Part shown: in pieces, positions 1 through 64,000 of the stretch | How the letters are laid out: each line of letters opens with the position of its first letter | Position numbering within the stretch: position 1 is the stretch's first letter | Assembly: GCA_032117235.1 (NCBI GenBank) | Contig: JAULZW010000001.1 | Coordinates: 10,762 to 74,761, forward strand | Length of the DNA: 64,000 nucleotides | Direction of reading: 5' to 3' | Origin: Minisyncoccota bacterium | GTDB taxonomy: Bacteria > Patescibacteriota > Minisyncoccia > SW-4-49-11 | Position numbers and translations under genes: made by a program | Notes under the pieces: generated by a model | Told to the model about the DNA's origin: nothing | The model's database searches: none | What the model saw: only the letters and a program-made list of their open reading frames with translations

Positions 1-579
1 TCCATAAAAAAGCCCTGGGCCTATAATTACACTATCAGCTTCCATAATAGCTTCTTTTGCTTTTGGATTTATTTTAGCCTGAGGAACTAATTTAACTTCT
101 TTCACGGCATGTTTTAGTAATTCTTGAGAGTTATGAATTAGGGTCTGTCCCAATAACTCATTGCCATTTTGTAAATTAATACAAAGATGAACATTATTTG
201 TGGTAACAGGGATAACCTCTCCTCTAATAGATAATATGTCCCCAGCAGTTTTGATAGCTTCCTCAAAGTTGCCAGTAACTTTTTCAAGAGCTGATAAAAA
301 TAAGTTTCCGAAATTATGTCCACTTAATTCACCTGAGTCAAATCTATAATTAAATAATTGTCTTAAAATTTCTGGTGATTCAGCTAATGCTACTAAACAT
401 TGTCTTATATCTCCTGGAGGTAATACTCCCAACTCATCTCTTAATTTACCAGTAGAACCTCCATTATCCACCATATTTACTATAGCTTTTAAATGTAGAT
501 TACTAAATAATTTTAGTCCAGACAAAACTGTAAATGTCCCAGTCCCTCCCCCAATAACAACGATATTTTTATGTGACAT
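1..579 (-). CDS. Partial (C-terminus lies beyond the window start). YvcK/CofD-like gluconeogenesis factor family protein (UPF0052).
   Basis: The reverse strand translates from ATG at 579-577 as MSHKNIVVIGGGTGTFTVLSGLK...GPGLFM. The N-terminal GGGTG dinucleotide-fold motif and overall similarity fit the YvcK/CofD family. The ORF is open to the window edge. Confidence 0.7.
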   Translation of the reverse strand, partial: MSHKNIVVIGGGTGTFTVLSGLKLFSNLHLKAIVNMVDNGGSTGKLRDELGVLPPGDIRQCLVALAESPEILRQLFNYRFDSGELSGHNFGNLFLSALEKVTGNFEEAIKTAGDILSIRGEVIPVTTNNVHLCINLQNGNELLGQTLIHNSQELLKHAVKEVKLVPQAKINPKAKEAIMEADSVIIGPGLFYG

Positions 580-598
580 AGCCTTAACTTAATAATAA

Positions 599-647
599 TT
601 GTGGATAAGTTGAGCATAACTAGCACTTATACCCAACTTATCCACAA
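599..647. promoter_or_regulatory. Perfect 14-bp inverted repeat, TTGTGGATAAGTTG-N21-CAACTTATCCACAA. Each arm contains a perfect DnaA-box 9-mer (TTATCCACA). Lies in the divergent promoter region between the yvcK-like gene and the gene at 746.
   Basis: Direct reading of the sequence. The arms are exact reverse complements. The consensus DnaA box TTATCCACA is present on the minus strand at 600-608 and on the plus strand at 638-646. Confidence 0.35.
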
Positions 648-745
648 AACACGATATGATATGATTATAATAAATACACACACATATATAAATATATATT
701 ATTCTTAGGACGCTGACAAGATTAGAGTATTGAAGAGTAGATGAA

Positions 746-2008
746 ATGTCGAATAAAATAAAATTATTTATATACACAATAATAGGAGTTAGTTTGCCTT
801 TTTTGGTTAGAACTACTATTTTTAGTTATTCAATTAAAAATTTAAGCTCTCCTTATACTACTATATATTTGCATAGCCTAGATATAGTTTTGCTTTTGGG
901 ATTTGTGTACTTAGTCTGGAAAACGAAAGGATTTCCACTTAATGGGCAAAAATTTGTGGATAAGTTATGGATAAGTTTGTTTTTCTTAATATTTATACAG
1001 GTGTTTGGGACTAAATACCCTCTTATAAGTTGGGTTTGGGGGATTAGATTTTACTTAGGAATGTCTTTAATTTGGTATATAAGTAGATTTAAGTATTTAG
1101 CTAAAGATTTAAAATATATTATAAATGGATTTTTAATTGGTATGCTAGCTCAATCTATTGTTGTAATTGTTCAGTTTGGATTACAAAAAAATATAGGTTT
1201 GCCATTAGTAATTGAACCCTCATTGTCTGTGCAGCTTTCAGGGGTGGCAAAGGTTAGTATTTTTGACAATACTTTTGTTAGGAGTTATGGCACTTTTCCA
1301 CACCCCAATATTGTTGGCTTTGCAGGAATAATGTCCCTAATCTTATTATATGTACAAAAACTTGGTAAAAGACTAGCAACAATCATATATCTAACCACTA
1401 TTATTATTGCTGGACTCATAGATCATTACATCATAACTTCAATACAAGCTTTTGTCATAACTGTTTTTACAGGCTTACAACTTATGTATGGAGACTCTGT
1501 GAGTTTGATAAAACATCTGTCTAAACTTTTAATACTACTCTTACACATCTTAGTACTGCTTAGTTTTTCCAAGACAGCTTTAACAATGCTTTTGCTGATT
1601 GATTTTATATATTTGACAACATTGACGAGAAAGACAATGTTCCACGTGGAACAATTTCAAAACAGACTGCGAGCAATTCCACGAATTGTCATAAATGGAG
1701 TGACTTTGGCTGGGGGTGTTTTTTTGTTGGTCTTGCCATATCATCATATTTTAGACACCATATCAAAAAGATCTTTTTATGCTCAGGATGCTTTTCAAAT
1801 GATAGGCTCAAATATCTGGTTTGGGGTTGGTTTGGGGCAATATGTCGTAAATCTCTCTGATAATAGAGAGATTTGGCAATATGAGCCGGTTCATAATATA
1901 TTCTTATTATTATTTTGTGAATTAGGATTGATCAACTTAATTTTACTGATGGTAATTATTGGTTTAGAATGTTATGCTTATATATATGAATACAAAAAGC
2001 AAGGGTGA
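746..2008 (+). CDS. Polytopic membrane protein, O-antigen ligase/polymerase-like (Wzy_C-type).
   Basis: 420-aa ORF with about ten or more hydrophobic segments. A periplasmic-loop region contains a ...IWFGVGLGQYV... motif typical of the O-antigen ligase family. Confidence 0.5.
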   Translation: MSNKIKLFIYTIIGVSLPFLVRTTIFSYSIKNLSSPYTTIYLHSLDIVLLLGFVYLVWKTKGFPLNGQKFVDKLWISLFFLIFIQVFGTKYPLISWVWGIRFYLGMSLIWYISRFKYLAKDLKYIINGFLIGMLAQSIVVIVQFGLQKNIGLPLVIEPSLSVQLSGVAKVSIFDNTFVRSYGTFPHPNIVGFAGIMSLILLYVQKLGKRLATIIYLTTIIIAGLIDHYIITSIQAFVITVFTGLQLMYGDSVSLIKHLSKLLILLLHILVLLSFSKTALTMLLLIDFIYLTTLTRKTMFHVEQFQNRLRAIPRIVINGVTLAGGVFLLVLPYHHILDTISKRSFYAQDAFQMIGSNIWFGVGLGQYVVNLSDNREIWQYEPVHNIFLLLFCELGLINLILLMVIIGLECYAYIYEYKKQG

Positions 2009-2372
2009 TTTAGGTGAGCGATTGGCTGTTAAGTTTTTAATATCTAAGGGGTTTGAAGTTATAGATCAAAATGTTCGATTGGGAAAGTTTTCAGAATTAG
2101 ATATTATTGCAACTAAAGATAAAGTTTTACATATCATAGAAGTAAAGACTGTGTATAAATGTGGAAAACTTGTGGAAAACTTTGAATTCCCTATATATAA
2201 TATTACTCCACGCAAAGTGCAACATCTCAAAAAAGGGGCTTTAATCTATGTACAGAAGCAAAAATTAGAGCATATGGATATTACAATTGATGCCATTGCT
2301 TGTATTGTGGATAATTGTCACAAAAAAAGTTGGATTAAATTTTATTCTAATATTTTAGAGGGGCTTGACTAA
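1974..2372 (+). CDS. yraN: YraN-family (UPF0102) putative endonuclease. The true start may be the second ATG at 1986.
   Basis: KGDLGERLAVKFLISKGFEVIDQNVRLGKFSELDIIATKDKVLHIIEVKT matches the conserved YraN core (G-E-A-YL, GE-D-I). Confidence 0.7.
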   Translation: MLIYMNTKSKGDLGERLAVKFLISKGFEVIDQNVRLGKFSELDIIATKDKVLHIIEVKTVYKCGKLVENFEFPIYNITPRKVQHLKKGALIYVQKQKLEHMDITIDAIACIVDNCHKKSWIKFYSNILEGLD

Positions 2373-2475
2373 AGGTTTTTATGTATAAAATAAATTTAAT
2401 ATTAAAAAACAAAAGGTATTTAGAATTTTGTCTTGCTAATTTTTATAAAATAGGATACAATGATTTTATCTTATA

Positions 2476-2563
2476 GCTAGGGTGGCGGAATGGTAGACGC
2501 AACGGACTTAAAATCCGTCGGTGATTAAACACTGTGAGGGTTCGAGTCCCTCTCCTAGTACCA
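2476..2563 (+). tRNA. tRNA-Leu, anticodon TAA, class II with a long variable arm. The 3' CCA is encoded.
   Basis: Manual fold. The acceptor GCTAGGG/TCCTAGT includes two G-U pairs. The anticodon stem is ACGGA/TCCGT with loop CTTAAAA. The T-arm is GAGGG-TTCGAGT-CCCTC. Discriminator A is followed by CCA. Confidence 0.88.
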
Positions 2564-2573
2564 ATAGAGAATC

Positions 2574-2594
2574 AGTCCGTTTGGACTGTTTTTT
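2574..2594 (+). terminator. Intrinsic terminator after tRNA-Leu.
   Basis: Hairpin CAGTCC-GTTT-GGACTG followed by TTTTTT. Confidence 0.7.
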
Positions 2595-2632
2595 AGGGCT
2601 AGAAAGTCGGAGTCATGTGTGAGTTTGTGTTA

Positions 2633-2904
2633 TTTTGTCCTCCTTTGGAGGAGGTGGCACGAAGTGCCGGTGGTGGATAAAGTTGAAGTCAAAGTTTGTT
2701 TTATAATAAGATTTAATTTCAAAGTATATTTTTCTGACCATCCACCCTCCCCGTCGCAAATGGGATTTACTCCTGTGAAACCTCACGGTTTCCCAACCTT
2801 CCTTCACGGGAAAACTACCGTTTTCCCGACCCCTTTCCCAAACTTTCAGTCTATTACGGGTACTCCCTCCGCCTGCCTGCGGTAGGTAGAAAGGGAGACA
2901 AAAT
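2633..2904 (+). repeat. GC-rich structured repeat element, copy A (about 270 bp). The termini are imperfect inverted repeats (TTTTGTCCTCCTTTGGAGGAGG ... CCTCC..GGGAGACAAAAT).
   Basis: A high-GC island in AT-rich DNA. About 85 percent identical over the conserved cores to copy B at 27211-27458. It contains multiple internal hairpins (GGCAC-GAA-GTGCC, GAAACC-TCAC-GGTTTC, CGGGAAAAC-TAC-GTTTTCCCG). Confidence 0.6.
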
Positions 2905-3064
2905 ACAGGCGACTGAAAGCTTAGTCCTACGATGTTGATAGATGTTCGGTAGAGGGTTTATACTCACACAAATATAGACAAAAGCTTAAAAATATGATAT
3001 GTTTCTGATTGTCCAGGCTCTAAAGTGATTTAGAGTCAAACTTCCACCCTGAGGAGTGCTTTTT

Positions 3065-3499
3065 ATGGATGATTCAGTACCAAAAACTGAAGGATACGAT
3101 GATAGGCCATATTCTCTTTTAGCTCTCATGCTCGGGTTAAGTCCAGATAACTGCTCTAAATTAATCGGTATCATTGAAGAGTCTGGAGGAGATAAAGCAG
3201 AAGCACTTTTAATATTTTTAAGCCGTATCTTTAGAGAGGGTTTAGATATAACAATAGAAAATTTCGAAATAACTTTGGGGTATATTAAGCAAGTTAACTA
3301 TGCTGTAGAACAAAAGGAAGTAGAATATGGAAGACCACTGATCGTAAAAGAAATGCAAGAGATAATAGGTGCAGAACATGATATAGCACCAGAAGAAGAT
3401 TGGCTAGACCCTGAAGGCTTTATTGATGAACCAGAAGGCGATCCTAACACCTTAACTTTAGAAGAAGAAGTTATTTTGGGAATAATCTTTCATCCTTAG
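3065..3499 (+). CDS. Hypothetical acidic protein, about 145 aa.
   Basis: ORF with a GAGGAG Shine-Dalgarno about 9 nt upstream of ATG 3065. The ORF track starts it at a GTG at 3056. A strong terminator follows. Confidence 0.5.
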   Translation: MDDSVPKTEGYDDRPYSLLALMLGLSPDNCSKLIGIIEESGGDKAEALLIFLSRIFREGLDITIENFEITLGYIKQVNYAVEQKEVEYGRPLIVKEMQEIIGAEHDIAPEEDWLDPEGFIDEPEGDPNTLTLEEEVILGIIFHP

Positions 3500-3501
3500 C
3501 T

Positions 3502-3533
3502 CCCCCCCGCGTGCGATGCGGGGGATTTTTATT
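3502..3533 (+). terminator. Intrinsic terminator.
   Basis: CCCCCGC-GTGCGAT-GCGGGGG hairpin followed by ATTTTTATTT. Confidence 0.75.
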
Positions 3534-3592
3534 TAGAGGCTTTGCGATTATTTGCTATAATAGATTTATAATAAAGATAATGACTGCAAGCT

Positions 3593-6154
3593 ATGCCTTC
3601 TCCGATGATGACTCAATTCTATGAATTAAAACAGGCATATCCTAATGATATTTTGTTTTTTCGCCTAGGGGATTTTTATGAAATGTTTGGAGAAGATGCG
3701 AAATTAGCAGCTCCTATCCTTGATTTAGTGTTAACTGCTCGCAAGAATACGATAGATGGAAATATTCCAATGTGTGGAGTGCCTTATCATTCTTCAGCTC
3801 AATATATCAAAAAGCTGATTCGGGCAGGATATTCAGTGGCTATATGTGAGCAACAAGGATCAGCTAAGGATTCTAAGGGTTTGGTGACGAGAAAAGTGGT
3901 TAAAGTTATCACTCCAGGGACGGCTCTGCTGGATATAGAAGCTACCGAATCAAGGTATATAGCTAGTGTTTATACTCACAAAAACAATATATATCTAGCT
4001 TTAGCCGATTTGGGGACAGGTCTTTTTGAGGTTGGTAAATTTATGGAGTCAGAACTTAAGGATGTCTTGCAATCTAAACAAGTCAAAGAGATTATACTCT
4101 CAGAAAATAGTGAGTTATTTGAAAAACTCCAAAAATTAAATATTAGAATTGTGGCTGAATCTAAATGGAGTTTTCAATTAGAGCGTGCGCTTGAAGTTTT
4201 GACTAAACATTTTAATGTTAGCAGTATGACTGGCTTTGGTTTTGAGGTTGATGATATGCGATTGTCTCCAGCTGGAGCTTTGCTTGGTTATCTTATTTAT
4301 ACTCAACAGGAGGATTTGAAGCATATTACTAAATTGCAGATTATGACTTTGGATAAATATATGAGACTAGACTCTCAAACTATTCAAAATCTAGAGTTAT
4401 TTTATCTATCAAGAGCTAGTCAAAAGGGCAAAAGTTTTTATCAAGCTATTAATTATACTAGAAATCCTCTGGGTTCAAGAATGTTGAAAAACTGGATATT
4501 AGCTCCATTATTAGATGTCAAAGCTATTCAGGCTCGTCAAGAGCATATTCAAAATTATATAGACACTCCTACTAAGATTACAGAAACCAGAGACTTATTA
4601 GCTCAGATTGCAGATATAGAGCGAGTTTTGGCGAGGCTGTCTAGTAATGTGGGTGGTCCTAGAGATATGCTGTTATTATCTAAAAGTTTTGAGTATATTG
4701 CAGGAATTCTAAAACTAGATATAGCAAATTATACTAAATTAGCTCAAAAAGCTTTGTTAAAACTTGAGCCTTTAAAAGTTCAATTGCAAAAAGCTTTAAG
4801 AGATAATGTCCCAATTCTAGCTAGGGATGGTGGTTTTGTGGCTAAAGGGTATCGGGATGATATAGATGAATTATTAAATTTAAGTCAAGGGGGTAAAGAG
4901 TGGTTGTTGGAATTACAATCTCAGGAACAAGCTCGCACAGGTATAAATTCTCTCAAAGTAAAATATAATAAGGTATTTGGCTATTATATAGAGATTAGTA
5001 ATGCCTATAAAAATCAAGTTTTACCAGATAATTATATTAAAAAACAGACTCTAGCTAATGCGGAGCGATATATTACCCCAGAATTAAAAGAGTTTGAAGA
5101 AAAAATTCTCAGTTCAGAAGCTGAGTTACTAGGTTTAGAGCAAATTGTTTTTGAGGAGTTAAGACAGGCAATTATAGCTGAGTCAGAGCAAATTTATACA
5201 ATTTCCCAAACTATTGCCTATATTGATTGTATACAATCAGGAGCTAAATTAGCCATAGATTGGAATTATAATCGTCCTAAAATTATTAAAAATCAAAATC
5301 TGTATATAGAAGCTGGCCGACATCCAGTACTGGAGCAGTTAATTACTGAATATATACCCAATGATTGTAAATTAGCTGAACCAGATCATTCTCTTATGTT
5401 AATCACGGGACCGAATATGGGAGGTAAGTCTACCTATATTCGTCAAGTGGCTTTGATTGTGCTTTTGGCTCAAATGGGATATTTTGTGCCGGCTAATAGT
5501 GCCAAGATTGGGGTGGCGGACAGGATTTTTACTAGAGTAGGAGCCTCAGATAATATGAGTGAGGGACAGAGTACTTTTATGGTAGAGATGTTGGAGGTAG
5601 CTAATATTTTACATAATGCCAGTAAGTCTAGCTTGATTATTTTAGATGAGGTTGGTCGGGGCACTTCTACTTATGATGGAATGAGTATAGCCAAGGCTTT
5701 GATTGAATATATTCATAATACTATTAGAGCCAGAACTCTCTTTGCCACTCATTATCACGAATTATTAAGTCTGGAAGGAGATTTTGAAGGGGTGGTGAAT
5801 TATCAGGTTATAATTCAAGAGTCTAATGAGAGTATTCTCTTTTTACACCGTATAGAACAAGGTGGCGCTGATAAAAGCTATGGGATAGCTATTGCCAAAT
5901 TAGCTGGATTTCCTGCAGATGTGTTAGAATTAGCTAAGAGAGCTCTTATACAATATGAGCAAAAAAAATCTCAATTGTCATTTTTAGAAATCCCAATTAT
6001 AGCTAATAGTAATAATCTAAAACAAGAAGTCAACCCACATATAAAGCAGTATCAGAAGCTCTTACAAGATATACATTCCAATAATCTGAATGACTTAACT
6101 CCAATGCAGGCTTTAGCTATATTAGATGAATTACAAAAAAACAATCCACTATGA
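3593..6154 (+). CDS. mutS: DNA mismatch repair protein MutS.
   Basis: 853 aa. The N-terminus MTQFYELKQAYPNDILFFRLGDFYEMFGEDA and the Walker A motif GPNMGGKST are classic MutS. Confidence 0.95.
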   Translation: MPSPMMTQFYELKQAYPNDILFFRLGDFYEMFGEDAKLAAPILDLVLTARKNTIDGNIPMCGVPYHSSAQYIKKLIRAGYSVAICEQQGSAKDSKGLVTRKVVKVITPGTALLDIEATESRYIASVYTHKNNIYLALADLGTGLFEVGKFMESELKDVLQSKQVKEIILSENSELFEKLQKLNIRIVAESKWSFQLERALEVLTKHFNVSSMTGFGFEVDDMRLSPAGALLGYLIYTQQEDLKHITKLQIMTLDKYMRLDSQTIQNLELFYLSRASQKGKSFYQAINYTRNPLGSRMLKNWILAPLLDVKAIQARQEHIQNYIDTPTKITETRDLLAQIADIERVLARLSSNVGGPRDMLLLSKSFEYIAGILKLDIANYTKLAQKALLKLEPLKVQLQKALRDNVPILARDGGFVAKGYRDDIDELLNLSQGGKEWLLELQSQEQARTGINSLKVKYNKVFGYYIEISNAYKNQVLPDNYIKKQTLANAERYITPELKEFEEKILSSEAELLGLEQIVFEELRQAIIAESEQIYTISQTIAYIDCIQSGAKLAIDWNYNRPKIIKNQNLYIEAGRHPVLEQLITEYIPNDCKLAEPDHSLMLITGPNMGGKSTYIRQVALIVLLAQMGYFVPANSAKIGVADRIFTRVGASDNMSEGQSTFMVEMLEVANILHNASKSSLIILDEVGRGTSTYDGMSIAKALIEYIHNTIRARTLFATHYHELLSLEGDFEGVVNYQVIIQESNESILFLHRIEQGGADKSYGIAIAKLAGFPADVLELAKRALIQYEQKKSQLSFLEIPIIANSNNLKQEVNPHIKQYQKLLQDIHSNNLNDLTPMQALAILDELQKNNPL

Positions 6155-7926
6155 TAAACTTATTACCAAAACATATTATAAATCAAATTGCTGCTGGAGA
6201 AGTAGTAGAGAGACCAGCTTCAATAGTTAAGGAATTACTAGAAAACTCCATAGATGCTGGATCTACTGAAATTCAAATTGAAGTATTAGATGCGGGCTTA
6301 ACTGAGATTATTATAAAGGATAATGGCTCTGGTATTGAAAAAGATGATTTTGAAAATTTATTCAAAAGGCATGCTACTAGTAAAATTGAGAAAATAGAGG
6401 ATTTACATCGATTATCTACAATGGGATTTCGAGGGGAAGCTTTATCAAGTATTCAAGCTGTATCACAAGTGGAATTAGCTACCAAAACCAAATCAGATAA
6501 AACCGGCTATTTTTATAATCCTCATATAAAAGAAATAAAAGCAATATCCAAGGCTAATACTGGTACAAATATAACGATAAGGAATCTGTTCTACAATGTT
6601 CCCGCCCGTAAAAAGTTTCTTAAAAGTAATGTTACCGAACTAGCCCATATTACCAAAATTATAGAGGAAATTGCTTTAGCTAATCCAAATATTACTTTTA
6701 TTTATCAATCTCAAAATCGTGAATTAATCAATGTAAAAGCTAGTGACTTGCTCACTAGAACTGTTAATATACTAAAAATCAAAAACCCAGAATACTTGTT
6801 ATTATTGGACTCCCAGAAACATAATATCAAAGCCATAGGTTATATTGGACATCCTAGAATTTCTAAAAAATCACCTCAATATCATATTTTCATCAATAAT
6901 CGCCCTGTTATGCAACCTCTCATAAATAAAGCTATTCAACAAGGTTTTGACACTATGTTAGAAGTGGGTCATTATCCGTTTGCTTTTGTATCTATTTTTA
7001 TCCCTCCAACTGAACTAGATGTGAATGTTCATCCAAGGAAAACTGAAGTAAAATTTATAGATGATAGAGATATTTTTCAGACTATCAAGTATTTAATTCG
7101 TGATACTTTACAAAAATCTGCTTTTGAAGTGGTCTTAAAACCACAAACTGCTCAATCTAATAAAATATCAATCAATTCAAGCACCAATACATCCAATACT
7201 AAAAACTATAACTTTAAGCCGTATAATCACCCTAGCAACACATATAATAAGCCTCAAGTCACCGAGATGAATTTAGCTCAATATGCTCCCAAACAAATAC
7301 CAAAAAATCAATATAATTTTCATAACATACAACCAAACTTTAGAGAGTTATTAGAAGCTGAAACACAAAAACCTAATTTCTTACATATTTTTGACACTTA
7401 TATAGTCTATCCCAATCAAAACGGAATAATGATTTTAGACCAACATGCAGTACATGAGAAAGTTATTTTGGAACAATTGATGAATCAAAACTCTAATATT
7501 TCTTCTCAAGTCCTATTATTCCCAATAGCAATTAGTGTAATTCAATCTCAAAAAGATTTAGTAATTGAAATATTAGCTGAATTACCAGGCTTTGAAGTAG
7601 ACGACTTTGGAGCTAGTGAGATTATAATTAGAGCCTTACCAAATTTTTTAGCTGAAACTCAAAAAGTAGAAGAGCATATAAAAACCCTCATCGCTCAAAT
7701 CCAAGACAGAGGTCAGACTATAGAATTGTCAGAATTAAGAATAGAATTGCTAAAGACTATAGCCTGTAAATCAGCTATCAAAGCTGGATATAGTATTAAC
7801 CAACAAGAAATAGAAGCTTTAATCAAAGATGTTTCTAAAACTAATTTTGGTTTTGCCTGCTGTCATGGAAGGCCAACTATGGTACAATTAGACAAAGACT
7901 GGTTCGAAAAACAATTTTCAAGATAA
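6151..7926 (+). CDS. mutL: DNA mismatch repair protein MutL.
   Basis: 591 aa. INQIAAGEVVERPASIVKELLENSIDAG is the GHKL ATPase N-terminus. The start overlaps the mutS stop (ATGA). Confidence 0.95.
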   Translation: MINLLPKHIINQIAAGEVVERPASIVKELLENSIDAGSTEIQIEVLDAGLTEIIIKDNGSGIEKDDFENLFKRHATSKIEKIEDLHRLSTMGFRGEALSSIQAVSQVELATKTKSDKTGYFYNPHIKEIKAISKANTGTNITIRNLFYNVPARKKFLKSNVTELAHITKIIEEIALANPNITFIYQSQNRELINVKASDLLTRTVNILKIKNPEYLLLLDSQKHNIKAIGYIGHPRISKKSPQYHIFINNRPVMQPLINKAIQQGFDTMLEVGHYPFAFVSIFIPPTELDVNVHPRKTEVKFIDDRDIFQTIKYLIRDTLQKSAFEVVLKPQTAQSNKISINSSTNTSNTKNYNFKPYNHPSNTYNKPQVTEMNLAQYAPKQIPKNQYNFHNIQPNFRELLEAETQKPNFLHIFDTYIVYPNQNGIMILDQHAVHEKVILEQLMNQNSNISSQVLLFPIAISVIQSQKDLVIEILAELPGFEVDDFGASEIIIRALPNFLAETQKVEEHIKTLIAQIQDRGQTIELSELRIELLKTIACKSAIKAGYSINQQEIEALIKDVSKTNFGFACCHGRPTMVQLDKDWFEKQFSR

Positions 7927-7931
7927 AATAT

Positions 7932-8855
7932 ATGCATAACAAAAAAATTATTATAATAGAATTCGGTATAATACTATTACTTTGGGCAACCGTATTTATT
8001 ATGCTTATGACTACATTAGGGCATATCGCTATTTTAAATGGTATTATTTTGGCAGGATTATTAGGGATTATGTATATTTCAACATTGAGTTGGTATATTT
8101 GTATAGACAAAATGCCCCTAAGTATTATCAAGTTGATACTAATACAAATTTTGCCACTGGCCTTGACCTGTTTTTTATTTGATACAATCACAGCTTTAAT
8201 TATAGGACTTGTTTTAGTGATAGGTATACAAATTTTATTCAAGACAATTAATGATATTAAAGAAAGTTCAGTTGATCATATTAAATTTAGGATTAAGACC
8301 ATAATTTTACCTCATACTAAAGGAATAGTTGTTTGGCTAATGTTATTAAGCTCCGTGTTTATTTATGGAAATACTCTTAAAACCAACCCTAGGGGTATAT
8401 TTTTGGCAGAATCATTTTTAAGCAATCAAATACAAGCTTGGATGCCTTTATTAAATCAGGTTGCTCCAAATTTTAATCCTAACATTTCAGTTGGAAATTA
8501 TATTTCAGAGCAAATAGATTCTCAGAACTTAAATTTAAACAATATCAATCGAGATGAAATTATAAAGCAACAAGTAGACGAATTAGGAAGAAAATTTGAA
8601 CTCAATCTTACATCCAATACTCCAATCACTCAGGCCTTAGTTAATTATGGTAACAAATTCCTTACCCCTTGGATGAGTGGTCCTATTTGGGGAGCTATTG
8701 TATCTTTTTCACTATTTTTCACCTTATTACCATTTGTTGGTACTTTTCAATTTGGTATTAGAATAATAATCAATATAATTCATATCAATAGTATTAAATC
8801 CAAATTTATCAATTTTAGTAAACAAAACATTGAAAAAGAGACCTTGAGCTTTTAG
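7932..8855 (+). CDS. Hypothetical membrane protein.
   Basis: 307-aa ORF with four N-terminal hydrophobic helices and a soluble C-terminal part. No recognisable family. Confidence 0.5.
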   Translation: MHNKKIIIIEFGIILLLWATVFIMLMTTLGHIAILNGIILAGLLGIMYISTLSWYICIDKMPLSIIKLILIQILPLALTCFLFDTITALIIGLVLVIGIQILFKTINDIKESSVDHIKFRIKTIILPHTKGIVVWLMLLSSVFIYGNTLKTNPRGIFLAESFLSNQIQAWMPLLNQVAPNFNPNISVGNYISEQIDSQNLNLNNINRDEIIKQQVDELGRKFELNLTSNTPITQALVNYGNKFLTPWMSGPIWGAIVSFSLFFTLLPFVGTFQFGIRIIINIIHINSIKSKFINFSKQNIEKETLSF

Positions 8856-8863
8856 AAAAGGAG

Positions 8864-9130
8864 TTTTTTGTCCTCCTTTGAGGGAGGTGGCCTTTAGGCT
8901 GGAGGTGGACTGAGCTAATTCCCCTCTCGAGGGGTGGACAGCTTTGCTGGACGGGGTGGATTGTTTTGGCCTTTGAGCTTCTGTATTTTGTCTCCCTTAG
9001 GAGGGAGTACCCGCAGGGGGAGGGTGGAGTACTATTTAATATATTTTTCCACCCCTTCTCCCTCCTAAACAAAGTATAGAAGGGAGACACCCCTCAAGAG
9101 GGGAATTTTTAGCTCACAAGCCCCTCCACC
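8864..9130. repeat. GC-rich structured repeat element, copy C. A composite, more diverged copy.
   Basis: It has the 5' module TTTTGTCCTCCTTTGAGGGAGGTGGC in direct orientation. It also has an inverted copy (8985-9013) of the A/B 3' module (ATTTTGTCTCCCTTAGGAGGGAGTACCCG). Two CCCCTC-N2-GAGGGG palindromes are present. Confidence 0.5.
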
Positions 9131-9658
9131 ACATTAAAACTCACTCTACAAAACCTACACGATGTATTATATTTTATACATACTATGGACCAAGATGAGA
9201 TATATATCTAGACAAAGGGAGTAGAAGAAATTACTGCTCTTTAGTGCTACACATAACATGAAAATAATAATAGGTATTGACAAAAGCGAGGGAATATGAT
9301 ATGGTCTATGTGATCTTTTGTGCTTTAATGATGAAGTCTCCTCACTCTCAACTGTGCCCTCAAGTATTTCAAGCTGTAAAGCTCATGTCCGAGGAAGAGA
9401 TATCCAGATCATGCAAGCAAGATGTTCGAACAGCTCTTTTTTGTATTCAGTACTATGCTGAGTATAGAGTCGCCGATAAAATAAATGCGTTTAATACTTT
9501 AAATGAACTAAATTTCCTTATATTACGGCTGCTGGTTCTCGAGGTACTTATGCCCGAGAACATAAAGCATATGGTGAGGAAGGAGAACCTTATCCTTGCT
9601 CTCAAGAATATAAAGCTGCTATTGCCCCTGCTCATCGAATAATTGTAATAAACTTCCA

Positions 9659-9690
9659 CCCGACCGTTTCGCGGCTCGGGTTTTTTATTT
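9659..9690 (+). terminator. Intrinsic terminator closing the 9.27-9.69 kb transcript unit.
   Basis: CCCGACCG-TTTCG-CGG(C)TCGGG stem followed by TTTTTTATTT. Confidence 0.7.
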
Positions 9691-9704
9691 CTTAAAAAAA
9701 CAAA

Positions 9705-9741
9705 ATAGCACTCTGTACAGATTACTGCTAATATTGTATAA
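9705..9741 (+). promoter_or_regulatory. CIRCE-like inverted repeat (ATAGCACTC-N9-TACTGCTAA) next to an extended -10 (TGTATAAT), upstream of dnaJ.
   Basis: Compared with the CIRCE consensus TTAGCACTC-N9-GAGTGCTAA, the left half matches 8 of 9, the spacer is 9 nt, and the right half matches 7 of 9. It sits about 40 bp upstream of the dnaJ ATG. Confidence 0.35.
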
Positions 9742-9773
9742 TATCTTGTATAAAACAATTAAATATAATTGCA

Positions 9774-10874
9774 ATGGCAAGGGATTATTATGAAATATTA
9801 GGGGTTTCCAAAGATGCGAGTGAGGCTGAAATCAAAAAAGCTTATCGTAAATTAGCTCATACTCATCATCCTGATAAAAAGGGTGGAGATGAGGCTAAGT
9901 TTAAGGAGGTAAATGAGGCTTATCAGACACTTAGTGATCCTCAAAAGCGTCAACAATATAATCAATTTGGATCCAATTATCAACAAGCTGGAGGGGGGGC
10001 AAGTGGATTCTCTGGTTTTGGTGGTGGCGCTCAGGGATTTTCTTTTGATGATGTTTTTGGGCAAGCAGGATTCTCTTTTGGTGGAGGAGGTTTTGAAGAT
10101 GTGTTCTCAGATGTATTCGGTGGAGGTAGAAGTGGTTCCAGAAGACAGACTAGAGGTAGAGATATTGAACTAGCTGTAGATATTAGTCTAGAAGAGTCCT
10201 ATACTGGTATTTCAAAGTCTATAGATTTAGATATTAATTCAACTTGTGATGCTTGTGATGGGACAGGAGCTCAGAATAAAAAAACCAAACAATGTCCAAC
10301 TTGTCGAGGTAATGGTTATGTGGAGCAACAAGTGAGAACTATGCTTGGTAATTTTAATCAGAGAGCTACTTGTAGTGCTTGTCAGGGCAAGGGTACAATT
10401 CCAGAATCTAATTGTAAAAGCTGTCAAGGAACAGGTGTCAAGAGACAAAAAAAGTCTATAAAAATCGAGATTCCAAAAGGTATTGCTAATGGGCAGACCC
10501 TAGAAATGCGAGGTGAGGGGGAGGCTGCTGCTTATGGTGGTACAAATGGAAATATTTATATTCATATCTCAGTCAAAACTCATAAAAAGTTTGAGAGACG
10601 AGGCGATGATATTTATTTAACTCAAGATATAGTCTATACGACAGCAGTATTAGGAGGTAATCTGGATATAGAGACTTTGGGCGGAGAATTGAATTTAAAA
10701 ATTCCTAAACAAACTCAGTCAGGAGAAATTTTCAGACTTCGTGAGAAAGGAATGCCCCATTTACAAGGTAGAGGCTATGGAGATATGTATGTGACGGTCA
10801 GAATTATTACTCCTAGAAATATTTCTCGACGTGCACAGCAATTATTAAAAGACTTGCAATCTGAAGGAATGTGA
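9774..10874 (+). CDS. dnaJ: Chaperone DnaJ.
   Basis: J-domain YYEILGV...HPDK, Gly/Phe-rich linker, and four CxxCxGxG zinc-finger repeats. Confidence 0.95.
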
Positions 10875-10906
10875 TATAATTATACATATGATTTAAATAT
10901 AAAAAT

Positions 10907-11428
10907 ATGGACACATTAGAACCTTTATTTGATAAAGTGACTTTCAGCTCAATCTCAGGAGACTTATTTATTAGTATAATCTTAGTTATTGGATTGTCTT
11001 TATACATCTATAAAAAAGGTGTTAAAGATATTTTTATACTAGCTATTTCTCTATATATTACCCAGGTTCTTTCTACTCTATATCCTTGGGAAATATCAAA
11101 AATTGGTAATTTACCAGGAGACGCAGTCCTGTTTTTAGTTTTAACTTTGATTACAAATTGGACATTACAAAGTTCAGCAATAGCCTCTAATCTTAGTATT
11201 GCTAAAAAACCATTATGGAAAAATTTAATATTCGGGGTCTCAGTGGTAGGTTTACTTCTTGTCAATCTTTTAAGTGTAATCAAAACTCAAGATAAGTCAA
11301 TTTTAAATGTAATCGAACAGTCTTTATTTAGGAAAGAATCTTTTCAAATTTTCTGGACTATTCTGCCAATTGTATTCTTTCCTTTTCTAAAACCTACAGC
11401 CAAAAAACCTAGCTCAAAATCAAAATGA
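10907..11428 (+). CDS. Hypothetical membrane protein, possibly CvpA-like.
   Basis: 173 aa with four hydrophobic helices and a basic C-terminus. Confidence 0.45.
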   Translation: MDTLEPLFDKVTFSSISGDLFISIILVIGLSLYIYKKGVKDIFILAISLYITQVLSTLYPWEISKIGNLPGDAVLFLVLTLITNWTLQSSAIASNLSIAKKPLWKNLIFGVSVVGLLLVNLLSVIKTQDKSILNVIEQSLFRKESFQIFWTILPIVFFPFLKPTAKKPSSKSK

Positions 11429-11877
11429 AATGCCCACAATGCTCACATATAGACACTCGTATTACTGATTCTAGGCTTTCACGGGATGATATGATAGTCA
11501 GACGGAGAAGAATTTGTGAGAAATGTAATTATCGTTTTACTACAGCTGAGACAAGAGAGGTCCTAGATGTAATGGTAGTCAAAAAATCAGGAATTAAAGA
11601 AAGATACAGCACAGAAAAATTATTAAAAGCAGTATCCATATCACTACACAAAAGACCTTTCACCCAAGATAAAATTAGAGACTTTATACTCAAAATTGAA
11701 GTGGATTTATTCAAAAAAGATCCTAAAGAAATCTCTACCAAACAAATTGGGGATACAGTTTTGAAGCACTTAAAAATGTTTGACGAAGTAGCATATATCC
11801 GATTTGCCTCTATTTATCGTGATTTTAGAACTATCAAAGGATTTAGACACGAAATTGATAAATTATTACAGGATTAA
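11425..11877 (+). CDS. nrdR: Transcriptional repressor NrdR.
   Basis: MKCPQCSHIDTRITDSRLSRDDMIVRRRRICEKCNYRFTTAE is the zinc-ribbon plus ATP-cone N-terminus of NrdR. Confidence 0.9.
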   Translation: MKCPQCSHIDTRITDSRLSRDDMIVRRRRICEKCNYRFTTAETREVLDVMVVKKSGIKERYSTEKLLKAVSISLHKRPFTQDKIRDFILKIEVDLFKKDPKEISTKQIGDTVLKHLKMFDEVAYIRFASIYRDFRTIKGFRHEIDKLLQD

Positions 11878-11881
11878 AAAT

Positions 11882-12628
11882 TTACATTTGATTATATAAT
11901 CTCAAAATAGTATTAGTATCATCATAAGCTACTAACTCACCCTTGTGTAGCAGAATGCATTTATTACAATGTTGTTGAATTTCATCCATATTATGGCTAA
12001 CAATAATAGCAGTTTTACCCATTCTTTTTAATTTTTGTAGTCGATTATTAACTTTAGTTTGAAAATTAGCATCAGTAGTAGCAGGAATTTCATCAAAAAG
12101 ATAAATATCAGCATTAATATTAAGAATTAGACCCAAAATAAGTCTGGTTTTCATACCAGTAGATAAGAATTTTATCTTTTGAGAAGTAAAGTCGTGTAAT
12201 TCTGAGAAATTGATAATATTATTATAAATTTTATTAATATCTTCTCTTGGCAATCCAACTTGTAAAGCCTTAACCAAAACTGCATCTTCAGCCCTTCCTT
12301 CGGGATGTAGTATTTCATCAGGTCCAAAGAAGGGCAAAACAGAGCCATCAACTTTGACACTACCTTGATCTGGATTATGAATACCAGCTAAAAGTTTCAA
12401 AAAAGTACTTTTCCCACTACCATTTTTACCAATAATACCAATCCACTCACCCTGATCAATATCCAGAGTAATATTTTTTAGTACAGGATTGGCTGTGGTC
12501 TTGAAAGACTGAAATCCATCCATCTGTCCACCAGAGCGATTATTGTTCTTACTCTGCAAGTTAAAATACTTGGACACACTATCTACCTGAATTAGTTTTT
12601 TTGTAGCCATATTAATTATTGTATACAA
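11882..12628 (-). CDS. ABC transporter ATP-binding protein (polysaccharide or teichoic-acid exporter type).
   Basis: Walker A GKNGSGKST, ABC signature LSTGMKTRL, and Walker B IYLFDE. Confidence 0.85.
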   Translation of the reverse strand: MYTIINMATKKLIQVDSVSKYFNLQSKNNNRSGGQMDGFQSFKTTANPVLKNITLDIDQGEWIGIIGKNGSGKSTFLKLLAGIHNPDQGSVKVDGSVLPFFGPDEILHPEGRAEDAVLVKALQVGLPREDINKIYNNIINFSELHDFTSQKIKFLSTGMKTRLILGLILNINADIYLFDEIPATTDANFQTKVNNRLQKLKRMGKTAIIVSHNMDEIQQHCNKCILLHKGELVAYDDTNTILRLYNQM

Positions 12629-12706
12629 TATTATATTTAGTATAAAGAAATTTTAATAAAAAAGCAAGGTAAAAAGAAGAACCTTATAATTAACGATAGT
12701 TAGTGT

Positions 12707-12952
12707 TTATAAAGGTAAAAAGAGAATTCCTAAAGCCATGATTAATAAAGATACAAAAATGGTGTCATTAAATCTATATAATAATGCAAAATATGCCCAA
12801 TGAATAAGGAATATTATGGGGGTTATAATAAAAGATGCGATTAAAATATCTTTTAAAATCCCTTCATTTAATAGTCCAAATATTCTTGACACAAAAAAGA
12901 CTAAAGTTGATATTATTGCACACAATTTAGGACTCTCAGTTATATCCAGCAC
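12707..12952 (-). CDS. Small hydrophobic ORF (GTG start), possibly a permease remnant upstream of the ABC ATPase.
   Basis: 81-aa ORF with two to three hydrophobic helices. No homology recognised. Confidence 0.25.
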   Translation of the reverse strand: MLDITESPKLCAIISTLVFFVSRIFGLLNEGILKDILIASFIITPIIFLIHWAYFALLYRFNDTIFVSLLIMALGILFLPL

Positions 12953-13053
12953 TCTTTATAATGCTGGAATAAAAAGTATTTTAATGAATAGCATATTAAA
13001 GATTATAATATAAAGTATTTTTATTTTGGTTTAACTTCATTGCTTCTTTTCTT

Positions 13054-13139
13054 TGGTGCCGAGGAGAGGACTCGAACCTCCACATCATTAAGATACATGC
13101 TCCTAAGGCATGCGTGTCTACCAATTCCACCACCTCGGC
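13054..13139 (-). tRNA. tRNA-Leu, anticodon TAG, class II. The CCA is encoded.
   Basis: Manual fold of the reverse complement. Acceptor GCCGAGG/CCTCGGC, anticodon stem-loop CATGC-CTTAGGA-GCATG, long variable arm, T-loop TTCGAGT. Confidence 0.88.
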
Positions 13140-13163
13140 TTATGAAATACATTGTACTATATA

Positions 13164-13192
13164 TTGACATTTTGTCAATTATGTGATATTAT
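13164..13192 (+). promoter_or_regulatory. Sigma-70-like promoter, TTGACA-N17-TATTAT, for the transglycosylase gene.
   Basis: A perfect -35, a 17-nt spacer and a 5-of-6 match at -10. The -35 lies inside a TTGACA-TTTT-GTCAA palindrome. Confidence 0.5.
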
Positions 13193-13283
13193 GTTTTCCA
13201 TCTCTCAAATATAAGACCCTTTTTATATTTGTCTACACTGTTTTTGACTGAAGTTTGAGAGAAGTTATCAGTTGTCCTAGTTA

Positions 13284-13844
13284 ATGGATATATTATATAT
13301 TGTGATGGCCTTAATTGTTGGAGTTACGGGAGTATTTCCAACAAACACTCAACCAGTTGTTGCAAGTTCATTTGATTTAGATTCAATCAACTCAGTTATA
13401 AATGGAGTTAATCCAGTTGAAACTATCATAACCCCTAAACCTGAGCCAGAAAAACCTAAACAAGTTCAGCCAAAACAAGTAACAGTACAAAGTAAAACTT
13501 CTTTCTATGCTTCAGTAGAAGCCGAGTTAAGCAATATCCCAGCACAAGGTTCATGTTATGATTATGTGCCTGAGATGGCTGCTAAATACTCAGTTGATGC
13601 TGATTTGATGACTAGAATTATCAAGGCAGAGTCTGGAGGTAATGCTCTGGCTAAGAATAAAAACTCTACTGCTTCTGGTTGTGGACAGTTTATTCGAGGA
13701 ACTTGGGCAGGAACTTTAAGACAAATGGGTCATGAATGGGTAACTCCGTTTGACGCCAAAACTAATGTTGAGGCTATGGCTTTCAAAATCTCTCGTGGAG
13801 GTATCGGAGCATGGAATGCCAGCAAGTCTAAGTGGTCTAAATAA
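13284..13844 (+). CDS. Lytic transglycosylase (SLT-domain) protein with an N-terminal membrane anchor or signal.
   Basis: ...IIKAESGGNALAKNKNSTASGCGQFIRGTW... matches the SLT catalytic-Glu motif (E-S...GxxQ). Confidence 0.6.
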   Translation: MDILYIVMALIVGVTGVFPTNTQPVVASSFDLDSINSVINGVNPVETIITPKPEPEKPKQVQPKQVTVQSKTSFYASVEAELSNIPAQGSCYDYVPEMAAKYSVDADLMTRIIKAESGGNALAKNKNSTASGCGQFIRGTWAGTLRQMGHEWVTPFDAKTNVEAMAFKISRGGIGAWNASKSKWSK

Positions 13845-13865
13845 TCTTTTATTTATCACTTCTAA

Positions 13866-13900
13866 AAACTCTCCTTATAATATATCTGGGGAGTTTTTAG
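13866..13900 (+). terminator. Intrinsic terminator after the transglycosylase gene.
   Basis: AAAAACTCTCC-loop-GGGGAGTTTTT hairpin followed by AGTTT. Confidence 0.55.
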
Positions 13901-13978
13901 TTTATGAATAGTTCTCTTGCAATATAGTTCAAGTTATGATATTATTATTAACAACTACTAAGGTAATATATTTAATTT

Positions 13979-14245
13979 ATGTTAAATTCAGATTCAAAAG
14001 GACAGATTATTAATAAATTCCAAATTCATGAAAATGATGATGGTTCAACATCTGTTCAAATTGCTCTAATTACAGAAAGAATCCTTTATTTGACCGAGCA
14101 TTTAAAAGTAAATCGCAAGGATTTTCACTCTAGAAAAGGTTTGATACATTTGGTTTCTCAGAGAAAAAAACTTTTAGCCTATCTTAAAAAGACAGACTTG
14201 AGTTTATTTGAAAAGACAGTTAAAGAGCTTGGTATTAGGGCTTAA
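13979..14245 (+). CDS. rpsO: 30S ribosomal protein S15.
   Basis: GSTSVQIALITERILYLTEHLKVNRKDFHSRKGLIHLVSQRKKLLAYLKK is the S15 signature. Confidence 0.9.
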   Translation: MLNSDSKGQIINKFQIHENDDGSTSVQIALITERILYLTEHLKVNRKDFHSRKGLIHLVSQRKKLLAYLKKTDLSLFEKTVKELGIRA

Positions 14246-14262
14246 AAAACACCTAACTTTAT

Positions 14263-16323
14263 ATGAACTTCAAAACATATCAAACACAAATAGCTGGACA
14301 AATACTAAAAATAGAAACAGGTAGGCTTGCTAATCAAGCCGATGGGTCTGTTCTTGTTTCTCTTGGAGAGACAACAGTGCTGGTAACTGTGGTAATGTCG
14401 GATAAACCGGTGGGTTCTAATTATCTGCCTCTTTTTGTCGACTATCAAGAAAAATTCTATGCTAATGGTAAAATTAAGGGCAGTCGTTTTGTAAAGCGCG
14501 AGGGGCGCCCTAGTGATGAGTCTATATTGACTGGGCGTCTGGTTGATCGTGCTATAAGACCTTTTTTTGACCAATCTATTCGCAATGAAATACAGGTTAT
14601 TGTAACAACATTATCTCTAGATGAAAGAAATGACCCAGATGCGGTAGCTTTGTTTGGGGCTTCTCTAGCCTTGTCTATATCAGATATTCCTTGGAATGGA
14701 CCGGTGGCAGCTTTGAGAGTAGCTTCGGTTAAGGGGGAAATTATTGTTAATCCATCCTTTGAACAAAGAGAAATGGGAGATTTTGATACTATTATTACAC
14801 TTAATGCTGATGAAAGATTAGTTATGATGGAGTTTGGAGGTAAGCAAATTCCTGAAGAGACTATACTAAAAGCTTTTGAAGTAGTAACCCCAGAAATTAA
14901 TAAAATAATAGAATTTCAAAACACTATTATTTCTGAAATGGGTAAGTCTAAAAGAAAGACTGTTGTTTCAGAATCTAATATCGAGATTGTAAGAGGTATA
15001 AAATCTTTGATTCAAGGAAGATTAGAGCCTGCATTATATGGAGATGCTTTTTCTACTAAACAGGCGCATCATATATTATTAACCGAACTCAATCAAGCTT
15101 ATCCAGATCACAGAGATTTAGTAGAGCATACTTTGGATCAAGAATTAAATTCTATATTTAAGCAAAATATTATTGAACAAGAAAAGCGCCCAGATGGAAG
15201 AGCTGTTGATGAGCTTAGAGAATTAAGTGGAGAAGTTGATATATTGCCTCGAGTACATGGATCGGGATTATTCAATCGTGGCAGTACACAAACTCTATCT
15301 GTTCTTACTTTGGGTTCTCCAGGAGAAGCTCAAATTATTGATGAAATGAAAGATGAAATCAAAAAGCGATTTATGCATCATTATAATTTTCCACCCTTTT
15401 CCGTAGGAGAGGTTAGGCAATTAAGAGGGCCTGGTAGAAGAGAAATTGGGCATGGAGCTTTAGCTGAAAAAGCTTTGGAAGGAGTTTTACCTCCGATATC
15501 TGAATTTCCTTATACAATTCGTATTGTAACTGAGGTATTGGGTTCCAATGGATCATCTTCTATGGCTAGTGTGTGTTCTTCAACTTTAGCTCTTTTAGTA
15601 GCAGGAGTTCCTATTATTGAACCTGTAGCTGGAATCGCTATGGGTATTGTAGAGCAGAATGGTAAATATAAGATTTTAACAGATATTCAAGGCCCAGAAG
15701 ATCATTTTGGTGAAATGGACTTTAAAGTTGCAGGAACGCGCAATGGAGTTAATGCAATACAAATGGATATTAAGGGTCAGGGAATGTCTATTGCTATGAT
15801 AAAAGAGGCTTTGGAAAAGGCTAAAATAGCTCGGCTTACTATTCTTGACACGATAAAGAATGTGATTGCAGAAGCTCGTACTCAGGTTTCAGAATATGCT
15901 CCTAAAATTAAATTCTTTATGATTAACCCCAAGAAAATTGGAGAAGTTATTGGAACAGGAGGTAAAATTATTAATGGAATTATTGATGAGACGGGGGTAA
16001 AAATTGATATAGAAGATGATGGCCAAGTATTTATAACTGGTCAGGATGTTGCTCAGGTTATCCGAGCCAAAGAATGGATAGAGGATTTAGTATATGAGCC
16101 AAAAGAAGGAGAAATATTTGAAGGAAAAGTAGTAAAAATTATGCCATTTGGAGCTTTTGTAAATATTAAGGCGGGTCTAGATGGTCTTATACATATTTCT
16201 GAAATTTCAGATAAACATATAAATAATGTAGAAGATGTGCTACAATTAAATCAAGTTATAAAAGTTAAAATTAAAAAAGTTGATGCAGATGGTAGAATAA
16301 CCTTAATACCTTATCTTGAATAA
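14263..16323 (+). CDS. pnp: Polyribonucleotide nucleotidyltransferase (PNPase).
   Basis: 686 aa with two RNase PH domains plus KH and S1 domains. Sits in the canonical rpsO-pnp arrangement. Confidence 0.95.
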   Translation: MNFKTYQTQIAGQILKIETGRLANQADGSVLVSLGETTVLVTVVMSDKPVGSNYLPLFVDYQEKFYANGKIKGSRFVKREGRPSDESILTGRLVDRAIRPFFDQSIRNEIQVIVTTLSLDERNDPDAVALFGASLALSISDIPWNGPVAALRVASVKGEIIVNPSFEQREMGDFDTIITLNADERLVMMEFGGKQIPEETILKAFEVVTPEINKIIEFQNTIISEMGKSKRKTVVSESNIEIVRGIKSLIQGRLEPALYGDAFSTKQAHHILLTELNQAYPDHRDLVEHTLDQELNSIFKQNIIEQEKRPDGRAVDELRELSGEVDILPRVHGSGLFNRGSTQTLSVLTLGSPGEAQIIDEMKDEIKKRFMHHYNFPPFSVGEVRQLRGPGRREIGHGALAEKALEGVLPPISEFPYTIRIVTEVLGSNGSSSMASVCSSTLALLVAGVPIIEPVAGIAMGIVEQNGKYKILTDIQGPEDHFGEMDFKVAGTRNGVNAIQMDIKGQGMSIAMIKEALEKAKIARLTILDTIKNVIAEARTQVSEYAPKIKFFMINPKKIGEVIGTGGKIINGIIDETGVKIDIEDDGQVFITGQDVAQVIRAKEWIEDLVYEPKEGEIFEGKVVKIMPFGAFVNIKAGLDGLIHISEISDKHINNVEDVLQLNQVIKVKIKKVDADGRITLIPYLE

Positions 16324-16349
16324 TTATTAAATATATAAATTATAAAACT

Positions 16350-17603
<1,254 letters not shown>

Positions 17604-17998
17604 TTGTGGATAACTTCTCTAGTATACAATTCCTTACTCTGATAAACTATATATAGTAAGGACAATAGAGTAATATTACAATCACAAGTATAAAATTTTA
17701 ATAAGGTTATATAAATACTTGTGATTGAATTCTTGCTCTAATCTTTACAATTATAAATACAAACTAATATAAAAATCGTTTAATTAAAATAAAAACAAAA
17801 TAATATTCACAAATAATGCACCTTTGGCAAAAATAAAAAGGCGTTAGCCAAAGATTAGATGAGAATATCTAGTTTCTGGCAATCTCGAAATATATAAAGA
17901 GTTTGTCAGAAACAGAGACAAATAAAGTACTCTTACCCCCCTTTACACTAACAGAGTTAAGAAGGAGAAGGAAGGGTATTTTATTTTTATATAAAGCT

Positions 17999-18027
17999 TT
18001 GACAAATTAAAATAATAAGAATATAAT
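17999..18027 (+). promoter_or_regulatory. Perfect consensus sigma-70 promoter, TTGACA-N17-TATAAT, driving the pilin gene.
   Basis: Exact hexamers with a 17-nt spacer. The -10 ends about 26 bp upstream of ATG 18053. Confidence 0.65.
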
Positions 18028-18052
18028 CAATCTATTACAATTAGAGATAAAT

Positions 18053-18472
18053 ATGAAAATAAAAAATAAAGGATTTACTTTGCTAGAGATACTCCTAGGA
18101 ATAACATTAATAGGAGTATTAGCATCAATAGCATTTACTCTGATTAATCCTAATCTACGTCTAGCACAAAGTCGAGATCTAAATAGACAAAAAGACATAA
18201 CAGATATACAGCAAGCCTTAGAATTATATGCTACTAGGAACTCTGGAGATTATCCTGCTGGAATAGTTTTGGGATCGTATAAGGAAATATGTGGTCAAGT
18301 TATCAGCTCAGAATGTGTTGACTTAGGTACTTTGATTCCTCAATATCTTTCATATGTACCAAAAGATCCTAGTGGAAATAACTATAAAATTGGAATTAAT
18401 CCAAATAATAAGATAATTAGTATTTGGGCTGCAAAAGCAGAGAGTAGAGAAGTGTCTATAAATATTTTTTGA
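18053..18472 (+). CDS. Type IV pilin or pseudopilin (prepilin-type N-terminal cleavage and methylation domain).
   Basis: MKIKNKGFTLLEILLGITLIGVLASIAF gives the G|FTLLE motif followed by a hydrophobic helix. Confidence 0.75.
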   Translation: MKIKNKGFTLLEILLGITLIGVLASIAFTLINPNLRLAQSRDLNRQKDITDIQQALELYATRNSGDYPAGIVLGSYKEICGQVISSECVDLGTLIPQYLSYVPKDPSGNNYKIGINPNNKIISIWAAKAESREVSINIF

Positions 18473-18671
18473 TCAATAGGCCGTAGTATAAAATATATCC
18501 GTAGCCTGAAATAAAATATACACATTTATACCAAATATATTTTCTAATTCTTTTTTAAATAAAGTTAAAACACTCCTATACTATAACAGGTCTACCTGTA
18601 ACCATAATCAGCCTCTACTTTTTGCTAATCTGTTATTATACTTGCAACACAAAATAATGCTGTACATACTA

Positions 18672-18700
18672 TTGACAAAATAATATAAAGGTAATATAAT
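18672..18700 (+). promoter_or_regulatory. Perfect consensus sigma-70 promoter, TTGACA-N17-TATAAT, upstream of the infA ribosomal-protein operon.
   Basis: Exact hexamers with a 17-nt spacer. Confidence 0.65.
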
Positions 18701-18735
18701 TAAAGGTATATTATTTATATAGAGTTGTATAACTT

Positions 18736-18969
18736 ATGCCCGAAAGTCAAGATTTGAACTCAAAAAACCTCCTAATCCAAGAAGGAACAGTCAGTGAAGT
18801 CTTGCCAAACACCAGCTTTCGTGTTATATTAGAAAACAAGTCAGAAGTTTTAGCTCATCTATCTGGTAAAATGCGTATGCATTATATTAAGGTCTTGCCA
18901 GGAGATAAGGTGACAGTTGAGTTGAGTGCTTATAACTTAACTCAGGGTAGAATTACTAGGAGAAATTAA
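18736..18969 (+). CDS. infA: Translation initiation factor IF-1.
   Basis: [61 protein letters not shown]. Confidence 0.9.
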
Positions 18970-18977
18970 GATACTAT

Positions 18978-19094
18978 ATGAAAGTTCAAGCTTCAGTTAA
19001 GAAAAGATGTAATAAGTGTAAGGTTATTAAGCGAAAGAGAGTAATTCGTGTTATTTGTGAGGCCAGTCCGCGCCACAAGCAAAGACAAGGATAA
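18978..19094 (+). CDS. rpmJ: 50S ribosomal protein L36. Not in the ORF track because it is short.
   Basis: Translates as [38 protein letters not shown], 38 aa. Confidence 0.85.
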
Positions 19095-19112
19095 TATAAG
19101 ATATATTAAATT

Positions 19113-19496
19113 ATGGTAAGAATTGCAGGAGTTGTCATTCCAGATTATAAAAACGTTGAAATAGCTTTGACTTATATTTATGGTGTTGGGCTTACTCGTT
19201 CTAAAAAAGTATTGGCTATGACAGGAGTTGATCCTTATAAAAAAGCTAAGGAGTTAGATGAAAAAGAAGTAGCTTTATTAAAAGAATGTATTGAGAAAAA
19301 CTATAAAATTGAAGGAGATCTTCGACGAGAGGTAGCTAATAACATAAAGAGACTAAAAGACATTAATTCATATAGAGGAAGTCGACATACAAAAAAACTA
19401 CCTATAAAAGGTAGAACCAAGACTAACTCTAGGACTATCAGAGGTAATGTAGTTCGTACCATGGGAAGTGGACGAAGAAAAGTTGAGAAGACATAA
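19113..19496 (+). CDS. rpsM: 30S ribosomal protein S13.
   Basis: MVRIAGVVIPDYKNVEIALTYIYGVGLTRSKKVL. Confidence 0.95.
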   Translation: MVRIAGVVIPDYKNVEIALTYIYGVGLTRSKKVLAMTGVDPYKKAKELDEKEVALLKECIEKNYKIEGDLRREVANNIKRLKDINSYRGSRHTKKLPIKGRTKTNSRTIRGNVVRTMGSGRRKVEKT

Positions 19497-19515
19497 TTAT
19501 TAAGTAGTTTTTTAT

Positions 19516-19944
19516 ATGGGAAAGAAGCGTGTAGCACAAAAAGGAGATTCAGTATCTTCATTAAAAATGGGAGTGAAAGAAACGTCTTCGAAGAAAAAAG
19601 TTTCTCGAGGTACTGCTTATATTGTTTCAACTTACAATAATACAATGGTTTCTCTAGCAGATTTGTCTGGTAACATTTTAGCATGGTCATCCTCGGGTAC
19701 TCTTGGATTTAAGGGTGCCAAGAAAGCCACCCCTTATGCTGCTACTATGGTGGCTAAAACGGTGGTAGAGAAGGTTAAAAAAACCGGATTACAGGACATT
19801 AAAGTTGTTGTAAAGGGTGTGGGACCAGGTAGAGAGGCGTCCATTAGAGGTTTAGCTGGATCTGGTCTTAACATTATGTCTATTAAGGATTTAACCCCTG
19901 TACCACATAATGGGGTTCGTCCTCGTAAACCAAGAAGAGTATAA
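19516..19944 (+). CDS. rpsK: 30S ribosomal protein S11.
   Basis: GTAYIVSTYNNTMVSLADLSGNILAWSSSGTLGFKGAKKATPYAA. Confidence 0.95.
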   Translation: MGKKRVAQKGDSVSSLKMGVKETSSKKKVSRGTAYIVSTYNNTMVSLADLSGNILAWSSSGTLGFKGAKKATPYAATMVAKTVVEKVKKTGLQDIKVVVKGVGPGREASIRGLAGSGLNIMSIKDLTPVPHNGVRPRKPRRV

Positions 19945-19962
19945 TAGATTTTATAAGAGAAT

Positions 19963-20562
19963 ATGTATAGTCGTAAGAAAGTTAAAATTTGTAGAAAATT
20001 TGGGGAGCGAATCTTTCCAGAAGTTAAAATTACTGATGAAAAGTTAGCCAAAGCTCCTGGAGTTCATGGTGCAAAGAGGCGTAGATCAGCCTCTGAATTT
20101 GGAAAGCAGTTGCAAGAAAAGCAAAAAGTTAAGTATGTATATGGACTTCGTGAAAAGCAATTTAGAAGATTTTATGAAAAAGCTTTAGCTGATTCTGAGC
20201 CTACTCCAACTGCTTTGTTAAGGATTTTAGAAACAAGACTAGATAATGCTGTGTATAGAGCTAATATGGCATATACCAGAGAACAGGCTAGACAAATGAT
20301 TTCTCACGGACATATTTTAGTTAATGGTAAAAAAGTCACTATTCCTAGCTTTATTGTTAAGCCTGGATATGTTATTACATATTCATCTACTAAATCAAAA
20401 TTGGTTGCTGAATATAAAGACAAGTTAAAAGATTCAGATCTTCCGTCTTGGTTGACACTAGATAAAAAAAGTCAAACTGTCGAAGTCGCACATACCCCTG
20501 GAGTAGAAGAGTTGAGTCAAAACTTTGATATTGCCCTAGTGATTCAGTATTATTCACGATAA
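19963..20562 (+). CDS. rpsD: 30S ribosomal protein S4.
   Basis: [17 protein letters not shown]...[15 protein letters not shown]. Confidence 0.95.
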
Positions 20563-20580
20563 TAATAATCAAATAATCTT

Positions 20581-21510
20581 ATGTCTAATCATATTATCCT
20601 TGCAAAAGCACCTGTACTAGTACAAGAAATTAGCCCCTCTCAGGCCTTATATGCTATTGAACCGCTTAATCCTGGTTATGGAGTTACAATTGCTAATTCA
20701 TTAAGACGAGTTATGTTGTCTTCATTAGAAGGGGTTGCAGTCACCAGATACAGTATTAAAGGCGTAAGTCATGAATTTACTACCATTCCTAATGTTGTAG
20801 AAGATATTTTAGACATTACGCTTAATATTAAAGCTTTAAGATTCGACGCTGTTATAGATTCACCAACCCTTATAACTTTAAAGGCACAGGGTTCTAAAGT
20901 TGTAACTGGAGCAGATTTAAAGTTGCCCGGAGGAGTAACTGTAGTTAATCCTGAGACACCTATTCTAACTTTGACCAGTAAAGATGCTAATATTGAAATG
21001 GAATTAATAATCGAAAATGGATTTGGGTTTAGAAAAGATATAGATCAAAACATACAAGGAGAAGTCGGAATAATTGCTGTAGACTCAATCTTTACTCCAG
21101 TAATTAGAGTTTCTTATGATGTAGAGGATACTAGAGTTGGAGATAAAACCAACTATAATAGAGTAGTATTTAATATTAAAACTGATGGTACAATTACTCC
21201 ATTAGAAGTAATTCAAAAATCTGCTGCTATTTTGGTAGAGCAGTTTAATGCTTTAACTTCTTCTGGCGCCAAGATAGAAGAAGTTAAAGAAGAAAAAGTA
21301 GTTCCAGACATTGAAACTTCAAGTATTAAAATTTCAACTCTTGATTTATCTCAAAGAACCATTAAAGCTTTAGAGACTTCTGGAATTAAGAATATTGCTC
21401 AATTAGCTCAGTTTACCAAAGAAGACTTATTATCAATCAATGGAGTTTCAGCTAATGCTTTAAAAAAACTAGCAGACCAAATAGCGAAATATGATATTAC
21501 TATTGCATAA
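20581..21510 (+). CDS. rpoA: DNA-directed RNA polymerase alpha subunit.
   Basis: 309 aa. N-terminal dimerisation domain EPLNPGYGVTIANSLRRVMLSSLEG and a C-terminal alpha-CTD. Confidence 0.95.
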   Translation: MSNHIILAKAPVLVQEISPSQALYAIEPLNPGYGVTIANSLRRVMLSSLEGVAVTRYSIKGVSHEFTTIPNVVEDILDITLNIKALRFDAVIDSPTLITLKAQGSKVVTGADLKLPGGVTVVNPETPILTLTSKDANIEMELIIENGFGFRKDIDQNIQGEVGIIAVDSIFTPVIRVSYDVEDTRVGDKTNYNRVVFNIKTDGTITPLEVIQKSAAILVEQFNALTSSGAKIEEVKEEKVVPDIETSSIKISTLDLSQRTIKALETSGIKNIAQLAQFTKEDLLSINGVSANALKKLADQIAKYDITIA

Positions 21511-21558
21511 ATACGAAAAATAAGGTACAATGCAAAACATTAACAGGATCACACGATT

Positions 21559-21909
21559 ATGAATAAGGGAAATAAGTTACATAAGATTGGAAGAAATAGA
21601 GAGCAAAGAAAAGCACTTCTGCGTACTTTATCTAATGATTTGATTACTCGTGGAGCTATTACTACCACAGAAGCAAAAGCAAAAGCTTTAAAGGTATTTG
21701 TAGAAAGAATGGTTACCCATGCCAAAAAAGGTTCTTTAGCTTCTAGGCGATATGTTCTTAGATTTTTGACTCAAGGAGCTACACATAAATTATTTGATGA
21801 AATTGCACCCAATTATGCAGATAGAGTGGGTGGGTATACCAGAATTATTAAGGCTCCTATTAGAAAAAGTGATGTCAGTAAAATGTCTATCATTGAATTA
21901 GTTAAGTAA
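21559..21909 (+). CDS. rplQ: 50S ribosomal protein L17.
   Basis: HKIGRNREQRKALLRTLSNDLITRGAITTTEAKAKAL. Confidence 0.95.
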   Translation: MNKGNKLHKIGRNREQRKALLRTLSNDLITRGAITTTEAKAKALKVFVERMVTHAKKGSLASRRYVLRFLTQGATHKLFDEIAPNYADRVGGYTRIIKAPIRKSDVSKMSIIELVK

Positions 21910-21915
21910 TATAAT

Positions 21916-22281
21916 ATGCAGAGAGAAATTATTACCATTGATGCAGATAATAAAAGATTAGGAAATCTAGCTACTGAAGTAGCAACTCTTTTAATGGGTA
22001 AAAACTCAGCTAATTTTGAATATCATGTGGATGGAGGAGCTAAAGTTATTGTCTATAATACCAATAAATTATCTATTCATCCTAACAAGATCGCTTCTAA
22101 GACATACTATAGACATACAGGTTATCCTGGTGGAATTAAATCAATTACTGCTGATAAGCAAATGGCAAAAGACTCAACTGAAGTTTTGAGGAAGGCTGTA
22201 TATGGTATGCTTCCCAAAAACAGACTAAGAGCTAAAATGTTAGCTAGACTTGTATTACATAAGAATGATATAACTAAATAA
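21916..22281 (+). CDS. rplM: 50S ribosomal protein L13.
   Basis: IDADNKRLGNLATEVATLLMGK...YYRHTGYPGGIKSI...AVYGMLPKNRL. Confidence 0.93.
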   Translation: MQREIITIDADNKRLGNLATEVATLLMGKNSANFEYHVDGGAKVIVYNTNKLSIHPNKIASKTYYRHTGYPGGIKSITADKQMAKDSTEVLRKAVYGMLPKNRLRAKMLARLVLHKNDITK

Positions 22282-22284
22282 TTT

Positions 22285-22704
22285 ATGGCCACAACTACTA
22301 CAACCAAAGCAAAGTATTATTATGAAGGAGTAGGACGAAGAAAAGCTGCTACCGCTAGGGTTAGAGTAACTTTATCTCGTAAAAAAGAGCACAGCATTAT
22401 AGTAAATGATAAATCTCTACAGGAATACTTTGACTTAACTGATCATCAAAACAATGTAGCTAAACCTTTATCTGTATTGGGTGTAGAAAATTTTGATATT
22501 ACTGTAAAAGTAACTGGAGGCGGTGTGAACGGACAAGCTGATGCTATACAATTAGGTCTATCTAGAGCACTGGTTAAATATGATGAAACTTTAAAAAAAC
22601 AACTTAAAGATAATAATTATCTAACTCGTGACCCTAGAGTTAAAGAAAGAAAGAAACCAGGACTTAAAAAAGCAAGAAAGTCTCCACAGTGGGCAAAACG
22701 ATAA
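22285..22704 (+). CDS. rpsI: 30S ribosomal protein S9.
   Basis: GVGRRKAATARVRV...GGGVNGQADAIQLGLSRAL...KKARKSPQWAKR. Confidence 0.95.
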   Translation: MATTTTTKAKYYYEGVGRRKAATARVRVTLSRKKEHSIIVNDKSLQEYFDLTDHQNNVAKPLSVLGVENFDITVKVTGGGVNGQADAIQLGLSRALVKYDETLKKQLKDNNYLTRDPRVKERKKPGLKKARKSPQWAKR

Positions 22705-22711
22705 ATTGTAA

Positions 22712-22740
22712 TAAAAAAGAGGTTTTACCCTCTTTTTTAT
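22712..22740. terminator. Bidirectional intrinsic terminator between rpsI and the convergent gene.
   Basis: AAAAAGAGG-TTTTAC-CCTCTTTTTT, with an A-tract on one side and a T-tract on the other. Confidence 0.7.
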
Positions 22741-22763
22741 TTTGATGTAATTTTTATTTGTTT

Positions 22764-24209
22764 CTAATTGTTAAAATTAATCAAGGGAGTTCTAATTGGA
22801 AATTGGAAGTATTGTAATTTATCTTCTGCGTTGCTAATTAGAGTTCTAGCGTCATTATTAATTCTAATTGAAATAAAGTTTTGGGTATTATCTAGTAAGG
22901 GATAGATATTAATGTTACTACGAGTATCAGATTCTACTACTTTAAGGTTATTATTCTCAATAAATATTATATATTCAGAATTAGGTTCCCAGAATTCTGA
23001 TTTAGATATTTTATCTTCAGAAGTGTATAGAATATCAAAATCTCCTTCAATTCTAGATTTATATCCCTCAATCGTGTCTAGATATAGATTTGAAATGGTA
23101 TTTTCACCCTTTAGAAGTGCTTTTCTAGAATCTATACTAAATTGTATGTCTTTTATCTCAAGGTCTGAAATTTGATTGAATTCTGGAGTTTGAGCTCCGA
23201 GAGCTTTAAGCCAAGCTTTTTGCTTGTCGTCTATAAGTATAATATGTCCTTGATTAGGGCTTACAAAAATTTTACTTATATTAATGCCAGGTATATCTAT
23301 AGCATTACTTTGTTTAGTATCTACATTGAATATACGAACCAGATTTTTGGAGATATCTTTATTAGAAGTATAATAAAGAGCATTATTTATGAAAGTATAT
23401 TTATCAATACTCCCTACAAGGGGTTCGGATATAGTACTGAATTGTTGTTTAATCTCATACAATAATCCAGATTGTGTGAAAAATAGTCTGTCTGTATCTA
23501 AACTTACAATCTTAACTGGATTTGCTACTGTGTCAGCAACAGGGATGAGATTGGTAATATTAAATAGTGTAGGATTAGTGTCAACATTAATTACTACAAA
23601 GTATTGGAAAATATTATTAAGGGAGGTTTTAAAGCTAAGTGTTTTACCTGTAGTATCCCAAACAAAGTCTGAGTAATCTTGATTTTCTACGCCTCCCAAG
23701 TTTATACTGTCAGTAATTCTTTTACGGAGCTTTGTGTCCAAATTAAGTAGCCAAAGACCAGATTCCTTAGGAATGTAAGAAGTATAAAGAACAGATCCTG
23801 CATCAGGAACTCTGCTTATATTGCTAGCTGATGATATATCTGTAAAATTCTCTAACTTAGGTTTTTCTGGGAATAGAGTTACTTCACTTATTAACTGAAC
23901 TAAAGAAGGTTGTATAGATATTTTCTTAGACCATGACTGATATCCTGGAATAGATAATACAACATTTAAATCTTGTGGAGCTAATCCGACTTTGAGTAAA
24001 GGGCTTTTAGATTCAAATTTATCATTAATGTTAATTTCATAAGCTATTCTGGTGTTAATTCTGATTCCGCCAGTGCTTGTTAAAATTGAACCATCATCGC
24101 TATCTTTGCTTAAACGATATCCCATACTATATAGTACAAGAGCTGGAGCTATTATAAAGAATAATAAGATAAGAGTCCAAGCAAATATTTTTTGTATATT
24201 TCTATTCAT
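22764..24209 (-). CDS. Hypothetical N-terminally membrane-anchored protein with a large extracytoplasmic domain.
   Basis: 481 aa. One N-terminal transmembrane helix (FAWTLILLFFIIAPALVLY). No recognisable family. Confidence 0.5.
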   Translation of the reverse strand: MNRNIQKIFAWTLILLFFIIAPALVLYSMGYRLSKDSDDGSILTSTGGIRINTRIAYEININDKFESKSPLLKVGLAPQDLNVVLSIPGYQSWSKKISIQPSLVQLISEVTLFPEKPKLENFTDISSASNISRVPDAGSVLYTSYIPKESGLWLLNLDTKLRKRITDSINLGGVENQDYSDFVWDTTGKTLSFKTSLNNIFQYFVVINVDTNPTLFNITNLIPVADTVANPVKIVSLDTDRLFFTQSGLLYEIKQQFSTISEPLVGSIDKYTFINNALYYTSNKDISKNLVRIFNVDTKQSNAIDIPGINISKIFVSPNQGHIILIDDKQKAWLKALGAQTPEFNQISDLEIKDIQFSIDSRKALLKGENTISNLYLDTIEGYKSRIEGDFDILYTSEDKISKSEFWEPNSEYIIFIENNNLKVVESDTRSNINIYPLLDNTQNFISIRINNDARTLISNAEDKLQYFQFPIRTPLINFNN

Positions 24210-24218
24210 ATATTTATG

Positions 24219-24632
24219 TTAAATTTCATCTAAAGCTTTATTGGCTAGAGCATCTGCTTGCTTATTGAATTCTCTCCGAATATGAATAAAATCTACTGAT
24301 GCAAATTTAATTCTCAGATTCCAAATTTTTATAAAAGCTTTTTGAATAGCCTCGTCTTTTAGCTCATAAATACCTGTCAATTGTTTTTGAGCCAACTCTG
24401 AGTCAAGATATAGCTCTATAAAGTATTTTTTGGAATTGGTTTTCCCAACTAAAGATTTAGCTTTTTCTAGAGCTACAATAATGGCCTGATATTCAGCATA
24501 ATTATTGGTAGCAATACCAAGAGATTGATGATAAGTTTTAACTTCTCCATCTGGTAATTCTATTACAACTCCTATAGAAGCTGGTCCAGGATTTCCTCTA
24601 GAAGCTCCATCTGTATGTATTTTGATTGTCAT
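24219..24632 (-). CDS. rnhA: Ribonuclease HI.
   Basis: MTIKIHTDGASRGNPGPASIGVVIE...NNYAEYQAIIVALE matches the RNase H type-1 catalytic motifs. Confidence 0.9.
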   Translation of the reverse strand: MTIKIHTDGASRGNPGPASIGVVIELPDGEVKTYHQSLGIATNNYAEYQAIIVALEKAKSLVGKTNSKKYFIELYLDSELAQKQLTGIYELKDEAIQKAFIKIWNLRIKFASVDFIHIRREFNKQADALANKALDEI

Positions 24633-24720
24633 ATAAAATATAGATTAAGATAATTATAACATATATTTTATTTTTTTGTATAGGAAGTATCTCTAAAATA
24701 TTTATTTCTAAATAAAAATG

Positions 24721-24793
24721 TGGGTGCAGGTGGGCTCGAACCACCGACCAAAGGCTTAAAAGGCCTCTGCTCTACCAACTGAGCTATGCACCC
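24721..24793 (-). tRNA. tRNA-Lys, anticodon TTT. The 3' CCA is not encoded.
   Basis: Manual fold of the reverse complement. Acceptor GGGTGCA/TGCACCC, anticodon stem-loop GAGGC-CTTTTAA-GCCTT, T-arm GGTGG-TTCGAGC-CCACC, discriminator A. The next bases are CAT rather than CCA. Confidence 0.85.
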
Positions 24794-24868
24794 ATAAAAA
24801 TTAAACACTAACATATTATACACAAAATAAAATATTTTGCAAATATATTATTTTAAACTATGTCTTTA

Positions 24869-26728
24869 TTACCAGCTTCCGCCACCTCCTCCGCCACCGC
24901 CTCCACCAGATGATCCACTGCCAGATGAGCCGCTACTACTATCACTAGTGTTGGGCGATGACATTAGAGAAGATGTTGCGAAGTAACTAAAATTGTTCAT
25001 TGATTGGCTTAGAGTAATTGTGCTAAAAGTTGTTCTAGAGTTTCCTGAATACCAAGTCGGAGGCATTGTATATATTTCTTTAAATTCTTTTGCCCAAATA
25101 TCGGCAACTCCTAAAACCATTGCATAGGGTAAAAGTTTTTCAAAAACCTCCGGCTTTTTTTCTGGGGCATTGTGAAATTTAATACGGTTCTTTTCAGCGA
25201 CCTGTAGATATTCTTTAAGACCAAGAATATACTCTTTTGTTATGGCTCCTTTTTTTGTTTTTGAAGAACTAAAGTTATATATTAGATTATAGATTATAAT
25301 TGAAAAGAATATTCCTACTATCAATGGGAACGGGTTGTCTTTAAAAAGTAAAAATCCTAAAATACCACCAATAAATAAAGAAGCAAATACTGATATCACA
25401 ATCATTGAAAATATATCCAAACCATTTTTTATTTGTCCTAAATTTCTGTAATAACCTTTGTTTAGGAGTGAATCTAGAACTGAAGTCACTATAGTTTCCA
25501 CATTTCGGTAGAATACATCTTTCAAACTAGAAAGTTTTATAGATTGATATTGACTAATAGGATGAGTTTCAACAACAGGGTTACGACCTTGAAATATAGC
25601 CTTTAAGTTAAGGGATGTTGTATTAGGTTGAGTATTAAATAAACTATTCAACAGCTTTTGATCAAAATCGTTTGGAAGAGTAGAGAAATCTTTTAGTCTT
25701 GTAAGTTCGAAGTCAGTGAATTTTATTAATCCAACAAATCGCTCTTCCATTTGGTGAATTTTAAGATATCCTTTAGTTGCAAGATAAATTATCTCAGCAG
25801 AAATATCACTATTATCTAACTTCTCTTTAGCAATAGTACCAACTTCTATAGGTGTGAGATTATCAGGAGCATCATATTGGGGCACTATTATACCTGTACC
25901 ACGCTCATCACGCCCTTTTTTATGCCAATTTAATAAAGAAAATATGAGAGTTAATATTGGCAAGGTTCCAGCAATCAACCAACGCCAATATTTGTCAAAA
26001 AAATTAGACTCTGAATATTGAGACACAACAGTAATATCTTCCTGAAAATTAGACTCTGAATATTGAGACACAACTCCTTTTGGAAAACCTACAGCAACAG
26101 TAATACCTTCCTGTGGATTAAGAACAGCTGTAGTATTGAATGAATAAATGTTTTCATAGTAGGATGTCTGGCATTTGTCTTTACTTCCTTTAAGGCCATA
26201 ATAACATTCTGATTGAATCACATTAACCCCATAAGGTAATCTTACTGAAGCTTTTGCTTGGTATATAGGAAGATTCCATTCATCACCAGTCACATTCCAA
26301 TATATCTCATCTAAGTCTTTAAGCTGAGCAATTGCATTTGTCGCTTTGTATTTTATAATATAAACTTTTTGCCCAAGAAATGCTATATCTGGATTTCCAA
26401 TTTTTATCTTGATACTATCTTTAGAATCAGAAGTTTCAAATTCATAAGGATCACCTTTCTCATCTTTTACGGTAATATTTTCAATAGACATTCTTCTTTC
26501 TTGAGAAGAAATAGTAGCTATATCTCGATAAATACCACGACGTTTCTCAGGACCTGTATTATATGTGATTTGCTCTGTTACATCTATAGAATTATCTATA
26601 TTTACAACAATGTCGGATATATAAGAGATAATAGACTCTTCAGGAACAACATTTTGTGCTACTACACTATTAAAGTTAAGCCCTAAGGTCAAAATATAAG
26701 TTAATAGTAACAAATAAATTTTCCCCAT
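24869..26728 (-). CDS. Secreted or membrane protein (DUF2207-like?) with a C-terminal Ser/Gly-rich tail ending in poly-Gly-SW.
   Basis: 619 aa with an N-terminal signal peptide, two internal transmembrane segments, and a C-terminus ...SSGSSGSGSSGGGGGGGGGGSW. The DUF2207 assignment is from memory of that family's architecture and is uncertain. Confidence 0.5.
   Translation of the reverse strand: MGKIYLLLLTYILTLGLNFNSVVAQNVVPEESIISYISDIVVNIDNSIDVTEQITYNTGPEKRRGIYRDIATISSQERRMSIENITVKDEKGDPYEFETSDSKDSIKIKIGNPDIAFLGQKVYIIKYKATNAIAQLKDLDEIYWNVTGDEWNLPIYQAKASVRLPYGVNVIQSECYYGLKGSKDKCQTSYYENIYSFNTTAVLNPQEGITVAVGFPKGVVSQYSESNFQEDITVVSQYSESNFFDKYWRWLIAGTLPILTLIFSLLNWHKKGRDERGTGIIVPQYDAPDNLTPIEVGTIAKEKLDNSDISAEIIYLATKGYLKIHQMEERFVGLIKFTDFELTRLKDFSTLPNDFDQKLLNSLFNTQPNTTSLNLKAIFQGRNPVVETHPISQYQSIKLSSLKDVFYRNVETIVTSVLDSLLNKGYYRNLGQIKNGLDIFSMIVISVFASLFIGGILGFLLFKDNPFPLIVGIFFSIIIYNLIYNFSSSKTKKGAITKEYILGLKEYLQVAEKNRIKFHNAPEKKPEVFEKLLPYAMVLGVADIWAKEFKEIYTMPPTWYSGNSRTTFSTITLSQSMNNFSYFATSSLMSSPNTSDSSSGSSGSGSSGGGGGGGGGGSW
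26000..26074. repeat. In-frame 45-bp tandem duplication inside the CDS (two exact 30-bp copies).
   Basis: aaaattagactctgaatattgagacacaac occurs at 26000-26029 and again at 26045-26074. It encodes the repeated peptide VVSQYSESNF. Confidence 0.8.
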
Positions 26729-26856
26729 AAATTCTTAAGTGTTTATGAAAAAAATATTTTCCGCCTTAGCTTTTATCAATAATTTATTTATATTTACAGC
26801 TTTACTTAGTATATATACTAGAAGCATTATTTTATTTTTTATTTAATAATTATAGT

Positions 26857-26944
26857 TGGTGGGCAGAGTAGGACTCGCACCTACGTAGCCTGAAAAGGCG
26901 TCGGTTTTACAGACCGATGCGTTTGACTGCTCCGCCATCTGCCC
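26857..26944 (-). tRNA. tRNA-Tyr, anticodon GTA, class II. The CCA is encoded.
   Basis: The reverse complement GGGCAGATGGCGGAGCAGTC... folds with anticodon stem-loop TCGGT-CTGTAAA-ACCGA, a long variable arm, and T-arm GGTGC-GAGTCCT... ending in CCA. Confidence 0.88.
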
Positions 26945-26977
26945 CAATGTACATACATTATACCATAGATATTCCTA

Positions 26978-27053
26978 TGGAGCCGAAAAGAGGATTTGAA
27001 CCCCCGACCTACCGCTTACAAGGCGGTTGCTCTACCAGCTGAGCTATTTCGGC
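26978..27053 (-). tRNA. tRNA-Thr, anticodon TGT. The CCA is encoded.
   Basis: The reverse complement GCCGAAATAGCTCAGCTGGTAGAGCA... folds with anticodon stem-loop CCGC-CTTGTAA-GCGG, T-loop TTCAAAT, acceptor GCCGAAA/TTTCGGC, and discriminator T followed by CCA. Confidence 0.82.
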
Positions 27054-27210
27054 TATAAAATATAAAGTTACAATTGTATAATGCACTTTATCAAATATAT
27101 CACAATTTTAATTTTTTGTCTATTGTTTGTAATAGATGAGATGATCGTAGACAAATTGCAAAATAAAAAGTTAAAGGATGGAAGGAACACATAAAGTATT
27201 ATATAATTCA

Positions 27211-27458
27211 CTGTCCTCCTTTGGAGGAGGTGGCACGAAGTGCCGGTGGTGGATAATTAGTAATTTATACGTTAGATTTATGCTTGGATATCTTTTCAAT
27301 CTATACTCTGTCCACCCTCCCCCGTCGCAAATAGAATTTGCTCCTGTGAAACCTCACGGTTTCCCAACCTTCCTCCACGGGAAAACTCCCGTTTTCCAGA
27401 CCCCTTTCCCAAAGGCTAAAGCCTTTTTACGGGTACTCCCTCCAAAGGGAGACAAAAT
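27211..27458 (+). repeat. GC-rich structured repeat element, copy B (about 250 bp).
   Basis: Shares an identical 42-nt 5' module (CCTCCTTTGGAGGAGGTGGCACGAAGTGCCGGTGGTGGATAA) with copy A. A long near-identical core (CCACCCTCC..CGTCGCAAAT...CCTGTGAAACCTCACGGTTTCCCAACCTTCC..CACGGGAAAACT.CCGTTTTCC.GACCCCTTTCCCAAA) and the same 3' terminus (GGGAGACAAAAT) are also present. Confidence 0.6.
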
Positions 27459-27507
27459 AAATTTCAATTTTAAATTTTTGTCTATTGTTTGGGACATAAG
27501 AATCTAT

Positions 27508-28932
27508 CTAATTGTTAGGAGGTGGGGGAGTAGTCTCAGGAGTGGGAGTATCGAGTTTATCTATATACTCTAAATCATCATCTGATATTCCTAGTTGATC
27601 TAATATATAAATATGTCTACTGTTGCTAGGGTCGTATTTCCCAACAGAAAACCTCATCATTTCATCAGGATTATTTTTTATTACATCCCAAACCCCAATA
27701 TTTCCCTCTCTATATATCATATCCTTTGTAAAACAAACACCTGCAGTTTTACAATCAGTTCCTCTAAAAGTTCTAATACATCTATTCCAAGCATTATTTT
27801 TAGAACTAATACTGGCTTCTTCGGGTGATTTTTTTGCTCCAAGAGCTTTAAAATAAAAATATTTTTCTAATACCTCATAAGTTTCTCTAAAATCTCTTTT
27901 TTTACCATCTAACCCCATTGCTAAACTTATAGCTAAATGTCCTTCTAAGCCAGAAAAATCATTTACAGAAGATTTGAGAACTTGTTCTCTCATTGTAGCA
28001 ACCCCTTCCTCTCCTTGTTCATAACGATCTAAACCTAGACTCAATAATCTTAATTGAGTATTTTCACCATTAACTCTTCTAGCAACATGAGTCCCCACTT
28101 CATGTACGAGTAAAGATTGTAGCCTTGTTTTGGATGGAAGCACTCTAGATTCAGGTATAGTAACATTTTTCTGCTCCTGATTTGTACTAATTGATGTACT
28201 ATTATCTACTGTAATTACCTCCCAACCATCTGCATTTGACTCTCTTAATGCTTCTTCAAAAGCATTTCTTATAGAATTAGAATCATACTTACCATCTTCT
28301 AGGGGTATATTTAAAATACTATCAAATTCTTGTTTAGTTTTTACTCTTGCTAATTCTACAGTATCATCGGAAGGAGTAGATATATCTGGATTAGTGGTTT
28401 CAATATCCAATTCACCTAGTGTTTGCATTAATATCTCGGCAGATGCCTTAATGTCTGGATTATCAGAATTTAAAGCCTTACTTATTTTGTTATTTAGATT
28501 ATACATAGTATATTTAAAAACTTCATCTGAGGGTTTTCCATAAATATACTTAGAATATCTTTCAAATCTTCGCATATCTCCATTATGTGAAGATTTCATC
28601 ATTCTTAACTCTGCAATTTTTTCATTAATTTTCCAGCTATATACATTACGAACTATCTCATTAGTCTCCTGCTCTAAAATATCTTGTTTTAACTGCATTA
28701 AGCTAGACTCAATATTGTTAATTGTTTCTATATCTAGCAAAGGATAGTCTAAATCAGGATTTTCTATTTCTCCACTAAGGAAAGCTTCCTTTTGAGTGTT
28801 TCTAGCACCTGCTTCTCCATTGAAGTACTCATAAGCTTGAAAAGATCCAATTTCTTCAAATCTATTATACCAATTATCATCGAGAGATTCAGACTCGAGT
28901 TTTTGTGATGTTTGGTGTTCTAGATTTGTCAT
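27508..28932 (-). CDS. Putative Zn-metallopeptidase of the DUF1704 / QEGLA-motif family (HExxH).
   Basis: 474 aa containing LLVHEVGTHVARRVNGE (HExxH) followed by ...YEQGEEGVATMREQ (QEGLA-like). This family is known to sit beside RimK-like ATP-grasp ligases. Confidence 0.5.
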   Translation of the reverse strand: MTNLEHQTSQKLESESLDDNWYNRFEEIGSFQAYEYFNGEAGARNTQKEAFLSGEIENPDLDYPLLDIETINNIESSLMQLKQDILEQETNEIVRNVYSWKINEKIAELRMMKSSHNGDMRRFERYSKYIYGKPSDEVFKYTMYNLNNKISKALNSDNPDIKASAEILMQTLGELDIETTNPDISTPSDDTVELARVKTKQEFDSILNIPLEDGKYDSNSIRNAFEEALRESNADGWEVITVDNSTSISTNQEQKNVTIPESRVLPSKTRLQSLLVHEVGTHVARRVNGENTQLRLLSLGLDRYEQGEEGVATMREQVLKSSVNDFSGLEGHLAISLAMGLDGKKRDFRETYEVLEKYFYFKALGAKKSPEEASISSKNNAWNRCIRTFRGTDCKTAGVCFTKDMIYREGNIGVWDVIKNNPDEMMRFSVGKYDPSNSRHIYILDQLGISDDDLEYIDKLDTPTPETTPPPPNN

Positions 28933-28939
28933 AATACAT

Positions 28940-29932
28940 TTAATTTATACTATATAATTTCTTCATTCCAGATAATAGTATAAGTGCTAATATATTTCTA
29001 TGCTTGCAGAAGTTTAAATCTTCAAAGGATCCATGTTGGTAAAATCTTGAAGGGATATAGCCATATTGTTTGGAAAAATACTTGGAGACAATGTTTTGAT
29101 ATTTTTCTAAAGTTTCTTTTTTAGAATTCATATTTAACCCCCAACAGACTCCAATTTCTGCAATAATGTCTACCTCATTAGTTGAAAATATTTTTGCTTC
29201 CATATCTTCAAACTCCCCCCAAATCCAATCAAATGTATTGTTAGATATATGGTGATTATAAAATTGACTTTCCCCTATAATTATATGCGTTAGTGTGTAC
29301 AAATAATTAAGAAATACTATAGGATCTTCTATCTCACGATCAGTGTAATTGTCTTTAATTATTTTAAATAGTAATGTTTCATCTTCTTCTCTATAAGGAG
29401 AGTTGGGTAAAAATTTTGTTAGATATAAACTATTTACTATTTGTACAGGTGCAAATAGTACTGACTCTGAGCTATTTTCTATAAAAGATATTATTTTAGG
29501 GTATGTTTCGTGTATATAGTTTTGAGTTTGGGTATATATTGTTGGATTTAAATCTTTAATTAGGTTGATTCTATTTAAATATTCAAAGTCAGTAATAACT
29601 TTTTTAAATAAAATTAAATCATGTATCTTATCATTTTTATTGATATAAACATTTCTCTTTAGTTTTTTTGGTACTTGCTCAGATAGAGGATATAGTTTGG
29701 GGATTTCCTTACTAATGATTGATCTTGAAAAATTATGCTTTATGTAGTAATCTAAATTAGATATATTGGTCTCTACAGCATAATCTTTTAATATCTGTAG
29801 ATATTTATATTCACCATAAATTCTATATAAACGAAATAGAAGAAATATTTTCCCTGAGTTTGGTAACTTAGGAATAAGGGATAATAATGTTTTCTTAATA
29901 GTCTCGGCTTCAGTATGATATGCTTTTTTCAT
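28940..29932 (-). CDS. Hypothetical protein (ORFan) inside the ATP-grasp cluster.
   Basis: 330-aa ORF co-directional and tightly spaced with its neighbours. No recognisable motif. Confidence 0.5.
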   Translation of the reverse strand: MKKAYHTEAETIKKTLLSLIPKLPNSGKIFLLFRLYRIYGEYKYLQILKDYAVETNISNLDYYIKHNFSRSIISKEIPKLYPLSEQVPKKLKRNVYINKNDKIHDLILFKKVITDFEYLNRINLIKDLNPTIYTQTQNYIHETYPKIISFIENSSESVLFAPVQIVNSLYLTKFLPNSPYREEDETLLFKIIKDNYTDREIEDPIVFLNYLYTLTHIIIGESQFYNHHISNNTFDWIWGEFEDMEAKIFSTNEVDIIAEIGVCWGLNMNSKKETLEKYQNIVSKYFSKQYGYIPSRFYQHGSFEDLNFCKHRNILALILLSGMKKLYSIN

Positions 29933-29940
29933 AAAAACTA

Positions 29941-30852
29941 TTATTTGGTACTCATTAAATAATTAACAATATCAAAAGCTGTATCAGAATTGTGTGCTAA
30001 GTCAAAGCCGCTAAAGTGAGGAAATTGATTTACCTCAATAACTAGGGGCTCATTATTTGCAGTAATCAATATATCTACACCAGCATATTCAAGGTCTAAT
30101 TCTCTACATACATTTATAGCTAAATTTTTTATTTCGTCTGAATAGTTATAAGCTTTACCCTTATTCCCCTGAGATATATTTGTTGTTATGGAATCAGAAC
30201 TCTTTATTCTTTGCAAAGCCCCTAATACTTTATCGCCGAGTACTATTATGCGAAGATCAAACTCAATAGGAATATATTGCTGATATATTACTTCTTCAGG
30301 ATTGTATAGATTAAGATATTCTTTTAAATCACTCTCTGATTCCATTAACTCAACACCTTTACCAAGAGATCCACTTTTAGGCTTTATTATAAATCTATTA
30401 TCATTTAATTTACTACATATATTTTCATATGATTGATATCCTCTAGAAAAAAGAGTTTTAATAATAGGAATATTGGGGTTCTTAGATAAATATGTATACT
30501 GTATTAATTTATCATAAGAAGGATATTTTAGTAGATGTGTCCTATTTAGCTGACGAGTATTATCTGAAACATATTTATCCCAATATAAGGGAGGGATACT
30601 ATATAGATTTCTATTTATAACAATATCATATGGTTTATTTAATAGGTTAGAGTCGGGGAGTGATAACAACTCTGATTTAGTTGATATAACATCTGCCTTT
30701 ATTGAAAATTTTTGGAATGCATTTAATAATTTTCTAATTGAATTATTGTTTTCTGAAAGTGTTGTAATGAGTGCATTCATATTGTGAGACTTATATAGTA
30801 GATAGACAAGAATGTGTTTATTCATTATAATAAATACATTATAACATATCAA
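29941..30852 (-). CDS. RimK-like ATP-grasp amidoligase (alpha-L-glutamate-ligase family).
   Basis: IIKPKSGSLGKGVELMES...FDLRIIVLGDKVLGALQRIK...TTNISQGNKGKAYNYSDEIKNLAINVCRELDLEYAGVDILITANNEPLVIEVNQFP matches the RimK ATP-grasp motifs. Confidence 0.75.
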   Translation of the reverse strand: MICYNVFIIMNKHILVYLLYKSHNMNALITTLSENNNSIRKLLNAFQKFSIKADVISTKSELLSLPDSNLLNKPYDIVINRNLYSIPPLYWDKYVSDNTRQLNRTHLLKYPSYDKLIQYTYLSKNPNIPIIKTLFSRGYQSYENICSKLNDNRFIIKPKSGSLGKGVELMESESDLKEYLNLYNPEEVIYQQYIPIEFDLRIIVLGDKVLGALQRIKSSDSITTNISQGNKGKAYNYSDEIKNLAINVCRELDLEYAGVDILITANNEPLVIEVNQFPHFSGFDLAHNSDTAFDIVNYLMSTK

Positions 30853-30860
30853 GTCGCTCT

Positions 30861-31835
30861 ATGGAATTAAGTATTTTTCTCAGACCAATTATTGAAGAAG
30901 CAGAAAGTAGAAATATACATTGTTATGTTTTTTCAGATGTTAGTAAAAATTATGCGGTTTTAAGATATAATGATCATGAGGAGTTTATCAACAATACATT
31001 GATAGATAATATAGGTGCAGCTACTAATTCAATGTTAAAAAATAAATACCTCCAATCAGTGTTACTGAGTCAAAAAGGATATAGTACCCCTAAGACTCAA
31101 ACAGTGTATTTAGAGAAGTCCAAGAGAGATGAATTTATCCAACAATTTAATCAATTTCCCTGTGTGGTCAAGCCATTAGATAATTATGGAGGGAAGGGAA
31201 TTACTGTAAATATTACAAACCATAGTGATTTAGAACAGGCAATAGAGTTGGCTTGTGGTATGAGCAATAGATCTAGATATAAAGATAGATGTATAGTACA
31301 GGAAATGCTTCAAGGAGAAGAGTATAGAATTTTAGTAATTGGCAATAAAGATGTATTCTTAGTCAAGAGAACCCCTTTTCAAGTTATAGGAGATGGTAAA
31401 CACTCAATACAAGAGTTGATTCAAATTTATAATGAAAATACAATTAATAGTATAAGGAAGGTAGAAATAGGCTCTAGTATAAAGCATATATTACAAGAAA
31501 AATCTCTAGCATTAGATTATATACCTCAAGATAAAGAAATTATCAAGTTAAGTTATAAAGCCAATTCTCATGATGGGGGATCTTCTCAGGAACTGACTGA
31601 TTTTTTACCAGAAGGACTGAAGCAATTTGCAATTAGACTATCCTTAGATTTTAAATTACCAGTTGTAGGAATTGATATTATAACTTCTAATCTTGTCAAT
31701 CTAAATCCATACATTCTGGAGCTCAATATAAATCCAGGGTTAACAATACATAATAACCCAACATTTGGAGTACCAACTAAGCCTCAAAAAGCTATTATTG
31801 ATCTTTTATTCCCAGAGACAAAAAAATTTAAATAA
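30861..31835 (+). CDS. ATP-grasp domain ligase, cyanophycin-synthetase-N-domain/RimK-like. Paralog 1.
   Basis: CVVKPLDNYGGKGITVNI...EYRILVIGNKDVFLVKRTPFQVIGDGKHSIQELI...ANSHDGGSSQELT...VVGIDIITSN...LELNINPGL. Confidence 0.7.
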   Translation: MELSIFLRPIIEEAESRNIHCYVFSDVSKNYAVLRYNDHEEFINNTLIDNIGAATNSMLKNKYLQSVLLSQKGYSTPKTQTVYLEKSKRDEFIQQFNQFPCVVKPLDNYGGKGITVNITNHSDLEQAIELACGMSNRSRYKDRCIVQEMLQGEEYRILVIGNKDVFLVKRTPFQVIGDGKHSIQELIQIYNENTINSIRKVEIGSSIKHILQEKSLALDYIPQDKEIIKLSYKANSHDGGSSQELTDFLPEGLKQFAIRLSLDFKLPVVGIDIITSNLVNLNPYILELNINPGLTIHNNPTFGVPTKPQKAIIDLLFPETKKFK

Positions 31836-31847
31836 TTATACCGCTAT

Positions 31848-32822
31848 ATGAAATTGAGTATCTTTCTCAGACCAATTATTGAAGAAGCAGAAAGTAGGGG
31901 TATAGATGTATCTTTTTTTTCTGAATTTCGTACAAGGTTTACAATATTATCATATGAGGGACATACAGAGTTTATAAGAAATACATTAACAAATCATGTA
32001 GGTTCGGTTACTAGTTTAATGTTAAAAAATAAATACTTTCAATCAGTTTTATTGAGTCAAAAAGGATATAATACTCCCAAGACTCAAATAGTGTATGTAG
32101 AGAAGTCTAAGAAAGATAAATTTATCCAAAATTTTAATCAATTTCCCTGTGTGGTTAAGCCTTTAGATAACTATGGTGGAAAAGGTATTACTGTAAATGT
32201 TACAAATTATACTGATTTAGAAAAAGCAATTGAACTTGCTTGTGGTATGAGTATTAAATATAAAGATAAATGTATAGTACAGGAAATGGTTTATGGATCT
32301 GAAGAATATCGAGTGTTGGTAATTGGGAATAAAGATGTGTTTTTAGTTAAAAGGACTCCATTTAGAGTTATTGGAGATGGAAAACATTCAATTCAAGAAT
32401 TGATTAAAATATATAATGATAATGTGGTTAAAGTAGACAAAACAAGATATGTTCAGATAGGAGAAAGTATAATGAATATCTTACAAGAAAAGTCTCTAAA
32501 ATTAGATTATATCCCTAAAGATAAAGAAATTATAAAACTAAGCTATAAAGCTAATTCACATGATGGTGGGTCATCAGAGGAGATGACTAAATTTTTGCCA
32601 GATACATTAAAACAATTTGCTATTAAATTATCTCTAGATTTTAAGTTGCCAATTGTGGGCATTGATATTATAACTTCGGATATAAACAATCCTAACCAAT
32701 GTGTTTTAGAGTTAAATCTTACTCCAGGATTGAATATACATGTAGCTCCGACATTTGGAACACCAACTAAGCCTCAAAAGGCTATTATAGATCTTCTATT
32801 TCCAGAAACCAAATCGATATAG
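31848..32822 (+). CDS. ATP-grasp domain ligase, paralog 2. A tandem duplicate of 30861..31835.
   Basis: Same length (324 aa) and about three-quarters identical to paralog 1. The first dozen residues are nearly identical and there is a long identical DNA stretch at the 5' end. Confidence 0.7.
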   Translation: MKLSIFLRPIIEEAESRGIDVSFFSEFRTRFTILSYEGHTEFIRNTLTNHVGSVTSLMLKNKYFQSVLLSQKGYNTPKTQIVYVEKSKKDKFIQNFNQFPCVVKPLDNYGGKGITVNVTNYTDLEKAIELACGMSIKYKDKCIVQEMVYGSEEYRVLVIGNKDVFLVKRTPFRVIGDGKHSIQELIKIYNDNVVKVDKTRYVQIGESIMNILQEKSLKLDYIPKDKEIIKLSYKANSHDGGSSEEMTKFLPDTLKQFAIKLSLDFKLPIVGIDIITSDINNPNQCVLELNLTPGLNIHVAPTFGTPTKPQKAIIDLLFPETKSI

Positions 32823-32824
32823 TA

Positions 32825-34252
32825 TTATTTCCTCGGATCAATAATAAATCTTTTTAAATCCTGTTTCCCTAATAAAAAAAGGTATTTTAAATGAGATCGA
32901 TTTACTATTGAACATGCAATTTCACTCATCTCATCTCCAATTTTTACTGGGATTTTTATAAAGGGTCTAACTGTATATCCGTTTCCAGCCTTTATAATAG
33001 CAACTTTTTTGAGGAGATGCGGAGTATCTTGTGCCTTTAAGTTAATATTTATTGTATCAGTTAATTTATTTAGAGCATTATATTCTATATCCTCCGGTAT
33101 ATTCAAAGCTTTAAATTCTTTTAATACTTCTCCGTAGCCAAGTTTAATGAGAAGAGCTTCGTCTATACTGGAGGAGTCTGCCCCCGTATCCACCTTGGCT
33201 TCTATAGTTTGTTTTTGATTGTCTTTGCCAAATAAGGTGATTTCCTCAATCAAACCTATAACTTGTCGCCCAGTAATTTCCTCGATTTCTTCTTCAATTT
33301 CTCCTCCAAATAAATCTTTTGCGAGTCGAATAGCTCTTTTTACCGTTTTTACTTTAAGTCCTTTTACTTTTTGTAATCTTTCTTTGAGTGGGGCGAGATT
33401 GGCAATTTGAATAGCAAGTCCTGGTCGGGCATTAGCTTCCAAGACTACTGGTCCAGCATCGCGGTCTAGGGCGATATCTACTCCTGTAAAGCCTAGATTT
33501 GTCACATCAGCAGTGCGAATGGCTATTTCTAAAATTGTATTCCAATATGGTATTCTAATTCCAGCTAAATTGATTTTGGTTCCTGGTATGGTGTCTATGA
33601 ACTTCTCTCGCATAATGGCATTAGTGGTTACTCCAGTGGCCATATCTATTCCCACTCCAATTCCTCCTTGATGTAGATTAGCCTTTCCATCTGATTCTTT
33701 GGTCGGAATTCTAATCATTGCCATTACGGGAATACGATTGAATACAATGACACGAATATCAGGTATACCTTTATAGGCTAAATGCTTGAAAGATTTATTG
33801 AGTTTAATTCGCTCTTCAAAAAAAGCTATATCAGGGCTATTAGTACGTGAATAGGTTCCATCAAGAATATTGCTAATATGATTATGTATCATTGTCTCAC
33901 TAAGTTTAACTCCTTTGGTTTTGACCCATTGTCTTTCTCCGTCGGTAGTTTTCTTTTTATGTTCTCCAAAAATTACCACAATTCCTTCTCCTCCAAATCC
34001 AGAAGTAGGCTTCAATACAAAGCTTTTTGGTAATTTATTATAATCAAAATTATTTAATTTCTCATAAGACCTTACCGAAGCGATTAGTTTTGGGGTCGGT
34101 ATATTATTTTGCTGTAAAACTTTCTTAAATTTGATTTTATTATCTACTAATTTGACCCATTTACGATAGTTATAAGGCTTGATAAAGATAAGGTTACGGG
34201 CATTCATCCCGAGTATTTTTTGACTAAATACGAATGCTTCTAGCCAATTCAT
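32825..34252 (-). CDS. Fusion protein: N-terminal ATP-grasp ligase (alpha-L-glutamate-ligase-related, sugar-transfer-associated type) plus a C-terminal retropepsin-like aspartic protease domain (RimB / putative ATP-dependent zinc protease family).
   Basis: The N-terminal part has ...FVLKPTSGFGGEGIVVI..., ...ANLHQGGIGVGIDMATG... and ...GVDIALDRDAGPVVLEANARPG. The C-terminal part has ...KVDTGADSSSIDEALL... and ...LLGKQDLKRFIIDP, the D-T-G-A signature. Confidence 0.7.
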   Translation of the reverse strand: MNWLEAFVFSQKILGMNARNLIFIKPYNYRKWVKLVDNKIKFKKVLQQNNIPTPKLIASVRSYEKLNNFDYNKLPKSFVLKPTSGFGGEGIVVIFGEHKKKTTDGERQWVKTKGVKLSETMIHNHISNILDGTYSRTNSPDIAFFEERIKLNKSFKHLAYKGIPDIRVIVFNRIPVMAMIRIPTKESDGKANLHQGGIGVGIDMATGVTTNAIMREKFIDTIPGTKINLAGIRIPYWNTILEIAIRTADVTNLGFTGVDIALDRDAGPVVLEANARPGLAIQIANLAPLKERLQKVKGLKVKTVKRAIRLAKDLFGGEIEEEIEEITGRQVIGLIEEITLFGKDNQKQTIEAKVDTGADSSSIDEALLIKLGYGEVLKEFKALNIPEDIEYNALNKLTDTININLKAQDTPHLLKKVAIIKAGNGYTVRPFIKIPVKIGDEMSEIACSIVNRSHLKYLFLLGKQDLKRFIIDPRK

Positions 34253-34255
34253 AGT

Positions 34256-34975
34256 TTATTGATTGCTAATGATTTTACGGAATCGGATATATTCAGAGAT
34301 GCGGAGTCCTTCATAGCGCCCAATTAATATAATTCCCGCAAATACAATCAAAATTACCCATGGATTATAGAAAACTAAATCTCGTAGCCGAGTAGTGGTC
34401 ATAATTAAGTTTCCAATTGAAGCTAGAATCAGGGTTTCTAAGGATAGGATGACAGCGGTACGATAACCTTTTTCCATTTGAGCATTGATGAACTTCTCTA
34501 CCAAGGTAATAATAATCAAAATCTGGTAAATTGAGGCTTGTACAAACATTGTGCTGTCTGAAAATATACCCCAAACCAAACTCAAAAACATAGATAAAGC
34601 TGTAATTGATAGTATTAAAGCCATTTTCGGTAAATATAAAATACGAACTTTGCGAAGTAGAAATCTGACTACTGAAGCCACTAGAAGTGAAACTACAAAG
34701 ACGCTAACTCCATATTTGAAGCCAATTTCAGTCAAAGCAAATGTTATAATTAGTGGTGTATAAATACCAAAAGCTTTAATTCCCACAATTTGTCGGGCGG
34801 CTACGATAAATCCTGCCATAATCGGGAACATTAATAGAATGTCTATTGTTTCACGTGGCACATCATTTCTTAGAAGGTAATCAAAGAATATATCCATATA
34901 CTTATTAAAACTAATTGAGATTATTGTATTATTTTGATATAGTATAACATAACAATATATTTTGACTAGTGGCAA
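34256..34975 (-). CDS. Seven-transmembrane membrane protein of the kind associated with RimK-like ATP-grasp systems (7TM_transglut-like). The true start is probably the internal Met at about 34897.
   Basis: 239 aa with about seven hydrophobic helices. The listed start overlaps the divergent sufB start. Confidence 0.5.
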   Translation of the reverse strand: MPLVKIYCYVILYQNNTIISISFNKYMDIFFDYLLRNDVPRETIDILLMFPIMAGFIVAARQIVGIKAFGIYTPLIITFALTEIGFKYGVSVFVVSLLVASVVRFLLRKVRILYLPKMALILSITALSMFLSLVWGIFSDSTMFVQASIYQILIIITLVEKFINAQMEKGYRTAVILSLETLILASIGNLIMTTTRLRDLVFYNPWVILIVFAGIILIGRYEGLRISEYIRFRKIISNQ

Positions 34976-36359
34976 ATTTATGGACCGATCCGTATACGAT
35001 AATTATAGCTTACATAAGGGAAAATTTCAAACTCAACCTGGATTAACTCGAGAGGTAGTTGAAGAGATTTCTAAACAAAAAAATGAGCCATCTTGGATGT
35101 TGAAAAAACGGCTCAAAGCCTTTGAATTATATCAGCAAACTGCTTTACCGAATTGGGGTCCTAGTTTGGATGGATTAGATTTGGAGCAAATTATTTATTT
35201 TAGTAGGCCAGATGCAGATGAATCTAAGACTTGGGATGATGTGCCAAAGGATATACGAGACACTTTTGATAAACTTGGTATTCCAGAAGCCGAAAAACAG
35301 GCTCTAGGAGGTGTGGGAGCTCAATATGACTCAGATATGATATATCATAATCTCAAGCAAGACTTAAAAGATAAAGGGGTTATATTCGAGAATATGGATA
35401 CCGCATTACAGGAATATCCCGATTTGGTCAAAAAATATTTTATGACTCAATGTATTCCTATCAATGATCATAAATTTATTATGTTACATGCGGCAGTATG
35501 GAGCGGGGGGACATTTATTTATGTGCCAAAGGGGGTAAAAGTAGAATTGCCATTGCAAGCCTATTTTCGGATGAATATGGAGGCTGGAGGGCAATTTGAA
35601 CATACTCTTATTATTGCAGATGAAGGCTCAGAGCTTACCTATATCGAGGGATGCTCTGCTCCAAGATGGAATGTCTCAGCTCTTCATGCAGGAGGAGTGG
35701 AAATATTTGTGCATAAGGGTGCTACAGTTAAATATATTAGTATTGAAAATTGGAGTAAAAATACCTATAATCTCAATACCAAAAGGGCTCTCGTGGATGC
35801 TTATGGTACTATTGAGTGGCTAAATGGGAATATGGGAAGTGGTGTGACAATGTTATATCCTTGTAGTATATTGAGGGGAGAATATGCTCGCTCAGATAGT
35901 CTCGGGATAGCCTTTGCAGGAGAGGGGCAAGAGCAAGATACAGGCTCAAAGGTAATACATGCAGCCCCTTATACTAAATCCACAATTAGTGCTAAAAGTA
36001 TTTCTCAAGATAATGGAGTGTCATCATATAGGGGTTTAGTTAAAATAACTCCCAAAGCTATTGGTAGTGAATCTCATATTGTCTGTGATGCTCTCCTAAT
36101 GAATGATGGGGCTAAATCAGATACTTATCCAGTGATGCAAGTAGAGACTAGTGAGGCTCAAATTGGGCATGAAGCTCGGGTAGGGCGGGTAGGGTATGAG
36201 GAAATATTTTATTTAATGAGTAGAGGGATGAGCGAAGCGGAGGCCAGGAAAATGATAGTAAATGGTTTTATAGAGCCGGTAGTAAAAGCCTTGCCTCTCG
36301 AATATGCAATTGAGCTAAATCGCCTGATTGAACTTGAAATTATAGATTCAGCAATATAA
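34962..36359 (+). CDS. sufB: Fe-S cluster assembly protein SufB. The true start may be Met-7 at 34980.
   Basis: 465 aa with conserved SufB core and C-terminal regions. Confidence 0.9.
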   Translation: MTSGKFMDRSVYDNYSLHKGKFQTQPGLTREVVEEISKQKNEPSWMLKKRLKAFELYQQTALPNWGPSLDGLDLEQIIYFSRPDADESKTWDDVPKDIRDTFDKLGIPEAEKQALGGVGAQYDSDMIYHNLKQDLKDKGVIFENMDTALQEYPDLVKKYFMTQCIPINDHKFIMLHAAVWSGGTFIYVPKGVKVELPLQAYFRMNMEAGGQFEHTLIIADEGSELTYIEGCSAPRWNVSALHAGGVEIFVHKGATVKYISIENWSKNTYNLNTKRALVDAYGTIEWLNGNMGSGVTMLYPCSILRGEYARSDSLGIAFAGEGQEQDTGSKVIHAAPYTKSTISAKSISQDNGVSSYRGLVKITPKAIGSESHIVCDALLMNDGAKSDTYPVMQVETSEAQIGHEARVGRVGYEEIFYLMSRGMSEAEARKMIVNGFIEPVVKALPLEYAIELNRLIELEIIDSAI

Positions 36360-36360
36360 T

Positions 36361-37017
36361 ATGGCAATTTATACAACTCAAATAGAAACATCTCATCAAT
36401 ATCTGGTTATAAAATCTAGAAATCAGGAAAAATTAAATTTATTAGATTTAGATCCAAATACTATTATACATATTGCCGAACAGGCTGAATTAGAATTAAA
36501 TATAGGAGCTGGAGAATATCATCATAATTTACATATAATTGTAACTAAAGGAGCTAAATTAAAAATTTTAGAACAAGAAAATTGGAGTGGGACTATAAAC
36601 TGGACTATTGATTTGATTGAACCTTATTCAGAAATAGAATATGTTACCAGATTAGAAGCTAAAAATAAGTCTAAAAATATAATTAAAGTAAATCATAAAG
36701 GCTCTTATACAATATCCAAAATAAATTCTAGATATTGTGTTATAAGTCAAAATAAACTCATACAGCATACCATTATAGATATCCCCAAAGCTATTAAACA
36801 TTGCCAAGCCAGTCAATCGGCGGAAATTTTATTATTAACTAACCGTCCACAAGTCCAAGTCATCCCCGAGCTCAGAGTGGCCACTGATAATAGTAATGCC
36901 AGTCATGGAGTATCTATCCATCCAATTCGAGAGACAGATATATTCTATCTAATGGCTCGAGGCATTAGCCAGACAAAAGCAATAAAAATACTTAAAAAAG
37001 GCTTTTTGGAGACGTAG
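36361..37017 (+). CDS. sufD: Short SufD-like Fe-S assembly protein.
   Basis: 218 aa immediately after sufB. The C-terminal ...HGVSIHPIRETDIFYLMARGISQTKAIKILKKGF resembles the SufB/SufD C-terminus. Confidence 0.6.
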   Translation: MAIYTTQIETSHQYLVIKSRNQEKLNLLDLDPNTIIHIAEQAELELNIGAGEYHHNLHIIVTKGAKLKILEQENWSGTINWTIDLIEPYSEIEYVTRLEAKNKSKNIIKVNHKGSYTISKINSRYCVISQNKLIQHTIIDIPKAIKHCQASQSAEILLLTNRPQVQVIPELRVATDNSNASHGVSIHPIRETDIFYLMARGISQTKAIKILKKGFLET

Positions 37018-37094
37018 GGGGTTTGTGGTATACTTATAAAATAAATAGTAATATTAATATGAATATAGAAAAAAGAAATTAGTATAGTCATCCT

Positions 37095-38459
37095 GTGTTT
37101 GAAGGTGAAAATATAAATAAAGGCAATGAGTTAGCTCATGAAATAGAAGAAAGTTCGACAAAAGATATTAGAAGATTTACTCGTTCTTATTCTTCGGTTG
37201 AGAGAACAGCTAAAGCTCAAGAATTAAGAGGTATCCCAAAAGATCAAAGAGAAGAAGAACTTGAAAGTTTTTATAAAGAACAAGAAGCAATAAGGGTAGA
37301 ATTCTTAGAAACTTTAGACGAGAGACAGGTTGAAGATATCATGAATCAGTACGATGTAATTTTTACTCATGGAATACCCTTAGACTCAATGAAAAACACA
37401 TCACATAATAATACCGTAATTGATACAGAGAGTATAAAACTAGAAACAAAAATAAAATTAATTTTAGGTTTTCAGCCAACAATTTCTGCTTGTGTTATAA
37501 AAGTTTCTGAACAAAGTCCAAATGCTCATTATTATAAATTTGGTTTAATGATTGGTAGAGGAACAGTTATGTTGGCTCATAATCGAGATACTGCAACTGT
37601 TGCTGAAAATATGTATTCTAGAAGATTAAAAGATGGTGAGTATAATAAAGATGGAGAAAAAAATTCATATATAAATGGTAAAAATTATAGTTTTTTTCCT
37701 GAAAATATGGTAAATCATAGTATACAAACCAATATACAAGAAAATATAAGACAAGCTATCGAGGAACCAGTTGGTGGTAAGTCTGGAGATGCTAGAAATG
37801 AAGTGGTAATTGAGAATCCAGATGCTATTGGTTTTTACATAGATCTTAACACTGAAATAGGTGATGTAGAATTAATTCAAATTGTAAAAATTGCTAGGAA
37901 TGTTGGGTTGCCAATTTTTGGCTTAAAAAATGGACGAATTTTTTCTTTACAAGACAATGGTCAGGAAGAAATTAATCTTGATGAATTGCATATATCTGAA
38001 GAGTTAACAGAACAAAAAAGATTAAAATATATTGAGGATACAATTCAGGACAATGTTTTTGTTGGTGGAAAAATCCCAATAGAGGCAGAAAGGAGAATAA
38101 GTTCATTAAAGTCTAAAGTAAAAGAAATATCGGGAATAAAACAAGAGTCTTTAGTACAACAAGGATCAGAGGAATTATATCCAGATTTTGAGTATTTAGA
38201 TGGTAACTATAATATGTTTTACAATGCAGATTTAATGTTAAAAGGTACTCATCTTAGATATGACTCAATACATAAAAATGGGAATGATATAGTTAGTTTT
38301 TTTACTCAGATGGGTGTAAGAGAATCTGCTATGACAAAAGTAAAAACACTTTTTGAAAACAAAGACCTTTCAGAATGTAGAAAGTTAATAGATAGTTTTT
38401 TAAATAAATTTTATGAAGCAAAAAAATTATTAGCTCAATGGAAGCAATCTAAAGATTAA
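37095..38459 (+). CDS. Hypothetical acidic protein (ORFan), inserted within the suf operon.
   Basis: 454-aa ORF. No recognisable motif. Confidence 0.5.
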   Translation: MFEGENINKGNELAHEIEESSTKDIRRFTRSYSSVERTAKAQELRGIPKDQREEELESFYKEQEAIRVEFLETLDERQVEDIMNQYDVIFTHGIPLDSMKNTSHNNTVIDTESIKLETKIKLILGFQPTISACVIKVSEQSPNAHYYKFGLMIGRGTVMLAHNRDTATVAENMYSRRLKDGEYNKDGEKNSYINGKNYSFFPENMVNHSIQTNIQENIRQAIEEPVGGKSGDARNEVVIENPDAIGFYIDLNTEIGDVELIQIVKIARNVGLPIFGLKNGRIFSLQDNGQEEINLDELHISEELTEQKRLKYIEDTIQDNVFVGGKIPIEAERRISSLKSKVKEISGIKQESLVQQGSEELYPDFEYLDGNYNMFYNADLMLKGTHLRYDSIHKNGNDIVSFFTQMGVRESAMTKVKTLFENKDLSECRKLIDSFLNKFYEAKKLLAQWKQSKD

Positions 38460-38484
38460 ATATGAATAATATAATTAGAAAAAA

Positions 38485-38505
38485 CACCCCGCTTAGTGCG
38501 GGGTG
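38485..38505 (-). terminator. Intrinsic terminator, mainly serving the minus-strand gene 38493..38780.
   Basis: CACCCCGC-TTAG-TGCGGGGTG hairpin. It is preceded on the plus strand by AAAAAA, which is a T-run on the minus strand. Confidence 0.6.
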
Positions 38506-38780
38506 GATGATATGTATTGTCTGATGTCTCGCCATTCTTTCAATAGAATGGTTGGTGGATTTATAGGGAATCCATTTTGATTACAGGGTAATATAAAGTA
38601 GCAATTTTCGCTACCAATTAACTCTCCATTTATCCCATAGATTTTGGAGTTAGTGAAGTTCTGATGGTATTTCCAATGAGAACTGAGACTTATGGTTAAG
38701 TCAGGAGGATTAATTCTATTTATTGTTTCAAATATAGCAAATAAATTTGGCCGAATTTCAAGAAATTGTTGATAGTTCAA
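38493..38780 (-). CDS. Hypothetical small protein.
   Basis: 95-aa ORF with a terminator at its 3' end. Weak support. Confidence 0.35.
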   Translation of the reverse strand: MNYQQFLEIRPNLFAIFETINRINPPDLTISLSSHWKYHQNFTNSKIYGINGELIGSENCYFILPCNQNGFPINPPTILLKEWRDIRQYISSTPH

Positions 38781-38837
38781 AAATTATCTTCAAATGAAAA
38801 TATACAATACCATAAAAAAACAATATTAGCAAGTTTT

Positions 38838-40085
38838 TTATTTTATAGATATTCCCAAAACTGTTTGGGCTGCAATTTGAAAATGCAATCGATTAAACTT
38901 CTCAGCTTGAGGATCTCCTGATGGATGATATTCTCTAGCTAGAAATCCAACTTTCTCTGGACTAACTGACATCTTGCTATTTCTATAACCTGCAGACGCA
39001 CGAGCCATTTCACTTGCTTGAGTTTTGATCTGTATTTTGTGAATTCTTAAAATTTGTGACAAATCTATATCCTTTTCTTTTAAATCAGCATCAATATCAT
39101 CTAATTTTATATTACGATTCACTCTAATAATATCTCCCAAAATATGGTCTCTAGGGTTTATAAGAGAATTTTCAACCTGTTTCATCATATGATCTAATAA
39201 AGTTACTCTATACTCTTCTATCACTTTATATATTGCTAATTGAATCTCCTGATCAGTAATAGAATCTACTAATTCAGGATTGAGAGTAATTGCTATAGTG
39301 TCAGCTTTGTGCCGGGTATCCCCAATTGAAAATTTAGGTATGTCTATGGTAGCTAGCACTCCTGGAACTTGGGATAATTCTTCAGTGACTATTCTTTCTG
39401 ATTCCGCGCCTTTTAAATCATCTTGAGTAGTTGTTTCTTCCCCTTCAGTTAAAAACCTAGCATTCCCTTGAGTTATTTTACTGGACCTTTCTTTATATCT
39501 AGCAAATTCTGGGTTTTCGGTATCTGGGATTATTAAATCACTAAGATATTCTATTGACATCTCTCTTCCCTCAGCAAATCCAAAGCCATATTTTTTATCA
39601 ATTCCAGTTTCAGCTATTATCTCTAAAATCTTGGTATAGTAAATATCTATAATAGCCTTAATATCTGTTCTGGCAAGACTAGATTCTGATTCATCTAAAG
39701 AATTTAAAAGTGTCTGATATGTACGATATCTTTCTAATAAAAATTCCACAGAATCATCTTCTAATTCTAAACTAGTTTCTAGATGGTAGGAGTTTAATTC
39801 TTTACAGACATCATATAATTTTTTAGATGATTGAATCTCTTCTAATTTTTGTTTCAAGACATGGACTTGTCTTTGAAGTCTGGGATTAGAAGATTGCTTT
39901 TCAGAGGAGGTTATAAGTTGTTGTAATGCCTCAGATTCCTTTTCTTTTTGAAAGGATATATTATCTAAATCTTGTCTTAAATCTCCACCCCTTCCCTCAG
40001 CGGTTGAAGTATATATCTCATCTATAATTTCCGTCAATGAATATTCAGAAAATAGTTTTTCTTGTATGGGTCTTAGGGTTTCCAT
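38838..40085 (-). CDS. Hypothetical acidic, coiled-coil-rich protein (ORFan), inserted within the suf operon.
   Basis: 415-aa ORF. No recognisable motif. Confidence 0.5.
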   Translation of the reverse strand: METLRPIQEKLFSEYSLTEIIDEIYTSTAEGRGGDLRQDLDNISFQKEKESEALQQLITSSEKQSSNPRLQRQVHVLKQKLEEIQSSKKLYDVCKELNSYHLETSLELEDDSVEFLLERYRTYQTLLNSLDESESSLARTDIKAIIDIYYTKILEIIAETGIDKKYGFGFAEGREMSIEYLSDLIIPDTENPEFARYKERSSKITQGNARFLTEGEETTTQDDLKGAESERIVTEELSQVPGVLATIDIPKFSIGDTRHKADTIAITLNPELVDSITDQEIQLAIYKVIEEYRVTLLDHMMKQVENSLINPRDHILGDIIRVNRNIKLDDIDADLKEKDIDLSQILRIHKIQIKTQASEMARASAGYRNSKMSVSPEKVGFLAREYHPSGDPQAEKFNRLHFQIAAQTVLGISIK

Positions 40086-40139
40086 ATAATTTTATATTTA
40101 CTATACACTTATTATATCATATATTATATAATAGAACAT

Positions 40140-41342
40140 ATGAAGTTAATTGACAATATTAGACTTAAATTTGCTCCATTGAGTCAGGATATTATTTATC
40201 TTGATTCGGGGGCGTCCGCGCTTACGCCTAATGTGGTTTTGGATGCGATGAATGTGTATTACAGGGAATATCGCTCTAATATTCACAGAGGGTTATATGA
40301 TCTTTCCGAGAGGGCAACTACAGAATATGAGAATGCTCGCGATACAATAGCTCAATTTATTGGGGCGAATAGACCTGAGGAAGTGATTTTCACCCATGGT
40401 ACTACGGATGGTATCAATATGTTTGCAGAATTATTGCAAGATAGATTTGAGGCGGGCCAGAATATTATTATCCCAGTAACTGAACATCATAGTAATATGC
40501 TCCCTTGGCGAGAATTTGCTCGCAGGCAAGGATTAGAAATACGGTATATTGGATTAAGGGGAGGAGTGCTAGATGAGTCAGCTCTTCTTGCTGCTATTGA
40601 TGAGAATACAGCTGTGGTCGCAATAGGACATATATCCAATGTATTAGGGTCAATTCATAATGTGAAAGTAATTGCAGAAAAAGCACATCAAATGGGAGCT
40701 TTATGTATTGTAGATGGAGCTCAGGCTATGGCTCATATACCGATTTCTGTGTCGGAATTAGGAATAGATGCCTATGCTTTTTCTGGGCATAAATTATATG
40801 GACCAACCGGAGTCGGTGTTTTATGGGTGAATTATGAGCTTTTAGAAGGCTTGACACCTACTCGCACGGGTGGGGATATGGTGAATTATGTAAATTTAGA
40901 AAGTATAGAATATGCTCCTATTCCACAAAGATTTGAGGCAGGAACTCCTCCTATTGCGGAGGTAGTCGGTTTAGCTCAGGCTATATCTTGGCTTCAGGAG
41001 CTTGGCTGGGATTATATTCAATATCATGAACAAGATTTAGTACAATATATCTGGGAGCAAGTATCACTTAGGTCTTGGCTCAAGGTTTTAGGAGGAGGTC
41101 AAACCGAAAAAAGAATTGCTTGTTTTTCTTTTGTTATAGATAATATTCATACTCATGATATTGCTTATTTGCTCGCGAAAAAAAATATTTGTGTTCGTGC
41201 AGGACAGCATTGTGCCAGTGGGATTACTCAAGTCTTAGGTATTGCGGGAAGTACTAGAGCTACTTTTGGGATCTATAATACTAAAAGTGAAGTTGATATG
41301 CTAATGAGGTCTTTAGATCAAATTTATTTTAAATTTCAATAA
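40140..41342 (+). CDS. sufS: Cysteine desulfurase SufS (class V aminotransferase).
   Basis: 400 aa. PLP-lysine context ...FSGHKLYGPTGVGVL... and the catalytic Cys loop ...RAGQHCA.... Confidence 0.9.
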   Translation: MKLIDNIRLKFAPLSQDIIYLDSGASALTPNVVLDAMNVYYREYRSNIHRGLYDLSERATTEYENARDTIAQFIGANRPEEVIFTHGTTDGINMFAELLQDRFEAGQNIIIPVTEHHSNMLPWREFARRQGLEIRYIGLRGGVLDESALLAAIDENTAVVAIGHISNVLGSIHNVKVIAEKAHQMGALCIVDGAQAMAHIPISVSELGIDAYAFSGHKLYGPTGVGVLWVNYELLEGLTPTRTGGDMVNYVNLESIEYAPIPQRFEAGTPPIAEVVGLAQAISWLQELGWDYIQYHEQDLVQYIWEQVSLRSWLKVLGGGQTEKRIACFSFVIDNIHTHDIAYLLAKKNICVRAGQHCASGITQVLGIAGSTRATFGIYNTKSEVDMLMRSLDQIYFKFQ

Positions 41343-41344
41343 TT

Positions 41345-41704
41345 ATGGAGGACATTTATAGAGAATACATTTTGGACTTGTACCGAAACCCTTTGAATAA
41401 AGGTGTTTTGGATAAAACAACTCATAAATTGCATGGACATAATGCTAACTGTGGAGATGATATTTGGCTTTATCTAATACTAAAAGATGAAATAATTCAA
41501 GATATAACTTTTGATGGAGTAGGTTGTGCTTTATGTATTGCTGGGGCTTCTATTACAACTGATAAGTTGAAGGGAATAAGTATCCAAAAATTATCTCAAA
41601 TTTCAACTGAAGAACTATATAATTGGTTAGGTATAGAGATGGAGTTAACTCGCGTCAAATGTGTCACTTTGGCTTTACGAACAGCGCAGAAAGTGTTAAA
41701 ATAA
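41345..41704 (+). CDS. sufU: SufU/IscU-like Fe-S scaffold (NifU N-terminal domain).
   Basis: ...NPLNKG...GHNANCGDDIWLYL...DGVGCALCIAGASI.... Confidence 0.85.
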   Translation: MEDIYREYILDLYRNPLNKGVLDKTTHKLHGHNANCGDDIWLYLILKDEIIQDITFDGVGCALCIAGASITTDKLKGISIQKLSQISTEELYNWLGIEMELTRVKCVTLALRTAQKVLK

Positions 41705-41725
41705 TACAAATTTGTACTAATATAT

Positions 41726-42433
41726 ATGCTAAAATTACAAAACATTACAATTACCAAAGATGACAAAATCATAGTCTCTGATATTTCTCTTGAGGTTAAA
41801 AAGGGAGATATACATTATCTTATGGGTCCTAATGGCAGTGGTAAAAGCACTTTAGCTTTAGCTATCATGGGTTATCCAGAATATACCTTTGAAGGTAAAA
41901 TTACTTTTGAAGGACAAGATATTTCTAATCTTTCTCCTGACAAAAGAGCTAAATTAGGTTTGTTTTTATCTATGCAATATCCTCCTGCTATCAAGGGAGT
42001 GACTATTTTGAGTTTACTTAAAAATGCTTATCAAGCCATCAATGGCAAGGTGAATGTCTTAGAATTTAGAAAAAGAGTTCTGGTTGAGGCAGAAAAGTTA
42101 GGTCTGAAAGATATTATTTTATCTAGATATGTCAATGATGGTTTTTCTGGAGGTGAAAGAAAAAGATTAGAATTATTGCAATTGATTATCTTGAAGCCCA
42201 AATTATCCATATTAGACGAGCCAGATTCTGGTCTAGATATCGATGTTATTAAATTAATGTCAGCTGAATTACATAGATTATCTAAAGACGGGATGACATT
42301 TTTGATCATTACCCATTTGGGGCAATTGGTTGCTAAGCCAGACAAAGTGACGGTTATCAAAAATGGTGCTGTCACAGAAGAGGGTGGAGTAGATATATTG
42401 TCCAAATTGCAAAAAAAAGGTTTTAATGATTAA
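41726..42433 (+). CDS. sufC: Fe-S assembly ATPase SufC.
   Basis: Walker A GPNGSGKST, ABC signature FSGGERKR, and Walker B ILDEPDSGLD. Confidence 0.9.
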   Translation: MLKLQNITITKDDKIIVSDISLEVKKGDIHYLMGPNGSGKSTLALAIMGYPEYTFEGKITFEGQDISNLSPDKRAKLGLFLSMQYPPAIKGVTILSLLKNAYQAINGKVNVLEFRKRVLVEAEKLGLKDIILSRYVNDGFSGGERKRLELLQLIILKPKLSILDEPDSGLDIDVIKLMSAELHRLSKDGMTFLIITHLGQLVAKPDKVTVIKNGAVTEEGGVDILSKLQKKGFND

Positions 42434-42442
42434 ATAATTACA

Positions 42443-42730
42443 ATGATTATCAAAGATGAGGTTATAGCAGTGTGTCAAACTATTCAAGACCCAGAGGTTC
42501 ATTTAGACATTTATACTTTAGGCCTGATTTATAGTATAGAAATAACTTTGGAACAAGAAATCAATATACTAATGACTTATACCACCCCACTTTGTCCTTT
42601 TGGAGGAAAAATGCAAGAAGAATTAAAAACTGCGTTAACTATCTTGAATCCAAAAGCAGTTAATATTGAGCTTACTTTTAACCCTCCTTGGAAAGTTAGT
42701 AACGAATTAAGAGAGGCTCTAGGAATATAA
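42443..42730 (+). CDS. sufT: SufT / DUF59 (MIP18 family) Fe-S assembly protein.
   Basis: ...IQDPEVHLDIYTLGLIYSIEI...MTYTTPLCPFGG.... Confidence 0.75.
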   Translation: MIIKDEVIAVCQTIQDPEVHLDIYTLGLIYSIEITLEQEINILMTYTTPLCPFGGKMQEELKTALTILNPKAVNIELTFNPPWKVSNELREALGI

Positions 42731-42736
42731 ATTTGT

Positions 42737-42764
42737 TTGACAAAACCATACCTAGTGTTATAAT
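42737..42764 (+). promoter_or_regulatory. Consensus sigma-70 promoter, TTGACA-N16-TATAAT, upstream of the Cys-rich surface-protein gene.
   Basis: Exact hexamers with a 16-nt spacer. Confidence 0.6.
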
Positions 42765-42792
42765 ATTTTTATAATTTTAAACTAAAACTAAT

Positions 42793-44577
42793 ATGATAAA
42801 ACAGTTAAATAAAGACCCAAAACTGTTTATAATACTTGCATCGTGCGTTTCCATAGGTCTGATATCATTTGCAGTTAGTTTTAATATTGTATATGGACGG
42901 GGAGCAACATCGTCTGCAGGTCGATGTGGATCTGGATATACTTTTACACCTTCAACAGGATGGTGGCGCGGAGGGACTTGTACTTGTACAACTAAAACAT
43001 CGTGTAATAAGTGTGGGCAATGTAATACTTGTGGTAGGGCCTATGAAACGACTAGTAGATGGGGAGGAAGAACTTGCGTTAGTCCTACCTGTTCTGCTCC
43101 AGTTTTACAGCCACCTCAGCCTTTTGAATGTAATAATATGGATGTTTCATTTGTAGAAAGATTACCACAGTATAATATTGGCGGACTCCATGCTTCAATA
43201 ACAACTAATGGTAAATATACAGTCAAAGGTATGACAACTCATGGCTCACAGAGCTGTGATGATATCAAACAAGCTATAGCAAACTTTAATTATGATTCCT
43301 GTGCCTATCCAAGTAGTGTCAGTGAAGAGCGTCTAGAAAGAGTGAGTTGGAGCTTTAACAATATGAGAACAGTCAAGGATTGTGGCAACGTGAAATCTAA
43401 ACAACCCTGCCCTGCAGATACTGGTTTTACAACATTAGGTTCAACCTCAAGTCCATATAGTGCATTTACAGAACATAGGACATCATTGCAAAATTCCGCT
43501 CCTAATCAATATAGATGGGGTGACTTGCGTAGTTATGGAATATCCTCCGACAATGCCAAGCAAGGACCATATCCAGTTACTAAATTCTATAATACTAACA
43601 ATTATGCAACATTAAATTTAGCATTCAATTATGAGATGGCATACAGTGGTACTGATGGTCATGAGGCACCATGTTGGTCTACTGGCCCATCTTGGAAAGA
43701 ATGTCATTATGTTCAATATTATAAATATATTCCAAGAATAAAACAACCAAATATAAAAATAGATTCATACATTATAAGTCATAGAGATAGAACTCAAGCT
43801 ATATATAGAAATAGTCCAATTAGAAAATCTTGGGAAATTGAAAATGCTAATGCTGGCAGTTGCAATATAGAAACAAAAAATGATTCAGGAGCAGTAATTG
43901 ATTCGCTTTCTAGAAGCGGATTAAACATTGACTTTAAACAGAGTCCTCAAACTGTAGATTTTTTACCTATTAATGGCGCAACAGGACAATATCTTGAAAA
44001 TGTAGATAAAAATGCAAACTATACAATTGGATATGATCCAAATAGAATACAGCCAGGTGATTATACTAGTAATTTAACCTGTAATCTTAGTATAAACTGT
44101 TCATTAGGTAGTAGTGGTGATGATTGTAAAAGATCATATCCAGATAATCCTTATAATAATCCAATAACAGTTTCTGTTAATAAAGACTTTACAATATCTG
44201 AAGATAAAAAAGTTAGTCTAACAGCCTCAGCCAACCCATCAATAGTTAGCAGAAGATCTACAAGAACTAAGATAGAAGCTAGAGTAACAGGCGCAACATC
44301 TGGAGACAAACATAAGTATAAAATTACAAAAATTCCAAAAGGGTATCAGTTGCTTTCTAATGCAGAAATAGTTACAAATGCTAATGCTGGGGGAAATTCT
44401 ACAGTATCTTGGGATGTGGGATTATATATTGATCCTAAAACAAATTCATCTGAGGCAGAAATAGGTACTTCAGAATTTGTTATAGAAATGATTGATGAGC
44501 CATATGACAACCTTTATACTGCTACCGCAAAAGTAACTTATCTTGGAACTAGAGATGTAAGAGAAGTTGCTCCATAA
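42793..44577 (+). CDS. Cys-rich secreted or surface protein.
   Basis: 594 aa with an N-terminal signal/anchor and a Cys-dense stretch (GRCGSGYTF...GGTCTCTTKTSCNKCGQCNTCGRAY...CVSPTCSAP). No recognisable family. Confidence 0.55.
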   Translation: MIKQLNKDPKLFIILASCVSIGLISFAVSFNIVYGRGATSSAGRCGSGYTFTPSTGWWRGGTCTCTTKTSCNKCGQCNTCGRAYETTSRWGGRTCVSPTCSAPVLQPPQPFECNNMDVSFVERLPQYNIGGLHASITTNGKYTVKGMTTHGSQSCDDIKQAIANFNYDSCAYPSSVSEERLERVSWSFNNMRTVKDCGNVKSKQPCPADTGFTTLGSTSSPYSAFTEHRTSLQNSAPNQYRWGDLRSYGISSDNAKQGPYPVTKFYNTNNYATLNLAFNYEMAYSGTDGHEAPCWSTGPSWKECHYVQYYKYIPRIKQPNIKIDSYIISHRDRTQAIYRNSPIRKSWEIENANAGSCNIETKNDSGAVIDSLSRSGLNIDFKQSPQTVDFLPINGATGQYLENVDKNANYTIGYDPNRIQPGDYTSNLTCNLSINCSLGSSGDDCKRSYPDNPYNNPITVSVNKDFTISEDKKVSLTASANPSIVSRRSTRTKIEARVTGATSGDKHKYKITKIPKGYQLLSNAEIVTNANAGGNSTVSWDVGLYIDPKTNSSEAEIGTSEFVIEMIDEPYDNLYTATAKVTYLGTRDVREVAP

Positions 44578-44614
44578 TAACAAAAAGTTGTAAAAATAAG
44601 ATAGACTTAATTTT

Positions 44615-45370
44615 ATGGTAAAAAGTAAACATTTTTTACTATCGTTGATATTAATATTTCTTTGTACAATATGCATATATTTAACCACTATATCATATAG
44701 AATAATTCAAAAATTACAGTTTTATCCAGAATGTAAGAATTACAGTTATGAGGAAAGAAAGAATTTTTTAAGCAAAATAACATATATTCATGGGACTATC
44801 ACTTCTATAAAAGACGATAAGATAGAAGTATATGTAAACTATAATCCGAGAAATAGATGGAAATGTTCACAAATGGAATCGCCATATAAAGATTATTTGG
44901 GATTTACTAAAAAGACATATTCAGTTTATTTAAATCATAGTACTCCAATTTACTCAATGTATGAGCCTATTAGTGAAAGTGTTCCAAACGACCATACTCC
45001 CAGAAAAAACCCATCTCCTGAAGTAGGGATTCCATCAGAAGATGAATTTATGAGTGAGTCATATAAAAAAGAAGACTTAATAATAGGATATAGGGTCGCT
45101 GTTCTGGCATCAAAACCAGTTCTTAAGCAAGATTCATTTGATGCTGACTTATTATTAATTTATCCAGAAAGAGATATAACATATTCTGGTATATTATTTA
45201 TAATAATATTTATAATGATAGGATTAGGAGGTTATTATACAATAGAAATTATTACTAATATACTTTTTTATCTTACAAAAAATAAAAATATAAACCTATT
45301 TGCTACAATAATAAGACCAATGATTGTAGTAGGCTTTTTTGTATGGTATTTTTTATCACATTATATTTAA
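44615..45370 (+). CDS. Hypothetical membrane protein.
   Basis: 251 aa with an N-terminal transmembrane helix and C-terminal hydrophobic helices. Confidence 0.45.
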   Translation: MVKSKHFLLSLILIFLCTICIYLTTISYRIIQKLQFYPECKNYSYEERKNFLSKITYIHGTITSIKDDKIEVYVNYNPRNRWKCSQMESPYKDYLGFTKKTYSVYLNHSTPIYSMYEPISESVPNDHTPRKNPSPEVGIPSEDEFMSESYKKEDLIIGYRVAVLASKPVLKQDSFDADLLLIYPERDITYSGILFIIIFIMIGLGGYYTIEIITNILFYLTKNKNINLFATIIRPMIVVGFFVWYFLSHYI

Positions 45371-45373
45371 TTT

Positions 45374-45970
45374 ATGCCTCTACTTCAAAATTTCTTAGAA
45401 AATATATACAACTTTCTTCCCATTGATAGCAATCTTATGTCTGAGTATATTATAAAACAAATAATAATTTTTATAGTTATTAATGTATTTATATTATTAA
45501 TTCAAATATTAATAATGAAATCTAAAATAAAAGAAACATTATATATAACTATTCCAATTCTTTTAATTAATAAAATATTAATTTTACCCATTCTTAATGA
45601 TATAGTATTTATAACCCATGTATCATTAATGTATGTTATAGCATTTATGATTATATCCACTCTATTAGATATGGAAAGCTTTAAATTATATATGAATGAT
45701 TACAAAAAATTATGTAAATTTTATCAAATCATCTCTATAATTTTACAAATACTTATAATAATTATTCTTATAACTCAGCCAATACTAAATCTGCTGACTA
45801 TAATTGGAATAGCTTTATATTTAACACCTTTGATAATTGATATTTGTAATTTTAAATCAAATTTTAAAAATACTTTCAAACTAAATATTTATAAATACTC
45901 ATATCAATATCTAATGATAATTATATTGATTCTCGTATCAAAAATAATAGATCCAATACACTTTATATAA
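45374..45970 (+). CDS. Hypothetical, extremely Ile/Leu-rich polytopic membrane protein.
   Basis: 198-aa ORF that is almost entirely hydrophobic. Low-complexity AT-rich coding, so confidence is limited. Confidence 0.4.
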   Translation: MPLLQNFLENIYNFLPIDSNLMSEYIIKQIIIFIVINVFILLIQILIMKSKIKETLYITIPILLINKILILPILNDIVFITHVSLMYVIAFMIISTLLDMESFKLYMNDYKKLCKFYQIISIILQILIIIILITQPILNLLTIIGIALYLTPLIIDICNFKSNFKNTFKLNIYKYSYQYLMIIILILVSKIIDPIHFI

Positions 45971-46037
45971 AACAAAATAAAAGTGTTTTAATATAAAAAG
46001 TTCTTGATCTTAAATATGGACTAACAATTAATTTTAC

Positions 46038-46066
46038 TTGACAAATTTATTCATATTCTATATAAT
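46038..46066 (+). promoter_or_regulatory. Perfect consensus sigma-70 promoter, TTGACA-N17-TATAAT.
   Basis: Exact hexamers with a 17-nt spacer, about 30 bp upstream of ATG 46095. Confidence 0.6.
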
Positions 46067-46094
46067 ATTTGTATAATTTTAAACTAACATAAAT

Positions 46095-46868
46095 ATGAAC
46101 AAATTATTCAAGATCTCTTTAATATCAGGTATAGTAGTTTCTCTTGGAATAACTGCTTTTGGTAGGGCTGTTTTTGCCCAAGAATCTAATTCTGAAGCAG
46201 TTCAAAACACAAATTCCGAGACAAAAGATGATCCGCAAACAACTAGAGGTAAATCTAATCAGGATTTGAGAAGTAGTCCAGTAGGAAAAAAGCCACTGCC
46301 TTCTGACACACAAGAGATGTCTTCTAGATCTACTGAACAAAAGAGACAGGATATAGGACAAAGGGAGGTAAATGTAGTAGGAAAAAATGCAGATAGAGAG
46401 AAAAAAATAAAAGAAAAGTGTGACTCTGTTGGTGTTAAAATTGTAAACCATCAGGATTTATTTAAGTCAAAATCTCAAGATAGAATTGCGAAGTACAATC
46501 AAATTGTTTCTAGATTAGATTCCTTTTCATTAAAATTGTCAGAAAATGGAGTAGATGTCAGTACTTATAACTCCTATGTTTCTGAATTAAAGATTAAAAT
46601 CGATGCTTTTAAGCTTTTGAATCAAAACTACACTAACTTGTTTACCTTTAAAGCCAATACAGGAGAATTCTGTAATAATAAAGAGAGATTATCTACCGAA
46701 GTAGATGTCAGAAAAGAAAGATTACAGCTAATAATTGAGAAAGATAAGGAAATAAGAACCTATATTAAAGATACTATTGTGTCATATCTAAAAACTGTAA
46801 AGCCGGAGCGAGATAATGTATCTAATCCAAATAAACCTAACACCTCAAATTCAGAAATAAGACAATAA
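46095..46868 (+). CDS. Hypothetical secreted protein.
   Basis: 257 aa with a signal peptide (MNKLFKISLISGIVVSLGITAFGRAVFAQ) and a charged, low-complexity mature part. Confidence 0.5.
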   Translation: MNKLFKISLISGIVVSLGITAFGRAVFAQESNSEAVQNTNSETKDDPQTTRGKSNQDLRSSPVGKKPLPSDTQEMSSRSTEQKRQDIGQREVNVVGKNADREKKIKEKCDSVGVKIVNHQDLFKSKSQDRIAKYNQIVSRLDSFSLKLSENGVDVSTYNSYVSELKIKIDAFKLLNQNYTNLFTFKANTGEFCNNKERLSTEVDVRKERLQLIIEKDKEIRTYIKDTIVSYLKTVKPERDNVSNPNKPNTSNSEIRQ

Positions 46869-46885
46869 AAATTAAGCTCAACAAT

Positions 46886-47311
46886 ATGGAAAATCAAGAA
46901 TTAAATAGTAATGCTAAACTAACCTCTTTTTCTCAAGAAGAAGCAACTCCAGTTATTAAAGATTCAAATAATCAAACTCAAAGTAATAAAGACCCAATTA
47001 ATATTGGTGACAAGGATATTGTAAGTAGACCTTTATTGTGGGGCTTGGTTATCTTTCTTGTATTTTTCTCTCTTGTAGTAGGTGGGACTAGTGTTTATCG
47101 AATATATCAAGATAATATGATGGTGGAAGAAGAAGTTTCTACTACTCCTAGCGATGTTACTGAGACACTAATACCTAATACTGCGGTCAAAGATACGGCT
47201 CCTGTTTCATCTGACCCAGCTCAAGAAGCTATTGTAGTTGAATCCGAGATACAGTCTATAGACTCTAATTTAGAGGAGAATGTATATTCTGACGAAGCTT
47301 TAGGTTTATAA
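46886..47311 (+). CDS. Hypothetical single-pass membrane protein.
   Basis: 141 aa with a central hydrophobic helix (LLWGLVIFLVFFSLVVGG). Confidence 0.45.
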   Translation: MENQELNSNAKLTSFSQEEATPVIKDSNNQTQSNKDPINIGDKDIVSRPLLWGLVIFLVFFSLVVGGTSVYRIYQDNMMVEEEVSTTPSDVTETLIPNTAVKDTAPVSSDPAQEAIVVESEIQSIDSNLEENVYSDEALGL

Positions 47312-47392
47312 AGTAATACTTTTAATTTGACAATAAATTTTATCTAGAGTAGTCTATTGTTATAATAATAGAACATCTAAATTTGAATTATA

Positions 47393-48757
47393 ATGAAATA
47401 CTTTGTTATTACAGGAGCTACTGGAGACTTAGCTGTGACTAAGCTGTACCCAGCTTTATCTGAAATTTTTACTTATAATAAAGATATGCCAGATATACAA
47501 TTTTTGGGAGCAGGTAGAAAAGATTTATCACAGAAAGAATATCAGGAATTAATCACTAATAGCCTAAATAAAACTTTAGGCCAGTTAGATTTTATTCAAA
47601 ATTTAAATTATGTCCAGGTAGATTTCAATAATATTGAAACAATAAACAATTTTTTTACAGCATATAATATTCAAGATGGAGATGAAGTTATCTGGTATAT
47701 GGCTATACCACCTCAAGCTTTTAATTCAGTTATAGACACTTTGGCTTCTGTAAAGCAAAAATATTCAGATATAAAATATAAGCTTGTTTTCGAAAAACCC
47801 TTTGGATTTGATTTAAATTCAGCTCAGAGTTTGAATAAGAAACTATACGAACACTTTTTAGAATCAGAAATTTATAGGGTTGATCACTATCTAGGAAAAG
47901 AGACAATACAAAATATTTTAGCTCTTAGATTTGGAAATAGTATGTTTGAACCACTTTTAAATAACCATTATGTAGAGTCAATCAGTATCGATGTCTGGGA
48001 AGAGAGGGGCATAGATAAAAGAGCCGATTATTTTGACAAAACAGGTATTATAAAGGATATTTTACAAAATCATATTTTACAAACTTTAGCTTTGATAGCT
48101 ATGGAAGCCCCAGTTACTATGGAAGCAGAATATATTCGGGATGAAAAACATAAATTAATTAAATCTTTAAGACCAATTCAACATCAAGATGTATTGTTGG
48201 GACAATATATATCATCTGGAGAAAAGAAAGGTTATTTGCAGGAGGAAGGAGTAGCTACTAGCTCTAAAACTGAGACCTATGTACAACTGACTTCGTATAT
48301 AGATAATCTTAGATGGGAGGGAGTTCCAATTTATATATCCACAGGTAAAAGACTATCTGAAAATAAAGCCGAGATTAAATTGTCTTTTAAGTCACGATTT
48401 AAGTATTTTAGTCATATAGATGAAGGCTGTAATCCTCAAAAAAACGAATTAGTAATTTGCATACAACCTAATGAGGAGGTTTATTATAAAGTTAATGCTA
48501 AATTCCCAGGAAAAGGAATGTGTATACAGCCAGTAAAACTTAATTTCACTTATGAAGAATCATTCGGACAACGCAGTCAAGGGGCTTATACCCGGCTAAT
48601 TCAAGATATTTTAGTCTCAGATCAATCATTATTTATCCGAGCTGATGAAATTGAAGCTGCCTGGAATTATGTGGACTCTTTAATTCAATCGAATACTATG
48701 AAAGAGAGACAACTTGTATTCTATGAGGCAGGAAGTAATCCAAATGATATAAGATAA
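47393..48757 (+). CDS. zwf: Glucose-6-phosphate 1-dehydrogenase.
   Basis: N-terminal GATGDLA NADP motif and the active-site motif EKPFGFD...RVDHYLGKE. Confidence 0.9.
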   Translation: MKYFVITGATGDLAVTKLYPALSEIFTYNKDMPDIQFLGAGRKDLSQKEYQELITNSLNKTLGQLDFIQNLNYVQVDFNNIETINNFFTAYNIQDGDEVIWYMAIPPQAFNSVIDTLASVKQKYSDIKYKLVFEKPFGFDLNSAQSLNKKLYEHFLESEIYRVDHYLGKETIQNILALRFGNSMFEPLLNNHYVESISIDVWEERGIDKRADYFDKTGIIKDILQNHILQTLALIAMEAPVTMEAEYIRDEKHKLIKSLRPIQHQDVLLGQYISSGEKKGYLQEEGVATSSKTETYVQLTSYIDNLRWEGVPIYISTGKRLSENKAEIKLSFKSRFKYFSHIDEGCNPQKNELVICIQPNEEVYYKVNAKFPGKGMCIQPVKLNFTYEESFGQRSQGAYTRLIQDILVSDQSLFIRADEIEAAWNYVDSLIQSNTMKERQLVFYEAGSNPNDIR

Positions 48758-48759
48758 TA

Positions 48760-49266
48760 TTACACTTTTAACAAATACCCCAGACTCGATTGGCAGCACA
48801 GTGCGACAGCCAGGCCATCAGCAGCATCATCTGGTTTGGGGATAGATTTTAACCCTAGAATTGTCGCTACCATTTGTTGCATTTGGGCTTTAGGGGCTTT
48901 GCCATAACCTGTTATCGCTTGTTTGATTTGTAGGGGGGTAAATTCGAATAATTGAAGATTATGTAATTCGGCATTAAGAAGTACAACTCCTCGAGACTGT
49001 GCTACGGTGATAATAGTAGTTGTATTGCGAAAAAAGAATAATTTTTCAACCGCAATAATATTAGGTTTATGAGTGGCAATAATCTCTTTGAGGCTCTCAT
49101 CTATAATAGCAAGTCTCTTAGAGTCTGAGAGATGAGATTCTGTGGTAATAACTCCATAATCCACTACATTGGATACGCGAGATAGGGAAGTGTCAATAAT
49201 ACCAAATCCTGTGGTGGCTGTCCCTGGGTCAATGCCGAGAATACGATAGGGGGAATTACTGTCCAT
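48760..49266 (-). CDS. ruvC: Holliday junction resolvase RuvC.
   Basis: ILGIDPGTATTGFGII... with the catalytic Asp/Glu pattern. Confidence 0.9.
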   Translation of the reverse strand: MDSNSPYRILGIDPGTATTGFGIIDTSLSRVSNVVDYGVITTESHLSDSKRLAIIDESLKEIIATHKPNIIAVEKLFFFRNTTTIITVAQSRGVVLLNAELHNLQLFEFTPLQIKQAITGYGKAPKAQMQQMVATILGLKSIPKPDDAADGLAVALCCQSSLGYLLKV

Positions 49267-49269
49267 ACT

Positions 49270-49803
49270 CTAAATGGAAGCAGTAGTCCAAATCTCCTCT
49301 ACATCATCTAATTCTTCGATGATTTCAATGATAGCTTCTAACTTTTCTCGAGCCTCTTCAGTAATTTTAGTCGGGATATTTACTTTATACTCTTGCTCTC
49401 TGACAATCTCCTCAAACATCCAAATCACTGATCCACTAGCCCCAAGACTACCCCCATTTTTGGATAAAAGATGACGTAAATCAGCCACAGTACGATTGCC
49501 ATTATCGGTATAGGTCTTGATCAGAAGCCCAACCCCCTCAGGACCAAATCCTTCATAAATCACAACTTGCCCATTTGTATTAGCAGCCTTTTCTAATATA
49601 CGATTAATATTGTCTTTTGGCATATTAACTTCTTTTGCCTTCTCGAGAGCTAAGCGGAGTTCTGGATTCATAGCAGGATCCGTAGAACCTTTGCGAGCCG
49701 CAATTTGAATAAGTTTTACCACTTTAGAAAAATTTTGAGCTTTGAGTTTATCTGTAGCAGCTTTTTTATGCTTAATTTTAGAAAATTTATTATGCCCAGC
49801 CAT
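49270..49803 (-). CDS. yebC: YebC/PmpR-family transcriptional regulator, a shortened 177-aa form.
   Basis: MAGHNKFSKIKHKKAATDKLKAQNFSKVVKLIQIAARKG..DP..NP.LR. Confidence 0.85.
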   Translation of the reverse strand: MAGHNKFSKIKHKKAATDKLKAQNFSKVVKLIQIAARKGSTDPAMNPELRLALEKAKEVNMPKDNINRILEKAANTNGQVVIYEGFGPEGVGLLIKTYTDNGNRTVADLRHLLSKNGGSLGASGSVIWMFEEIVREQEYKVNIPTKITEEAREKLEAIIEIIEELDDVEEIWTTASI

Positions 49804-49876
49804 AGCTTTATTATTACTTTACTAAGTATAATTATACCATAAAATTAGCTTATTTTCAAGGATTGGGGGGTGATTT

Positions 49877-49900
49877 ATCCTCCAAAGGAGGACAATTTTT
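49877..49900. repeat. Solo copy of the repeat-family terminal palindrome (ATCCTCCAAAGGAGGACAATTTT).
   Basis: TCCTCCAAAGGAGGA is a perfect palindrome matching the TIR module of elements A and B (CCTCCAAAGGGAGACAAAAT). Confidence 0.4.
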
Positions 49901-50024
49901 ATTCTGATTTGCTGTTATTAGACTGGGAATATATATCCTTTTGTCTACGATTTACTCATCTCGTACATAATATTGTGTGATTGAGAGAGAGGTGATATAC
50001 TAAAATTAGATTGAATATAATTGT

Positions 50025-50195
50025 ATGAATAAATCATCAAAACAAGTAAATCAAAATTCTAAAAAAAGCTATAGACCAGCTTATCATTTTGACGATGCTC
50101 TCAGAGCACTTACAGAAGATGTTAGAAAAATTATAGAAAAAGAAGAAAGAGAGCAAAATAAGATGGAATTATCTTATGGAGCAAATAAGAAATAA
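50025..50195 (+). CDS. Small ORF (56 aa), a candidate antitoxin overlapping the start of the downstream PIN gene.
   Basis: Translates as MNKSSKQVNQNSKKSYRPAYHFDDALRALTEDVRKIIEKEEREQNKMELSYGANKK. It overlaps the PIN start by 20 nt, as is typical of VapBC pairs. Confidence 0.35.
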   Translation: MNKSSKQVNQNSKKSYRPAYHFDDALRALTEDVRKIIEKEEREQNKMELSYGANKK

Positions 50196-50708
50196 ACATC
50201 TAATATTGGATACAAATTTGCTAATTAACATAGTAAAAAATACAGATATATTTTTAGATTTCACTAAAAAATTGAAAGCCTAAATGTAAAATCTGTAATA
50301 GATCAAAGTATTAAGTTTGAGTTTTTGAGAGGTTGTAGTACTAAAACAGATATACAGACAAAAGAAAAATGGCTAGATTATTTGTTGGGGTCTAATAGGA
50401 TGGAATTACCTGTAGATAAAAATATATTTGAAAAAGCTAGGCTTATATCTAATATATACTGTAGAAAAAACCCTAGATATCTAAAACAAATATCTTTTGG
50501 AGATTGTTTGATAGCAGCACAAATGCTTAAATATAATAACACTAGAGATTCACTTTATATAGCGACAATAGATAATAACGACTTTCCAACCTTTATATTT
50601 AATAGAGTAGAAATAATTACAATTTATGATGATAATAATATCTTTAATATAGGTATTTATGGGATTAATCAAAAGTCTTTTGCCGATAAAGAAAAAGATT
50701 TTATTTAG
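50176..50708 (+). pseudogene. PIN-domain (VapC-like) toxin gene disrupted by a frameshift.
   Basis: The N-terminal frame gives MEQIRNKHLILDTNLLINIVKNTDIFLDFTKKLKA and stops at 50281-50283. The remainder (...ISFGDCLIAAQMLKYNN...IATIDNNDF...) continues in another frame that opens at 50268. The conserved PIN Asp motifs are split between the two frames. Confidence 0.5.
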
Positions 50709-50732
50709 AGTTTTGTAATTAATAACTAAAGT

Positions 50733-50866
50733 ATAGGATGAGGTATCACGAAGTGGTTGGTGTAGATTGAGCCTTGCACCTTGGAGTTTCCATGGATGTT
50801 TTCCCTCTCGTGGGGTCGCCGACTCTAAGAAAAATAGAGGGATAAACTCTCCGCTACGAAAGTCCA
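50733..50866 (+). repeat. GC-rich structured repeat element, copy D (short and diverged).
   Basis: GGATGAGGTATCACGAAGTGGTTGGTGTAGA aligns with GGAGGAGGTGGCACGAAGTGCCGGTGGTGGA of copies A and B. Both base pairs of the hairpin are changed compensatorily (GGCAC/GTGCC becomes ATCAC/GTGGT). Confidence 0.4.
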
Positions 50867-50900
50867 CATATTTTCATAAAATATGATATAATAACAGTAT

Positions 50901-53477
50901 ATGAAGAAAAAAATTGTAATTCTAGATAGTAATGCGGTGATTCATAGGGCTTATCATGCTTTACCTCCTTTTACAACAGCGGAGGGAGTGATGGTGAATG
51001 CGGTATATGGATATGCTAAATTATTGTTAAAAGTTATCAAGGATATAAAGCCGGATATAGTATTAGCAGCTTTTGATGTGGCTGGAGGGACTTTTCGGCA
51101 TGAGCAATTTGATAATTATAAGGCAAATCGAGTGGCAGCAGATCAGGATTTGTATGATCAAATTCCTTTGGTGCAAGAATTAGTGCGAGGGCTCGATATC
51201 CCTGTTTTAGAGCTCGCAGGATATGAGGCTGATGATATTATTGGAACTATTGCCGAGCAAACCAATAAAAGCAAGAATGAATTGGTAATTGTGACGGGAG
51301 ATATGGATACTATGCAATTAGTAAAGCCGGGTATTTCAGTTTATACTCTTAGGAAAAGTATTAATGACACGGTAATCTTTGATACTGATGCAGTCATTGC
51401 AAAATATCAAATTAGGCCCGATCAAGTGAGAGATTTTAAAGGGTTAAAGGGTGATCCCTCCGATAATATTCCGGGAGTTCCTGGTATTGGGGATTTGCGA
51501 GCGGTGAATTTATTACATCGCTTTGAGACTTTAGAAAATATTTATATCTTTGTAGACAAATATGAAAATTTTGATGATATAGACAAAGATGACAGAGAGG
51601 CTTTGACCAAATCAATTTTTGCCAATCTGAAACAATATAAAGAACAAGCTTTTTTTAGTCGTGAGCTTGCGACAATTATATTGGATGCTCCCATTGGAGA
51701 TATTGTAAATGAGACTTTAGAATATCAATTCCCTGTAGAGCGGGCAAAAGAAACCTTTAAAAAATTTGAATTTTTCTCATTAGTAAAGGATTTGAATATT
51801 ATATTAGAAAAAGAAAAACCGAGTAAGGCTCAGGCAAGTTTTTGGAGTCAAGAAAATAAATCAATAGAATTAGAAAAGTCTATCAATACTCAATACGACT
51901 CTCTTGATGCATTAGTCTCTCAACCATTAGCCATATATCAAGCAGGAGAACATTATGCGGCAATAGATGCTGAGGGGCGGCGGGCTAAACTCAATGAAAA
52001 AGAACTCAGAGATTTGCTCTTAACCAATCAAATTCTTATTTGTGCTGATATAAAACCTATAATACGGAATTTATATCCTTTTGAACTTAAGGCTAATCTG
52101 CAGGATATTGTTTTGATGGCATATCTTATCAATCCTGGAGAGAGGCAATTATCTCTGGCGGCAGTGGCCTCAGCGTATGGAGTTGATTATCAGGAATCCT
52201 ATCCAGAAATGAGCTTGCATAGCCTATATACTATTATTCTTGAGAAGATGAAACCTCAGCATATTGAGGAGGTATACAATACAATTGAGAGACCATTATT
52301 GCCGGTGCTTGCTCGTATGGAAGCCATTGGGGTATTATTTGATACTGACAAACTTCAAAGCACTAAAGATTTTGTGGAGAATAAAATCAAAGATTTGACT
52401 CAGAAAATTTATAGTATAGCTGGAGAGGAATTCAATCTTAATTCCCCCAAACAATTATCTCAAATATTATTCACCAAATTAGCCTTATCTCCAAAAGGGG
52501 TAAAGAAAACTGGAGGAGGACAAATTTCCACCTCAGCGGATGCTCTGGAGTCAATGCGAGCAGAATTTGAAATTGTGGATTTAATTTTGCAATATCGGGA
52601 AGTTGCTAAACTTAAGTCTACCTATATTGATAGTCTACCCCTGATGATGGATAAAAAAGGCCGTATACATACCAGTTATCAGCAAAATATTGCAGCCACT
52701 GGAAGGCTTTCATCCATTGATCCAAATCTTCAGAATATCCCTGCTCGTAGTGAACTTGGTCGCCAAATTAAACAATGTTTTGTTGCTCCTAAAAACTGGA
52801 CATTATTAGCCTGTGATTATTCTCAAATAGAATTACGACTAGCCGCTCATCTGGCTCAGGACAAAGCAATGCTAGAGATTTTTAGTCAGGATCAAGATTT
52901 TCATACAGCCACAGCTCAGCGAGTATATGGAGTAAACCCGGAAGACATTACCAAAGAAATGCGTACTTTTGCCAAGACTATTAATTTTGGAATTTTATAT
53001 GGAATGGGAGCGGTAAGTCTTGCTCGCAATCTCAAAATTAGTCGTACCGAAGCGCAGGAATTCTTGGCTCGTTATCGAGAGGCTTATCCGGAACTGCATG
53101 AATATATGGAATCCTTGAAGCAATTTGCACGCCAACATGGATATGCTCAAACTGAATATGGAAGAATTCGGGATTTATCCAATATCGATATTAGAAATCC
53201 AAGAAACCAGGCTCTTTTAGAGAGAATAGCAGTAAATATGCCTATACAAGGCTTGCAGGCAGATATAATTAAATTGGCTATGATTCAGATTGATGAATAT
53301 CTAGCAGATAAAGATGATATTTATATGATTTTACAAGTCCATGATGAATTGGTTTTTGAGGTCACAAAAGACAAAGCAGAAATATATAAAGACAAAATTC
53401 TCAATATTATGGAATCAGTATATAAAGCTAGTATTCCAATTAAAGTTGGAGTAACTATCAAAGATTATTGGGGTTAA
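50901..53477 (+). CDS. polA: DNA polymerase I.
   Basis: 858 aa with an N-terminal 5'-3' exonuclease domain and C-terminal polymerase motifs (...DYSQIELR..., ...QVHDELVFE...). Confidence 0.95.
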   Translation: MKKKIVILDSNAVIHRAYHALPPFTTAEGVMVNAVYGYAKLLLKVIKDIKPDIVLAAFDVAGGTFRHEQFDNYKANRVAADQDLYDQIPLVQELVRGLDIPVLELAGYEADDIIGTIAEQTNKSKNELVIVTGDMDTMQLVKPGISVYTLRKSINDTVIFDTDAVIAKYQIRPDQVRDFKGLKGDPSDNIPGVPGIGDLRAVNLLHRFETLENIYIFVDKYENFDDIDKDDREALTKSIFANLKQYKEQAFFSRELATIILDAPIGDIVNETLEYQFPVERAKETFKKFEFFSLVKDLNIILEKEKPSKAQASFWSQENKSIELEKSINTQYDSLDALVSQPLAIYQAGEHYAAIDAEGRRAKLNEKELRDLLLTNQILICADIKPIIRNLYPFELKANLQDIVLMAYLINPGERQLSLAAVASAYGVDYQESYPEMSLHSLYTIILEKMKPQHIEEVYNTIERPLLPVLARMEAIGVLFDTDKLQSTKDFVENKIKDLTQKIYSIAGEEFNLNSPKQLSQILFTKLALSPKGVKKTGGGQISTSADALESMRAEFEIVDLILQYREVAKLKSTYIDSLPLMMDKKGRIHTSYQQNIAATGRLSSIDPNLQNIPARSELGRQIKQCFVAPKNWTLLACDYSQIELRLAAHLAQDKAMLEIFSQDQDFHTATAQRVYGVNPEDITKEMRTFAKTINFGILYGMGAVSLARNLKISRTEAQEFLARYREAYPELHEYMESLKQFARQHGYAQTEYGRIRDLSNIDIRNPRNQALLERIAVNMPIQGLQADIIKLAMIQIDEYLADKDDIYMILQVHDELVFEVTKDKAEIYKDKILNIMESVYKASIPIKVGVTIKDYWG

Positions 53478-54040
53478 TTAGTGACTTTTTCTTCGTAAAT
53501 CCCAGTTTCCGTATTAATACGAATTTTATCTCCTTGATTGATAAACATCGGAACTTTTACCTCTAAGCCTGTTTCTAATTTTACTACTTTTACGGCAGCA
53601 TCTACGGTATTACCTTTAATAGCAGGTACGGCTTCGGTTACTTCTAGCACAACTTTTGGAGGTAAATTGATAGTAATTGGTTCACCATTATAAGTTACAA
53701 TTTTGACTTTAGCGCCTTCTTGTAAATATCCAATAGTATTCTCACCTAAAGTCTCAGTATCAAAAGCATATTGCTCAAAACTTCTCTCATCCATAAAATG
53801 ATATCCCTCAGAATCATTATACAAATACTCGGCATATGATTCAGCAATATCAGCTTCTGGGAACATATCTGATTGTTTAAAATTACGCTCTTGGGTATTC
53901 TGGGTTAATAGATTACGCATTTTGACGGTAAGTACGGAACCTGCCCGTCCTTTTTTCGCTAATTGGCTAAATAAAATTAAATAAGGGGTTCCATCAACCA
54001 CAATAATTTTACCTTTTTTAATATCTGAAATTGAAAGCAT
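53474..54040 (-). CDS. efp: Elongation factor P.
   Basis: MLSISDIKKGKIIVVDGTPYLILFSQLAKKGRAGSVLTVKMRNL. Confidence 0.9.
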   Translation of the reverse strand: MLSISDIKKGKIIVVDGTPYLILFSQLAKKGRAGSVLTVKMRNLLTQNTQERNFKQSDMFPEADIAESYAEYLYNDSEGYHFMDERSFEQYAFDTETLGENTIGYLQEGAKVKIVTYNGEPITINLPPKVVLEVTEAVPAIKGNTVDAAVKVVKLETGLEVKVPMFINQGDKIRINTETGIYEEKVTN

Positions 54041-54158
54041 AGAATATTTCTTATATAACTTTCATATTATATGCCAAGGAGTTATAAAATGCAATAAAAG
54101 GCCGATTTATATATGAGAGTTATAGAATGCATAACCACTCTAAGTAATGACATAATTT

Positions 54159-54665
54159 TTACTTACCCCTCCAACCTTTGATCACAAATTTATAATATCT
54201 ATAAATCCAAGCACCGTATAATATGGTGAGTATAATATAAAATAATCTTAGATAAATCCAATATTTGGGGTCAAAGTTTTCGCGGAATACTAAGCCGAAA
54301 GGATACCAAGTTTCTCGGTCTAGATAATTTATGGCGAAATAATTTTGAATTGAGGTAATAAGACAACCTCCAAATAAGCTCTGAGACATTGCTACACTAA
54401 AGGTGAAACTCAAAATTAAAAGTTTGATATAAAATATAAACTTCTCAGATTTATTCTGGGGTATTATATTACGATCTGGGAAAATTTTGGGTTCTAACAA
54501 AATATATAAAGCAATAATCCAAAATATAATCCAATAAGTTGGATTGTGAATTATATCTATCCACTGATTGATTTTTAAGGCAGTTTGGCTATCCATAAAA
54601 TATAATAAATTTGCCAGAACTGTTTGTATTATAGCAATTTTATGTGATTTGTGTAAGGGGGTCAA
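54159..54665 (-). CDS. Hypothetical membrane protein.
   Basis: 168-aa ORF with four hydrophobic helices. Confidence 0.45.
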   Translation of the reverse strand: MTPLHKSHKIAIIQTVLANLLYFMDSQTALKINQWIDIIHNPTYWIIFWIIALYILLEPKIFPDRNIIPQNKSEKFIFYIKLLILSFTFSVAMSQSLFGGCLITSIQNYFAINYLDRETWYPFGLVFRENFDPKYWIYLRLFYIILTILYGAWIYRYYKFVIKGWRGK

Positions 54666-55032
54666 AATAAATCATAAGCTGGTCCCTACTATAGGAGTGC
54701 TAGAGAATTTAATTTATAAATTTTTACATTATAAAAGAAAAAAGATCAGCTCATGGTGAGGTGATCTTGTTAGTCAAGAAATCTGAGGTTTGCTTTTTTT
54801 GGGAGTGTTTGGCCTTCACTTTTAGCTGTAATCTCCAACACAGATGAGTTTGAGGTTGATTTTCTGGATTCTATTTTTGACTTAGCTCGAGCAATACGAT
54901 CATCTAGAGTATCAAGATCTACATCCAAAGCCACCTTTGTTTACCTCAAAAACAACTATAAAATATTATCATAATCTTAAATTCAAATCAAGATATGTTA
55001 TAATAAAAATAATAGTTAATAATTTAAAATCG

Positions 55033-56223
55033 ATGAAACATTATAATTATATTATTATTGGAGCGGGGATTGCGGGGACTAATGGGGCTATTACTATTAG
55101 AAAAGAAGCTTCAGAGGCTAGTATTGTCTTGATTGGGGAGGAGCAGTATCCAGTTTATTCTCGGGTTAATATTGGTAAAGTAGCTTCTGGGGCAAAGTCT
55201 CCAGATGAGTTATTATTAAAGACTGAGGAGCAGTTTCAAAAACAGAATATTGATAGAATTATTGCCAGAGTCAAAAGTTTGAATTCTACGAATAAGACTA
55301 TTACCTTAGATAATGGAGAAGTGCTTGGTTATGATAAGGTTCTGGTTGCTACAGGTGGGCGGGCTCGGCGATTATCGCAAGCAGGATCAGATTTGAAGGG
55401 GGTATTTGCTTTTCAGACTTTGGATGATGCGATTGGAGTGAGGGATTATATTCAGGATAAAAATAAAATTACTATTGTTGGAGGTGGTTTTATTGGGATT
55501 GAATTTGTAGAATTATTGTTTAATTTAGGTAAGGAAGTGACTTTAATTATTCGAGATAAATGGTATTGGCAAGGTATGATTGACCAAATTGGGGGAAATA
55601 TCTTGAATGAATATTTATCTAAGCGGGCAAAAGTTTATTATGAAAGTGAGACTAAAGAAATCCGGAGCAATAAAGAGGGTGAAATTAGTGAAATTGAGTT
55701 AAATTCTGGTGATATTATACCTACTGAGGCTATGTGTGTGGGGATTGGTTTAGAATTAAATAAGGATTTCTTGCCATTAGAGCTATGTAATCGTGGGCTG
55801 AAAGTAAATCAGTATTTGAGGAGTGAGGATGAAAGTATTTTTGGAGCAGGAGATATTATTGAGTATTATGATGTTTTGGAAAAACAATATACCGGTTCTG
55901 GTACTTGGGCTCAGGCTTCTATACAAGGTATGATAGCTGGATATAATATGGTTCATAGTGAGGTGATGAAGGACTTTAGTTTAATCACAGCTTATTGTCC
56001 TAAAACCAGTCTGGCAATTGCTTTTGTTGGACAATGTAGATTAAATGCTCAGACTATGCAGTCAGTGGTGATAGAGCAGGGTGAGCGATATGTGCAAGTC
56101 AATACCAATGCTAAGGGTGAAATTGTGGGTGGGGTGGTAATAGGAGATTCAGCGTATATGGCCACTATTAGAAAGTGGGTATTAGAAAGATTAAAACTAG
56201 AGAATATTATAATTAAATTATAG
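55033..56223 (+). CDS. FAD/NAD(P)-dependent pyridine nucleotide-disulfide family oxidoreductase. The start is taken at MKHYNYIIIGAG; the ORF track extends upstream to 54937.
   Basis: GxGxxG FAD motif IIIGAGIAGTNGA and a second Rossmann fold ITIVGGGFIGIE. Confidence 0.8.
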   Translation: MKHYNYIIIGAGIAGTNGAITIRKEASEASIVLIGEEQYPVYSRVNIGKVASGAKSPDELLLKTEEQFQKQNIDRIIARVKSLNSTNKTITLDNGEVLGYDKVLVATGGRARRLSQAGSDLKGVFAFQTLDDAIGVRDYIQDKNKITIVGGGFIGIEFVELLFNLGKEVTLIIRDKWYWQGMIDQIGGNILNEYLSKRAKVYYESETKEIRSNKEGEISEIELNSGDIIPTEAMCVGIGLELNKDFLPLELCNRGLKVNQYLRSEDESIFGAGDIIEYYDVLEKQYTGSGTWAQASIQGMIAGYNMVHSEVMKDFSLITAYCPKTSLAIAFVGQCRLNAQTMQSVVIEQGERYVQVNTNAKGEIVGGVVIGDSAYMATIRKWVLERLKLENIIIKL

Positions 56224-56354
56224 CTTTTGTTATAAATTGACAAAACTTATTTAGTTTTGTAATGAACAATTTGTTATAATTACTAGCAACGGTAAATTTT
56301 TTATGTTTTATATGCTATAATAGATATATATGTAATTCAATAATAATAAATTTT

Positions 56355-57935
56355 GTGACGGGGAAGCAATTAGATACTTATTTTAAAGATATTATACGAG
56401 AGAGGGGAACAAGAGCCTTATATAGTATTCAGGTTTTTCTAGCTCATACTAAACCCTCTTATAGACAGGCTTCTCTTAGAGCTTTGATTAGTTTTGAATG
56501 GGATAGGGTAAATGATTTAATCACACCTTTATTACAAGACTCATCTGTCGTGGTCAAAAAAGAGGCTATTCGAACTTTAGCTCATTTTCCAGAAGGTAAA
56601 TTATATTTAGAAGTTAATCATCAAAATATTCCAGATGATTTAGCTCAATATGCTGATATTAAAGTTAAAACTCCAGCTATGCCCTCAACAGTATTGGGGG
56701 TCTACGATTTTATTCAGCAAATTAATTCAATTATTGGCGAGCAAACTGTACATATTGAAGGTGAAGTATCTGCTTTTCAGATGTCTAGCTTTGCTAATAA
56801 TCAATGGGTTTTTTTTGATCTAAAGGATGAGCAAAAAGAAGCTAAAATTAGATGTTTTACTACAGTTGCAAATTTAAGAAAATCTAGAATTTCTCCAGTT
56901 GATGGGATGCGAATTATTATTACCGGAAAACCAAGGTTGTCTCCTAAATCTGGTATTTTTAGTGTAATGGTAGACACTTTAGTAGTATCTGGGGAAGGTG
57001 AGCTTGCTAAGTCTTTTGAATTATTAAGACAAAAATTAGAATTGGAAGGTTTATTTAGTGAGGCTAGAAAGAGAGAAATCCCTTATATGCCCAAATCAAT
57101 TGGAATTATTACTTCTCAAGACGCAGCTGCCTATAAAGATTTTATGAAGGTTTTAGGGGCTAGGATGGGGGGATTGGAACTATATTTTAACCATGCTCAA
57201 GTTCAAGGGGAAAGGGCGGTGGATAGTATTATTGAAGCAATTGAAAATTTGAATACTTATGCAGAAATAGAGGTTATTGTTTTGACTAGAGGTGGAGGAG
57301 CTATGGATGATTTACATGCTTTTAATGATGAATCAGTGGCAAGAGCTATTTATGCTTCTAACAAGCCTATTATTTCGGCTATAGGTCATGAGAGAGACTT
57401 TACGATTGCGGATTTTGTAGCTGATATGAGAGCTTCTACCCCTTCTAATGCAGCAGAATTATTAACTCCACATCGAGATGAATTACTATCTAGAGTTTTG
57501 CAAAAGGAGCAAACATTACAAACTAGTATACAATATCAAATGCAAGTTCTAGAAAGTAATATAGATAAAAACTTACATATATTAGATCTATATATACGAC
57601 ATATCTCAGACCAAGTTAGACTTACAATTCAAAAACTAGAGTATTTAACAATTAAAAAATTAAATGAAATTCAGCAATATCAAAATCAAATTTCTAATAG
57701 TGTACATAATTTGAAAACTTTAATATCTACTATTGTATCTCAATCTCAGAATAAAATGGATTTATTATATTCTAAATTGTCAGCTTTTGATCCTCAATCA
57801 ATTTTAAAAAAAGGCTATAGTATTACTAAAATTTATGATAGAATTATCACAGACAGTAGTCAACTTAAAGATGGTGATATTATTACAACTCAGTTTCATA
57901 ATGGTAAAATAAATAGCATAGTCACCAAAAAATAA
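56355..57935 (+). CDS. xseA: Exodeoxyribonuclease VII large subunit (XseA) with an in-frame N-terminal extension of about 110 aa that looks like a HEAT repeat. The canonical XseA start would be about 56682.
   Basis: From MPSTVLGVYDFIQQIN..., the OB-fold and catalytic domain (RGGGAMDDLHAFNDESVARAI, GHERDFTIADFVAD) are typical of XseA. The upstream in-frame segment begins at a GTG and contains LRALISFEWDRVNDLITPLLQDSSVVVKKEAIRTLAHF. Confidence 0.8.
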   Translation: MTGKQLDTYFKDIIRERGTRALYSIQVFLAHTKPSYRQASLRALISFEWDRVNDLITPLLQDSSVVVKKEAIRTLAHFPEGKLYLEVNHQNIPDDLAQYADIKVKTPAMPSTVLGVYDFIQQINSIIGEQTVHIEGEVSAFQMSSFANNQWVFFDLKDEQKEAKIRCFTTVANLRKSRISPVDGMRIIITGKPRLSPKSGIFSVMVDTLVVSGEGELAKSFELLRQKLELEGLFSEARKREIPYMPKSIGIITSQDAAAYKDFMKVLGARMGGLELYFNHAQVQGERAVDSIIEAIENLNTYAEIEVIVLTRGGGAMDDLHAFNDESVARAIYASNKPIISAIGHERDFTIADFVADMRASTPSNAAELLTPHRDELLSRVLQKEQTLQTSIQYQMQVLESNIDKNLHILDLYIRHISDQVRLTIQKLEYLTIKKLNEIQQYQNQISNSVHNLKTLISTIVSQSQNKMDLLYSKLSAFDPQSILKKGYSITKIYDRIITDSSQLKDGDIITTQFHNGKINSIVTKK

Positions 57936-57936
57936 T

Positions 57937-58230
57937 ATGCGAATAAATACAGTCTTACAAAAAAAATATCCAGTTAGCTCGGATATGTATAATAAAATTG
58001 AGAGTACTAAAGTTTGTATGTTGTATAATGAATTGGTACAGACTACTTTTGAGATGTTAAAGTTGTCAGAAGCTGTGTCTATTCAAAATGGGTCTCTTGC
58101 AATAGTTGTGAACTCTCATTATGAAGCTCAAAAAATAAAACTATATGAATTTGATATTATTCAAAACTTAAATCAAACCATTGATACTTTAAAGTTTCAA
58201 GTCCAAAGATTACAAATTAGAATTAGATGA
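57937..58230 (+). CDS. Hypothetical small protein. It sits where xseB would be expected but is not recognisably XseB.
   Basis: 97-aa ORF directly after xseA. Confidence 0.4.
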   Translation: MRINTVLQKKYPVSSDMYNKIESTKVCMLYNELVQTTFEMLKLSEAVSIQNGSLAIVVNSHYEAQKIKLYEFDIIQNLNQTIDTLKFQVQRLQIRIR

Positions 58231-58601
58231 AACAAGTTATTAAGTTTAAACAAAAATTTATTCTACAAATAGCCTATAATAGCTTGGTTAGTATATTCTG
58301 TATTGGAATTTTATTAATTATATTGAGAATACAAACTAAATATTCAGGAACTTTAATTAATTTGAGATCTAGCTTTTATGATGGAGTAACAGTTATTGGC
58401 TCTCCTACTAATGTTTGGCAATACTTAGTTTATGCTATTGTCTTTAGTATGCTCAATGGATTTTCAATTTGGTATGTTAAAAAAAGGTTTACTAAACCAG
58501 AAATTCAAGATATAATAGTTTACTGGATATTTTGTTCCAGCATTTTAAGTTTAATTCTATTAGTCTTTTATTTACTTTTGGTTTTGAGTATAAACAGTTA
58601 A
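58227..58601 (+). CDS. Hypothetical membrane protein.
   Basis: 124-aa ORF with three hydrophobic helices. Confidence 0.4.
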   Translation: MKQVIKFKQKFILQIAYNSLVSIFCIGILLIILRIQTKYSGTLINLRSSFYDGVTVIGSPTNVWQYLVYAIVFSMLNGFSIWYVKKRFTKPEIQDIIVYWIFCSSILSLILLVFYLLLVLSINS

Positions 58602-58603
58602 TT

Positions 58604-60133
58604 ATGTATATTTATCCTGATCCAAAGACTAAGAATAACACTCAAAGATTTTGGCAAAGATTTTTTGAAATTTTACCTGCTGTTTTAGCTTGGGGAACTT
58701 TTGTAACTTTGATTGGCTTGTCTTTTGTTTTGCCTTTTCAAGTAGCTTTATTTGTTTTGATATTTGATTTATACTGGCTATTTAAGGCTATATATTTGAG
58801 CGTACATCTAATAGTGGCTTATCGCCAAATGAAGAAGGATATTCAGATTAATTGGCTAGCTAAAGCTAAAGCTAAAGCTGAATTTGATAGTATTCATCAT
58901 GTCGTAATGTTTTTGACTTATGATGAGTCTCCAGAAGTTTTGGCTCAAAGTATTGAATCACTTGCTAAGACGGAATATCCCTTAGATAAAATAATTGTGG
59001 TAGTAGCTACTGAGGAAAGAGAAGGATCGGCTAGACAAGAAAAAGAAAAGTATTTAATTACAAAATTCAAAGGTGTTTTTAAAGATTTGATTGTTACCAC
59101 ACATCCAGATGGAATAGAGGGAGAAATGAAGGCTAAAGGAGCTAATGCTACATATGCCGCAAAGCAGGTGAAGGACTATTTAGAACAGAATAATATATTT
59201 TTAAATCAAACTATTATATCGGTTTTTGATAGTGATACTGTTAGCCATAAGAAATACTTTGCTGCTTTGACTTATGAATTTTTGACCGTAGATAATCCTC
59301 ATAAGCATAGTTATCAACCACTGCCAATGTACCATAATAATATTTGGGACGCCCCCGCTTTTACTAGAGTTGTAGCGATTAGCTCCAGCTTTTGGCATAT
59401 GATGGAATCTGTAAGATTTGACCGTATGGTTACTTTTTCTAGTCATTCAATGAGTTTCAAGACTTTGGTTGAAGTTAATTATTGGCCAATAAATATGGTA
59501 TCTGATGATTCTGTTATTTATTGGAAATGCGTAGATTACTATAATGGAGATTATAGCGTTATTCCAATTCATATTCCAGTTTCTCTAGATGCTGTACAAG
59601 CTCACAATCCAATTCAGGCTTTTAAAAATCAATACTTTCAAATGCGCAGATGGGCTTATGGGATAGAGAACTTAGCTACTACAATGCGTTCTTATGCTAT
59701 TAATTCTAAAGCTCCATTGGGGGACAGAATTCGTAGAATATGGAATATGATTGAAGGACACTATACTTGGGCAACTTCTGCCTTTATATTAGCTATATTT
59801 ATTTGGTTTCCAATTTGGTTTGGTGGTAGTTCCTTTAAATCTACAGTTTTTTCTAATAATTTACCTAGATATGCTAGTATTATTATGAATATTACTTTAT
59901 TAGGGCTAATAATTACAGCATATATTAATATTTTATTATTACCTCCAAGGCCAAAAAGATATTCTTATTGGCGTACAGCTATGATGTATTTACAGTGGAT
60001 ATTTATTCCAGTGGTGGCTTTAACACTTGGCGCATTACCGGCTTTAGAAGCTCAAACCAGATTGTTTCTAGGTAAATACTTGGGATTTTGGGTAACTCCA
60101 AAAGTACGCACTAATACTAATTCTAAAAAATAG
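58604..60133 (+). CDS. Family-2 glycosyltransferase, membrane-bound and of the processive synthase type. The start is taken at MYIYPDPKTK; the ORF track starts it earlier at 58532.
   Basis: DSDT motif ...VFDSDTV... and a QxxRW motif FQMRRWAYG, flanked by transmembrane helices. Confidence 0.7.
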   Translation: MYIYPDPKTKNNTQRFWQRFFEILPAVLAWGTFVTLIGLSFVLPFQVALFVLIFDLYWLFKAIYLSVHLIVAYRQMKKDIQINWLAKAKAKAEFDSIHHVVMFLTYDESPEVLAQSIESLAKTEYPLDKIIVVVATEEREGSARQEKEKYLITKFKGVFKDLIVTTHPDGIEGEMKAKGANATYAAKQVKDYLEQNNIFLNQTIISVFDSDTVSHKKYFAALTYEFLTVDNPHKHSYQPLPMYHNNIWDAPAFTRVVAISSSFWHMMESVRFDRMVTFSSHSMSFKTLVEVNYWPINMVSDDSVIYWKCVDYYNGDYSVIPIHIPVSLDAVQAHNPIQAFKNQYFQMRRWAYGIENLATTMRSYAINSKAPLGDRIRRIWNMIEGHYTWATSAFILAIFIWFPIWFGGSSFKSTVFSNNLPRYASIIMNITLLGLIITAYINILLLPPRPKRYSYWRTAMMYLQWIFIPVVALTLGALPALEAQTRLFLGKYLGFWVTPKVRTNTNSKK

Positions 60134-60136
60134 TCT

Positions 60137-62980
60137 ATGAATGAAATTCGTATTAAGGGAGCAAGAGTTCATAATTTAAAGAATATAGATATTACAATTC
60201 CAAGAGATAAGCTTGTAGTAATAACAGGTTTGTCTGGATCAGGTAAATCATCTTTAGCTTTTGATACTATTTATGCTGAGGGGCAGCGAAGATATGTAGA
60301 AAGTTTATCAGCTTATGCCAGGCAATTTTTGGGTATGATGGATAAACCAGATGTAGATGTTATTGAAGGTTTGTCGCCAGCCATTTCAATTGATCAAAAA
60401 AGCGTCTCTAGAAATCCAAGATCCACTGTAGGTACAGTGACTGAAATTTATGATTATCTTAGATTACTATATGCTAGGGTGGGTATCCCATTTAATCCAG
60501 ATACAGGAGAATTAATTAGAATGCAAGATGCTAAACAAATGGCAGATAATGTTTCTAGATTTAAGGATAAACAGATAATAATTTTAGCTCCAGTAATTAG
60601 GGATAAAAAGGGGGAACATAAAGGTATTTTGCAAAAGGCTTTTCAAGATGGTTTTATGAGAGTGAGAGTAGATGGAATTATTTATTTAACTGAAGAAGCT
60701 TTAGAAATTAATTTAGATAAACAAAAGAAACATTCCATTGAATTAGTTATAGATAGACTTTTAGAACCATCAGGATTTGAAAGCTCTAGAGTTCTTGACT
60801 CAGTAGAAATAGCTCTGAGATTGGGTGAAGGAATGCTTATAGTATCAGAAATTTTGGATAGAAATAAAAATATTTATCACGATGAATTAATGAGTGAGAA
60901 ATATATTATGGACTCTGGTGAGAGTTTTGGTGATTTAGAAACTAGAAATTTTTCATTCAATAGTCCCCATGGAGCCTGTAGTACTTGTGATGGTCTTGGA
61001 TATACTCCAGAAATTTCACCAGATTTAGTAATTCCCAATCCAAGATTAACCATTAATCAAGGAGCTATTAAACCTTGGGGCGTTGGGAAACAAAAAGGAG
61101 CTTTTGGATGGTATATGAAAGTCTTGGAAGTGGTGGCGGATATGAGAGGTGTTAGCTTGACAACCCCTGTGCAGGACCTCAAGGCAGAAGATTTAAATTT
61201 TGTTTTATATGGTTCTGAAACTATAATTAAAGTTCCTATTCATTCAGGTTCTCACACAGTAGAAGCTACTTATGAAGGAGTAATTCCTAACTTGTTAAGA
61301 AGATATCAGGAAACTGATTCGGAGTTTATTCGGGCTGAAATTGAGAAATATATGCTCAACACAATTTGCCCTACTTGTAACGGAAAGAGGTTAAAAAAAC
61401 AATTTCTAGCTGTACAAGTAGCCCACAAAACAATTGACCAGATTGTCAATATGAGTATTGATGAACTATCTGCTTATGTTTCCAAGGTGCAAAATAATAG
61501 AGAGTATTTCAATGAAAGAGATATTGCCATTAGCACTCCAATTTTTAAAGAAATTCAATCAAGATTAAAGTTTTTACTCAATGTTGGATTAGATTACCTC
61601 ACATTAGATAGAGCTAGTAATACATTATCTGGAGGAGAAGCTCAGCGAATTCGTCTAGCTACCCAGATTGGCTCGGGGCTAATGGGAGTTTTGTATATTC
61701 TAGATGAACCATCTATTGGACTACATCAGCGAGATAACAATCGTTTAATCCAAACCTTACAAAACTTGAGAGATTTAGGAAATACGGTTATTGTGGTAGA
61801 ACATGACGAGGATACTATTAGGGCTTCAGATTATGTAATTGATGTTGGACCAGGTGCTGGGGCAGCTGGGGGTAGAATTATTGCTCAAGGACATCCAGAA
61901 GATTTTATAAATCAAGAGGGGATAACAGCAGAATATCTATCGGGTAGACGAGTAATTGCTCCACCTAAAAAATATCGTAAAAATAATGGGCAAGCTATTA
62001 CTATCAAAGGTGCCGCTGAGAATAATCTTAAAAATATTGATGTTACAATTCCACTAGGACAAATGGTTTGTATAACTGGAGTTTCTGGATCTGGTAAAAG
62101 TACTTTGATACAAGATATTTTATATAAACATATTGCACATACTAGATATGGAGCTAAAGATTTACCAGGTAAATTTAAAGATATTACCGGTCTTGAGAAT
62201 ATAGATAAAATGGTAAATATTGACCAATCACCAATTGGTAGAACTCCAAGATCTAATCCAGCTACTTATACTGGATTATTCACGGTAGTCAGAGATTTGT
62301 TTGCTAAAACACCCGAGGCTCAACTGAAAGGTTATCAAACAGGTAGATTTAGTTTTAATGTTAAAGGAGGAAGATGTGAGACCTGTAAAGGAGATGGAGT
62401 ACTGAAAATAGAGATGAACTTTCTACCAGATATTTATGTAGACTGTGAAGATTGTCATGGTAAAAGATATAACAAAGAAGTGTTACAAATTCTATATAAA
62501 GATAAGAGTATAGCTGATGTTTTAGATATGGATGTAGAAACTGCCCTAGAGTTTTTCAAATCCATCCCAAGTCTAAAAGACAAATTAGCTACTCTGTATG
62601 ATGTAGGTTTAGGTTATATGAAATTAGGACAGCCAGCCCCACATTTGTCTGGAGGAGAAGCTCAAAGAATCAAGTTGGCTACCGAATTATCAAAACGAGC
62701 CACGGGACAAACTTTATATATACTAGACGAACCAACTACTGGGTTGCATTTTGAAGATGTCTCAAAACTATTAAGAGTATTGAATCAATTAGCAGATAAA
62801 GGAAACACTATTCTAATCATTGAACATAATTTAGATATTATTAAAAGTTCAGATTATATTATAGATATTGGTCCAGAAGGTGGTGCTAAAGGAGGAATTG
62901 TAGTTGCAGAAGGCACCCCAAAGGATATTGCTAAAAACTCAAAAAGTCATACAGGAAAATATCTAAAGCCACTTTTATAA
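60137..62980 (+). CDS. uvrA: Excinuclease ABC subunit A.
   Basis: 947 aa with two ABC ATPase modules ([14 protein letters not shown] and [11 protein letters not shown]) and zinc-finger Cys clusters. Confidence 0.95.
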
Positions 62981-63016
62981 ATGTGATATAATAAAAATAA
63001 TTAAAATTTATTAGGT

Positions 63017-63904
63017 ATGCATCCATTACTTTATACCTTGGCCTATGCAAATTCTCAAAAGAGATTATTAACATTAGAGGAAATATATAGATACCAAATT
63101 GGAAGTAATTATTCAATATCAGAATTGGTCTTTGAAATAACAAAAATTCCTCAAATTAGAACAGAAAACGGGCTGTATGGATTAAATATAAACTTTGACG
63201 AATTATTAAATTTAAGACAAGAAAAAGGGCGAGAAAGCATTAGGCGTTATAGAAGAATTATTAAATATGCTAGATTATTAATTAGCATCCCCTATATTAA
63301 AGGGATATTCTTAGCTGGATCCTCTAGTTTTAGTACTGGAAATGCCAAAAAAAGTAGTGATATAGATATATTTATAGTAACCGATCCCAACCGAATGTGG
63401 TTTGCTAGGTTTTGGCTAACAATCATCACTCAGGTTTTAGGTATTAGACGATCAGGTGAATTAGAAGAAAATAGATTTTGTCTCAATCATTATATTACCT
63501 CCAATAATCTGGAGCGCTTAGATCGAACTTTATATGCAGCTCAATTATATTCAGATTATGTTGCTATAGGATCGGACTCAAGAGTCTTATTGCAAAAATT
63601 TTGGCAAGCTAATCCTTGGAGACAAGACTATCTAAAATACGCCATATCTAGAGAATATCCAGTTTTAAGCCAGCTTCAACCATATTTAATCAAGAGCTGG
63701 ACTGAAAAATTTTTCAATCATTTTTCAGTGTATTTTTGGAATTATATTGCCAAATTAATTCAAAGTCAAAAAATTAAATCTAATACAATTCAATCCAATT
63801 CACATAATAGAATACGAATAGATGATAGAGAATTAGAATTTCACCCCGAGCCAAATAGCATCAAATCCGAGACAAGAATGCAGGAAGTATTAAAAAATTT
63901 ATGA
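63017..63904 (+). CDS. Predicted nucleotidyltransferase-fold protein.
   Basis: ...GIFLAGSSSFSTGNAKKSSDIDIFIVTD... matches the GS-x9-13-DxD Pol-beta-like nucleotidyltransferase motif. Confidence 0.5.
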   Translation: MHPLLYTLAYANSQKRLLTLEEIYRYQIGSNYSISELVFEITKIPQIRTENGLYGLNINFDELLNLRQEKGRESIRRYRRIIKYARLLISIPYIKGIFLAGSSSFSTGNAKKSSDIDIFIVTDPNRMWFARFWLTIITQVLGIRRSGELEENRFCLNHYITSNNLERLDRTLYAAQLYSDYVAIGSDSRVLLQKFWQANPWRQDYLKYAISREYPVLSQLQPYLIKSWTEKFFNHFSVYFWNYIAKLIQSQKIKSNTIQSNSHNRIRIDDRELEFHPEPNSIKSETRMQEVLKNL

Positions 63905-64000
63905 TAGGGTTTTATGATAGTGGTATTGGGGGGCAGAGAATAGCCGATATGTTTGGTCAAATTTCTAATATTCCTTATATCTGCTATCAAGACAGAGAAT
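63901..64000 (+). CDS. murI: Partial glutamate racemase (N-terminus only; it continues beyond the window).
   Basis: MIGFYDSGIGGQRIADMFGQISNIPYICYQDRE matches the MurI N-terminal FDSGVGG motif. Its ATG overlaps the stop of the preceding gene. Confidence 0.65.
   Translation, partial: MIGFYDSGIGGQRIADMFGQISNIPYICYQDRE

Follow-up and report, generated by a model that had tools for sequence, protein, structure and literature searches.

Introduction

Small repeats of the MITE, REP/BIME and BOX-like modular kinds are well known. The Correia elements of Neisseria (CREE/NEMIS), ERIC and RUP are small and non-coding, have terminal inverted repeats of ~26 nt and target duplications, and occur in many intergenic copies, often by promoters; when single-stranded, they can form a long hairpin. 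The REP, REPIN and BIME sequences of E. coli are GC-rich imperfect palindromes between genes, found as inverted doublets and as mosaics of several types in alternating orientation, and E. coli BIMEs bind nucleoid, gyrase or IHF-like proteins. BOX of Streptococcus pneumoniae is an intergenic, modular repeat (boxA, boxB and boxC) with a variable number of modules and a stable predicted structure. GC-rich palindromic mobile modules of several classes, nested by insertion in an AT-rich small genome, are represented by the GC clusters of yeast mitochondria and the Rickettsia palindromic elements. The tiny, streamlined genomes of CPR bacteria are generally considered repeat-poor, and a search of the full-text literature, screened in part by title and abstract, yielded no account of repeats like these from Parcubacteria, Patescibacteria or CPR.

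Here we analyze a repeat family found in a 64-kb stretch of DNA (the window), in which an initial annotation had marked two copies, A and B, as either an ncRNA family or a MITE. The family differs from Correia elements, ERIC and RUP in having a variable 5-bp duplication where theirs is TA, ends that read TG..CA, and, as its interior, a variable GC-rich hairpin mosaic in an AT-rich genome; there is no sequence similarity. Whereas REP, REPIN and BIME sequences consist of GTAG and one palindrome, the units here are ~45 nt long with two hairpins and a TTTTGTC head, many copies lie inside a terminal-repeat element with target duplications, and no RAYT gene was seen at the loci. BOX modules keep a fixed order and a single orientation, in contrast to the units here, which pair inverted and nest in each other's loops. 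Yeast GC clusters and Rickettsia elements belong to other lineages and have other sequences, and the latter are often intragenic, a position taken by 0 of 58 copies here. The nested-loop mosaic is the unusual trait of the family. We consider it likely that A and B are copies of a previously undescribed non-coding, non-autonomous mobile repeat family, a structured MITE or BIME-like mosaic, from a small Paceibacteria (CPR) clade.

Results

Copies A and B are mosaics of short hairpin units

The window is AT-rich (mean GC 32.6% over 64 kb), and its core genes, as read from translations, include mutS, mutL, dnaJ, pnp, ribosomal proteins, rpoA, suf genes, polA and uvrA. Copy A (2633-2904) lies directly after tRNA-Leu(taa) and its terminator, as first described, and resolves into the following features.

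2476-2563: tRNA-Leu(taa)
2573-2588 plus T run: terminator of tRNA-Leu(taa)
2633-2678, plus strand: unit a, with TTTTGTC, hairpin 1 (TCCTCC-TTT-GGAGGA), hairpin 2 (GGCAC-GAA-GTGCC), then GGTGGTGGAT
2679-2739: AT-rich spacer, the loop of the doublet, fast-diverging yet falling into sequence families
2740-2904, minus strand: unit b, reversed, ATCCACCCTCCCC ... TACGGGTACTCCCTCC..GGGAGACAAAAT, interrupted by two nested modules
2753-2854: M module, 102 nt, with four hairpins (GCAAAT/ATTTAC, GAAACC/GGTTTC, GGGAAAAC/GTTTTCCC and AAACT/AGTCT)
2871-2889: mini-hairpin GCCTGCCTGCGGTAGGTAG, nested in the loop of unit b hairpin 1
2905-2930, plus strand: decayed copy of another GC module (ACAGGCGACTGAAAGGTCGCCCCTACGA in relatives), beside copy A

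Owing to AT-rich sequence in its middle 60 nt, 2633-2904 has a GC content of 46% (window mean 33%) rather than the ~55% first given. Inverted repeats form its ends (TTTTGTCCTCCTTTGGAGGAGG and CTCCCTCC..GGGAGACAAAAT), each with its own palindrome, and the hairpins GGCAC-GAA-GTGCC and GAAACC-TCAC-GGTTTC were both recovered, all as annotated; the loop of the third hairpin is TACC and not TAC. While the short terminal repeats are real, they are the ends of an inner hairpin doublet and not transposon ends, and the repeat unit is not a 270-bp block, which is instead a mosaic of ~45-nt modules. In unit a, GGTGGTGGAT forms the 5' strand of the central stem, and in unit b the M module expands the loop of hairpin 2. 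The spacer is not hypervariable, as copies share families of spacer sequence. Copy A has neither outer terminal repeats nor a target duplication.

Copy B adjoins tRNA-Thr and tRNA-Tyr, in agreement with the initial annotation, and reaches outward to 27128-27505, beyond the 27211-27458 first assigned.

27128-27154, plus strand: left outer terminal inverted repeat, intact, TGTAATAGATGAGATGATCGTAGACAA
27155-27211, plus strand: left arm, AT-rich, conserved in related loci L037 and L039
27212-27458, plus strand: core, comprising unit a (27212-27254), spacer (27255-27309) and reversed unit b (27310-27458) with the M module (27324-27427)
27459-27505, plus strand: right arm with a decayed outer terminal repeat, TTGTCTATTGTTTGGGACAT versus TTGTCTACGATGTTTCTCAT in relatives

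The identical 5' module shared by the two copies was confirmed, at 45 nt by BLAST (unit a) rather than 42 nt, and a 103-nt core common to both is 93% identical (BLAST). An identity of about 85% had first been given over the cores; the mean column identity is 85% in a MAFFT alignment of 2620-2920 and 27198-27475, short flanks included. Copy B forms one subfamily with the long-form copy of L039, with 82.7% identity over 376 nt including the arms.

Two further observations concern the surroundings of copy A. After tRNA-Leu(taa), the motif GAAAGTCGGAG(T/C)CATGTGTGAG (2606-2629 in the window) is present in four genomes, and a close variant follows tRNA-Arg in L050 (about 5735-5780); a tRNA trailer element or a further repeat are possible explanations. 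Downstream, the region 2935-3535 holds a 147-aa ORF (3056-3499) with no Pfam match, preceded by a conserved promoter/leader and followed by a terminator that is also conserved (CCCCCCCGCGTGCGATGCGGGGGATTTTT). At the orthologous position, L047 (1827-2273) has an unrelated 148-aa ORF, and L034 and L009 have a different, partly broken one. The region looks like a variable-gene slot within a conserved frame.

Inverted doublets recombine several unit types

Alignment of the copies shows that the core is an inverted doublet of ~45-nt two-hairpin units round an AT-rich spacer. Four of the unit types are the following; there are more, unit e among them.

Unit a: TTTTGTCCTCCTTTGGAGGAGG TGGCACGAAGTGCC GGAGGTGGAT
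Unit b: TTTTGTCTCCCTTTGGAGGGAG TACCCGTAGGGG GAGGGTGGAT, the reverse complement of the 3' end given in the initial annotation
Unit c: TTTTGTCCCCCTTCGGAGGGGG AAGCCTGAAAGGC GGGGGTGGAT
Unit d: TGTCCCTCGCTGGCGAGGG TGGCACGGAGTGCC GGGTGTGGAC

Doublets occur as a+b', a+c', c+b', d+b' and a+d' (the prime marking the reversed unit), and solo units occur too. The unit ends (..GGTGGAT and ATCCACC..) pair across a spacer of 20-70 nt. At other loci there are about 19 copies of the M module, within units of several types, and a 19-nt mini-hairpin (GCCTGCCTGCGGTAGGCAGG) can lie, facing either way, in the hairpin-1 loop of either unit, in other copies within unit a. Hairpin-2 loops are mostly G-N-A triloops (GAA, GGA, GCA and GTA) closed by C-G, a motif that is unusually stable in single-stranded DNA. 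We also asked whether the AT-rich spacer might vary in the manner of a CRISPR, bridge-RNA or omega-RNA guide; the families of spacer sequence that copies have in common led us to reject this. For an IS200/IS605-derived PATE one would expect subterminal hairpins that face the same way at both ends, neither inverted ends nor a duplication, and a constant tetra- or pentanucleotide next to the left end; the core ends here are inverted copies of each other, and the core flanks are T-rich, not fixed.

This arrangement raises the question of whether the GC-rich units are a system of the REP/REPIN/BIME type, in which a domesticated Y1 (HUH) transposase, either a RAYT or an IS200/IS605 TnpA, would recognize single-strand hairpins and spread them independently, with the outer MITE as a mere carrier. 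The inverted doublets resemble REPINs; the mixed unit types in alternating orientation, as at cluster C of the window, L066 and L068, resemble BIMEs; the location is strictly intergenic; and naked cores, such as A and a cluster in L011, have no duplications. The C-G-closed triloops of hairpin 2 provide a lead in the same direction, as does GTAG, which is limited to some hairpin-2 loops and some other modules, in or beside them. However, the units, with two hairpins each, exceed REPs in length, their conserved head is TTTTGTC and not the GTAG or GTGG of REPs, and in about 470 kb of sequence, at about 8 kb per locus, no Y1/RAYT-like ORF was found beside them. We regard this explanation as unlikely.

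The hairpins covary, and both strands fold

We built a covariance model from 21 short copies and searched 410 kb of related loci with E values up to 0.001, which gave 162 matches, or about 95 distinct copies once both-strand matches were merged. In a model-based alignment of 65 matches, 93.5% of cells are paired, compared with 45-64% when partners are slid, and both sides have changed in 19 of 28 pairs; no shuffle reaches the observed values. Dropping five opposite-strand duplicate rows left 60 copies, with 94% paired and both-side changes in 18 of 28 pairs. The hairpins are thus maintained by compensatory change. Since the structure guided the alignment, and since unit types differ from one another in much of what varies, the result means that corresponding hairpins persist with different sequences; it does not imply independent compensation of every substitution. 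The initial annotation had assumed that a MITE would show no structural covariation, which does not hold here. The covarying hairpins indicate a structured MITE and may have a role at the level of RNA or single-stranded DNA.

Strong covariation across 60 copies would also be expected of a structured ncRNA family (multi-copy small RNAs, or cis RNA elements such as stabilizers or processing sites) under RNA-level selection, with mobility secondary. In keeping with it, copy A folds much better than its shuffles (z of -4.8 on one strand and -3.0 on the other), the M module on its G-rich strand has GTGA and GGGA loops closed by C-G, and G.T pairs outnumber A.C mismatches on the aligned strand (60 versus 37). 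This excess, however, is weak and biased by the model-fitted alignment, and the comparison failed to identify a folding strand. Both strands fold well, a single copy gives covariance-model matches on either strand, and relative to co-directional genes the orientation is the same in 11 cases and opposite in 21. Units are found shuffled, solo or truncated, and the orientation of A is inverted between orthologues: in L009, L034 and L047, the spacer from tRNA-Leu to mutS holds a short-form doublet oriented opposite to copy A, so that a doublet occupies this spacer in four genomes. No promoter or terminator was found framing A or B. We rejected a terminator function of the element itself, because both ends read T-run, hairpin ... 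hairpin, A-run, with no 3' T tract on either strand.

The Rfam comparison points the same way. The reported lack of a match to RNase P, tmRNA, SRP or 6S was borne out: no Rfam 15 family, including group II intron domains, HEARO and omega RNAs, reaches its gathering threshold on A or B, and the only Rfam matches at this threshold are the five tRNAs. The best other scores on A and B are at most 19 bits (E at least 0.36), and a group II intron D1-D4 model at 12.7 bits (E = 4.4) was dismissed. An ncRNA gene is therefore not supported, and a family of structured ncRNAs selected at the RNA level appears quite improbable.

Outer terminal repeats and target duplications

Many cores are enclosed by AT-rich arms with imperfect inverted repeats of 27 nt at their outer ends, TG(T/A)A..AGATGAG-N4-5-TCGT(A/C)GACAA, so that the element ends read TG...CA. 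Such outer repeats (TGTACGAGATGAGGTAATCGTCGACAA and TGAATAAGATGAGATGCATCGTAGACAA) bound 12 complete copies (232-420 bp), of which genome loci contributed eight and real metagenome matches four, and conservation between copies stops exactly at TG and CA. The elements (230-420 bp) have no coding capacity; their only ORFs are artefacts crossing the GC core. The search for target-site duplications proposed by the initial annotation was fruitful: perfect 5-bp duplications flank four of the 12 complete copies (ATTTT, GAGTT, AATTA and GTATC), which has a P of about 7e-7 given a local null of 0.006 per copy. Three more match at 4 of 5 positions, and five have no duplication.

Filled and empty sites were also observed. 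L007 reads TCAA-ATTTT-[element]-ATTTT-TTG, and the empty site in L039 is TCAAATTTTTGG; the long-form element of L039, of the copy B subfamily, is absent from the orthologous site of L007. A 330-bp cluster in L011 is missing in L042. Copy B has no 5-bp duplication at its flanks but a 24-nt direct repeat (27104-27127 and 27465-27489), located just outside its left terminal repeat and in its right arm. The TAGACA -35 box of a promoter predicted for tRNA-Thr/Tyr (27122-27094, minus strand) comes from the left copy of this direct repeat. One explanation would be that a promoter arose from the end of an older element; the other, that element ends imitate the -35 consensus found locally.

The flanking motif TTGTCTACGAT..CTCATCT was also considered as an outward sigma-70 promoter. 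This reading was rejected because conservation stops at TACA/TTCA in the would-be -10 box, with the last two bases variable, and also because the motif pairs are inverted round cores with 5-bp duplications. Genuine promoters here have the form TTGAAA/TAGACA-N17-TGnTATAAT.

A transposase or autonomous element with the same ends was sought in the window, in 410 kb of related loci (55 loci) and in the ~10 real metagenome matches, and none was found; multi-copy ORFs, ORFs between GC islands and a Pfam scan of selected ORFs likewise revealed no transposase. The metagenome scan used a loose terminal-repeat pattern, and most of its 120 matches, apart from the ~10 real ones, arose by chance in GC-rich sequence. 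Another repeat, AG-rich and about 210 nt long (L092:6800-7009, L168:1390-1601 and L149:450-656), starts with the same X-type terminal repeat (TGTA(C/T)GAGATGAGGTAATCGTAGACAA) as the family and has no GC-rich units and no matching second end.

Further loci of the family in the window

The further loci reported at 8864-9130, 50733-50866 and 49877-49900 are all related to A and B, the first and last having fuller limits of 8864-9132 and 49877-49967.

8866-9132: cluster C, with a unit a-like sequence (plus strand, 8866-8909), unit e (plus strand, 8917-8961), unit b (plus strand, 8986-9029), a spacer and reversed units (9049-9132)
9192-9215, plus strand: solo remnant resembling an outer terminal repeat, AAGATGAGATATATATCTAGACAA
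49877-49967, minus strand: truncated element with outer terminal repeat TGTACGAGATGAGTAAATCGTAGACAA, an X-type arm and hairpin 1 only
50733-50866: decayed mosaic of a degenerate unit a, then GC modules GTAGCGGAGAGTTTATCCCTC and TAGAGTCGGCGACC on the minus strand

The window holds 4-5 loci of the family, amounting to ~1.2 kb, or roughly 20% of all its intergenic DNA. The covariance model matches A, B and two places in 8870-9104, and weakly 49793-49893. Cluster C (8864-9132) contains at least four units in both orientations, with scores of 63.7 and 22.4 bits. The degenerate unit a at 50733-50866 is identical at 26 of 31 aligned positions, with one 2-nt gap.

The truncated element at 49877-49967 lies directly upstream of the yebC promoter (TTGAAA-N17-TGgTATAAT), where the orthologue L004 has a full element. 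Such positions, between transcription units and often just upstream of promoters (yebC, the tRNA-Thr operon), could suit a host cis-element acting in DNA, i.e. a nucleoid, gyrase or IHF-like binding array of the kind known from E. coli BIMEs, or an insulator between genes. We consider this highly improbable, given the target duplications, the variable orientation and content, and orthologous sites that have the element in one genome and lack it in another.

The region 50025-50708 of the window contains a 56-aa ORF followed by a stop-split PIN-like ORF (50176-50283 and 50325-50708), whose PIN score of 21 bits is below the Pfam cut-off. It looks like a decaying toxin-antitoxin pair. Repeat remnants lie on its flanks, and the orthologue L004 has another ORF there.

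The family is confined to a small clade and to intergenic DNA

We scanned a collection of genomes from 185,579 species with the 3' module (CGGGTACTCCCTCC, 0-30 nt, GGGAGACAAAA) and found 55 loci in about nine MAGs. By title these are Paceibacteria/Parcubacteria, except for CALMJI01 ('uncultured bacterium') and CAZYEN01 (Saccharibacteria); several MAG titles bear sampling dates from 2003 and 2015, which points to a metagenome time series. Three of the MAGs have 12-14 exact 3'-module matches each, with at least that many copies per genome. No copy was found in IMG/VR or the GenBank phages.

None of 58 copies overlaps a long ORF; 32 lie between tandem, 11 between divergent and seven between convergent genes, and eight are at contig edges. 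By our own raw count, a tRNA lies no more than about 350 bp from roughly 13 of the 55 loci, which is at most a mild enrichment. In L008 (1924-1996), ARAGORN predicts a tRNA with a two-base anticodon and unassigned identity right beside a repeat copy; the tRNA may be damaged, or repeat hairpins may have been miscalled. GC-rich repeat islands lie on both flanks of ORFs encoding a MazF/PemK toxin, a YhcG PDDEXK nuclease and a RhuM-family protein (L043:6248-6649, L046:457-855, L055:6509-7525 and L030:2715-3356), and accessory genes seem to be located in repeat-rich spots.

Discussion

The initial annotation left the choice between an ncRNA and a MITE. At the level of the family, the MITE side gains support from the terminal inverted repeats, the 5-bp duplications, the filled and empty sites, the many copies per genome, and the content and orientation that vary between orthologous loci, while the ncRNA gene gains none. 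A MITE carrying a REP/BIME-like hairpin mosaic is the best-supported reading.

In the mechanism that we propose, the outer tier would be a MITE of 230-420 bp that inserts into AT-rich intergenic DNA with a 5-bp target duplication, presumably through a DDE-type transposase acting in trans. DDE transposases of the IS3, IS21, Mu or Tn7 kinds would be compatible with TG..CA ends and a duplication of 5 bp. The inner tier consists of the GC-rich ~45-nt two-hairpin units, usually as an inverted doublet, with unit types freely recombined and modules nested in loops; these units may spread and rearrange by recombination or by insertion aimed at hairpin loops. Their hairpins may be kept because the single-stranded form matters, either as DNA in mobilization or as RNA when the element is transcribed through. 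Copy B would then be a long-form core inside a MITE with its left end intact and its right end decayed, and copy A a naked long-form core in a repeat hot spot after tRNA-Leu.

Several points weigh against the MITE reading: no transposase was found in the window, the related loci or the metagenome matches, copy A lacks the repeats and the duplication, and five of the 12 complete copies have no duplication. The doublet found in the same spacer of four genomes could have been retained for function, and pure junk DNA would not require compensatory hairpin upkeep. There is a small chance that the hairpin units are an independent system acting on folded single strands, with modules inserted into or templated from loops in either orientation (the M module in hairpin 2, the mini-hairpin in hairpin 1), kept paired by selection, spread by a CPR enzyme and perhaps co-opted as RNA or promoter-proximal DNA. 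The structured MITE remains our preferred reading, and the family is probably selfish, with quick turnover between sister genomes.

The family has several implications for the study of these organisms. Its GC islands will be mistaken for RNA genes, which calls for caution in annotation. MAGs are also likely to be fragmented by it: of the related contigs with copies, several extend over just a few kilobases. The elements directly upstream of promoters are a possible source of promoter-proximal variation. Finally, as a mobile mosaic that makes up ~20% of the intergenic DNA of the window, with copies that differ between sister genomes, the family provides a marker for strain-level evolution in Paceibacteria.

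Follow-up and report, generated by a model that had tools for sequence, protein, structure and literature searches.

What is the GC-rich island that separates a peptidase gene from a tRNA operon in this genome, and does its conservation serve the host or the island itself? In the window (the whole stretch of 64,000 nucleotides analyzed here), positions 27212–27454 form a GC-rich repeat, copy B, with 45% G+C against a window mean of 33%. The initial annotation described it as a repeat with terminal inverted repeats and nearly identical cores kept by selection, and raised the idea of a bidirectional terminator or insulator. We consider it rather likely that copy B is a non-autonomous, MITE-like mobile element belonging to a new MITE/BIME-like modular repeat family and that it is selfish DNA. 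Copy B itself is probably immobile or disabled now.

Copies A and B in the window

Repeat finding and direct alignment revealed a second copy, A, at 2635–2905, whose orientation and modules match those of B, as first described. The inner terminal inverted repeat of B is 16 nt long and 88% complementary. Shuffled sequences gave an expectation of zero motif matches for the B and A modules, so the matches found are far above chance. Aligned by segment, the two copies are identical at 45/45 positions of the left module, at 88 of 94 positions of the 94-nt core segment, and at 32/32 positions of the right end, except for a 19-nt mini-hairpin insert present in A only. The AT-rich spacer is identical at 35/62 positions (56%), close to the 39–48% given by forced alignment of unrelated flanks, and the variable hairpin at 3/11. 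The difference in conservation between GC modules and spacer is highly significant (Fisher p = 9e-13), and the earlier observation that differences are concentrated in the spacer and one hairpin was borne out. The variable hairpin does differ between the copies, but the version in A is not a GC palindrome, as had been claimed: the counterpart of GGCT-AA-AGCC in B is AAACTTTCAGTCT, a decayed form of the family hairpin AGACT-TTC-AGTCT. The extra GC palindrome of A (GCCTGCCTGCGGTAGGTAG) is located in the loop of the right-end hairpin.

In total, the window holds two core copies and two partial clusters in 64 kb. Apart from B, the related segments are as follows:

2635..2905, plus strand: copy A, with the same inner GC element as B, left arm missing
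2906–2950: decayed REP-like module and right-arm remnant after copy A
8866..9113, strand not assigned: third cluster of related GC hairpin modules, with a variant of the left GC module, an inverted right end and other modules; no core
49876..49967, plus strand: fragment with the mini hairpin ATCCTCCAAAGGAGGAC followed by the outer right repeat TTGTCTACGATTTACTCATCTCGTACA

The last fragment has the YebC/RuvC genes on one side and, downstream of it on the other, a small ORF and a PIN-domain gene.

Gene context of copy B

The genes next to copy B are the following:

26857–26944, minus strand: tRNA-Tyr, after tRNA-Thr
26978..27053, minus strand: tRNA-Thr (tgt), the first gene downstream of the promoter beside B
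27508..28932, minus strand: MATCAP-family carboxypeptidase gene, with its stop codon 16 nt from direct repeat copy 2

Copy B is therefore not at the 3′ ends of convergent genes, as the initial annotation had it, since the minus strand carries tRNA-Tyr, tRNA-Thr and the peptidase gene alike. Its neighbors are the stop codon of the peptidase gene on one side and the tRNA-Thr/Tyr operon promoter on the other. This promoter runs on the minus strand from 27122 down to 27094 (TAGACA, 17 nt, TATATT with a TG; 10/12 match) and is the sole good promoter found in a scan of the B region.

Two further observations concern the surrounding genes. The DUF2207 membrane-protein gene contains a perfect 30-nt direct repeat with a spacing of 45 nt (26000–26074), which yields an in-frame duplication of 15 residues (VVSQYSESNF...). 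Farther along, the two neighboring 324-aa ATP-grasp genes at 30861–32822 are tandem paralogues, with 73–80% nucleotide identity over 300-nt blocks.

Parts of copy B

The inserted unit is larger than the 27211–27458 initially assigned to it: comparison with the copies in L012 and L013 and with an empty site gives 27130–27454. From left to right, copy B and its flanking repeats consist of the following parts:

27093..27129, minus strand: direct repeat copy 1; the working tRNA-Thr promoter, chromosomal target DNA
27130..27211, plus strand: left AT-rich arm, starting with the outer terminal inverted repeat (TG)TAATAGATGAGATGATCGTAGACAA
27212..27254, plus strand: left GC module (Lmod), with the inner end TGTCC, hairpins La and Lb, then GGTGGTGGAT
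27214–27228: hairpin La, within Lmod
27232–27244: hairpin Lb, GGCAC-GAA-GTGCC, within Lmod
27255..27309, plus strand: AT-rich spacer, a hypervariable loop whose length and sequence differ among copies
27310..27323, plus strand: GTCCACCCTCCCCC, the 3′ half of a long-range stem and the 5′ half of the hairpin that holds the core
27324..27426, plus strand: core, 103 nt, an optional nested module with four hairpins
27327–27341, 27345–27366, 27378–27399 and 27411–27426: core hairpins H1, H2, H3 and the variable H4
27427..27454, plus strand: right GC end, TTACGGGT and then the hairpin ACTCCCTCC-AAA-GGGAGACA
27455..27491, minus strand: direct repeat copy 2, derived by decay from a duplicate of the tRNA-Thr promoter region; the -10 box now reads TTTATT

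The left arm is 88.5% identical to L013 6900–6995, a non-orthologous site. The outer-repeat motif occurs twice in the window against 0.02 expected, and right-hand repeats matching the left outer repeat of B are present in L012, L013, L023, L026, L031 and L038. B has kept only this left outer repeat; the canonical outer right repeat is absent from its right side. Within the GC-rich part, GGTGGTGGAT of Lmod is able to pair with 27311–27317, and the right-end hairpin is the inner inverted-repeat partner of 27212–27227. In units without a core, CCACCCTCCCCC and TTACGGGG are contiguous, and folding predicts the same pairing for 27310–27323. Across loci, Lmod occurs in 55 distinct versions.

A probable insertion with an unusual flanking duplication

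The B site was compared with its counterparts by tracing the peptidase orthologues and reading their contigs. In L043, L044 and L047–L049 (79–89% protein identity), the peptidase gene is followed by 51 nt and then the RNase H gene, which in the window lies 2.9 kb further from the peptidase gene. The whole segment 24633–27507 (tRNA-Lys, the DUF2207 gene, tRNA-Tyr, tRNA-Thr and B) is missing from these five relatives. In L045, whose peptidase is 78% identical, 85 nt separate the peptidase gene from tRNA-Thr, tRNA-Tyr, tRNA-Lys and RNase H, and there is no element. L045 lacks the DUF2207 gene as well, and its three tRNAs are present.

Alignment reveals that a single segment of L045, CAAACAATAGACAAAAATTTAAAATTG(TGATATATTT), corresponds to two copies in the window, 27093–27129 on the tRNA side and 27455–27491 on the peptidase side, with 325 nt of inserted DNA (27130–27454) between them. 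Repeat finding identifies the same pair as 37-nt direct repeats with 89% identity. Comparison with the arms in L007, L012 and L013 shows that the first 13 nt of repeat copy 2 match the family right arm and that the remainder is chromosomal. The junction was confirmed by an independent sequencing run, whose contig ends inside the element at 27432, a break that is expected of a repeat in short-read data. This short contig was also the sole result of an exact look-up of the peptidase.

Judged by this alignment, copy B appears to be an insertion that is absent from the close relative L045. The flanking duplication of 27–37 nt is longer than the 5 bp seen elsewhere in the family. Two origins fit: an insertion with an unusually long target duplication, or a normal insertion with a 5-bp duplication (TTGTT), followed by conversion of the right arm to the sequence of the similar promoter 362 nt away. 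L045 could also have lost the element by recombination between direct repeats, in which case it would not represent an ancestral empty site. All three amount to presence/absence polymorphism. A simple 5-bp duplication for B itself was rejected because an additional deletion or gene-conversion step is needed. Single-crossover integration of a circular form was rejected because the predicted junction is mismatched, which follows from the 7 chromosomal nt upstream of TAGACA being duplicated as well.

L025 offers another example of a small GC insert enclosed by a long target duplication, at about 6460–6640 and in the region orthologous to copy A. There the 3′ end of tRNA-Leu, its terminator and approximately 40 nt more (about 105 nt in total) are duplicated around a 66-nt GC-hairpin insert.

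Distribution of the repeat family

A 22-nt word from the core was scanned against one genome per prokaryotic species. It was found at 16 true loci in five species-level MAGs labelled Candidatus Paceibacteria or Parcubacteria; a 17th match, in a GC-rich Eisenbacteria contig, was rejected as a chance match. A gapped pattern anchored outside the 22-mer added 24 loci in freshwater metagenome contigs. In all, about 46 core copies were located, 90–96% identical, in at least five Paceibacteria species genomes and in metagenome contigs, with eight copies in a single MAG. The non-repeat DNA of these loci has no nucleotide similarity to the window, and the copies are therefore not orthologous. As far as it has been sampled, the family is restricted to freshwater Paceibacteria/Parcubacteria.

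Rfam returned only tRNAs and noise, with gathering thresholds on the whole window and with E values up to 10 on 27050–27550. Full-text literature searches gave no description of interspersed repeats in candidate-phyla-radiation bacteria or in this phylum. The family is previously undescribed. Viral contigs contained neither the core 22-mer nor the outer repeat. Two Lmod-like matches were obtained among them, of which L050 alone is convincing. In this IMG/VR contig (48% G+C), the Lmod look-alike TGTCCTCCTTTGGAGGAGGTGGCGCGAAGCGCCGGAGGAGGAT at about 880–940 has a further compensated Lb stem and adjoins a GTAG-hairpin. It is possible that such a viral-class contig provides a route for spread between species.

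Layered anatomy of the family

The inner GC unit, TGTCC...GGAGACA, is 118–135 nt long and built of hairpins. Its parts are arranged in the order TGTCC; La; Lb; GGAGGTGGAT; a variable AT-rich loop; ATCCACCCTCCCCC; TTACGGGG; and the hairpin ACTCCCTCC-AAA-GGGAGACA. Where the 103-nt core is present, it lies exactly between CCCCC and TTACGGG, that is, within a hairpin loop, and it is missing from otherwise identical elements in the L028 array, L023 5205–5503, L024 and L026. Small hairpins, CCTGCCTGCGGTAGGCAGG and CCCTCC-TAAATAAATATA-GGAGGG, occupy loops of La, of Lb and of the hairpin at the right end, and a 100-nt module is nested inside H3.

The inner GC unit shows no target duplication at its own ends. 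Outside it, the AT-rich arms end in inverted repeats of about 27 bp, TG...CA, in L012, L013, L023, L026, L031 and L038. The left outer end reads TG(T/A)AT(G/A)AGATGAG...ATCGT(C/A)GACAA and the right outer end TTGTCTACGAT...CTCATCTTATTCA. Just outside TG...CA, perfect 5-bp direct repeats occur in three of nine copies, L023 (ATTTT), L038 (ATATA) and L012 (ATATT), and L026 matches at 4/5 positions. The chance of a perfect 5-mer match is estimated at about 0.002 per site; three perfect duplications are very unlikely to arise by chance in this composition. Elements measure 325–450 nt. Taken together, the sequences compared suggest a family built in layers: arms, an inner GC unit and optional nested hairpin modules.

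A REP-like module, GTAGGGGCGACC-TTTCA-GTCGCCTG (GTAG and then a GC hairpin), has 38 copies in the compared sequences, in both orientations. It often lies beside GC elements but is no part of B. A decayed copy occurs at 2906–2935 of the window, and the module is also found in a relative without element B (L043, at 7391 and 7574).

Some units lie within open reading frames. L028 9938–11264 consists of at least ten tandem 135-nt core-less units with 94% matches. The array continues the reading frame of the type IIG restriction-modification-like ORF upstream of it and contains no stop; a single unit is shorter, at 129 nt, through an in-frame 6-nt deletion. In L015 the same restriction-modification-like gene runs into an element. 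An uninterrupted ORF also crosses B (27178–27573, 131 aa, plus strand), and together with the units of L028 and L015 that are in frame with an upstream gene, it could be taken for a real gene. We find this reading hardly credible. There is no equivalent ORF through copy A, the open frame varies between copies, and what the copies share is nucleotide sequence, interrupted by indels whose lengths are not divisible by three. Moreover, stop codons are expected to be absent from GC-rich DNA in an AT-rich genome. The coding reading was rejected.

Position of the left end relative to promoters

In nine of the ten copies with a left outer repeat, the start of an outward-facing sigma-70-type promoter is found 5 nt from that repeat. 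In L038 (TTGACA-16-TATAAT) and L031 (TTGACA-18-TATAAT) this promoter matches the consensus at 12/12 positions, and in L013 and B at 10/12. Two filled/empty pairs indicate that the -35 box belongs to the chromosome and not to the element. In the first, the tRNA-Thr promoter is present without the element in L045. In the second, the promoter of the 46095–46868 gene is element-free in the window, and its orthologue in L038 has the element alongside. The element thus lands next to existing promoters. The -35 hexamers, read on the element strand (TTGTCAA/TTGTCTA), are similar to a motif inside the element's own end repeat, which suggests that this likeness may contribute to target recognition.

Evidence of mobility at other sites

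Turnover is evident at other sites. L040 and L042 are syntenic with 11.4–24.2 kb of the window; beside tRNA-Leu(tag), they carry elements in opposite orientation at different points of the intergenic region, and the window has none. The site orthologous to copy A in L025 holds a core-less, reversed element. The cluster at 8866–9113 and its orthologue at L025 12747–13300 lie downstream of the same gene and differ in modules and in length (250 versus about 500 nt). The L025 cluster includes a truncated, reversed piece of core. The presence/absence polymorphism that the initial annotation associated with a selfish element was thus found, with L045 empty and L038, L040 and L042 filled.

Just downstream of copy A, the segment 3056–3499 resembles a swapped gene cassette. 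Here and at L025 ~7020–7400, the promoter/leader (TAGACAAAAGC...CCCTGAGGAG) and the terminator (CCCCCCCGCGTGCGATGCGGGGG) are both conserved, but the ORFs that they enclose are unrelated. The window ORF at 3056–3499 has no Pfam match.

The position of the copies bears on whether they serve the adjacent genes. REP, ERIC, BOX and Correia elements are capable of cis-acting roles, and B may similarly be a domesticated RNA or DNA element whose GC hairpins, at the 3′ end of the upstream gene, block read-through or stabilize the mRNA and shield the downstream promoter. Such a role agrees with the position of B and of most copies with arms, exactly in the interval that runs from a gene's stop codon to the promoter of its co-directional downstream neighbor. 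It is also consistent with a fold of B far more stable than that of shuffled sequences (z = -5.2 and -4.7 for the plus and minus strands, respectively), with the constraint on the GC modules described below, and with G·U mismatches that favor the G-rich strand, which is the transcribed strand at B. Nevertheless, we regard such a role as unlikely. Orientations are mixed: 12 copies are co-directional with their neighbors on the G-rich strand and 6 on the C-rich strand, 6 lie between convergent genes and 6 between divergent genes, and copy A is opposite in sense to its neighbors. Close relatives lack the element at the same locus, modules turn over rapidly at orthologous sites, and some copies are inside or fused to ORFs. 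Furthermore, a scan of 26700–27700 for intrinsic terminators (GC hairpin and T run) gave no sites on either strand, whereas the genuine terminator after tRNA-Leu (2573–2588) was detected as a positive control. The proposed function as a bidirectional terminator or insulator thus finds no hairpin-plus-T-run signature in B, and copies occur in every orientation.

Constraint and hairpin structure

Within one subfamily of shared architecture, pairwise identity falls from 97.5% in the left module to 94.5% in the core, 91% in the spacer, and 85.5% and 82.5% in the two arms. The arms thus evolve about three times faster than the GC modules, even though GC-rich sequence should be the quicker to decay in an AT-rich genome.

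Hairpin Lb provides the clearest record of compensated change. Its stem occurs as GGCAC/GTGCC, GCCCC/GGGGC, GGCC/GGCC, GTCAC/GTGAC and GTCGAC/GTCGAC, and as GGCGC/GCGCC in the viral contig, and three of its five pairs show double changes. The covariation score is 0.263, compared with 0.138 in shuffles (0/500) and at most 0.079 in slid controls. RNAalifold on 21 cores gave almost invariant stems with one compensated pair, so covariation is uninformative there. Variant core forms are nevertheless compensated, in H2 (G-C to T-A) and H4 (AGACT/AGTCT, AGACC/GGTCT, AAAGGC/GCCTTT). H5 shows a compensated change from CTCCC/GGGAG to CCCCC/GGGGG, and compensated changes also affect an optional extra hairpin. 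Stem mismatches are mostly C·A on the C-rich strand, which correspond to G·U on the G-rich strand (16 versus 1–5, from few independent events). These patterns argue that the structural constraint on the GC-rich modules is real and that the modules are probably read on one strand.

Across species, the core is near-invariant even in segments predicted to be unpaired (36 distinct copies), which is more than hairpin recognition alone would need. This raises the possibility that the core and its flanking hairpins are a structured non-coding RNA gene on the G-rich strand, present in many copies. The core would then be a functional RNA cargo, serving either as a mobilization cofactor, for which transposon-encoded guide RNAs are the model, or as a lineage-specific regulatory RNA of Paceibacteria. 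The four hairpins closed by the stem CCCCGT/ACGGGG, the compensated H2, H4 and H5 forms with the optional extra hairpin, and the G·U-biased mismatches on the G-rich strand agree with such a gene. We nonetheless hold it to be doubtful. The core has no Rfam match, is optional within the family and has no linked protein gene, and most of its pairs never vary. No convincing promoter leads into the G-rich strand, and the promoter-like right arm has a defective -10 box (TTTATT). If the reading were true, an RNA cargo combined with placement 5 nt upstream of -35 boxes would make the family a promoter-seeking, RNA-carrying transposon and not junk.

The claim that the GC-rich modules are under constraint and are not decaying neutrally is upheld. 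Uneven conservation (97.5% in Lmod against 82–86% in the arms) and the covariation of Lb support it. Given the presence/absence polymorphism, however, the selection can be for the element's own mobility.

A probable selfish, non-autonomous element

The reading of copy B as a selfish mobile element can be outlined as follows. Arms with TG...CA inverted ends would insert with duplication of 5 bp, placing the left end 5 nt upstream of a resident -35 box. In this manner, B would have entered the intergenic space between the peptidase gene and tRNA-Thr/Tyr, beside the tRNA-Thr promoter. Later it may have lost its outer right repeat, or it may have arisen via recombination with the promoter-like target. 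The conservation of the GC modules is likely caused by structural needs of the element itself, with hairpins read in single-stranded form during mobilization, and the modules would be maintained because active master elements are copied again and again. That they have a dedicated function for the host is less likely. The absence of the outer right repeat and the long duplication count against a mobile reading of B, in that they do not correspond to textbook cut-and-paste transposition.

The family has several features of MITEs: its members are small, occur in many copies per genome and contain no conserved ORF. No outer-repeat pair encloses a gene in 52 sequences (~400 kb), and a Pfam search of ten window proteins near repeats gave housekeeping genes only and no transposase. 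A tblastn search with an IS200 TnpA sequence gave a weak match in L018 that proved spurious and one match in L024 that Pfam confirmed. This sole transposase found in the compared sequences is an IS200-like Y1 gene at L024 3226–3775 (133 aa, Pfam Y1_Tnp E = 1e-39), flanked by direct hairpins CCCCGCC(C)-TTTTAA-GG(G)CGGGG that are unlike the family modules. The contig with this gene also holds two copies of the repeat family. The comparisons themselves show a repeat family, its modular build, insertion polymorphism, target duplications, adjacency to promoters and covarying hairpins; the transposition mechanism, the kind of enzyme and the lack of a host function are inferred from them.

Significance and relation to known systems

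The genomes of candidate-phyla-radiation bacteria are tiny, and the usual description is that they contain little mobile DNA. The present family shows that their scarce intergenic space can be colonized by layered, hairpin-built repeats that move between promoters. Such repeats break short-read assemblies and can pass for RNA genes or terminators; copy B should accordingly be annotated as a repeat or mobile element and not as a regulatory feature. The fixed -35 position, the structure-preserving hairpins and the in-frame array offer handles for tests of transcriptional rewiring and of an encoded RNA in organisms not yet grown alone.

The family resembles the Correia elements, the MITEs of Neisseria, which likewise have many copies, little length and no coding capacity. 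Terminal inverted repeats and short target duplications (in the family, perfect in three of nine copies) are found in both, as are an intergenic, promoter-associated location, strong hairpins in RNA or DNA, and insertions that differ between relatives. In contrast to the TA of Correia elements, the family has a 5-bp duplication and TG...CA ends, and its interior consists of nested GC-rich hairpin modules in an AT-rich genome. Its left end is set 5 nt away from a -35 box that was already there, whereas Correia elements supply the promoter themselves. The host is a candidate-phyla-radiation bacterium, and no parent insertion sequence is known.

With the REP/BIME elements of E. coli and the REPIN-RAYT system, the family shares mosaic clusters of GC palindromes that are intergenic, occur in both orientations and are more conserved in structure than in sequence. 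The accompanying module GTAGGGGCGACC-TTTCA-GTCGCCTG even has the GTAG-plus-hairpin form typical of REPs. The modules of B, however, lack GTAG; they exceed REPs in length, are nested and have inverted repeats at their boundaries. A RAYT gene between family repeats was not seen, and the hairpins of the Y1 gene in L024 differ.

Streptococcus pneumoniae BOX elements are also modular (A-Bn-C), with a variable number of modules, a predicted stable folded transcript and an intergenic location near gene starts or ends. Their sequence is unrelated, and their modules are concatenated, whereas those of the family are nested in hairpin loops within an element bounded by terminal inverted repeats. Finally, the GC clusters of yeast mitochondria and the Rickettsia palindromic elements are, like the family, mobile GC palindromes in AT-rich genomes that insert into one another. 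They occasionally insert in frame into genes, which recalls the L028 array fused to the restriction-modification ORF. They differ from the family in hosts and sequences and have neither outer AT-rich arms with terminal inverted repeats nor promoter-proximal targeting.

Follow-up and report, generated by a model that had tools for sequence, protein, structure and literature searches.

A candidate Patescibacterial variant of the Rlo/Rim-type ATP-grasp ligase and peptidase systems, with a fused retropepsin and additional ligases

Organization of the locus

A seven-gene locus located between SufBD and RNase H in a Minisyncoccota bacterium (contig JAULZW010000001.1, Patescibacteria) represents, with a probability that we place at roughly 0.55, an expanded Patescibacterial form, with a gene fusion, of the Rlo/Rim-type ATP-grasp peptide-ligase and peptidase systems, acting by the mechanism proposed below. 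From the families of its proteins, the locus would direct the ATP-dependent building of acidic, probably alpha-glutamyl, peptides or tails at the membrane, which a retropepsin would cut and a MATCAP-like enzyme would trim.

Within the window, i.e., the whole stretch of 64,000 nt of DNA that was analysed, all seven ORFs were found at the coordinates and on the strands given in the original prediction (Table 1). They are organized into three closely packed transcription units, with gaps of merely 2-12 bp between the cluster genes, and the mechanical ORFs probably begin upstream of the true gene starts. As had been predicted, four of the seven genes code for ATP-grasp ligases (PF08443, PF14397/TIGR02291 and, twice, TIGR02068), with intact catalytic motifs and apparently active. 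One is RloC-like, one is RimK-like, and two resemble the G domain of CphA. The RimK-like, RloC-like, MATCAP-like (QEGLA) and RloB-like proteins all scored under the curated cutoffs of NCBIfam. Six of the proteins were also searched with the PADLOC anti-phage defence models, with no match at E ≤ 0.001.

Of the three promoter-like matches that scored best (11/12), two stand back-to-back in the candidate divergent control region, at 30803-30831 (+) and 30852-30824 (-), while the third (35030-35002, -) is found upstream of the 7TM gene. Since the total of such sites in the sequence was not above that of shuffled sequence, this promoter assignment is only suggestive. The neighbouring poly-Gly-tailed protein, previously described as DUF2207-like, indeed matched both the N- and C-terminal DUF2207 domains, but it was present in only one of 56 species loci, hence without consistent linkage to the cluster.

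Table 1. Coordinates of the features of the locus in the 64,000-nt window
Feature	Position	Strand	Remarks
MATCAP/DUF1704-family metallocarboxypeptidase homolog	27508..28932	-	HExxxH + EEG
DUF3541 protein	28940..29932	-	Predicted cytoplasmic, (alpha/alpha)6 toroid; putative partner of the RimK-like ligase
RimK-family ATP-grasp ligase	29941..30852	-	PF08443, E = 1.5e-28; not an S6-ligase equivalog
Candidate divergent control region	30781..30860	.	Between the RimK-DUF3541-MATCAP unit (-) and the tandem G-like unit (+)
CphA-G-domain-like stand-alone ATP-grasp ligase, paralog 1	30861..31835	+	TIGR02068, 177 bits
CphA-G-domain-like stand-alone ATP-grasp ligase, paralog 2	31848..32822	+	TIGR02068, 182 bits
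Retropepsin domain of the fusion (RimB/RloA-like aspartic endopeptidase)	32825..33265	-	Residues ~330-475
Glu-rich interdomain linker of the fusion, GGEIEEEIEEITGR	33266..33307	-	Residues 316-329
ATP-grasp ligase domain of the fusion	33308..34252	-	Residues ~1-315; RloC-like, ATPgrasp_ST / 'alpha-L-glutamate ligase-like'
7TM protein	34256..34975	-	Homolog of the C-terminal module of RloB, without the transglutaminase domain

The ligase-retropepsin fusion and its membrane partner

The predicted fusion of a retropepsin to an alpha-L-glutamate-ligase-like protein was borne out. Its ligase domain covered the PF14397 profile in full (236 bits, E = 5e-70) and scored 287.3 bits against TIGR02291, just short of the equivalog cutoff of 314.2. 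This domain shares 37-39% identity with RloC-type ligases that occur unfused in Legionella and Aeromonas and, used as query, it retrieved a canonical rloABC operon of Legionella. Its fold was modelled confidently by AF2, and K81 and E272-x-N274 are invariant in a 17-sequence alignment. The C-terminal retropepsin domain, which carries the catalytic motif D355-T-G-A, matched PF05618 (E = 4e-9), the PDB entries 2pma and 9g58 and, weakly, the NCBIfam RloA1-3 models. K353-x-D355-T-G-A, R429 and R452 are also invariant in the 17 sequences; they align with the K-x-D-T-G-A, R-P and N-R of Legionella RloA and share the spacing of RloA K46/D48/R114/R137, residues that coordinate polyGlu. The match of K353, R429 and R452 to K46, R114 and R137 is consistent with an acidic substrate. 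No leader or signal peptide was visible by eye for the retropepsin domain, and its predicted location is the cytoplasm.

The two domains are joined by a Glu-rich linker in and around which L314, F315, G316, G317, E318, E321, E322, E324 and G328 are invariant in the 17 sequences; FGGE[IV][EQ]EE was the most conserved pattern, picked by the locus-finding tool. AF2 gave a pLDDT below 50 at residues 316-333. Although no peptide of the family is better conserved, the linker is predicted to be flexible; it is missing from unfused RloC proteins.

In agreement with the predicted seven-TM protein, the product of the adjacent gene has about seven hydrophobic segments and matched PF14402 (7TM_transglut, E = 7e-24). 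It aligned to positions 311-506 of the 508 positions of the RloB profile NF052267, with 71.8 bits against a cutoff of 900. Translation probably starts at M27 (34256-34897, 213 aa), because the protein is 213 aa long in all close relatives. Residues in common with Legionella RloB include R35, G39, F43-G44, E134 and a C-terminal G-x3-G-L-R-x2-E-x2-R-F. In some other CPR versions, an N-terminal signal peptide and an extracellular PKD domain stand in place of the transglutaminase domain.

The original prediction treated these families as a cassette of no known function, which is now out of date: DUF1704 has become MATCAP, and the core corresponds to the rloABC operon of Pseudomonas aeruginosa, for which genetics has shown a part in cell shape and in the tolerance of hypo-osmotic conditions and of beta-lactams (Lormand et al., 2025; PMC12239564). 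No protein of the cluster matched the RLAN family (PF14401) that had also been expected. As in rloABC, an ATPgrasp_ST/TIGR02291 ligase (RloC-like), a 7TM_transglut module (RloB-like) and a RimB/RloA-type retropepsin are encoded adjacently, and the retropepsin retains the catalytic D-T-G-A and the positively charged polyGlu-binding residues of RloA. The cytoplasmic ATPgrasp_ST/TIGR02291 ligase that defines RloC is thus present, whereas RloB, an inactive transglutaminase with seven TM helices, is represented by its 7TM module only, without the periplasmic domain. RloA is a separate, secreted protein; the retropepsin of our locus lacks a signal peptide and is attached through the conserved linker to the C-terminus of a cytoplasmic ligase. 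The order of genes, 7TM then ligase, also differs from rloABC, and the core is accompanied by as many as three additional ligases, by a MATCAP-like peptidase and by a DUF3541 protein. Moreover, the host is a monoderm-type Patescibacterium, while RloB is described as 96% proteobacterial (PMC12239564). The genetic logic of the Pseudomonas system, in which an exported product is cleared in the periplasm, may not be transferable to a cytoplasmic retropepsin.

Additional ligases, MATCAP-like peptidase and DUF3541 protein

The RimK-like gene, whose start codon is possibly at 30825 or 30780, was found in every syntenic relative. Its product matched the PDB structure of RimK (7qys, E = 1e-15) and scored 135.8 bits against TIGR00768 (cutoff 143.4), but only 51.4 bits against the S6-Glu ligase equivalog NF007764 (cutoff 331). 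This last score bears on whether the locus is a classical Rim system. In such systems (RimK/RimB, as RimABK, and the RimBK hybrid; Little et al., 2025; PMC11957791), RimB cleaves polyGlu, as does RloA, and stimulates poly-alpha-Glu synthesis by RimK. They share with our locus a cytoplasmic alpha-L-glutamate-ligase-type ATP-grasp enzyme, a retropepsin without signal peptide, of the type that cleaves polyGlu in Rim systems, and a RimK-family gene; RimB-RimK hybrids, which occur in nature, are likewise ligase-protease fusions. We nevertheless regard a classical Rim system as quite improbable, given the low equivalog score, a retropepsin joined to an RloC-type ligase rather than to a true RimK, and in the order opposite to RimBK, where the protease is N-terminal. 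Rim systems also have no 7TM partner, and a conserved partner of this kind would have no role in S6 modification. No S6 gene was found in the 64-kb window or in any fetched locus.

Both CphA-G-like paralogs are 324 aa long and 74% identical to each other. The original prediction assigned them a CphA N-domain; they are indeed tandem ATP-grasp paralogs, but what they cover is residues ~164-476 of cyanophycin synthetase (177-182 bits against a cutoff of 850), which we take to be the G (ATP-grasp) domain, and no N-domain was detected. They align with CphA1 and CphA2 along the whole G domain (E = 1e-30 to 1e-32; paralog 1 to PDB 7lgm at E = 1e-31). The VVKP, GGKG and ELN motifs are visible in paralog 1, which also matched the C-terminal domain of GshAB and N-acetylglutaminylglutamine synthetase. 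For paralog 2, about 36 homologs share at least 70% identity, after which identity falls to 31%. By blastn, both paralogs map to a single gene in relatives; paralog 2, which lies within a long collinear block, is the counterpart of that gene.

Because the N and M domains of CphA are missing, synthesis of a beta-Asp-Arg polymer is not expected. In a rival reading, the CphA-G-like and RimK-like ligases could produce either an osmolyte, as a defined small peptide of two or a few residues, or a store of scavenged amino acids, similar to cyanophycin or made of polyGlu, which the peptidases would remobilise. The kinship of the G-like paralogs with CphA G domains, GshAB and N-acetylglutaminylglutamine synthetase, an osmolyte maker, speaks for such a product, as do circumstantial links to osmolarity. 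We find it quite unlikely in view of the missing cyanophycin domains and of the G-like genes being optional in the family; this explanation also overlaps with the Rlo/Rim-type reading and leaves the invariant 7TM partner unexplained.

The peptidase had been predicted to be of DUF1704/QEGLA type with an HExxH motif. Its family was correct (PF08014, 96.3 bits, E = 2.4e-27, cutoff 27), but the score against the QEGLA equivalog TIGR02421 was only 81.3 bits (cutoff 338.65) and the metal motif is HEVGTH, that is HExxxH, followed by EEG. H277, E278, H282, E309 and G310 are invariant in eight CPR homologs, and HExxxH with EEG as the third-ligand motif are the motifs described for TMCP1. The structure of human MATCAP (7z5g) aligned across the motif, over the catalytic core only and with an E value of 0.002 by sequence. 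MATCAP/TMCP enzymes are tail-trimming carboxypeptidases that act on acidic C-terminal tubulin tails and remove polyglutamylation. By analogy with these eukaryotic enzymes and TTL/TTLL, ATP-grasp ligases may add C-terminal or Glu tails here and the metallocarboxypeptidase homolog, of the same family and with the same motifs, would remove residues from the C-terminus, in a bacterium that, unlike the host of MATCAP, has no tubulin.

The gene between the peptidase and RimK-like genes, initially taken for an ORFan, encodes a full-length DUF3541 protein (PF12060, 81.4 bits, cutoff 28.2, profile positions 4-303 of 330) with the conserved EHRN motif. Its fold is also compatible with carbohydrate-active enzymes. 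Outside the CPR, most DUF3541 proteins begin with a signal peptide, and fusions to a domain of the beta-lactamase/PBP type occur in some of them.

Conservation among Patescibacteria

More than 7,600 homologs of the fusion protein were found. Our search for fusion loci yielded 542 confirmed stretches in GTDB species genomes, of which 80 loci, with mostly Patescibacteria-type titles, were kept. In 48 of 56 species loci, the 7TM gene was the immediate upstream neighbour of the fusion, in the same orientation; further ATP-grasp genes were present in 32, and a MATCAP gene lay within 6 kb of the fusion in eight. The invariant core, widespread in Patescibacteria, is the 7TM gene followed by the ligase-retropepsin fusion, to which at least one further ligase is usually added, and MATCAP and DUF3541 are optional add-ons. 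The predicted single cassette of seven genes is not conserved as a unit: even relatives with 92-96% identical fusion proteins hold other accessory sets. Accessory genes turn over rapidly, and therefore the seven genes need not be one pathway. In one distant locus (L006), genes for GT4, GNAT and a class A PBP were observed directly downstream.

Such variability could mean that the region between SufBD and RNase H is a hotspot of gene gain and loss, with accessory genes that are independent of the core. Indeed, the 24.7-30.8 kb segment, flanked by tRNA genes, had no nucleotide match in relatives except for a MATCAP remnant. However, the variable genes repeatedly belong to a handful of families (ATP-grasp, MATCAP and DUF3541), and the gaps between the genes are very short. 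Independent domain fusions also link the accessory families to ligases: ATPgrasp_ST, retropepsin and MATCAP are found in one protein (L069), RimK is fused to DUF3541-like domains in three loci (L007, L015 and L024), and DUF3541 to an ATP-grasp domain in P0313. These rare fusions in related genomes indicate a functional tie of the MATCAP-type peptidase and DUF3541 to the ligases, and we consider fortuitous neighbourhood very improbable.

Another explanation is the decoration of a cell-envelope polymer, in which ligases would add amino acids, through a carboxylate, to a membrane-located precursor of a glycan or of peptidoglycan, a lipid-linked or exported intermediate would be handled by the 7TM protein, and DUF3541 would act as a glycan-binding or -processing (alpha/alpha)6 enzyme. 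Pfam names the ligase family 'sugar-transfer associated', and the cell-shape and beta-lactam phenotypes of rlo mutants, the PKD domains, the signal peptides and PBP-type fusions of non-CPR DUF3541 proteins and the neighbours in L006 point in the same direction. Glycosyltransferase neighbours were not general across the 56 surveyed loci, though, and a retropepsin with polyGlu-binding residues together with MATCAP suggests a peptide chain and not the addition of a single amino acid. Hence, we judge envelope decoration unlikely.

Proposed function

Under the Rlo/Rim-type reading, the RloC-like ligase would bind the 7TM protein from the cytoplasmic side, perhaps by way of the conserved C-terminal GLRxxExxRF tail of that protein, and use ATP to make alpha-linked acidic, most likely glutamyl, chains, either as free oligopeptides or as the tail of a carrier. 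The tethered retropepsin would cleave these chains internally and, by analogy with the effect of RimB on RimK, may also boost ligase turnover. Lengthening or diversifying the C-terminus would fall to the CphA-G-like ligases and to the RimK-like ligase, whose partner domain would be DUF3541, and the MATCAP-like enzyme would remove residues from that end. The 7TM partner could be an exporter that delivers the product to the cell envelope, or it could tie synthesis to a signal, either osmotic or from the envelope. The previously predicted cycles of adding and removing Glu/Asp tails by ligases and two peptidase types are consistent with the polyGlu-binding residues, the MATCAP and RimB activities and the fusions, a case made from homology and gene context. 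The amino-acid specificity of the ligases is not readable from sequence, and we know of no RloC-type ligase with a demonstrated product. Among the ORFs of the 64-kb window, which were checked for a candidate acceptor, none had an acidic C-terminus or a run of at least six D/E.

By analogy with rloABC, the system probably serves the homeostasis of the envelope or of osmotic balance, which is the weakest step of the proposal. In hypo-osmotic medium, the triple rloA mutant does not survive unless rloB or rloC is deleted as well. In Photobacterium, low salt induced rimK, the QEGLA gene and the ATP-grasp gene next to the latter 27- to 52-fold. Together, these data link the systems to osmolarity circumstantially, in Proteobacteria.

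A bolder version, which we advance as doubtful, is that the core and its interchangeable ligases and trimmers form a membrane-coupled non-ribosomal machine for acidic peptides, either polyglutamate or mixed Glu/Asp, which it would make, size and export to the cell surface, with the conserved but flexible linker serving as built-in pseudo-substrate, self-cleavage site or primer that controls protease and ligase. If true, bacteria would own a complete toolkit for polyglutamylation and deglutamylation, made of ATP-grasp ligases and a MATCAP-type carboxypeptidase. This bacterial toolkit would be older than the enzymes of the eukaryotic tubulin code and may be their ancestor.

Gene content of the cluster

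A mechanical ORF list reproduced the seven genes of the original prediction with their coordinates and strands, and Pfam and NCBIfam scans bore out its main domain assignments (see table). None of the four ligases has lost the usual ATP-grasp lysine or E-x-N metal site, as judged from their sequences and from the residues invariant among homologs. The alternative that would have refuted the original prediction, housekeeping Ddl or biotin carboxylase genes, was rejected, as those models scored only 15-35 bits, far under cutoff. The retropepsin proposed to be fused to the alpha-L-glutamate-ligase-like enzyme was indeed found at the C-terminus of that protein, and the predicted seven-TM protein matched its family; the likely start of its gene is M27, which would make the product 213 aa long, the length found in all close relatives. 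Other parts of the prediction had to be revised. The gene taken for an ORFan encodes a full-length DUF3541 protein. The tandem paralogs, thought to carry a CphA N domain, lack it and match cyanophycin synthetase over residues ~164-476, which we take to be its G domain (hereafter, G-like ligases). No RLAN domain appeared in the Pfam scan of the cluster proteins. The DUF1704 peptidase was placed in the right family, now named MATCAP, but not with the right motif, as its HEVGTH is an HExxxH followed by EEG, like in MATCAP/TMCP. The RimK, DUF3541 and MATCAP genes lie head to tail with gaps of 7-8 bp. A promoter and terminator scan gave overall counts no higher than in shuffled sequence, and an exact-sequence lookup of one of the window's own paralogs (P0121) returned no record.

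Features of the cluster and of its surroundings in the window
Feature	Position	Strand	Remarks
GC-rich element, copy	2614-2890
DUF2207 membrane protein	24869-26728	-	adjoins cluster; poly-Gly tail SSGSSGSGSSGGGGGGGGGGSW at end
GC-rich element, copy	27190-27460
MATCAP (formerly DUF1704)	27508-28932	-	PF08014, 96 bits
DUF3541, full-length	28940-29932	-	81 bits against a cutoff of 28
RimK-family ATP-grasp	29941-30852	-	PF08443, E 1.5e-28
ATP-grasp paralog 1 of tandem pair	30861-31835	+	74% identical to paralog 2
ATP-grasp paralog 2 of tandem pair	31848-32822	+	74% identical to paralog 1
ATPgrasp_ST/TIGR02291 'alpha-L-glutamate ligase-like' with C-terminal retropepsin	32825-34252	-	retropepsin PF05618
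7TM_transglut protein	34256-34975	-	PF14402
454-aa ORF	37095-38459	+	no Pfam or NCBIfam match
415-aa ORF	38838-40085	-	no family match

A core related to rloABC

The core of the cluster is a variant of the named rlo system, with components from known families. In NCBIfam, the retropepsin matched RloA1-3 and RimB, while the 7TM protein matched the C-terminal part of RloB. A 2025 study of rloABC in Pseudomonas aeruginosa described RloA as a secreted retropepsin, RloB as an inactive-transglutaminase 7TM protein and RloC as a cytoplasmic ATP-grasp enzyme (PMC12239564). In vitro, RloA cuts runs of at least eight Glu, and bulky residues stop it; loss of all three rloA genes is lethal in hypo-osmotic medium and impairs biofilm formation, cell shape and tolerance of beta-lactams, defects that are suppressed by deletion of rloB or rloC (PMC12239564). 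A search with the window's ligase domain led to a Legionella plasmid with a canonical rloABC operon (37.5% identity). The 7TM module of the window and Legionella RloB have in common R35, G39, F43-G44 and E134, as well as a C-terminal G-x3-G-L-R-x2-E-x2-R-F tail. Within the retropepsin, K353-x-D355-T-G-A, R429 and R452 are invariant among 17 homologs and line up with the RloA-type motifs K-x-D-T-G-A, R-P and N-R. The same spacing separates RloA K46/D48/R114/R137, which coordinate polyglutamate and are needed for function (PMC12239564).

The window differs from rloABC in that its protease has no signal peptide and is joined to the ligase C-terminus, whereas RloA is separate and secreted, and the transglutaminase domain of RloB is missing from its 7TM protein. 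The fusion also differs from the RimBK hybrid (PMC11957791), in which the domains are in reverse order and the ligase is a true RimK, so the fusion of the window arose independently. That the genes form a classical S6-RimK system is improbable in view of the equivalog score and the 7TM partner.

Two side observations concern relatives of these proteins. The RloA-type retropepsin of the Legionella operon (L. adelaidensis plasmid NZ_LR134414.1, locus L091:2981-3439), annotated as 'RimK/LysX family protein', starts with MANNEKIIYGF and has no obvious hydrophobic leader; judging from this N-terminus, some proteobacterial RloA proteins may not be secreted. In some Patescibacteria, the 7TM protein reaches 530-544 aa (L067:8410-10017, L075:8395-9987 and L080:1072-2706) and carries, in place of the RloB transglutaminase domain, an N-terminal segment that by eye resembles a signal peptide, a PKD domain and ~170 residues, implying that the N-terminus is extracellular and the outer domain swappable.

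The two folded domains of the fusion are connected by residues 316-329 (GGEIEEEIEEITGR), the most conserved peptide of the fusion family and a stretch predicted to be flexible (pLDDT <50). Unfused RloC proteins stop just short of it, making this acidic linker specific to the fusion. The linker may act as a primer, a pseudo-substrate or a site of self-cleavage. Caution is needed with these roles because RloA requires at least eight uninterrupted Glu; the linker reads EIEEEIEE, and self-cleavage was set aside as a candidate and kept only as a hypothesis.

Distribution and conserved unit

Homologs of the fusion number more than 7,600 at E <= 1e-10, and names of the full-length relatives at ~50% identity include Moranbacteria and Parcubacteria. 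Among GTDB contigs with one genome per species, 542 stretches encode a relative, and most of the 80 loci kept (L-numbers below) have Patescibacteria-type titles (Moranbacteria, Paceibacteria, Dojkabacteria/WS6, Kerfeldbacteria, Saccharibacteria). Many metagenome-assembled genomes with such a locus (L011-L090) are titled 'uncultured Bdellovibrionales', 'Micavibrio', 'Gammaproteobacteria' or 'Fimivivens', which look like taxonomic mislabels.

Neighbors were counted by searching ORFs with the window proteins in the 56 loci with enough flanking sequence. The 7TM gene was directly upstream on the same strand in 48 of them, and at least one further ATP-grasp gene lay within 5 kb in 32, a lower bound since the counts rest on single-sequence searches. 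A MATCAP-like gene was within 6 kb in eight loci, and stand-alone DUF3541 in none. The poly-Gly DUF2207-like neighbor pointed out in the original prediction does adjoin the cluster, both in the window and in some of its close relatives (proteins of 606-639 aa in L001, L003, L004 and L094); only one of the 56 species loci had it, and it is therefore probably not part of the system.

Gene content is not fixed even within the window's own lineage, where different gene sets occupy the same chromosomal position, flanked by SufBD and RNase H, so that the seven genes are not a fixed cassette. L001, L003 and L004 have the 7TM gene, the fusion, one G-like gene, RimK and a DUF2207-like gene. L005 has the first four with a 164-aa MATCAP remnant that is 88.6% identical to the window in nucleotides, and L008-L011 have 7TM, fusion, RimK and DUF3541, the last two in either order. 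L093 (fusion 96% identical) has one G-like gene, a RimK-like gene and, at the contig end, the start of a further, non-DUF3541 ORF, with neither MATCAP nor DUF3541 up to that point; L094 (fusion 92% identical) has one G-like and two RimK-like genes and neither MATCAP nor DUF3541. Both window paralogs match the single G-like gene of the relatives, and the duplication is thus specific to the window's lineage. The invariant core is the 7TM protein plus ligase::retropepsin, a RimK-like ligase is present in every close relative, and the window is the richest version among the loci compared.

Other elements lie near the cluster. In comparison with L093, L001 and L005, which are otherwise collinear with the window, the 454-aa ORF is an insertion. 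The 415-aa ORF is embedded in the Suf cluster, and a gene of 415-417 aa between SufD and the cysteine desulfurase gene is conserved in L001-L005, L009, L010 and L093. The two copies of the ~240-nt GC-rich element (82% identity over 241 bp, in a genome of ~31% GC) each adjoin a tRNA gene (tRNA-Thr/Tyr and tRNA-Leu) and consist of two conserved hairpin-rich blocks flanking a variable AT-rich segment. A 28-nt core of the element occurs on seven further metagenome contigs; four of these have a tRNA gene in the fetched stretch, two of them within ~250 nt of the core. The element had no match in Rfam, its consensus folding showed only 1-3 compensatory pairs, and it may represent either an ncRNA not described so far or a small mobile element.

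Accessory genes and their fusions to ligases

With such varied gene content, the genes could be adjacent by chance in a gene-turnover hotspot, a reading made highly improbable by domain fusions elsewhere. Locus L069 encodes a 993-aa protein composed of ATPgrasp_ST, retropepsin and MATCAP, every domain above its Pfam cutoff. In L007, L015 and L024, proteins of ~595 aa join an N-terminal RimK to a C-terminal DUF3541-like domain; its Pfam scores are under threshold, and it aligned with DUF3541 at 96% hhalign probability (E 2e-9) across the TH..IG.S.FY, E..VC and EHRN.L motifs and gave profile hmmsearch E values of 2e-9 to 4e-4. A full HMMER search added one 803-aa protein with the order reversed, DUF3541 and then an ATP-grasp domain. 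Because these three fusions join them to ligases, the accessory genes appear functionally tied to the core, and both MATCAP-like peptidases and DUF3541 probably work with RimK/RloC-type ligases.

Among eight MATCAP-like homologs from CPR, H277, E278, H282, E309 and G310 are invariant and match the HExxxH and EEG motifs of TMCP1/MATCAP, an enzyme that strips the C-terminal Tyr and further residues off acidic tubulin tails and shortens polyglutamate chains. In Photobacterium at low salt, the gene for QEGLA (a bacterial MATCAP-type protein), the adjacent ATP-grasp 'GshB' gene and rimK are induced 27- to 52-fold, which echoes the rlo hypo-osmotic phenotype, circumstantially and in a distant organism.

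DUF3541 is a small family (364 cluster representatives in 1.84 billion proteins). Its invariant polar residues (R34, Y36, R121, Q164, N167, H216, E253, D255, E259, C263 and H311-R312-N313) suggest a putative active or binding site. The non-CPR members inspected all had signal-peptide-like N-termini, many other members have an N-terminal extension of 25-50 residues, and two carry a fused beta-lactamase/PBP-type domain; a leader is absent from the CPR versions. Identity to the window's DUF3541 protein is only 32-35% in close relatives, against 65-82% for the neighboring fusion proteins, so DUF3541 appears either to evolve fast or to move between genomes. Its carbohydrate-enzyme-like fold, the name of the ligase family, one GT4/GNAT/PBP neighborhood and the rlo phenotypes would all fit decoration of an envelope polymer or of peptidoglycan, which we nevertheless consider unlikely.

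Proposed mechanism

From the enzyme families, intact catalytic motifs, conserved core and fusions, which are established directly, we infer that membrane-linked building, cutting and trimming of acidic alpha-linked chains is the most likely mechanism (probability of about 55%). The RloC-like ligase, at the 7TM protein, would make the chains, most likely glutamyl, and the tethered retropepsin would cut them. RimB stimulates RimK, and the retropepsin may likewise stimulate the RloC-like ligase. The RimK-like ligase (with DUF3541) and the G-like ligases would lengthen or vary the C-terminus, the MATCAP-like enzyme would trim it, and the 7TM protein would either export the product or link the system to the envelope. 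The weakest points are which amino acid is used, whether the chain is free or carrier-bound, and the physiological role. As for an acceptor, no acidic-tailed ORF and no D/E run was found among the window ORFs, and a search with an E. coli S6 sequence had no match in the window. Synthesis of a small peptide or a storage polymer is, in our estimate, quite doubtful. A RiPP/graspetide pathway found no support, as there was neither a precursor-like ORF nor an acidic-tailed or poly-D/E ORF in the window and graspetide maturase matches were weak and sub-threshold; a defence system was discarded after PADLOC models gave no matches to six of the proteins at E <= 0.001.

Significance

The papers searched contained nothing relevant on Patescibacteria together with these ligases, and no description of the widespread Patescibacterial architecture (cytoplasmic protease fused to the ligase, 7TM protein lacking the transglutaminase domain, conserved acidic linker), of the modular addition of extra ligases, or of fusions tying MATCAP-like peptidases and DUF3541 to ligases. 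The 2009 comparative-genomics amidoligase paper of Iyer et al. reportedly defined several of these Pfam families and may anticipate part of this.

The rlo system in Pseudomonas affects antibiotic tolerance, biofilm formation and cell shape (PMC12239564). Its Patescibacterial version is a stripped-down form, in which the transglutaminase domain is missing and ligase and protease are fused, and is present in thousands of genomes; it thereby shows the essential parts and should be simpler to reconstitute. The fusions provide testable partners for MATCAP-like peptidases and DUF3541, families without an assigned bacterial function, and add weight to the parallel that links the eukaryotic tubulin tyrosination/glutamylation cycle to peptide-tail systems of bacteria. 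Patescibacteria keep few accessory genes, and four ligases and two peptidases in such an organism imply that this chemistry matters to their lifestyle.

Follow-up and report, generated by a model that had tools for sequence, protein, structure and literature searches.

A fused ATP-grasp ligase and retropepsin of Patescibacteria as a cytoplasmic variant of the rloABC system

Introduction

How might a ligase and a protease with opposing activities work when they are built as one polypeptide? The question is raised by a gene in a 64,000-nucleotide stretch of DNA from a Minisyncoccota bacterium (hereafter the window). A sequence-only reading of this stretch described an ATP-grasp ligase joined to a RimB-like retropepsin, took the separate RimK and RimB proteins of Pseudomonas as its point of comparison and proposed coupled addition and removal on one substrate. 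We asked whether the fusion is genuine, to which known enzymes its parts are related and what role its relatives and neighbors suggest.

Results

A single conserved gene encodes both enzymes

The gene occupies 32825..34252 on the minus strand, where an uninterrupted 475-aa open reading frame with an ATG start fills the interval exactly; a plus-strand reading gives a translation full of stops and was rejected. Its product consists of an RloC-type ATP-grasp ligase, a linker and an RloA-type retropepsin. The motifs cited in the sequence-only reading were all found, both in the ligase half (GFGGEGIVVI at residues 85–94, LHQGGIGVGIDM at 193–204 and GVDIALD...LEANARPG at 257–278) and in the protease half (DTGADSS at 355–361 and LLGKQDLKRFIIDP at 460–473). 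Domain searches bear out its claim that the two enzymes lie in one chain. Pfam matches comprise PF14397 (ATPgrasp_ST) at 19–297 (E 5e-70) and PF05618 at 413–469 (E 4e-9), whereas NCBIfam places TIGR02291 at 11–300 (287 bits) and the RloA1, RloA2 and RloA3 retropepsin models on 327–473; PF05618 and TIGR02291 were the two profiles that had been proposed as a check. These matches are far beyond chance. The protein was predicted to be cytosolic: no hydrophobic segment, signal peptide or transmembrane segment was found anywhere in it, which places the protease domain in the cytoplasm.

A fusion of this kind could in principle be an annotation or assembly artefact, in which a sequencing error joins two adjacent genes. 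More than 110 database homologues share its length (464–480 aa) and its two Pfam domains, and the same single reading frame recurs in 69 species-representative genomes, so the gene is not a mis-joined pair. Given a conserved length and linker in over 100 assemblies that come independently from many studies and lineages, we regard the artefact explanation as refuted. Neither of the defects that might have undone the original proposal was seen: the catalytic aspartate is in place and does not vary, and the reading frame hides neither a stop nor a frameshift. Full-length fused genes were found in 69 of the 80 species-representative loci fetched and among thousands of database proteins.

An AF2 model of the full-length protein (pLDDT 82.9) contains two confidently folded domains, with an uncertain inter-domain orientation (pTM 0.62). 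A promoter scan returned 15 promoter-like sites against 11.3 ± 3.0 expected, and a search for terminators found none.

The ligase domain is of the RloC type

The ligase domain (33353..34222, minus strand; residues ~11–300) matches TIGR02291 with 287.3 bits (E 1.2e-85) over profile positions 10–294 of 317, just under the curated cutoff of 314.2 bits. The unmatched part of the profile is the C-terminal tail, which the linker replaces in the fusion; stand-alone RloC is ~320 aa long, compared with 475 aa for the fusion and its C-terminal protease. Identity to Methylococcus RloC is 46% (E 1e-88). RimK models score far lower, at 26.5 bits for PRK10446 (cutoff 331) and 52 bits for TIGR00768 (cutoff 143). 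A Foldseek search with the whole-protein model returned ATP-grasp matches only, the best being RimK, ArgX and CphA1, and identity to RimK in structural alignments was ~19%. The nucleotide- and Mg-binding residues of the ATP-grasp fold are intact: K81, D259, E272 and N274 are kept in 69/69 fused homologues and R276 in 68.

The protease domain retains catalytic and substrate-binding residues of RloA

The RloA-like domain with a retropepsin fold spans 32828..33265 (minus strand; residues 330–475). Among PDB sequences, a profile of the domain had its best matches in RloA (9g58, E 4e-12) and RloA2 (9g59, E 4.5e-10), followed by Lpg0085 (2pma, E 5e-8). Modeled separately, the domain gave a pLDDT of 86.5 and a pTM of 0.80, and Foldseek then found HIV-1 protease, 9g58, 2pma, 9g59 and Ddi1 (E ~2–5e-5); these retropepsin matches emerged only from the separate model, not from the whole-protein search. 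The catalytic DTGA motif (D355–A358; 33179..33190, minus strand) aligns with the DTGA of 2pma, 9g58 and Methylococcus RloA. D355, T356 and G357 occur in every one of the 69 fused homologues, and A358 in 68. In a few homologues the catalytic motif is lost and the domain kept, as in L057 (DTGN) and L064 (DTS).

Two arginines bear on specificity. R429, in an RP motif after the flap-tip Gly425, and R452, in an xRS motif, delimit a segment at 32897..32968 (minus strand) and are kept in 67/69 and 68/69 fused homologues, respectively. They are the counterparts of RloA R114 and R137, with a like spacing of 23 residues, and align to R94 and R117 of crystal chain 9g58 (its RP and DRS arginines) as well as to Methylococcus RloA. 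In RloA, R114 and R137 bind poly-Glu beside the catalytic dyad, and their mutation abolishes polyE cleavage and complementation (PMC12239564). From this alignment we predict poly-Glu specificity for the fused protease. The invariance of D355, T356 and G357 and the near-invariance of R429 and R452 across 69 species indicate that catalysis and substrate binding are both under selection. As judged from sequence and models, both domains are intact and predicted to be catalytically competent.

The match to RloA is nonetheless distant. The RloA models (NF052262/3/4) were matched weakly by all 18 family members sampled (best E 4e-14), with 31–36 bits for RloA1, 28–33 for RloA3 and 27–32 for RloA2, short of cutoffs of 210–280. 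RimB (NF052261) matched 13 of the 18, more weakly than RloA, at 18.3–22.6 bits (cutoff 200). In addition, ahead of the flap the model and an alignment with Methylococcus RloA reveal a helical insertion (~35 residues) that RloA lacks. Because scores lie so far below the equivalog cutoffs and this insertion is present, the specificity of the protease could differ from that of RloA.

A membrane protein matching the 7TM half of RloB is encoded directly upstream

A second gene (34256..34897, minus strand) encodes a seven-transmembrane (7TM) protein corresponding to the C-terminal 7TM half of RloB; its stop codon lies 3 nt ahead of the ATG of the fusion. The product is 213 aa from the Met chosen by the gene caller, and the reading frame reaches back to a TTG at 34975, giving a range of 213–239 aa, compared with 510 aa for RloB. 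Homologues are of similar size (213 aa as called in L086, 213–219 aa in relatives). The protein matches PF14402 (7TM_transglut; E 7e-24, 85 bits) and positions 311–506 of 508 in the RloB model NF052267 (71.8 bits, below the 900-bit cutoff), and it is 31% identical to residues 318–510 of Methylococcus RloB (E 2e-18). The N-terminal periplasmic inactive transglutaminase domain of RloB is absent from it. A K/R-rich C-terminal tail motif, GRYxGLRxxEYxRFR, is common to proteins ranging from the Patescibacteria 7TM homologues to Methylococcus RloB. The 7TM gene lies immediately upstream in 76/80 related loci, including unfused gammaproteobacterial ones.

Together, these findings change the comparison. 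RimK and RimB do not hold up as the homologous pair: TIGR02291 scores 287 bits against 26.5 for PRK10446, and the RloA models 31–36 against 18–23 for RimB. Because the HMM scores favor RloC and RloA, and an RloB-type 7TM gene stands directly upstream, the proper comparator by sequence is rloABC.

An acidic linker is conserved in one clade

The two domains are joined by an acidic linker, LFGGEIEEEIEEITGR (33266..33313, minus strand; residues 314–329). Column counts over 116 sequences show it to be nearly invariant within a Moranbacteria/Dojkabacteria-type clade: E318, E320, E321, E322 and E324 are each at least 95% conserved in sequences only ~50% identical overall. Its pLDDT falls below 50 in the full-length model, and it is predicted to be flexible. 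Unfused Methylococcus RloC has no such linker and ends in ...AKTVANRF. In a Shapirobacteria/Levyibacteria-type clade, a mixed-charge sequence, LFGEKFxEKVxxKEKxK, replaces it. We considered and rejected the idea that an acidic linker is universal to the fusion, given that 17 of the 69 fused homologues carry a neutral or basic one. Linker charge did not co-vary with the charge of the 7TM cytoplasmic tail, which is basic in both clades. An exhaustive protease-domain search yielded a few proteins that look like genuine stand-alone cytosolic proteases (P0164, P0171); short "stand-alone" matches beginning LFGGE... were truncated gene calls.

A conserved gene pair with a variable cassette

The 7TM and fusion genes are kept together across many Patescibacteria lineages, and the cassette downstream varies. 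Neighbors of the fusion in the window include suf genes and further peptide ligases. An accessory RimK-family ATP-grasp ligase lies at 29941..30852 on the minus strand (TIGR00768 135.8 bits; PF08443 E 1.5e-28), and RimK-family or CphA-like genes follow the fusion in ~37 related loci and are absent from the P0009 lineage. Two tandem ATP-grasp ligases resembling the cyanophycin synthetase G domain, 74% identical to each other, occupy 30861..32822 on the plus strand (30861–31835 and 31848–32822) and are likewise accessory. In L008, L020, L022, L024, L025 and others, homologues of this pair follow the fusion and share its strand; flanking inverted repeats, looked for as a sign of recent inversion, were not found.

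A metallopeptidase-like protein of the MATCAP/DUF1704 (QEGLA) family, with an HEVGTH motif, is encoded at 27508..28932 (minus strand; PF08014 E 2.4e-27, TIGR02421 81 bits) and is probably an accessory eraser. Such a gene occurs near the fusion in six other loci (L006, L027, L028, L034, L062 and L064), and in the 916-aa protein P0160 a MATCAP-like peptidase is itself fused to the ligase–retropepsin protein, a Rosetta-stone link. An accessory DUF3541 protein (28940..29932, minus strand; PF12060 E 7e-23) completes the set; its gene also follows the RimK-family gene in L001/L002.

Some related loci have glycosyltransferase, acetyltransferase and class A PBP genes after the operon. In P0146, the same two domains are fused to a YdjC-like carbohydrate deacetylase. 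These neighbors and this fusion, with the Pfam name "sugar-transfer associated," hint at a glycan or peptide target in the cell envelope.

In a neighbor-joining tree of the ligase domain, built to weigh fusion against fission, the unfused gammaproteobacterial clade was monophyletic (49/50 bootstraps), and an outgroup 26% identical did not place the root. The unfused clade is 41.5% identical to each fused clade, and the two fused clades are 45.5% identical to one another.

Discussion

A proposed two-gene system for building and trimming acidic chains

We think it probable, if not strongly so, that this is a Patescibacteria-type rlo system pared down to two genes, with the fusion as its enzymatic core and the 7TM protein as its partner, working as follows. 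By analogy with its relatives, the most likely task of the fusion is to make acidic chains, similar to poly-Glu, at the membrane and to trim them. The ligase domain would use ATP to add alpha-linked Glu or other acidic residues, as RimK homology and rlo genetics suggest; Glu as the substrate of an RloC-type ligase is assumed from RimK, at ~19% identity in structural alignments. The chain might be added to an acceptor molecule or released as free poly-Glu. The basic tail that the 7TM partner conserves on its cytoplasmic side may serve as a docking site, holding the ligase at the membrane while it works, and ligase oligomerization could pair two protease domains into the obligate retropepsin dimer that would cut acidic chains. 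Like RimB acting on RimK products, the protease would by this cutting determine how long the chains are or how fast they turn over. In this lineage it presumably acts in the cytoplasm, the periplasm-facing transglutaminase domain being absent. Neighboring RimK- and CphA-type ligases and the MATCAP-like peptidase may serve as optional extra writers and erasers in the same pathway. Coupled addition and removal on one substrate, as the sequence-only reading had it, is plausible by analogy and fits both RimK/RimB and rloABC genetics. Several observations weigh against this account: RimBK showed no RpsF glutamylation, the protease scores 36 bits where RloA cutoffs are 210–280 and carries the helical insertion, and the orientation of the two domains is uncertain.

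Different chemistry is conceivable. The pair might instead modify the cell envelope: the 7TM protein would handle a precursor (a glycan, a lipid-linked compound or one related to peptidoglycan) to which the ligase would attach an amino acid, and a peptide moiety would be matured or recycled by the protease. The Pfam family of the ligase ("sugar-transfer associated ATP-grasp"), the sugar- and peptidoglycan-related genes after the operon in some loci, the YdjC-like fusion, and the beta-lactam sensitivity and cell-shape defects of Pseudomonas rlo mutants would all agree with this. Yet the flanking envelope genes are not conserved, and in the window the fusion is flanked by suf genes and additional peptide ligases; RimK- and CphA-type peptide ligases and the MATCAP-like peptidase, rather than sugar enzymes, are what recur as partners; and the protease keeps its poly-Glu-binding arginines. 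We therefore consider an envelope role unlikely. A still less likely proposal is that the protease domain is mainly a non-catalytic regulatory or oligomerization module that activates the ligase, with proteolysis dispensable. RimB binding does up-regulate RimK ATPase and poly-Glu synthesis, and L057 and L064 keep the domain without the catalytic motif, but the invariant D355, T356 and G357 and nearly invariant R429 and R452 of the 69 species make this explanation very improbable.

The linker invites a further reading, in which the protein behaves like a polyprotein and GGEIEEEIEEITGR acts either as a pseudosubstrate or as a site cut in cis. The protease domain would free itself from the ligase, much as retroviral protease does from Gag-Pol, or would be held inhibited by the linker until activation; cleavage would leave the ligase with a new Glu-rich C-terminus, itself a possible glutamylation acceptor. 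The linker is predicted to be flexible, is conserved far beyond what a passive tether would call for, and is absent from unfused RloC and from the stand-alone proteases of the same subtype, P0164 and P0171, which start just past it; moreover, RloA and RimB cleave acidic stretches inside a chain and not just at its C-terminus. Against this, the acidic motif is clade-specific, and the 17 of 69 homologues with a neutral or basic linker are fused all the same, with their catalytic residues in place. Glu runs in the linker are interrupted by Ile and reach three residues at most, whereas RloA requires at least eight consecutive Glu, is stopped by substitutions within that stretch and leaves DDDDEEEDDD uncut (PMC12239564). 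A natural split at the linker was not seen in these lineages, the short forms that start within it being truncated gene calls. We judge autoprocessing doubtful. The same doubt attaches to its wider form, in which a bacterial cell would carry a polyprotein of its own, the linker being a built-in substrate or pseudosubstrate through which the retropepsin gates or releases itself by cleavage in cis or in trans, and, more broadly, the two-gene arrangement of 7TM protein and ligase–protease is the core or ancestral form of rlo. If that were so, synthesis and trimming of the RloC product would both take place on the cytoplasmic side of the membrane, and two periplasmic features, RloA secretion and the RloB transglutaminase domain, would be elaborations added later.

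Returning to the two-gene system proposed to build and trim acidic chains, its interest lies in what it says about rlo at large. In Pseudomonas the rlo system affects osmotic tolerance, beta-lactam resistance, biofilm formation and cell shape. That ligase and protease are close enough to share one polypeptide favors the view that what an RloC-type ligase makes is acted on by an RloA-type protease, and a Patescibacteria system with neither a secreted protease nor a transglutaminase domain suggests that the invariant core consists of the 7TM module, the ligase and the protease. Further peptide ligases and a MATCAP-like carboxypeptidase recur as its neighbors or in Rosetta-stone fusions, which points to the writing and erasing of peptide tails. 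The locus carries rlo far outside Proteobacteria, to organisms whose genomes are very small and in which a conserved operon is likely to matter, and the fused protein offers a compact construct for in vitro tests of both activities.

Comparison with known systems

The rloABC system comprises the retropepsin RloA, the inactive-transglutaminase-7TM protein RloB and the ATP-grasp protein RloC; loss of all three rloA genes is suppressed by deleting rloB or rloC, and RloB was reported to be 96% proteobacterial (PMC12239564). The ligase, the 7TM module with its cytoplasmic tail motif and the retropepsin are all homologous between that system and ours, and in both the 7TM gene directly precedes the ligase. 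The differences are several. Three genes in the order A-B-C are replaced here by two, B'-(C::A), with the protease fused to the ligase C-terminus. RloA is secreted (the Methylococcus protein begins MKLHRIGIAFLLGLVSAVSSAGD), whereas the fused protease has no signal peptide and is cytoplasmic; RloB carries a periplasmic transglutaminase-like domain that the 7TM protein lacks. The Patescibacteria protease has a helical insertion, an acidic linker is conserved in one clade, and scores stay below the equivalog cutoffs. Finally, rloABC belongs to Pseudomonas and other Gammaproteobacteria, and the fusion to Patescibacteria.

Although the fusion is real and conserved, the contrast drawn in the sequence-only reading between separate and fused enzymes does not make it unprecedented: a RimBK hybrid, known from Desulfotalea psychrophila (DP2392), Flavobacteriales and Rhodobacterales, has already been purified and is proteolytically active (PMC11957791). 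Its protease domain is active on poly-Glu tails, and RimBK did not show RpsF glutamylation (PMC11957791). RimBK likewise joins a RimB/RloA-family retropepsin and a RimK-superfamily ATP-grasp ligase in one cytoplasmic polypeptide. Its order is the opposite, with the protease N-terminal and the ligase C-terminal; the ligase is of the RimK type (PF08443) rather than PF14397/TIGR02291; it has no associated 7TM gene; and it occurs in other taxa. RimBK-type proteins (P0197 and P0255) form a separate class in the same database. The separate RimK and RimB of Pseudomonas share with the fusion the logic of opposing activities, an alpha-poly-Glu ATP-grasp writer and a cytoplasmic retropepsin that both erases and activates, and differ in having no membrane partner. 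In that system RimB shortens what RimK makes and also raises RimK ATPase activity and poly-Glu synthesis (PMC11957791).

More distant relatives resemble the protease half alone. Lpg0085 of Legionella pneumophila (2pma, DUF785), its best single-sequence PDB match (E 7e-5), shares the DTGA, RP and xRS motifs and the fold but is a stand-alone protein of 146 aa. Retroviral proteases and the RVP domain of Ddi1 share the fold (Foldseek E ~1e-5 to 1e-4), the DTG catalytic loop and a protease embedded in a larger polypeptide; sequence relationship is undetectable beyond the active-site loop, and the substrate channel of the fusion is predicted to be basic and Glu-binding, unlike theirs. Our literature search returned no description of an Rlo-type fusion, and the 2009 amidoligase work of Iyer and Aravind, which reportedly defined PF14397 and PF14402, may already mention the architecture. 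Set beside these systems, the protein is a fused, fully cytoplasmic variant of the recently described rloABC, informative rather than unprecedented.

The fusion is a single, conserved gene

At window positions 32825-34252 the minus strand carries a single, unbroken, ATG-initiated ORF of 475 codons; on the plus strand the same interval translates with many stops. The sequence-only reading, an ATP-grasp ligase and a retropepsin in one polypeptide, holds. All the motifs it quoted lie where expected, and the alignments it proposed to TIGR02291 (alpha-L-glutamate ligase-like; residues 11-300, 287 bits) and PF05618 (the RimB/RloA-like 'Zn_protease' family; residues 413-469, E 4e-9) are both positive, with further matches to PF14397 (ATPgrasp_ST; residues 19-297, E 5e-70) and to three RloA retropepsin models in NCBIfam (~327-473). 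A search of 5.8 billion protein sequences returned 7600 relatives, the best 120 of which are nearly all 464-480 aa long with both Pfam domains. Scanning species-representative genomes gave at least 599 related loci, and 69 of the 80 that we fetched encode the full-length fused protein, establishing its conservation in related genomes. These hosts are Moranbacteria, Paceibacteria, Dojkabacteria/WS6, Kerfeldbacteria, Shapirobacteria, Levyibacteria and other Patescibacteria MAGs; some MAG labels ('uncultured Bdellovibrionales' and 'Gammaproteobacteria', for example) are probably placeholders. In true Gammaproteobacteria, among them Methylococcus capsulatus, the match covers residues ~13-315 only, the unfused form.

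All 69 fused proteins keep K81, D259, E272 and N274 in the ATP-grasp domain and D355, T356 and G357 in the protease. The catalytic Asp is thus present, and the intact ORF, with fused relatives of the same length, is not two genes parted by a hidden stop or frameshift. Separately, the catalytic motif is degenerate in two fused homologues (DTGN in L057; DTS in L064, an 809-aa ORF with a C-terminal match to the MATCAP-like protein), whose proteases may have lost their activity. One Patescibacteria MAG carries a second, separate protease-domain copy directly downstream of the fused gene (L026, ~4347-4784). Neighbor-joining on the ligase domain groups the unfused sequences of Gammaproteobacteria in a single clade (49/50 bootstraps), equidistant from the two fused clades, with the root of the tree not placed. 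Public databases give the abundant fusion proteins generic, automatic names ('alpha-L-glutamate ligase-like protein', 'sugar-transfer associated ATP-grasp domain-containing protein').

Both halves resemble components of the rlo system

The sequence-only reading compared the fusion with RimK and RimB, and here it did not hold up: the RimK equivalog model gives the ligase half 26.5 bits, against 287 bits from TIGR02291, and RimB matches to the protease are weaker than those of RloA, so we dropped this comparator. The right one is rloABC, a system described in 2025 that comprises the RloA retropepsin, the RloB inactive-transglutaminase-7TM protein and the RloC ATP-grasp ligase (PMC12239564). This choice follows from the ligase half's identity to RloC of the Methylococcus rloABC operon (46%, E 1e-88), the TIGR02291 score, the 7TM neighbor, and structure and HMM matches to RloA. 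Searched against the PDB, the protease-half profile found, in order, 9g58 (RloA; E 4e-12), 9g59 (RloA2; E 4.5e-10), 2pma (Legionella Lpg0085) and Ddi1, and an AlphaFold model of the protease domain alone (pLDDT 86.5, pTM 0.80) matched HIV-1 protease, RloA, 2pma, RloA2 and Ddi1 in Foldseek. RloA1/2/3 HMMs match all 18 sampled family members, and the RimB HMM matches 13 of the 18 more weakly, with every score far under the equivalog cutoffs; the protease is therefore RloA-like but distantly related, not an RloA orthologue.

P. aeruginosa RloA1-3 are secreted retropepsins that cut stretches of at least eight glutamates via a basic substrate channel; D48, R114 and R137 are essential in RloA, RloC is cytosolic, and the defects of a mutant lacking all three proteases are suppressed by deletion of either rloB or rloC (PMC12239564). 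The Glu-binding arginines are conserved in the window protein: R429 and R452 are nearly invariant (67 and 68 of the 69 fused homologues), lie 23 residues apart, the same spacing as R114/R137, and correspond in alignments to the arginines of the RP and DRS motifs in 9g58 and Methylococcus RloA. This alignment supports acidic-chain specificity as a feature that the protease domain would have kept.

The fusion and a 7TM partner form the core, beside a variable cassette

Immediately upstream lies a gene for a PF14402 7TM protein (34256-34897, minus strand; stop 3 nt before the fusion ATG), which occupies this position in 76 of the 80 fetched loci, fused and unfused alike. Its 31% identity to Methylococcus RloB is confined to RloB residues 318-510, and it therefore represents the transmembrane half only. 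In their cytoplasmic tails the two proteins share the basic motif G[KR][WY]xGLRxxE[YF]xRF[RK], at which the ligase might dock. The 7TM gene (34256-34975, minus) and sufB (34962-36359, plus) are divergent, with ~80 nt between called starts and overlapping longest ORFs. An 11/12 sigma-70-like match lies at 35030-35002 (minus), inside the sufB 5' end; across the AT-rich window, promoter-like sites do not exceed chance in number.

The window's close relatives, at 79-92% identity, keep the 7TM-fusion pair beside sufBD but have a different downstream cassette or none, which marks the pair as the core and the additional ligases and peptidase as accessory. Of the 80 fetched loci, ~37 have between one and three ATP-grasp genes downstream, RimK-family or cyanophycin-synthetase-like, and 6 have a MATCAP/DUF1704-like metallopeptidase there. 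In the window, such a peptidase-like gene (QEGLA family, HEVGTH motif; 27508-28932, minus) ends the ligase cluster. P0160, a 916-aa database protein, fuses ligase, retropepsin and MATCAP-like domains, Rosetta-stone evidence placing this gene and the fusion in the same pathway. Several ATP-grasp 'writers' with a MATCAP-like 'eraser' are reminiscent of the eukaryotic TTL/MATCAP tubulin-tail system. A DUF3541 protein (28940-29932, minus) follows the RimK-family ligase, as in a 65%-identical relative (L001/L002, 10309-11292), and so may belong to the accessory cassette.

A tandem pair of cyanophycin-synthetase-G-domain-like ATP-grasp genes (30861-31835 and 31848-32822, plus; 74% identical) runs opposite to the rest of the cluster; in relatives these genes share the fusion's strand. 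The pair ends 2 nt from the fusion stop, convergently, and starts ~8 nt from the longest RimK-family ORF start, divergently; we found no inverted repeats flanking it. Between sufBD and the sufS/nifU genes lie two large ORFs of 454 and 415 aa (37095-38459, plus; 38838-40085, minus) with no Pfam match on record. Close relatives carry different genes there, which makes this slot look like a site of variable insertions within the suf cluster. At gathering score, Rfam detected across the window only five tRNAs (2476-2560, 13057-13139, 24721-24793, 26860-26944 and 26981-27053) and no rRNA.

A proposed write-and-trim mechanism

The best-supported reading, which as a whole we hold somewhat likelier to be right than wrong, is a four-part mechanism. 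Kept at the membrane by its 7TM partner, the ligase domain would make alpha-linked acidic chains, free or on some acceptor; its oligomerization would let the protease domains dimerize; the dimer would trim the chains, controlling their length or turnover; and making and trimming would both occur on the cytoplasmic side. Of this, the analysis shows which domains are present, that their active sites are intact, that the Glu-binding arginines are conserved, that no export signal exists and how the operon is built; what the ligase makes, dimerization, docking and the role in physiology are inferred.

A role in cell-envelope modification is hinted at by the ligase's Pfam family name, by glycosyltransferase and PBP neighbors in occasional loci, by the Pseudomonas rlo phenotypes, and by P0146, a 688-aa fusion variant with an extra C-terminal YdjC-like domain (carbohydrate deacetylase family) that suggests a glycan or envelope connection; we consider such a role unlikely. 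The linker between the domains raises another idea. These 16 residues (LFGGE[IV]EEE[IVL]E[ED]I[ST]G[RK]), predicted flexible and missing from unfused RloC, are almost invariant in 116 sequences only ~50% identical overall, and the acidic stretch could be an autoprocessing site or pseudosubstrate of the retropepsin. Attractive as it is, this idea seems improbable, as the linker is neutral or basic in 17 of the 69 fused homologues and RloA requires at least eight uninterrupted Glu (PMC12239564).

Comparison with known systems

RloB was reported to be 96% proteobacterial and the rlo locus an adaptation of Gammaproteobacteria (PMC12239564), a picture that the window locus qualifies. Our literature search, which did not cover the 2009 paper defining the Pfam families, found no paper on an Rlo-type fusion and none linking rlo to Patescibacteria. 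Where Methylococcus has three genes, rloA-rloB-rloC, the Patescibacteria variant has two, 7TM then ligase::protease. Unlike the secreted P. aeruginosa RloA1-3, the fusion lacks both a signal peptide and any hydrophobic segment, which must place its protease in the cytoplasm; RloB's periplasmic transglutaminase-like domain is missing from the 7TM protein. Patescibacteria are not known to have an outer membrane, and joint loss of both periplasm-facing features fits a host without a periplasm. The protease also differs from the RloA of rloABC in that ~35 additional residues, a helical insertion, precede the flap hairpin. Stand-alone cytosolic proteases of its subtype appear to exist as well (P0164, P0171).

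RimB both stimulates RimK and trims the poly-Glu tails that RimK makes, and a natural RimB-RimK hybrid with an active protease domain, RimBK, occurs in Desulfotalea, Flavobacteriales and Rhodobacterales (PMC11957791); RimBK-type proteins also appeared in the database (P0197, P0255). A retropepsin-ligase fusion thus has precedent and is not a new principle. The fusion is nonetheless genuine and conserved, and it can help to explain how rlo works. RimBK differs from it on three counts: its protease is N-terminal, its ligase is of the RimK type, and it has no partner in the membrane.
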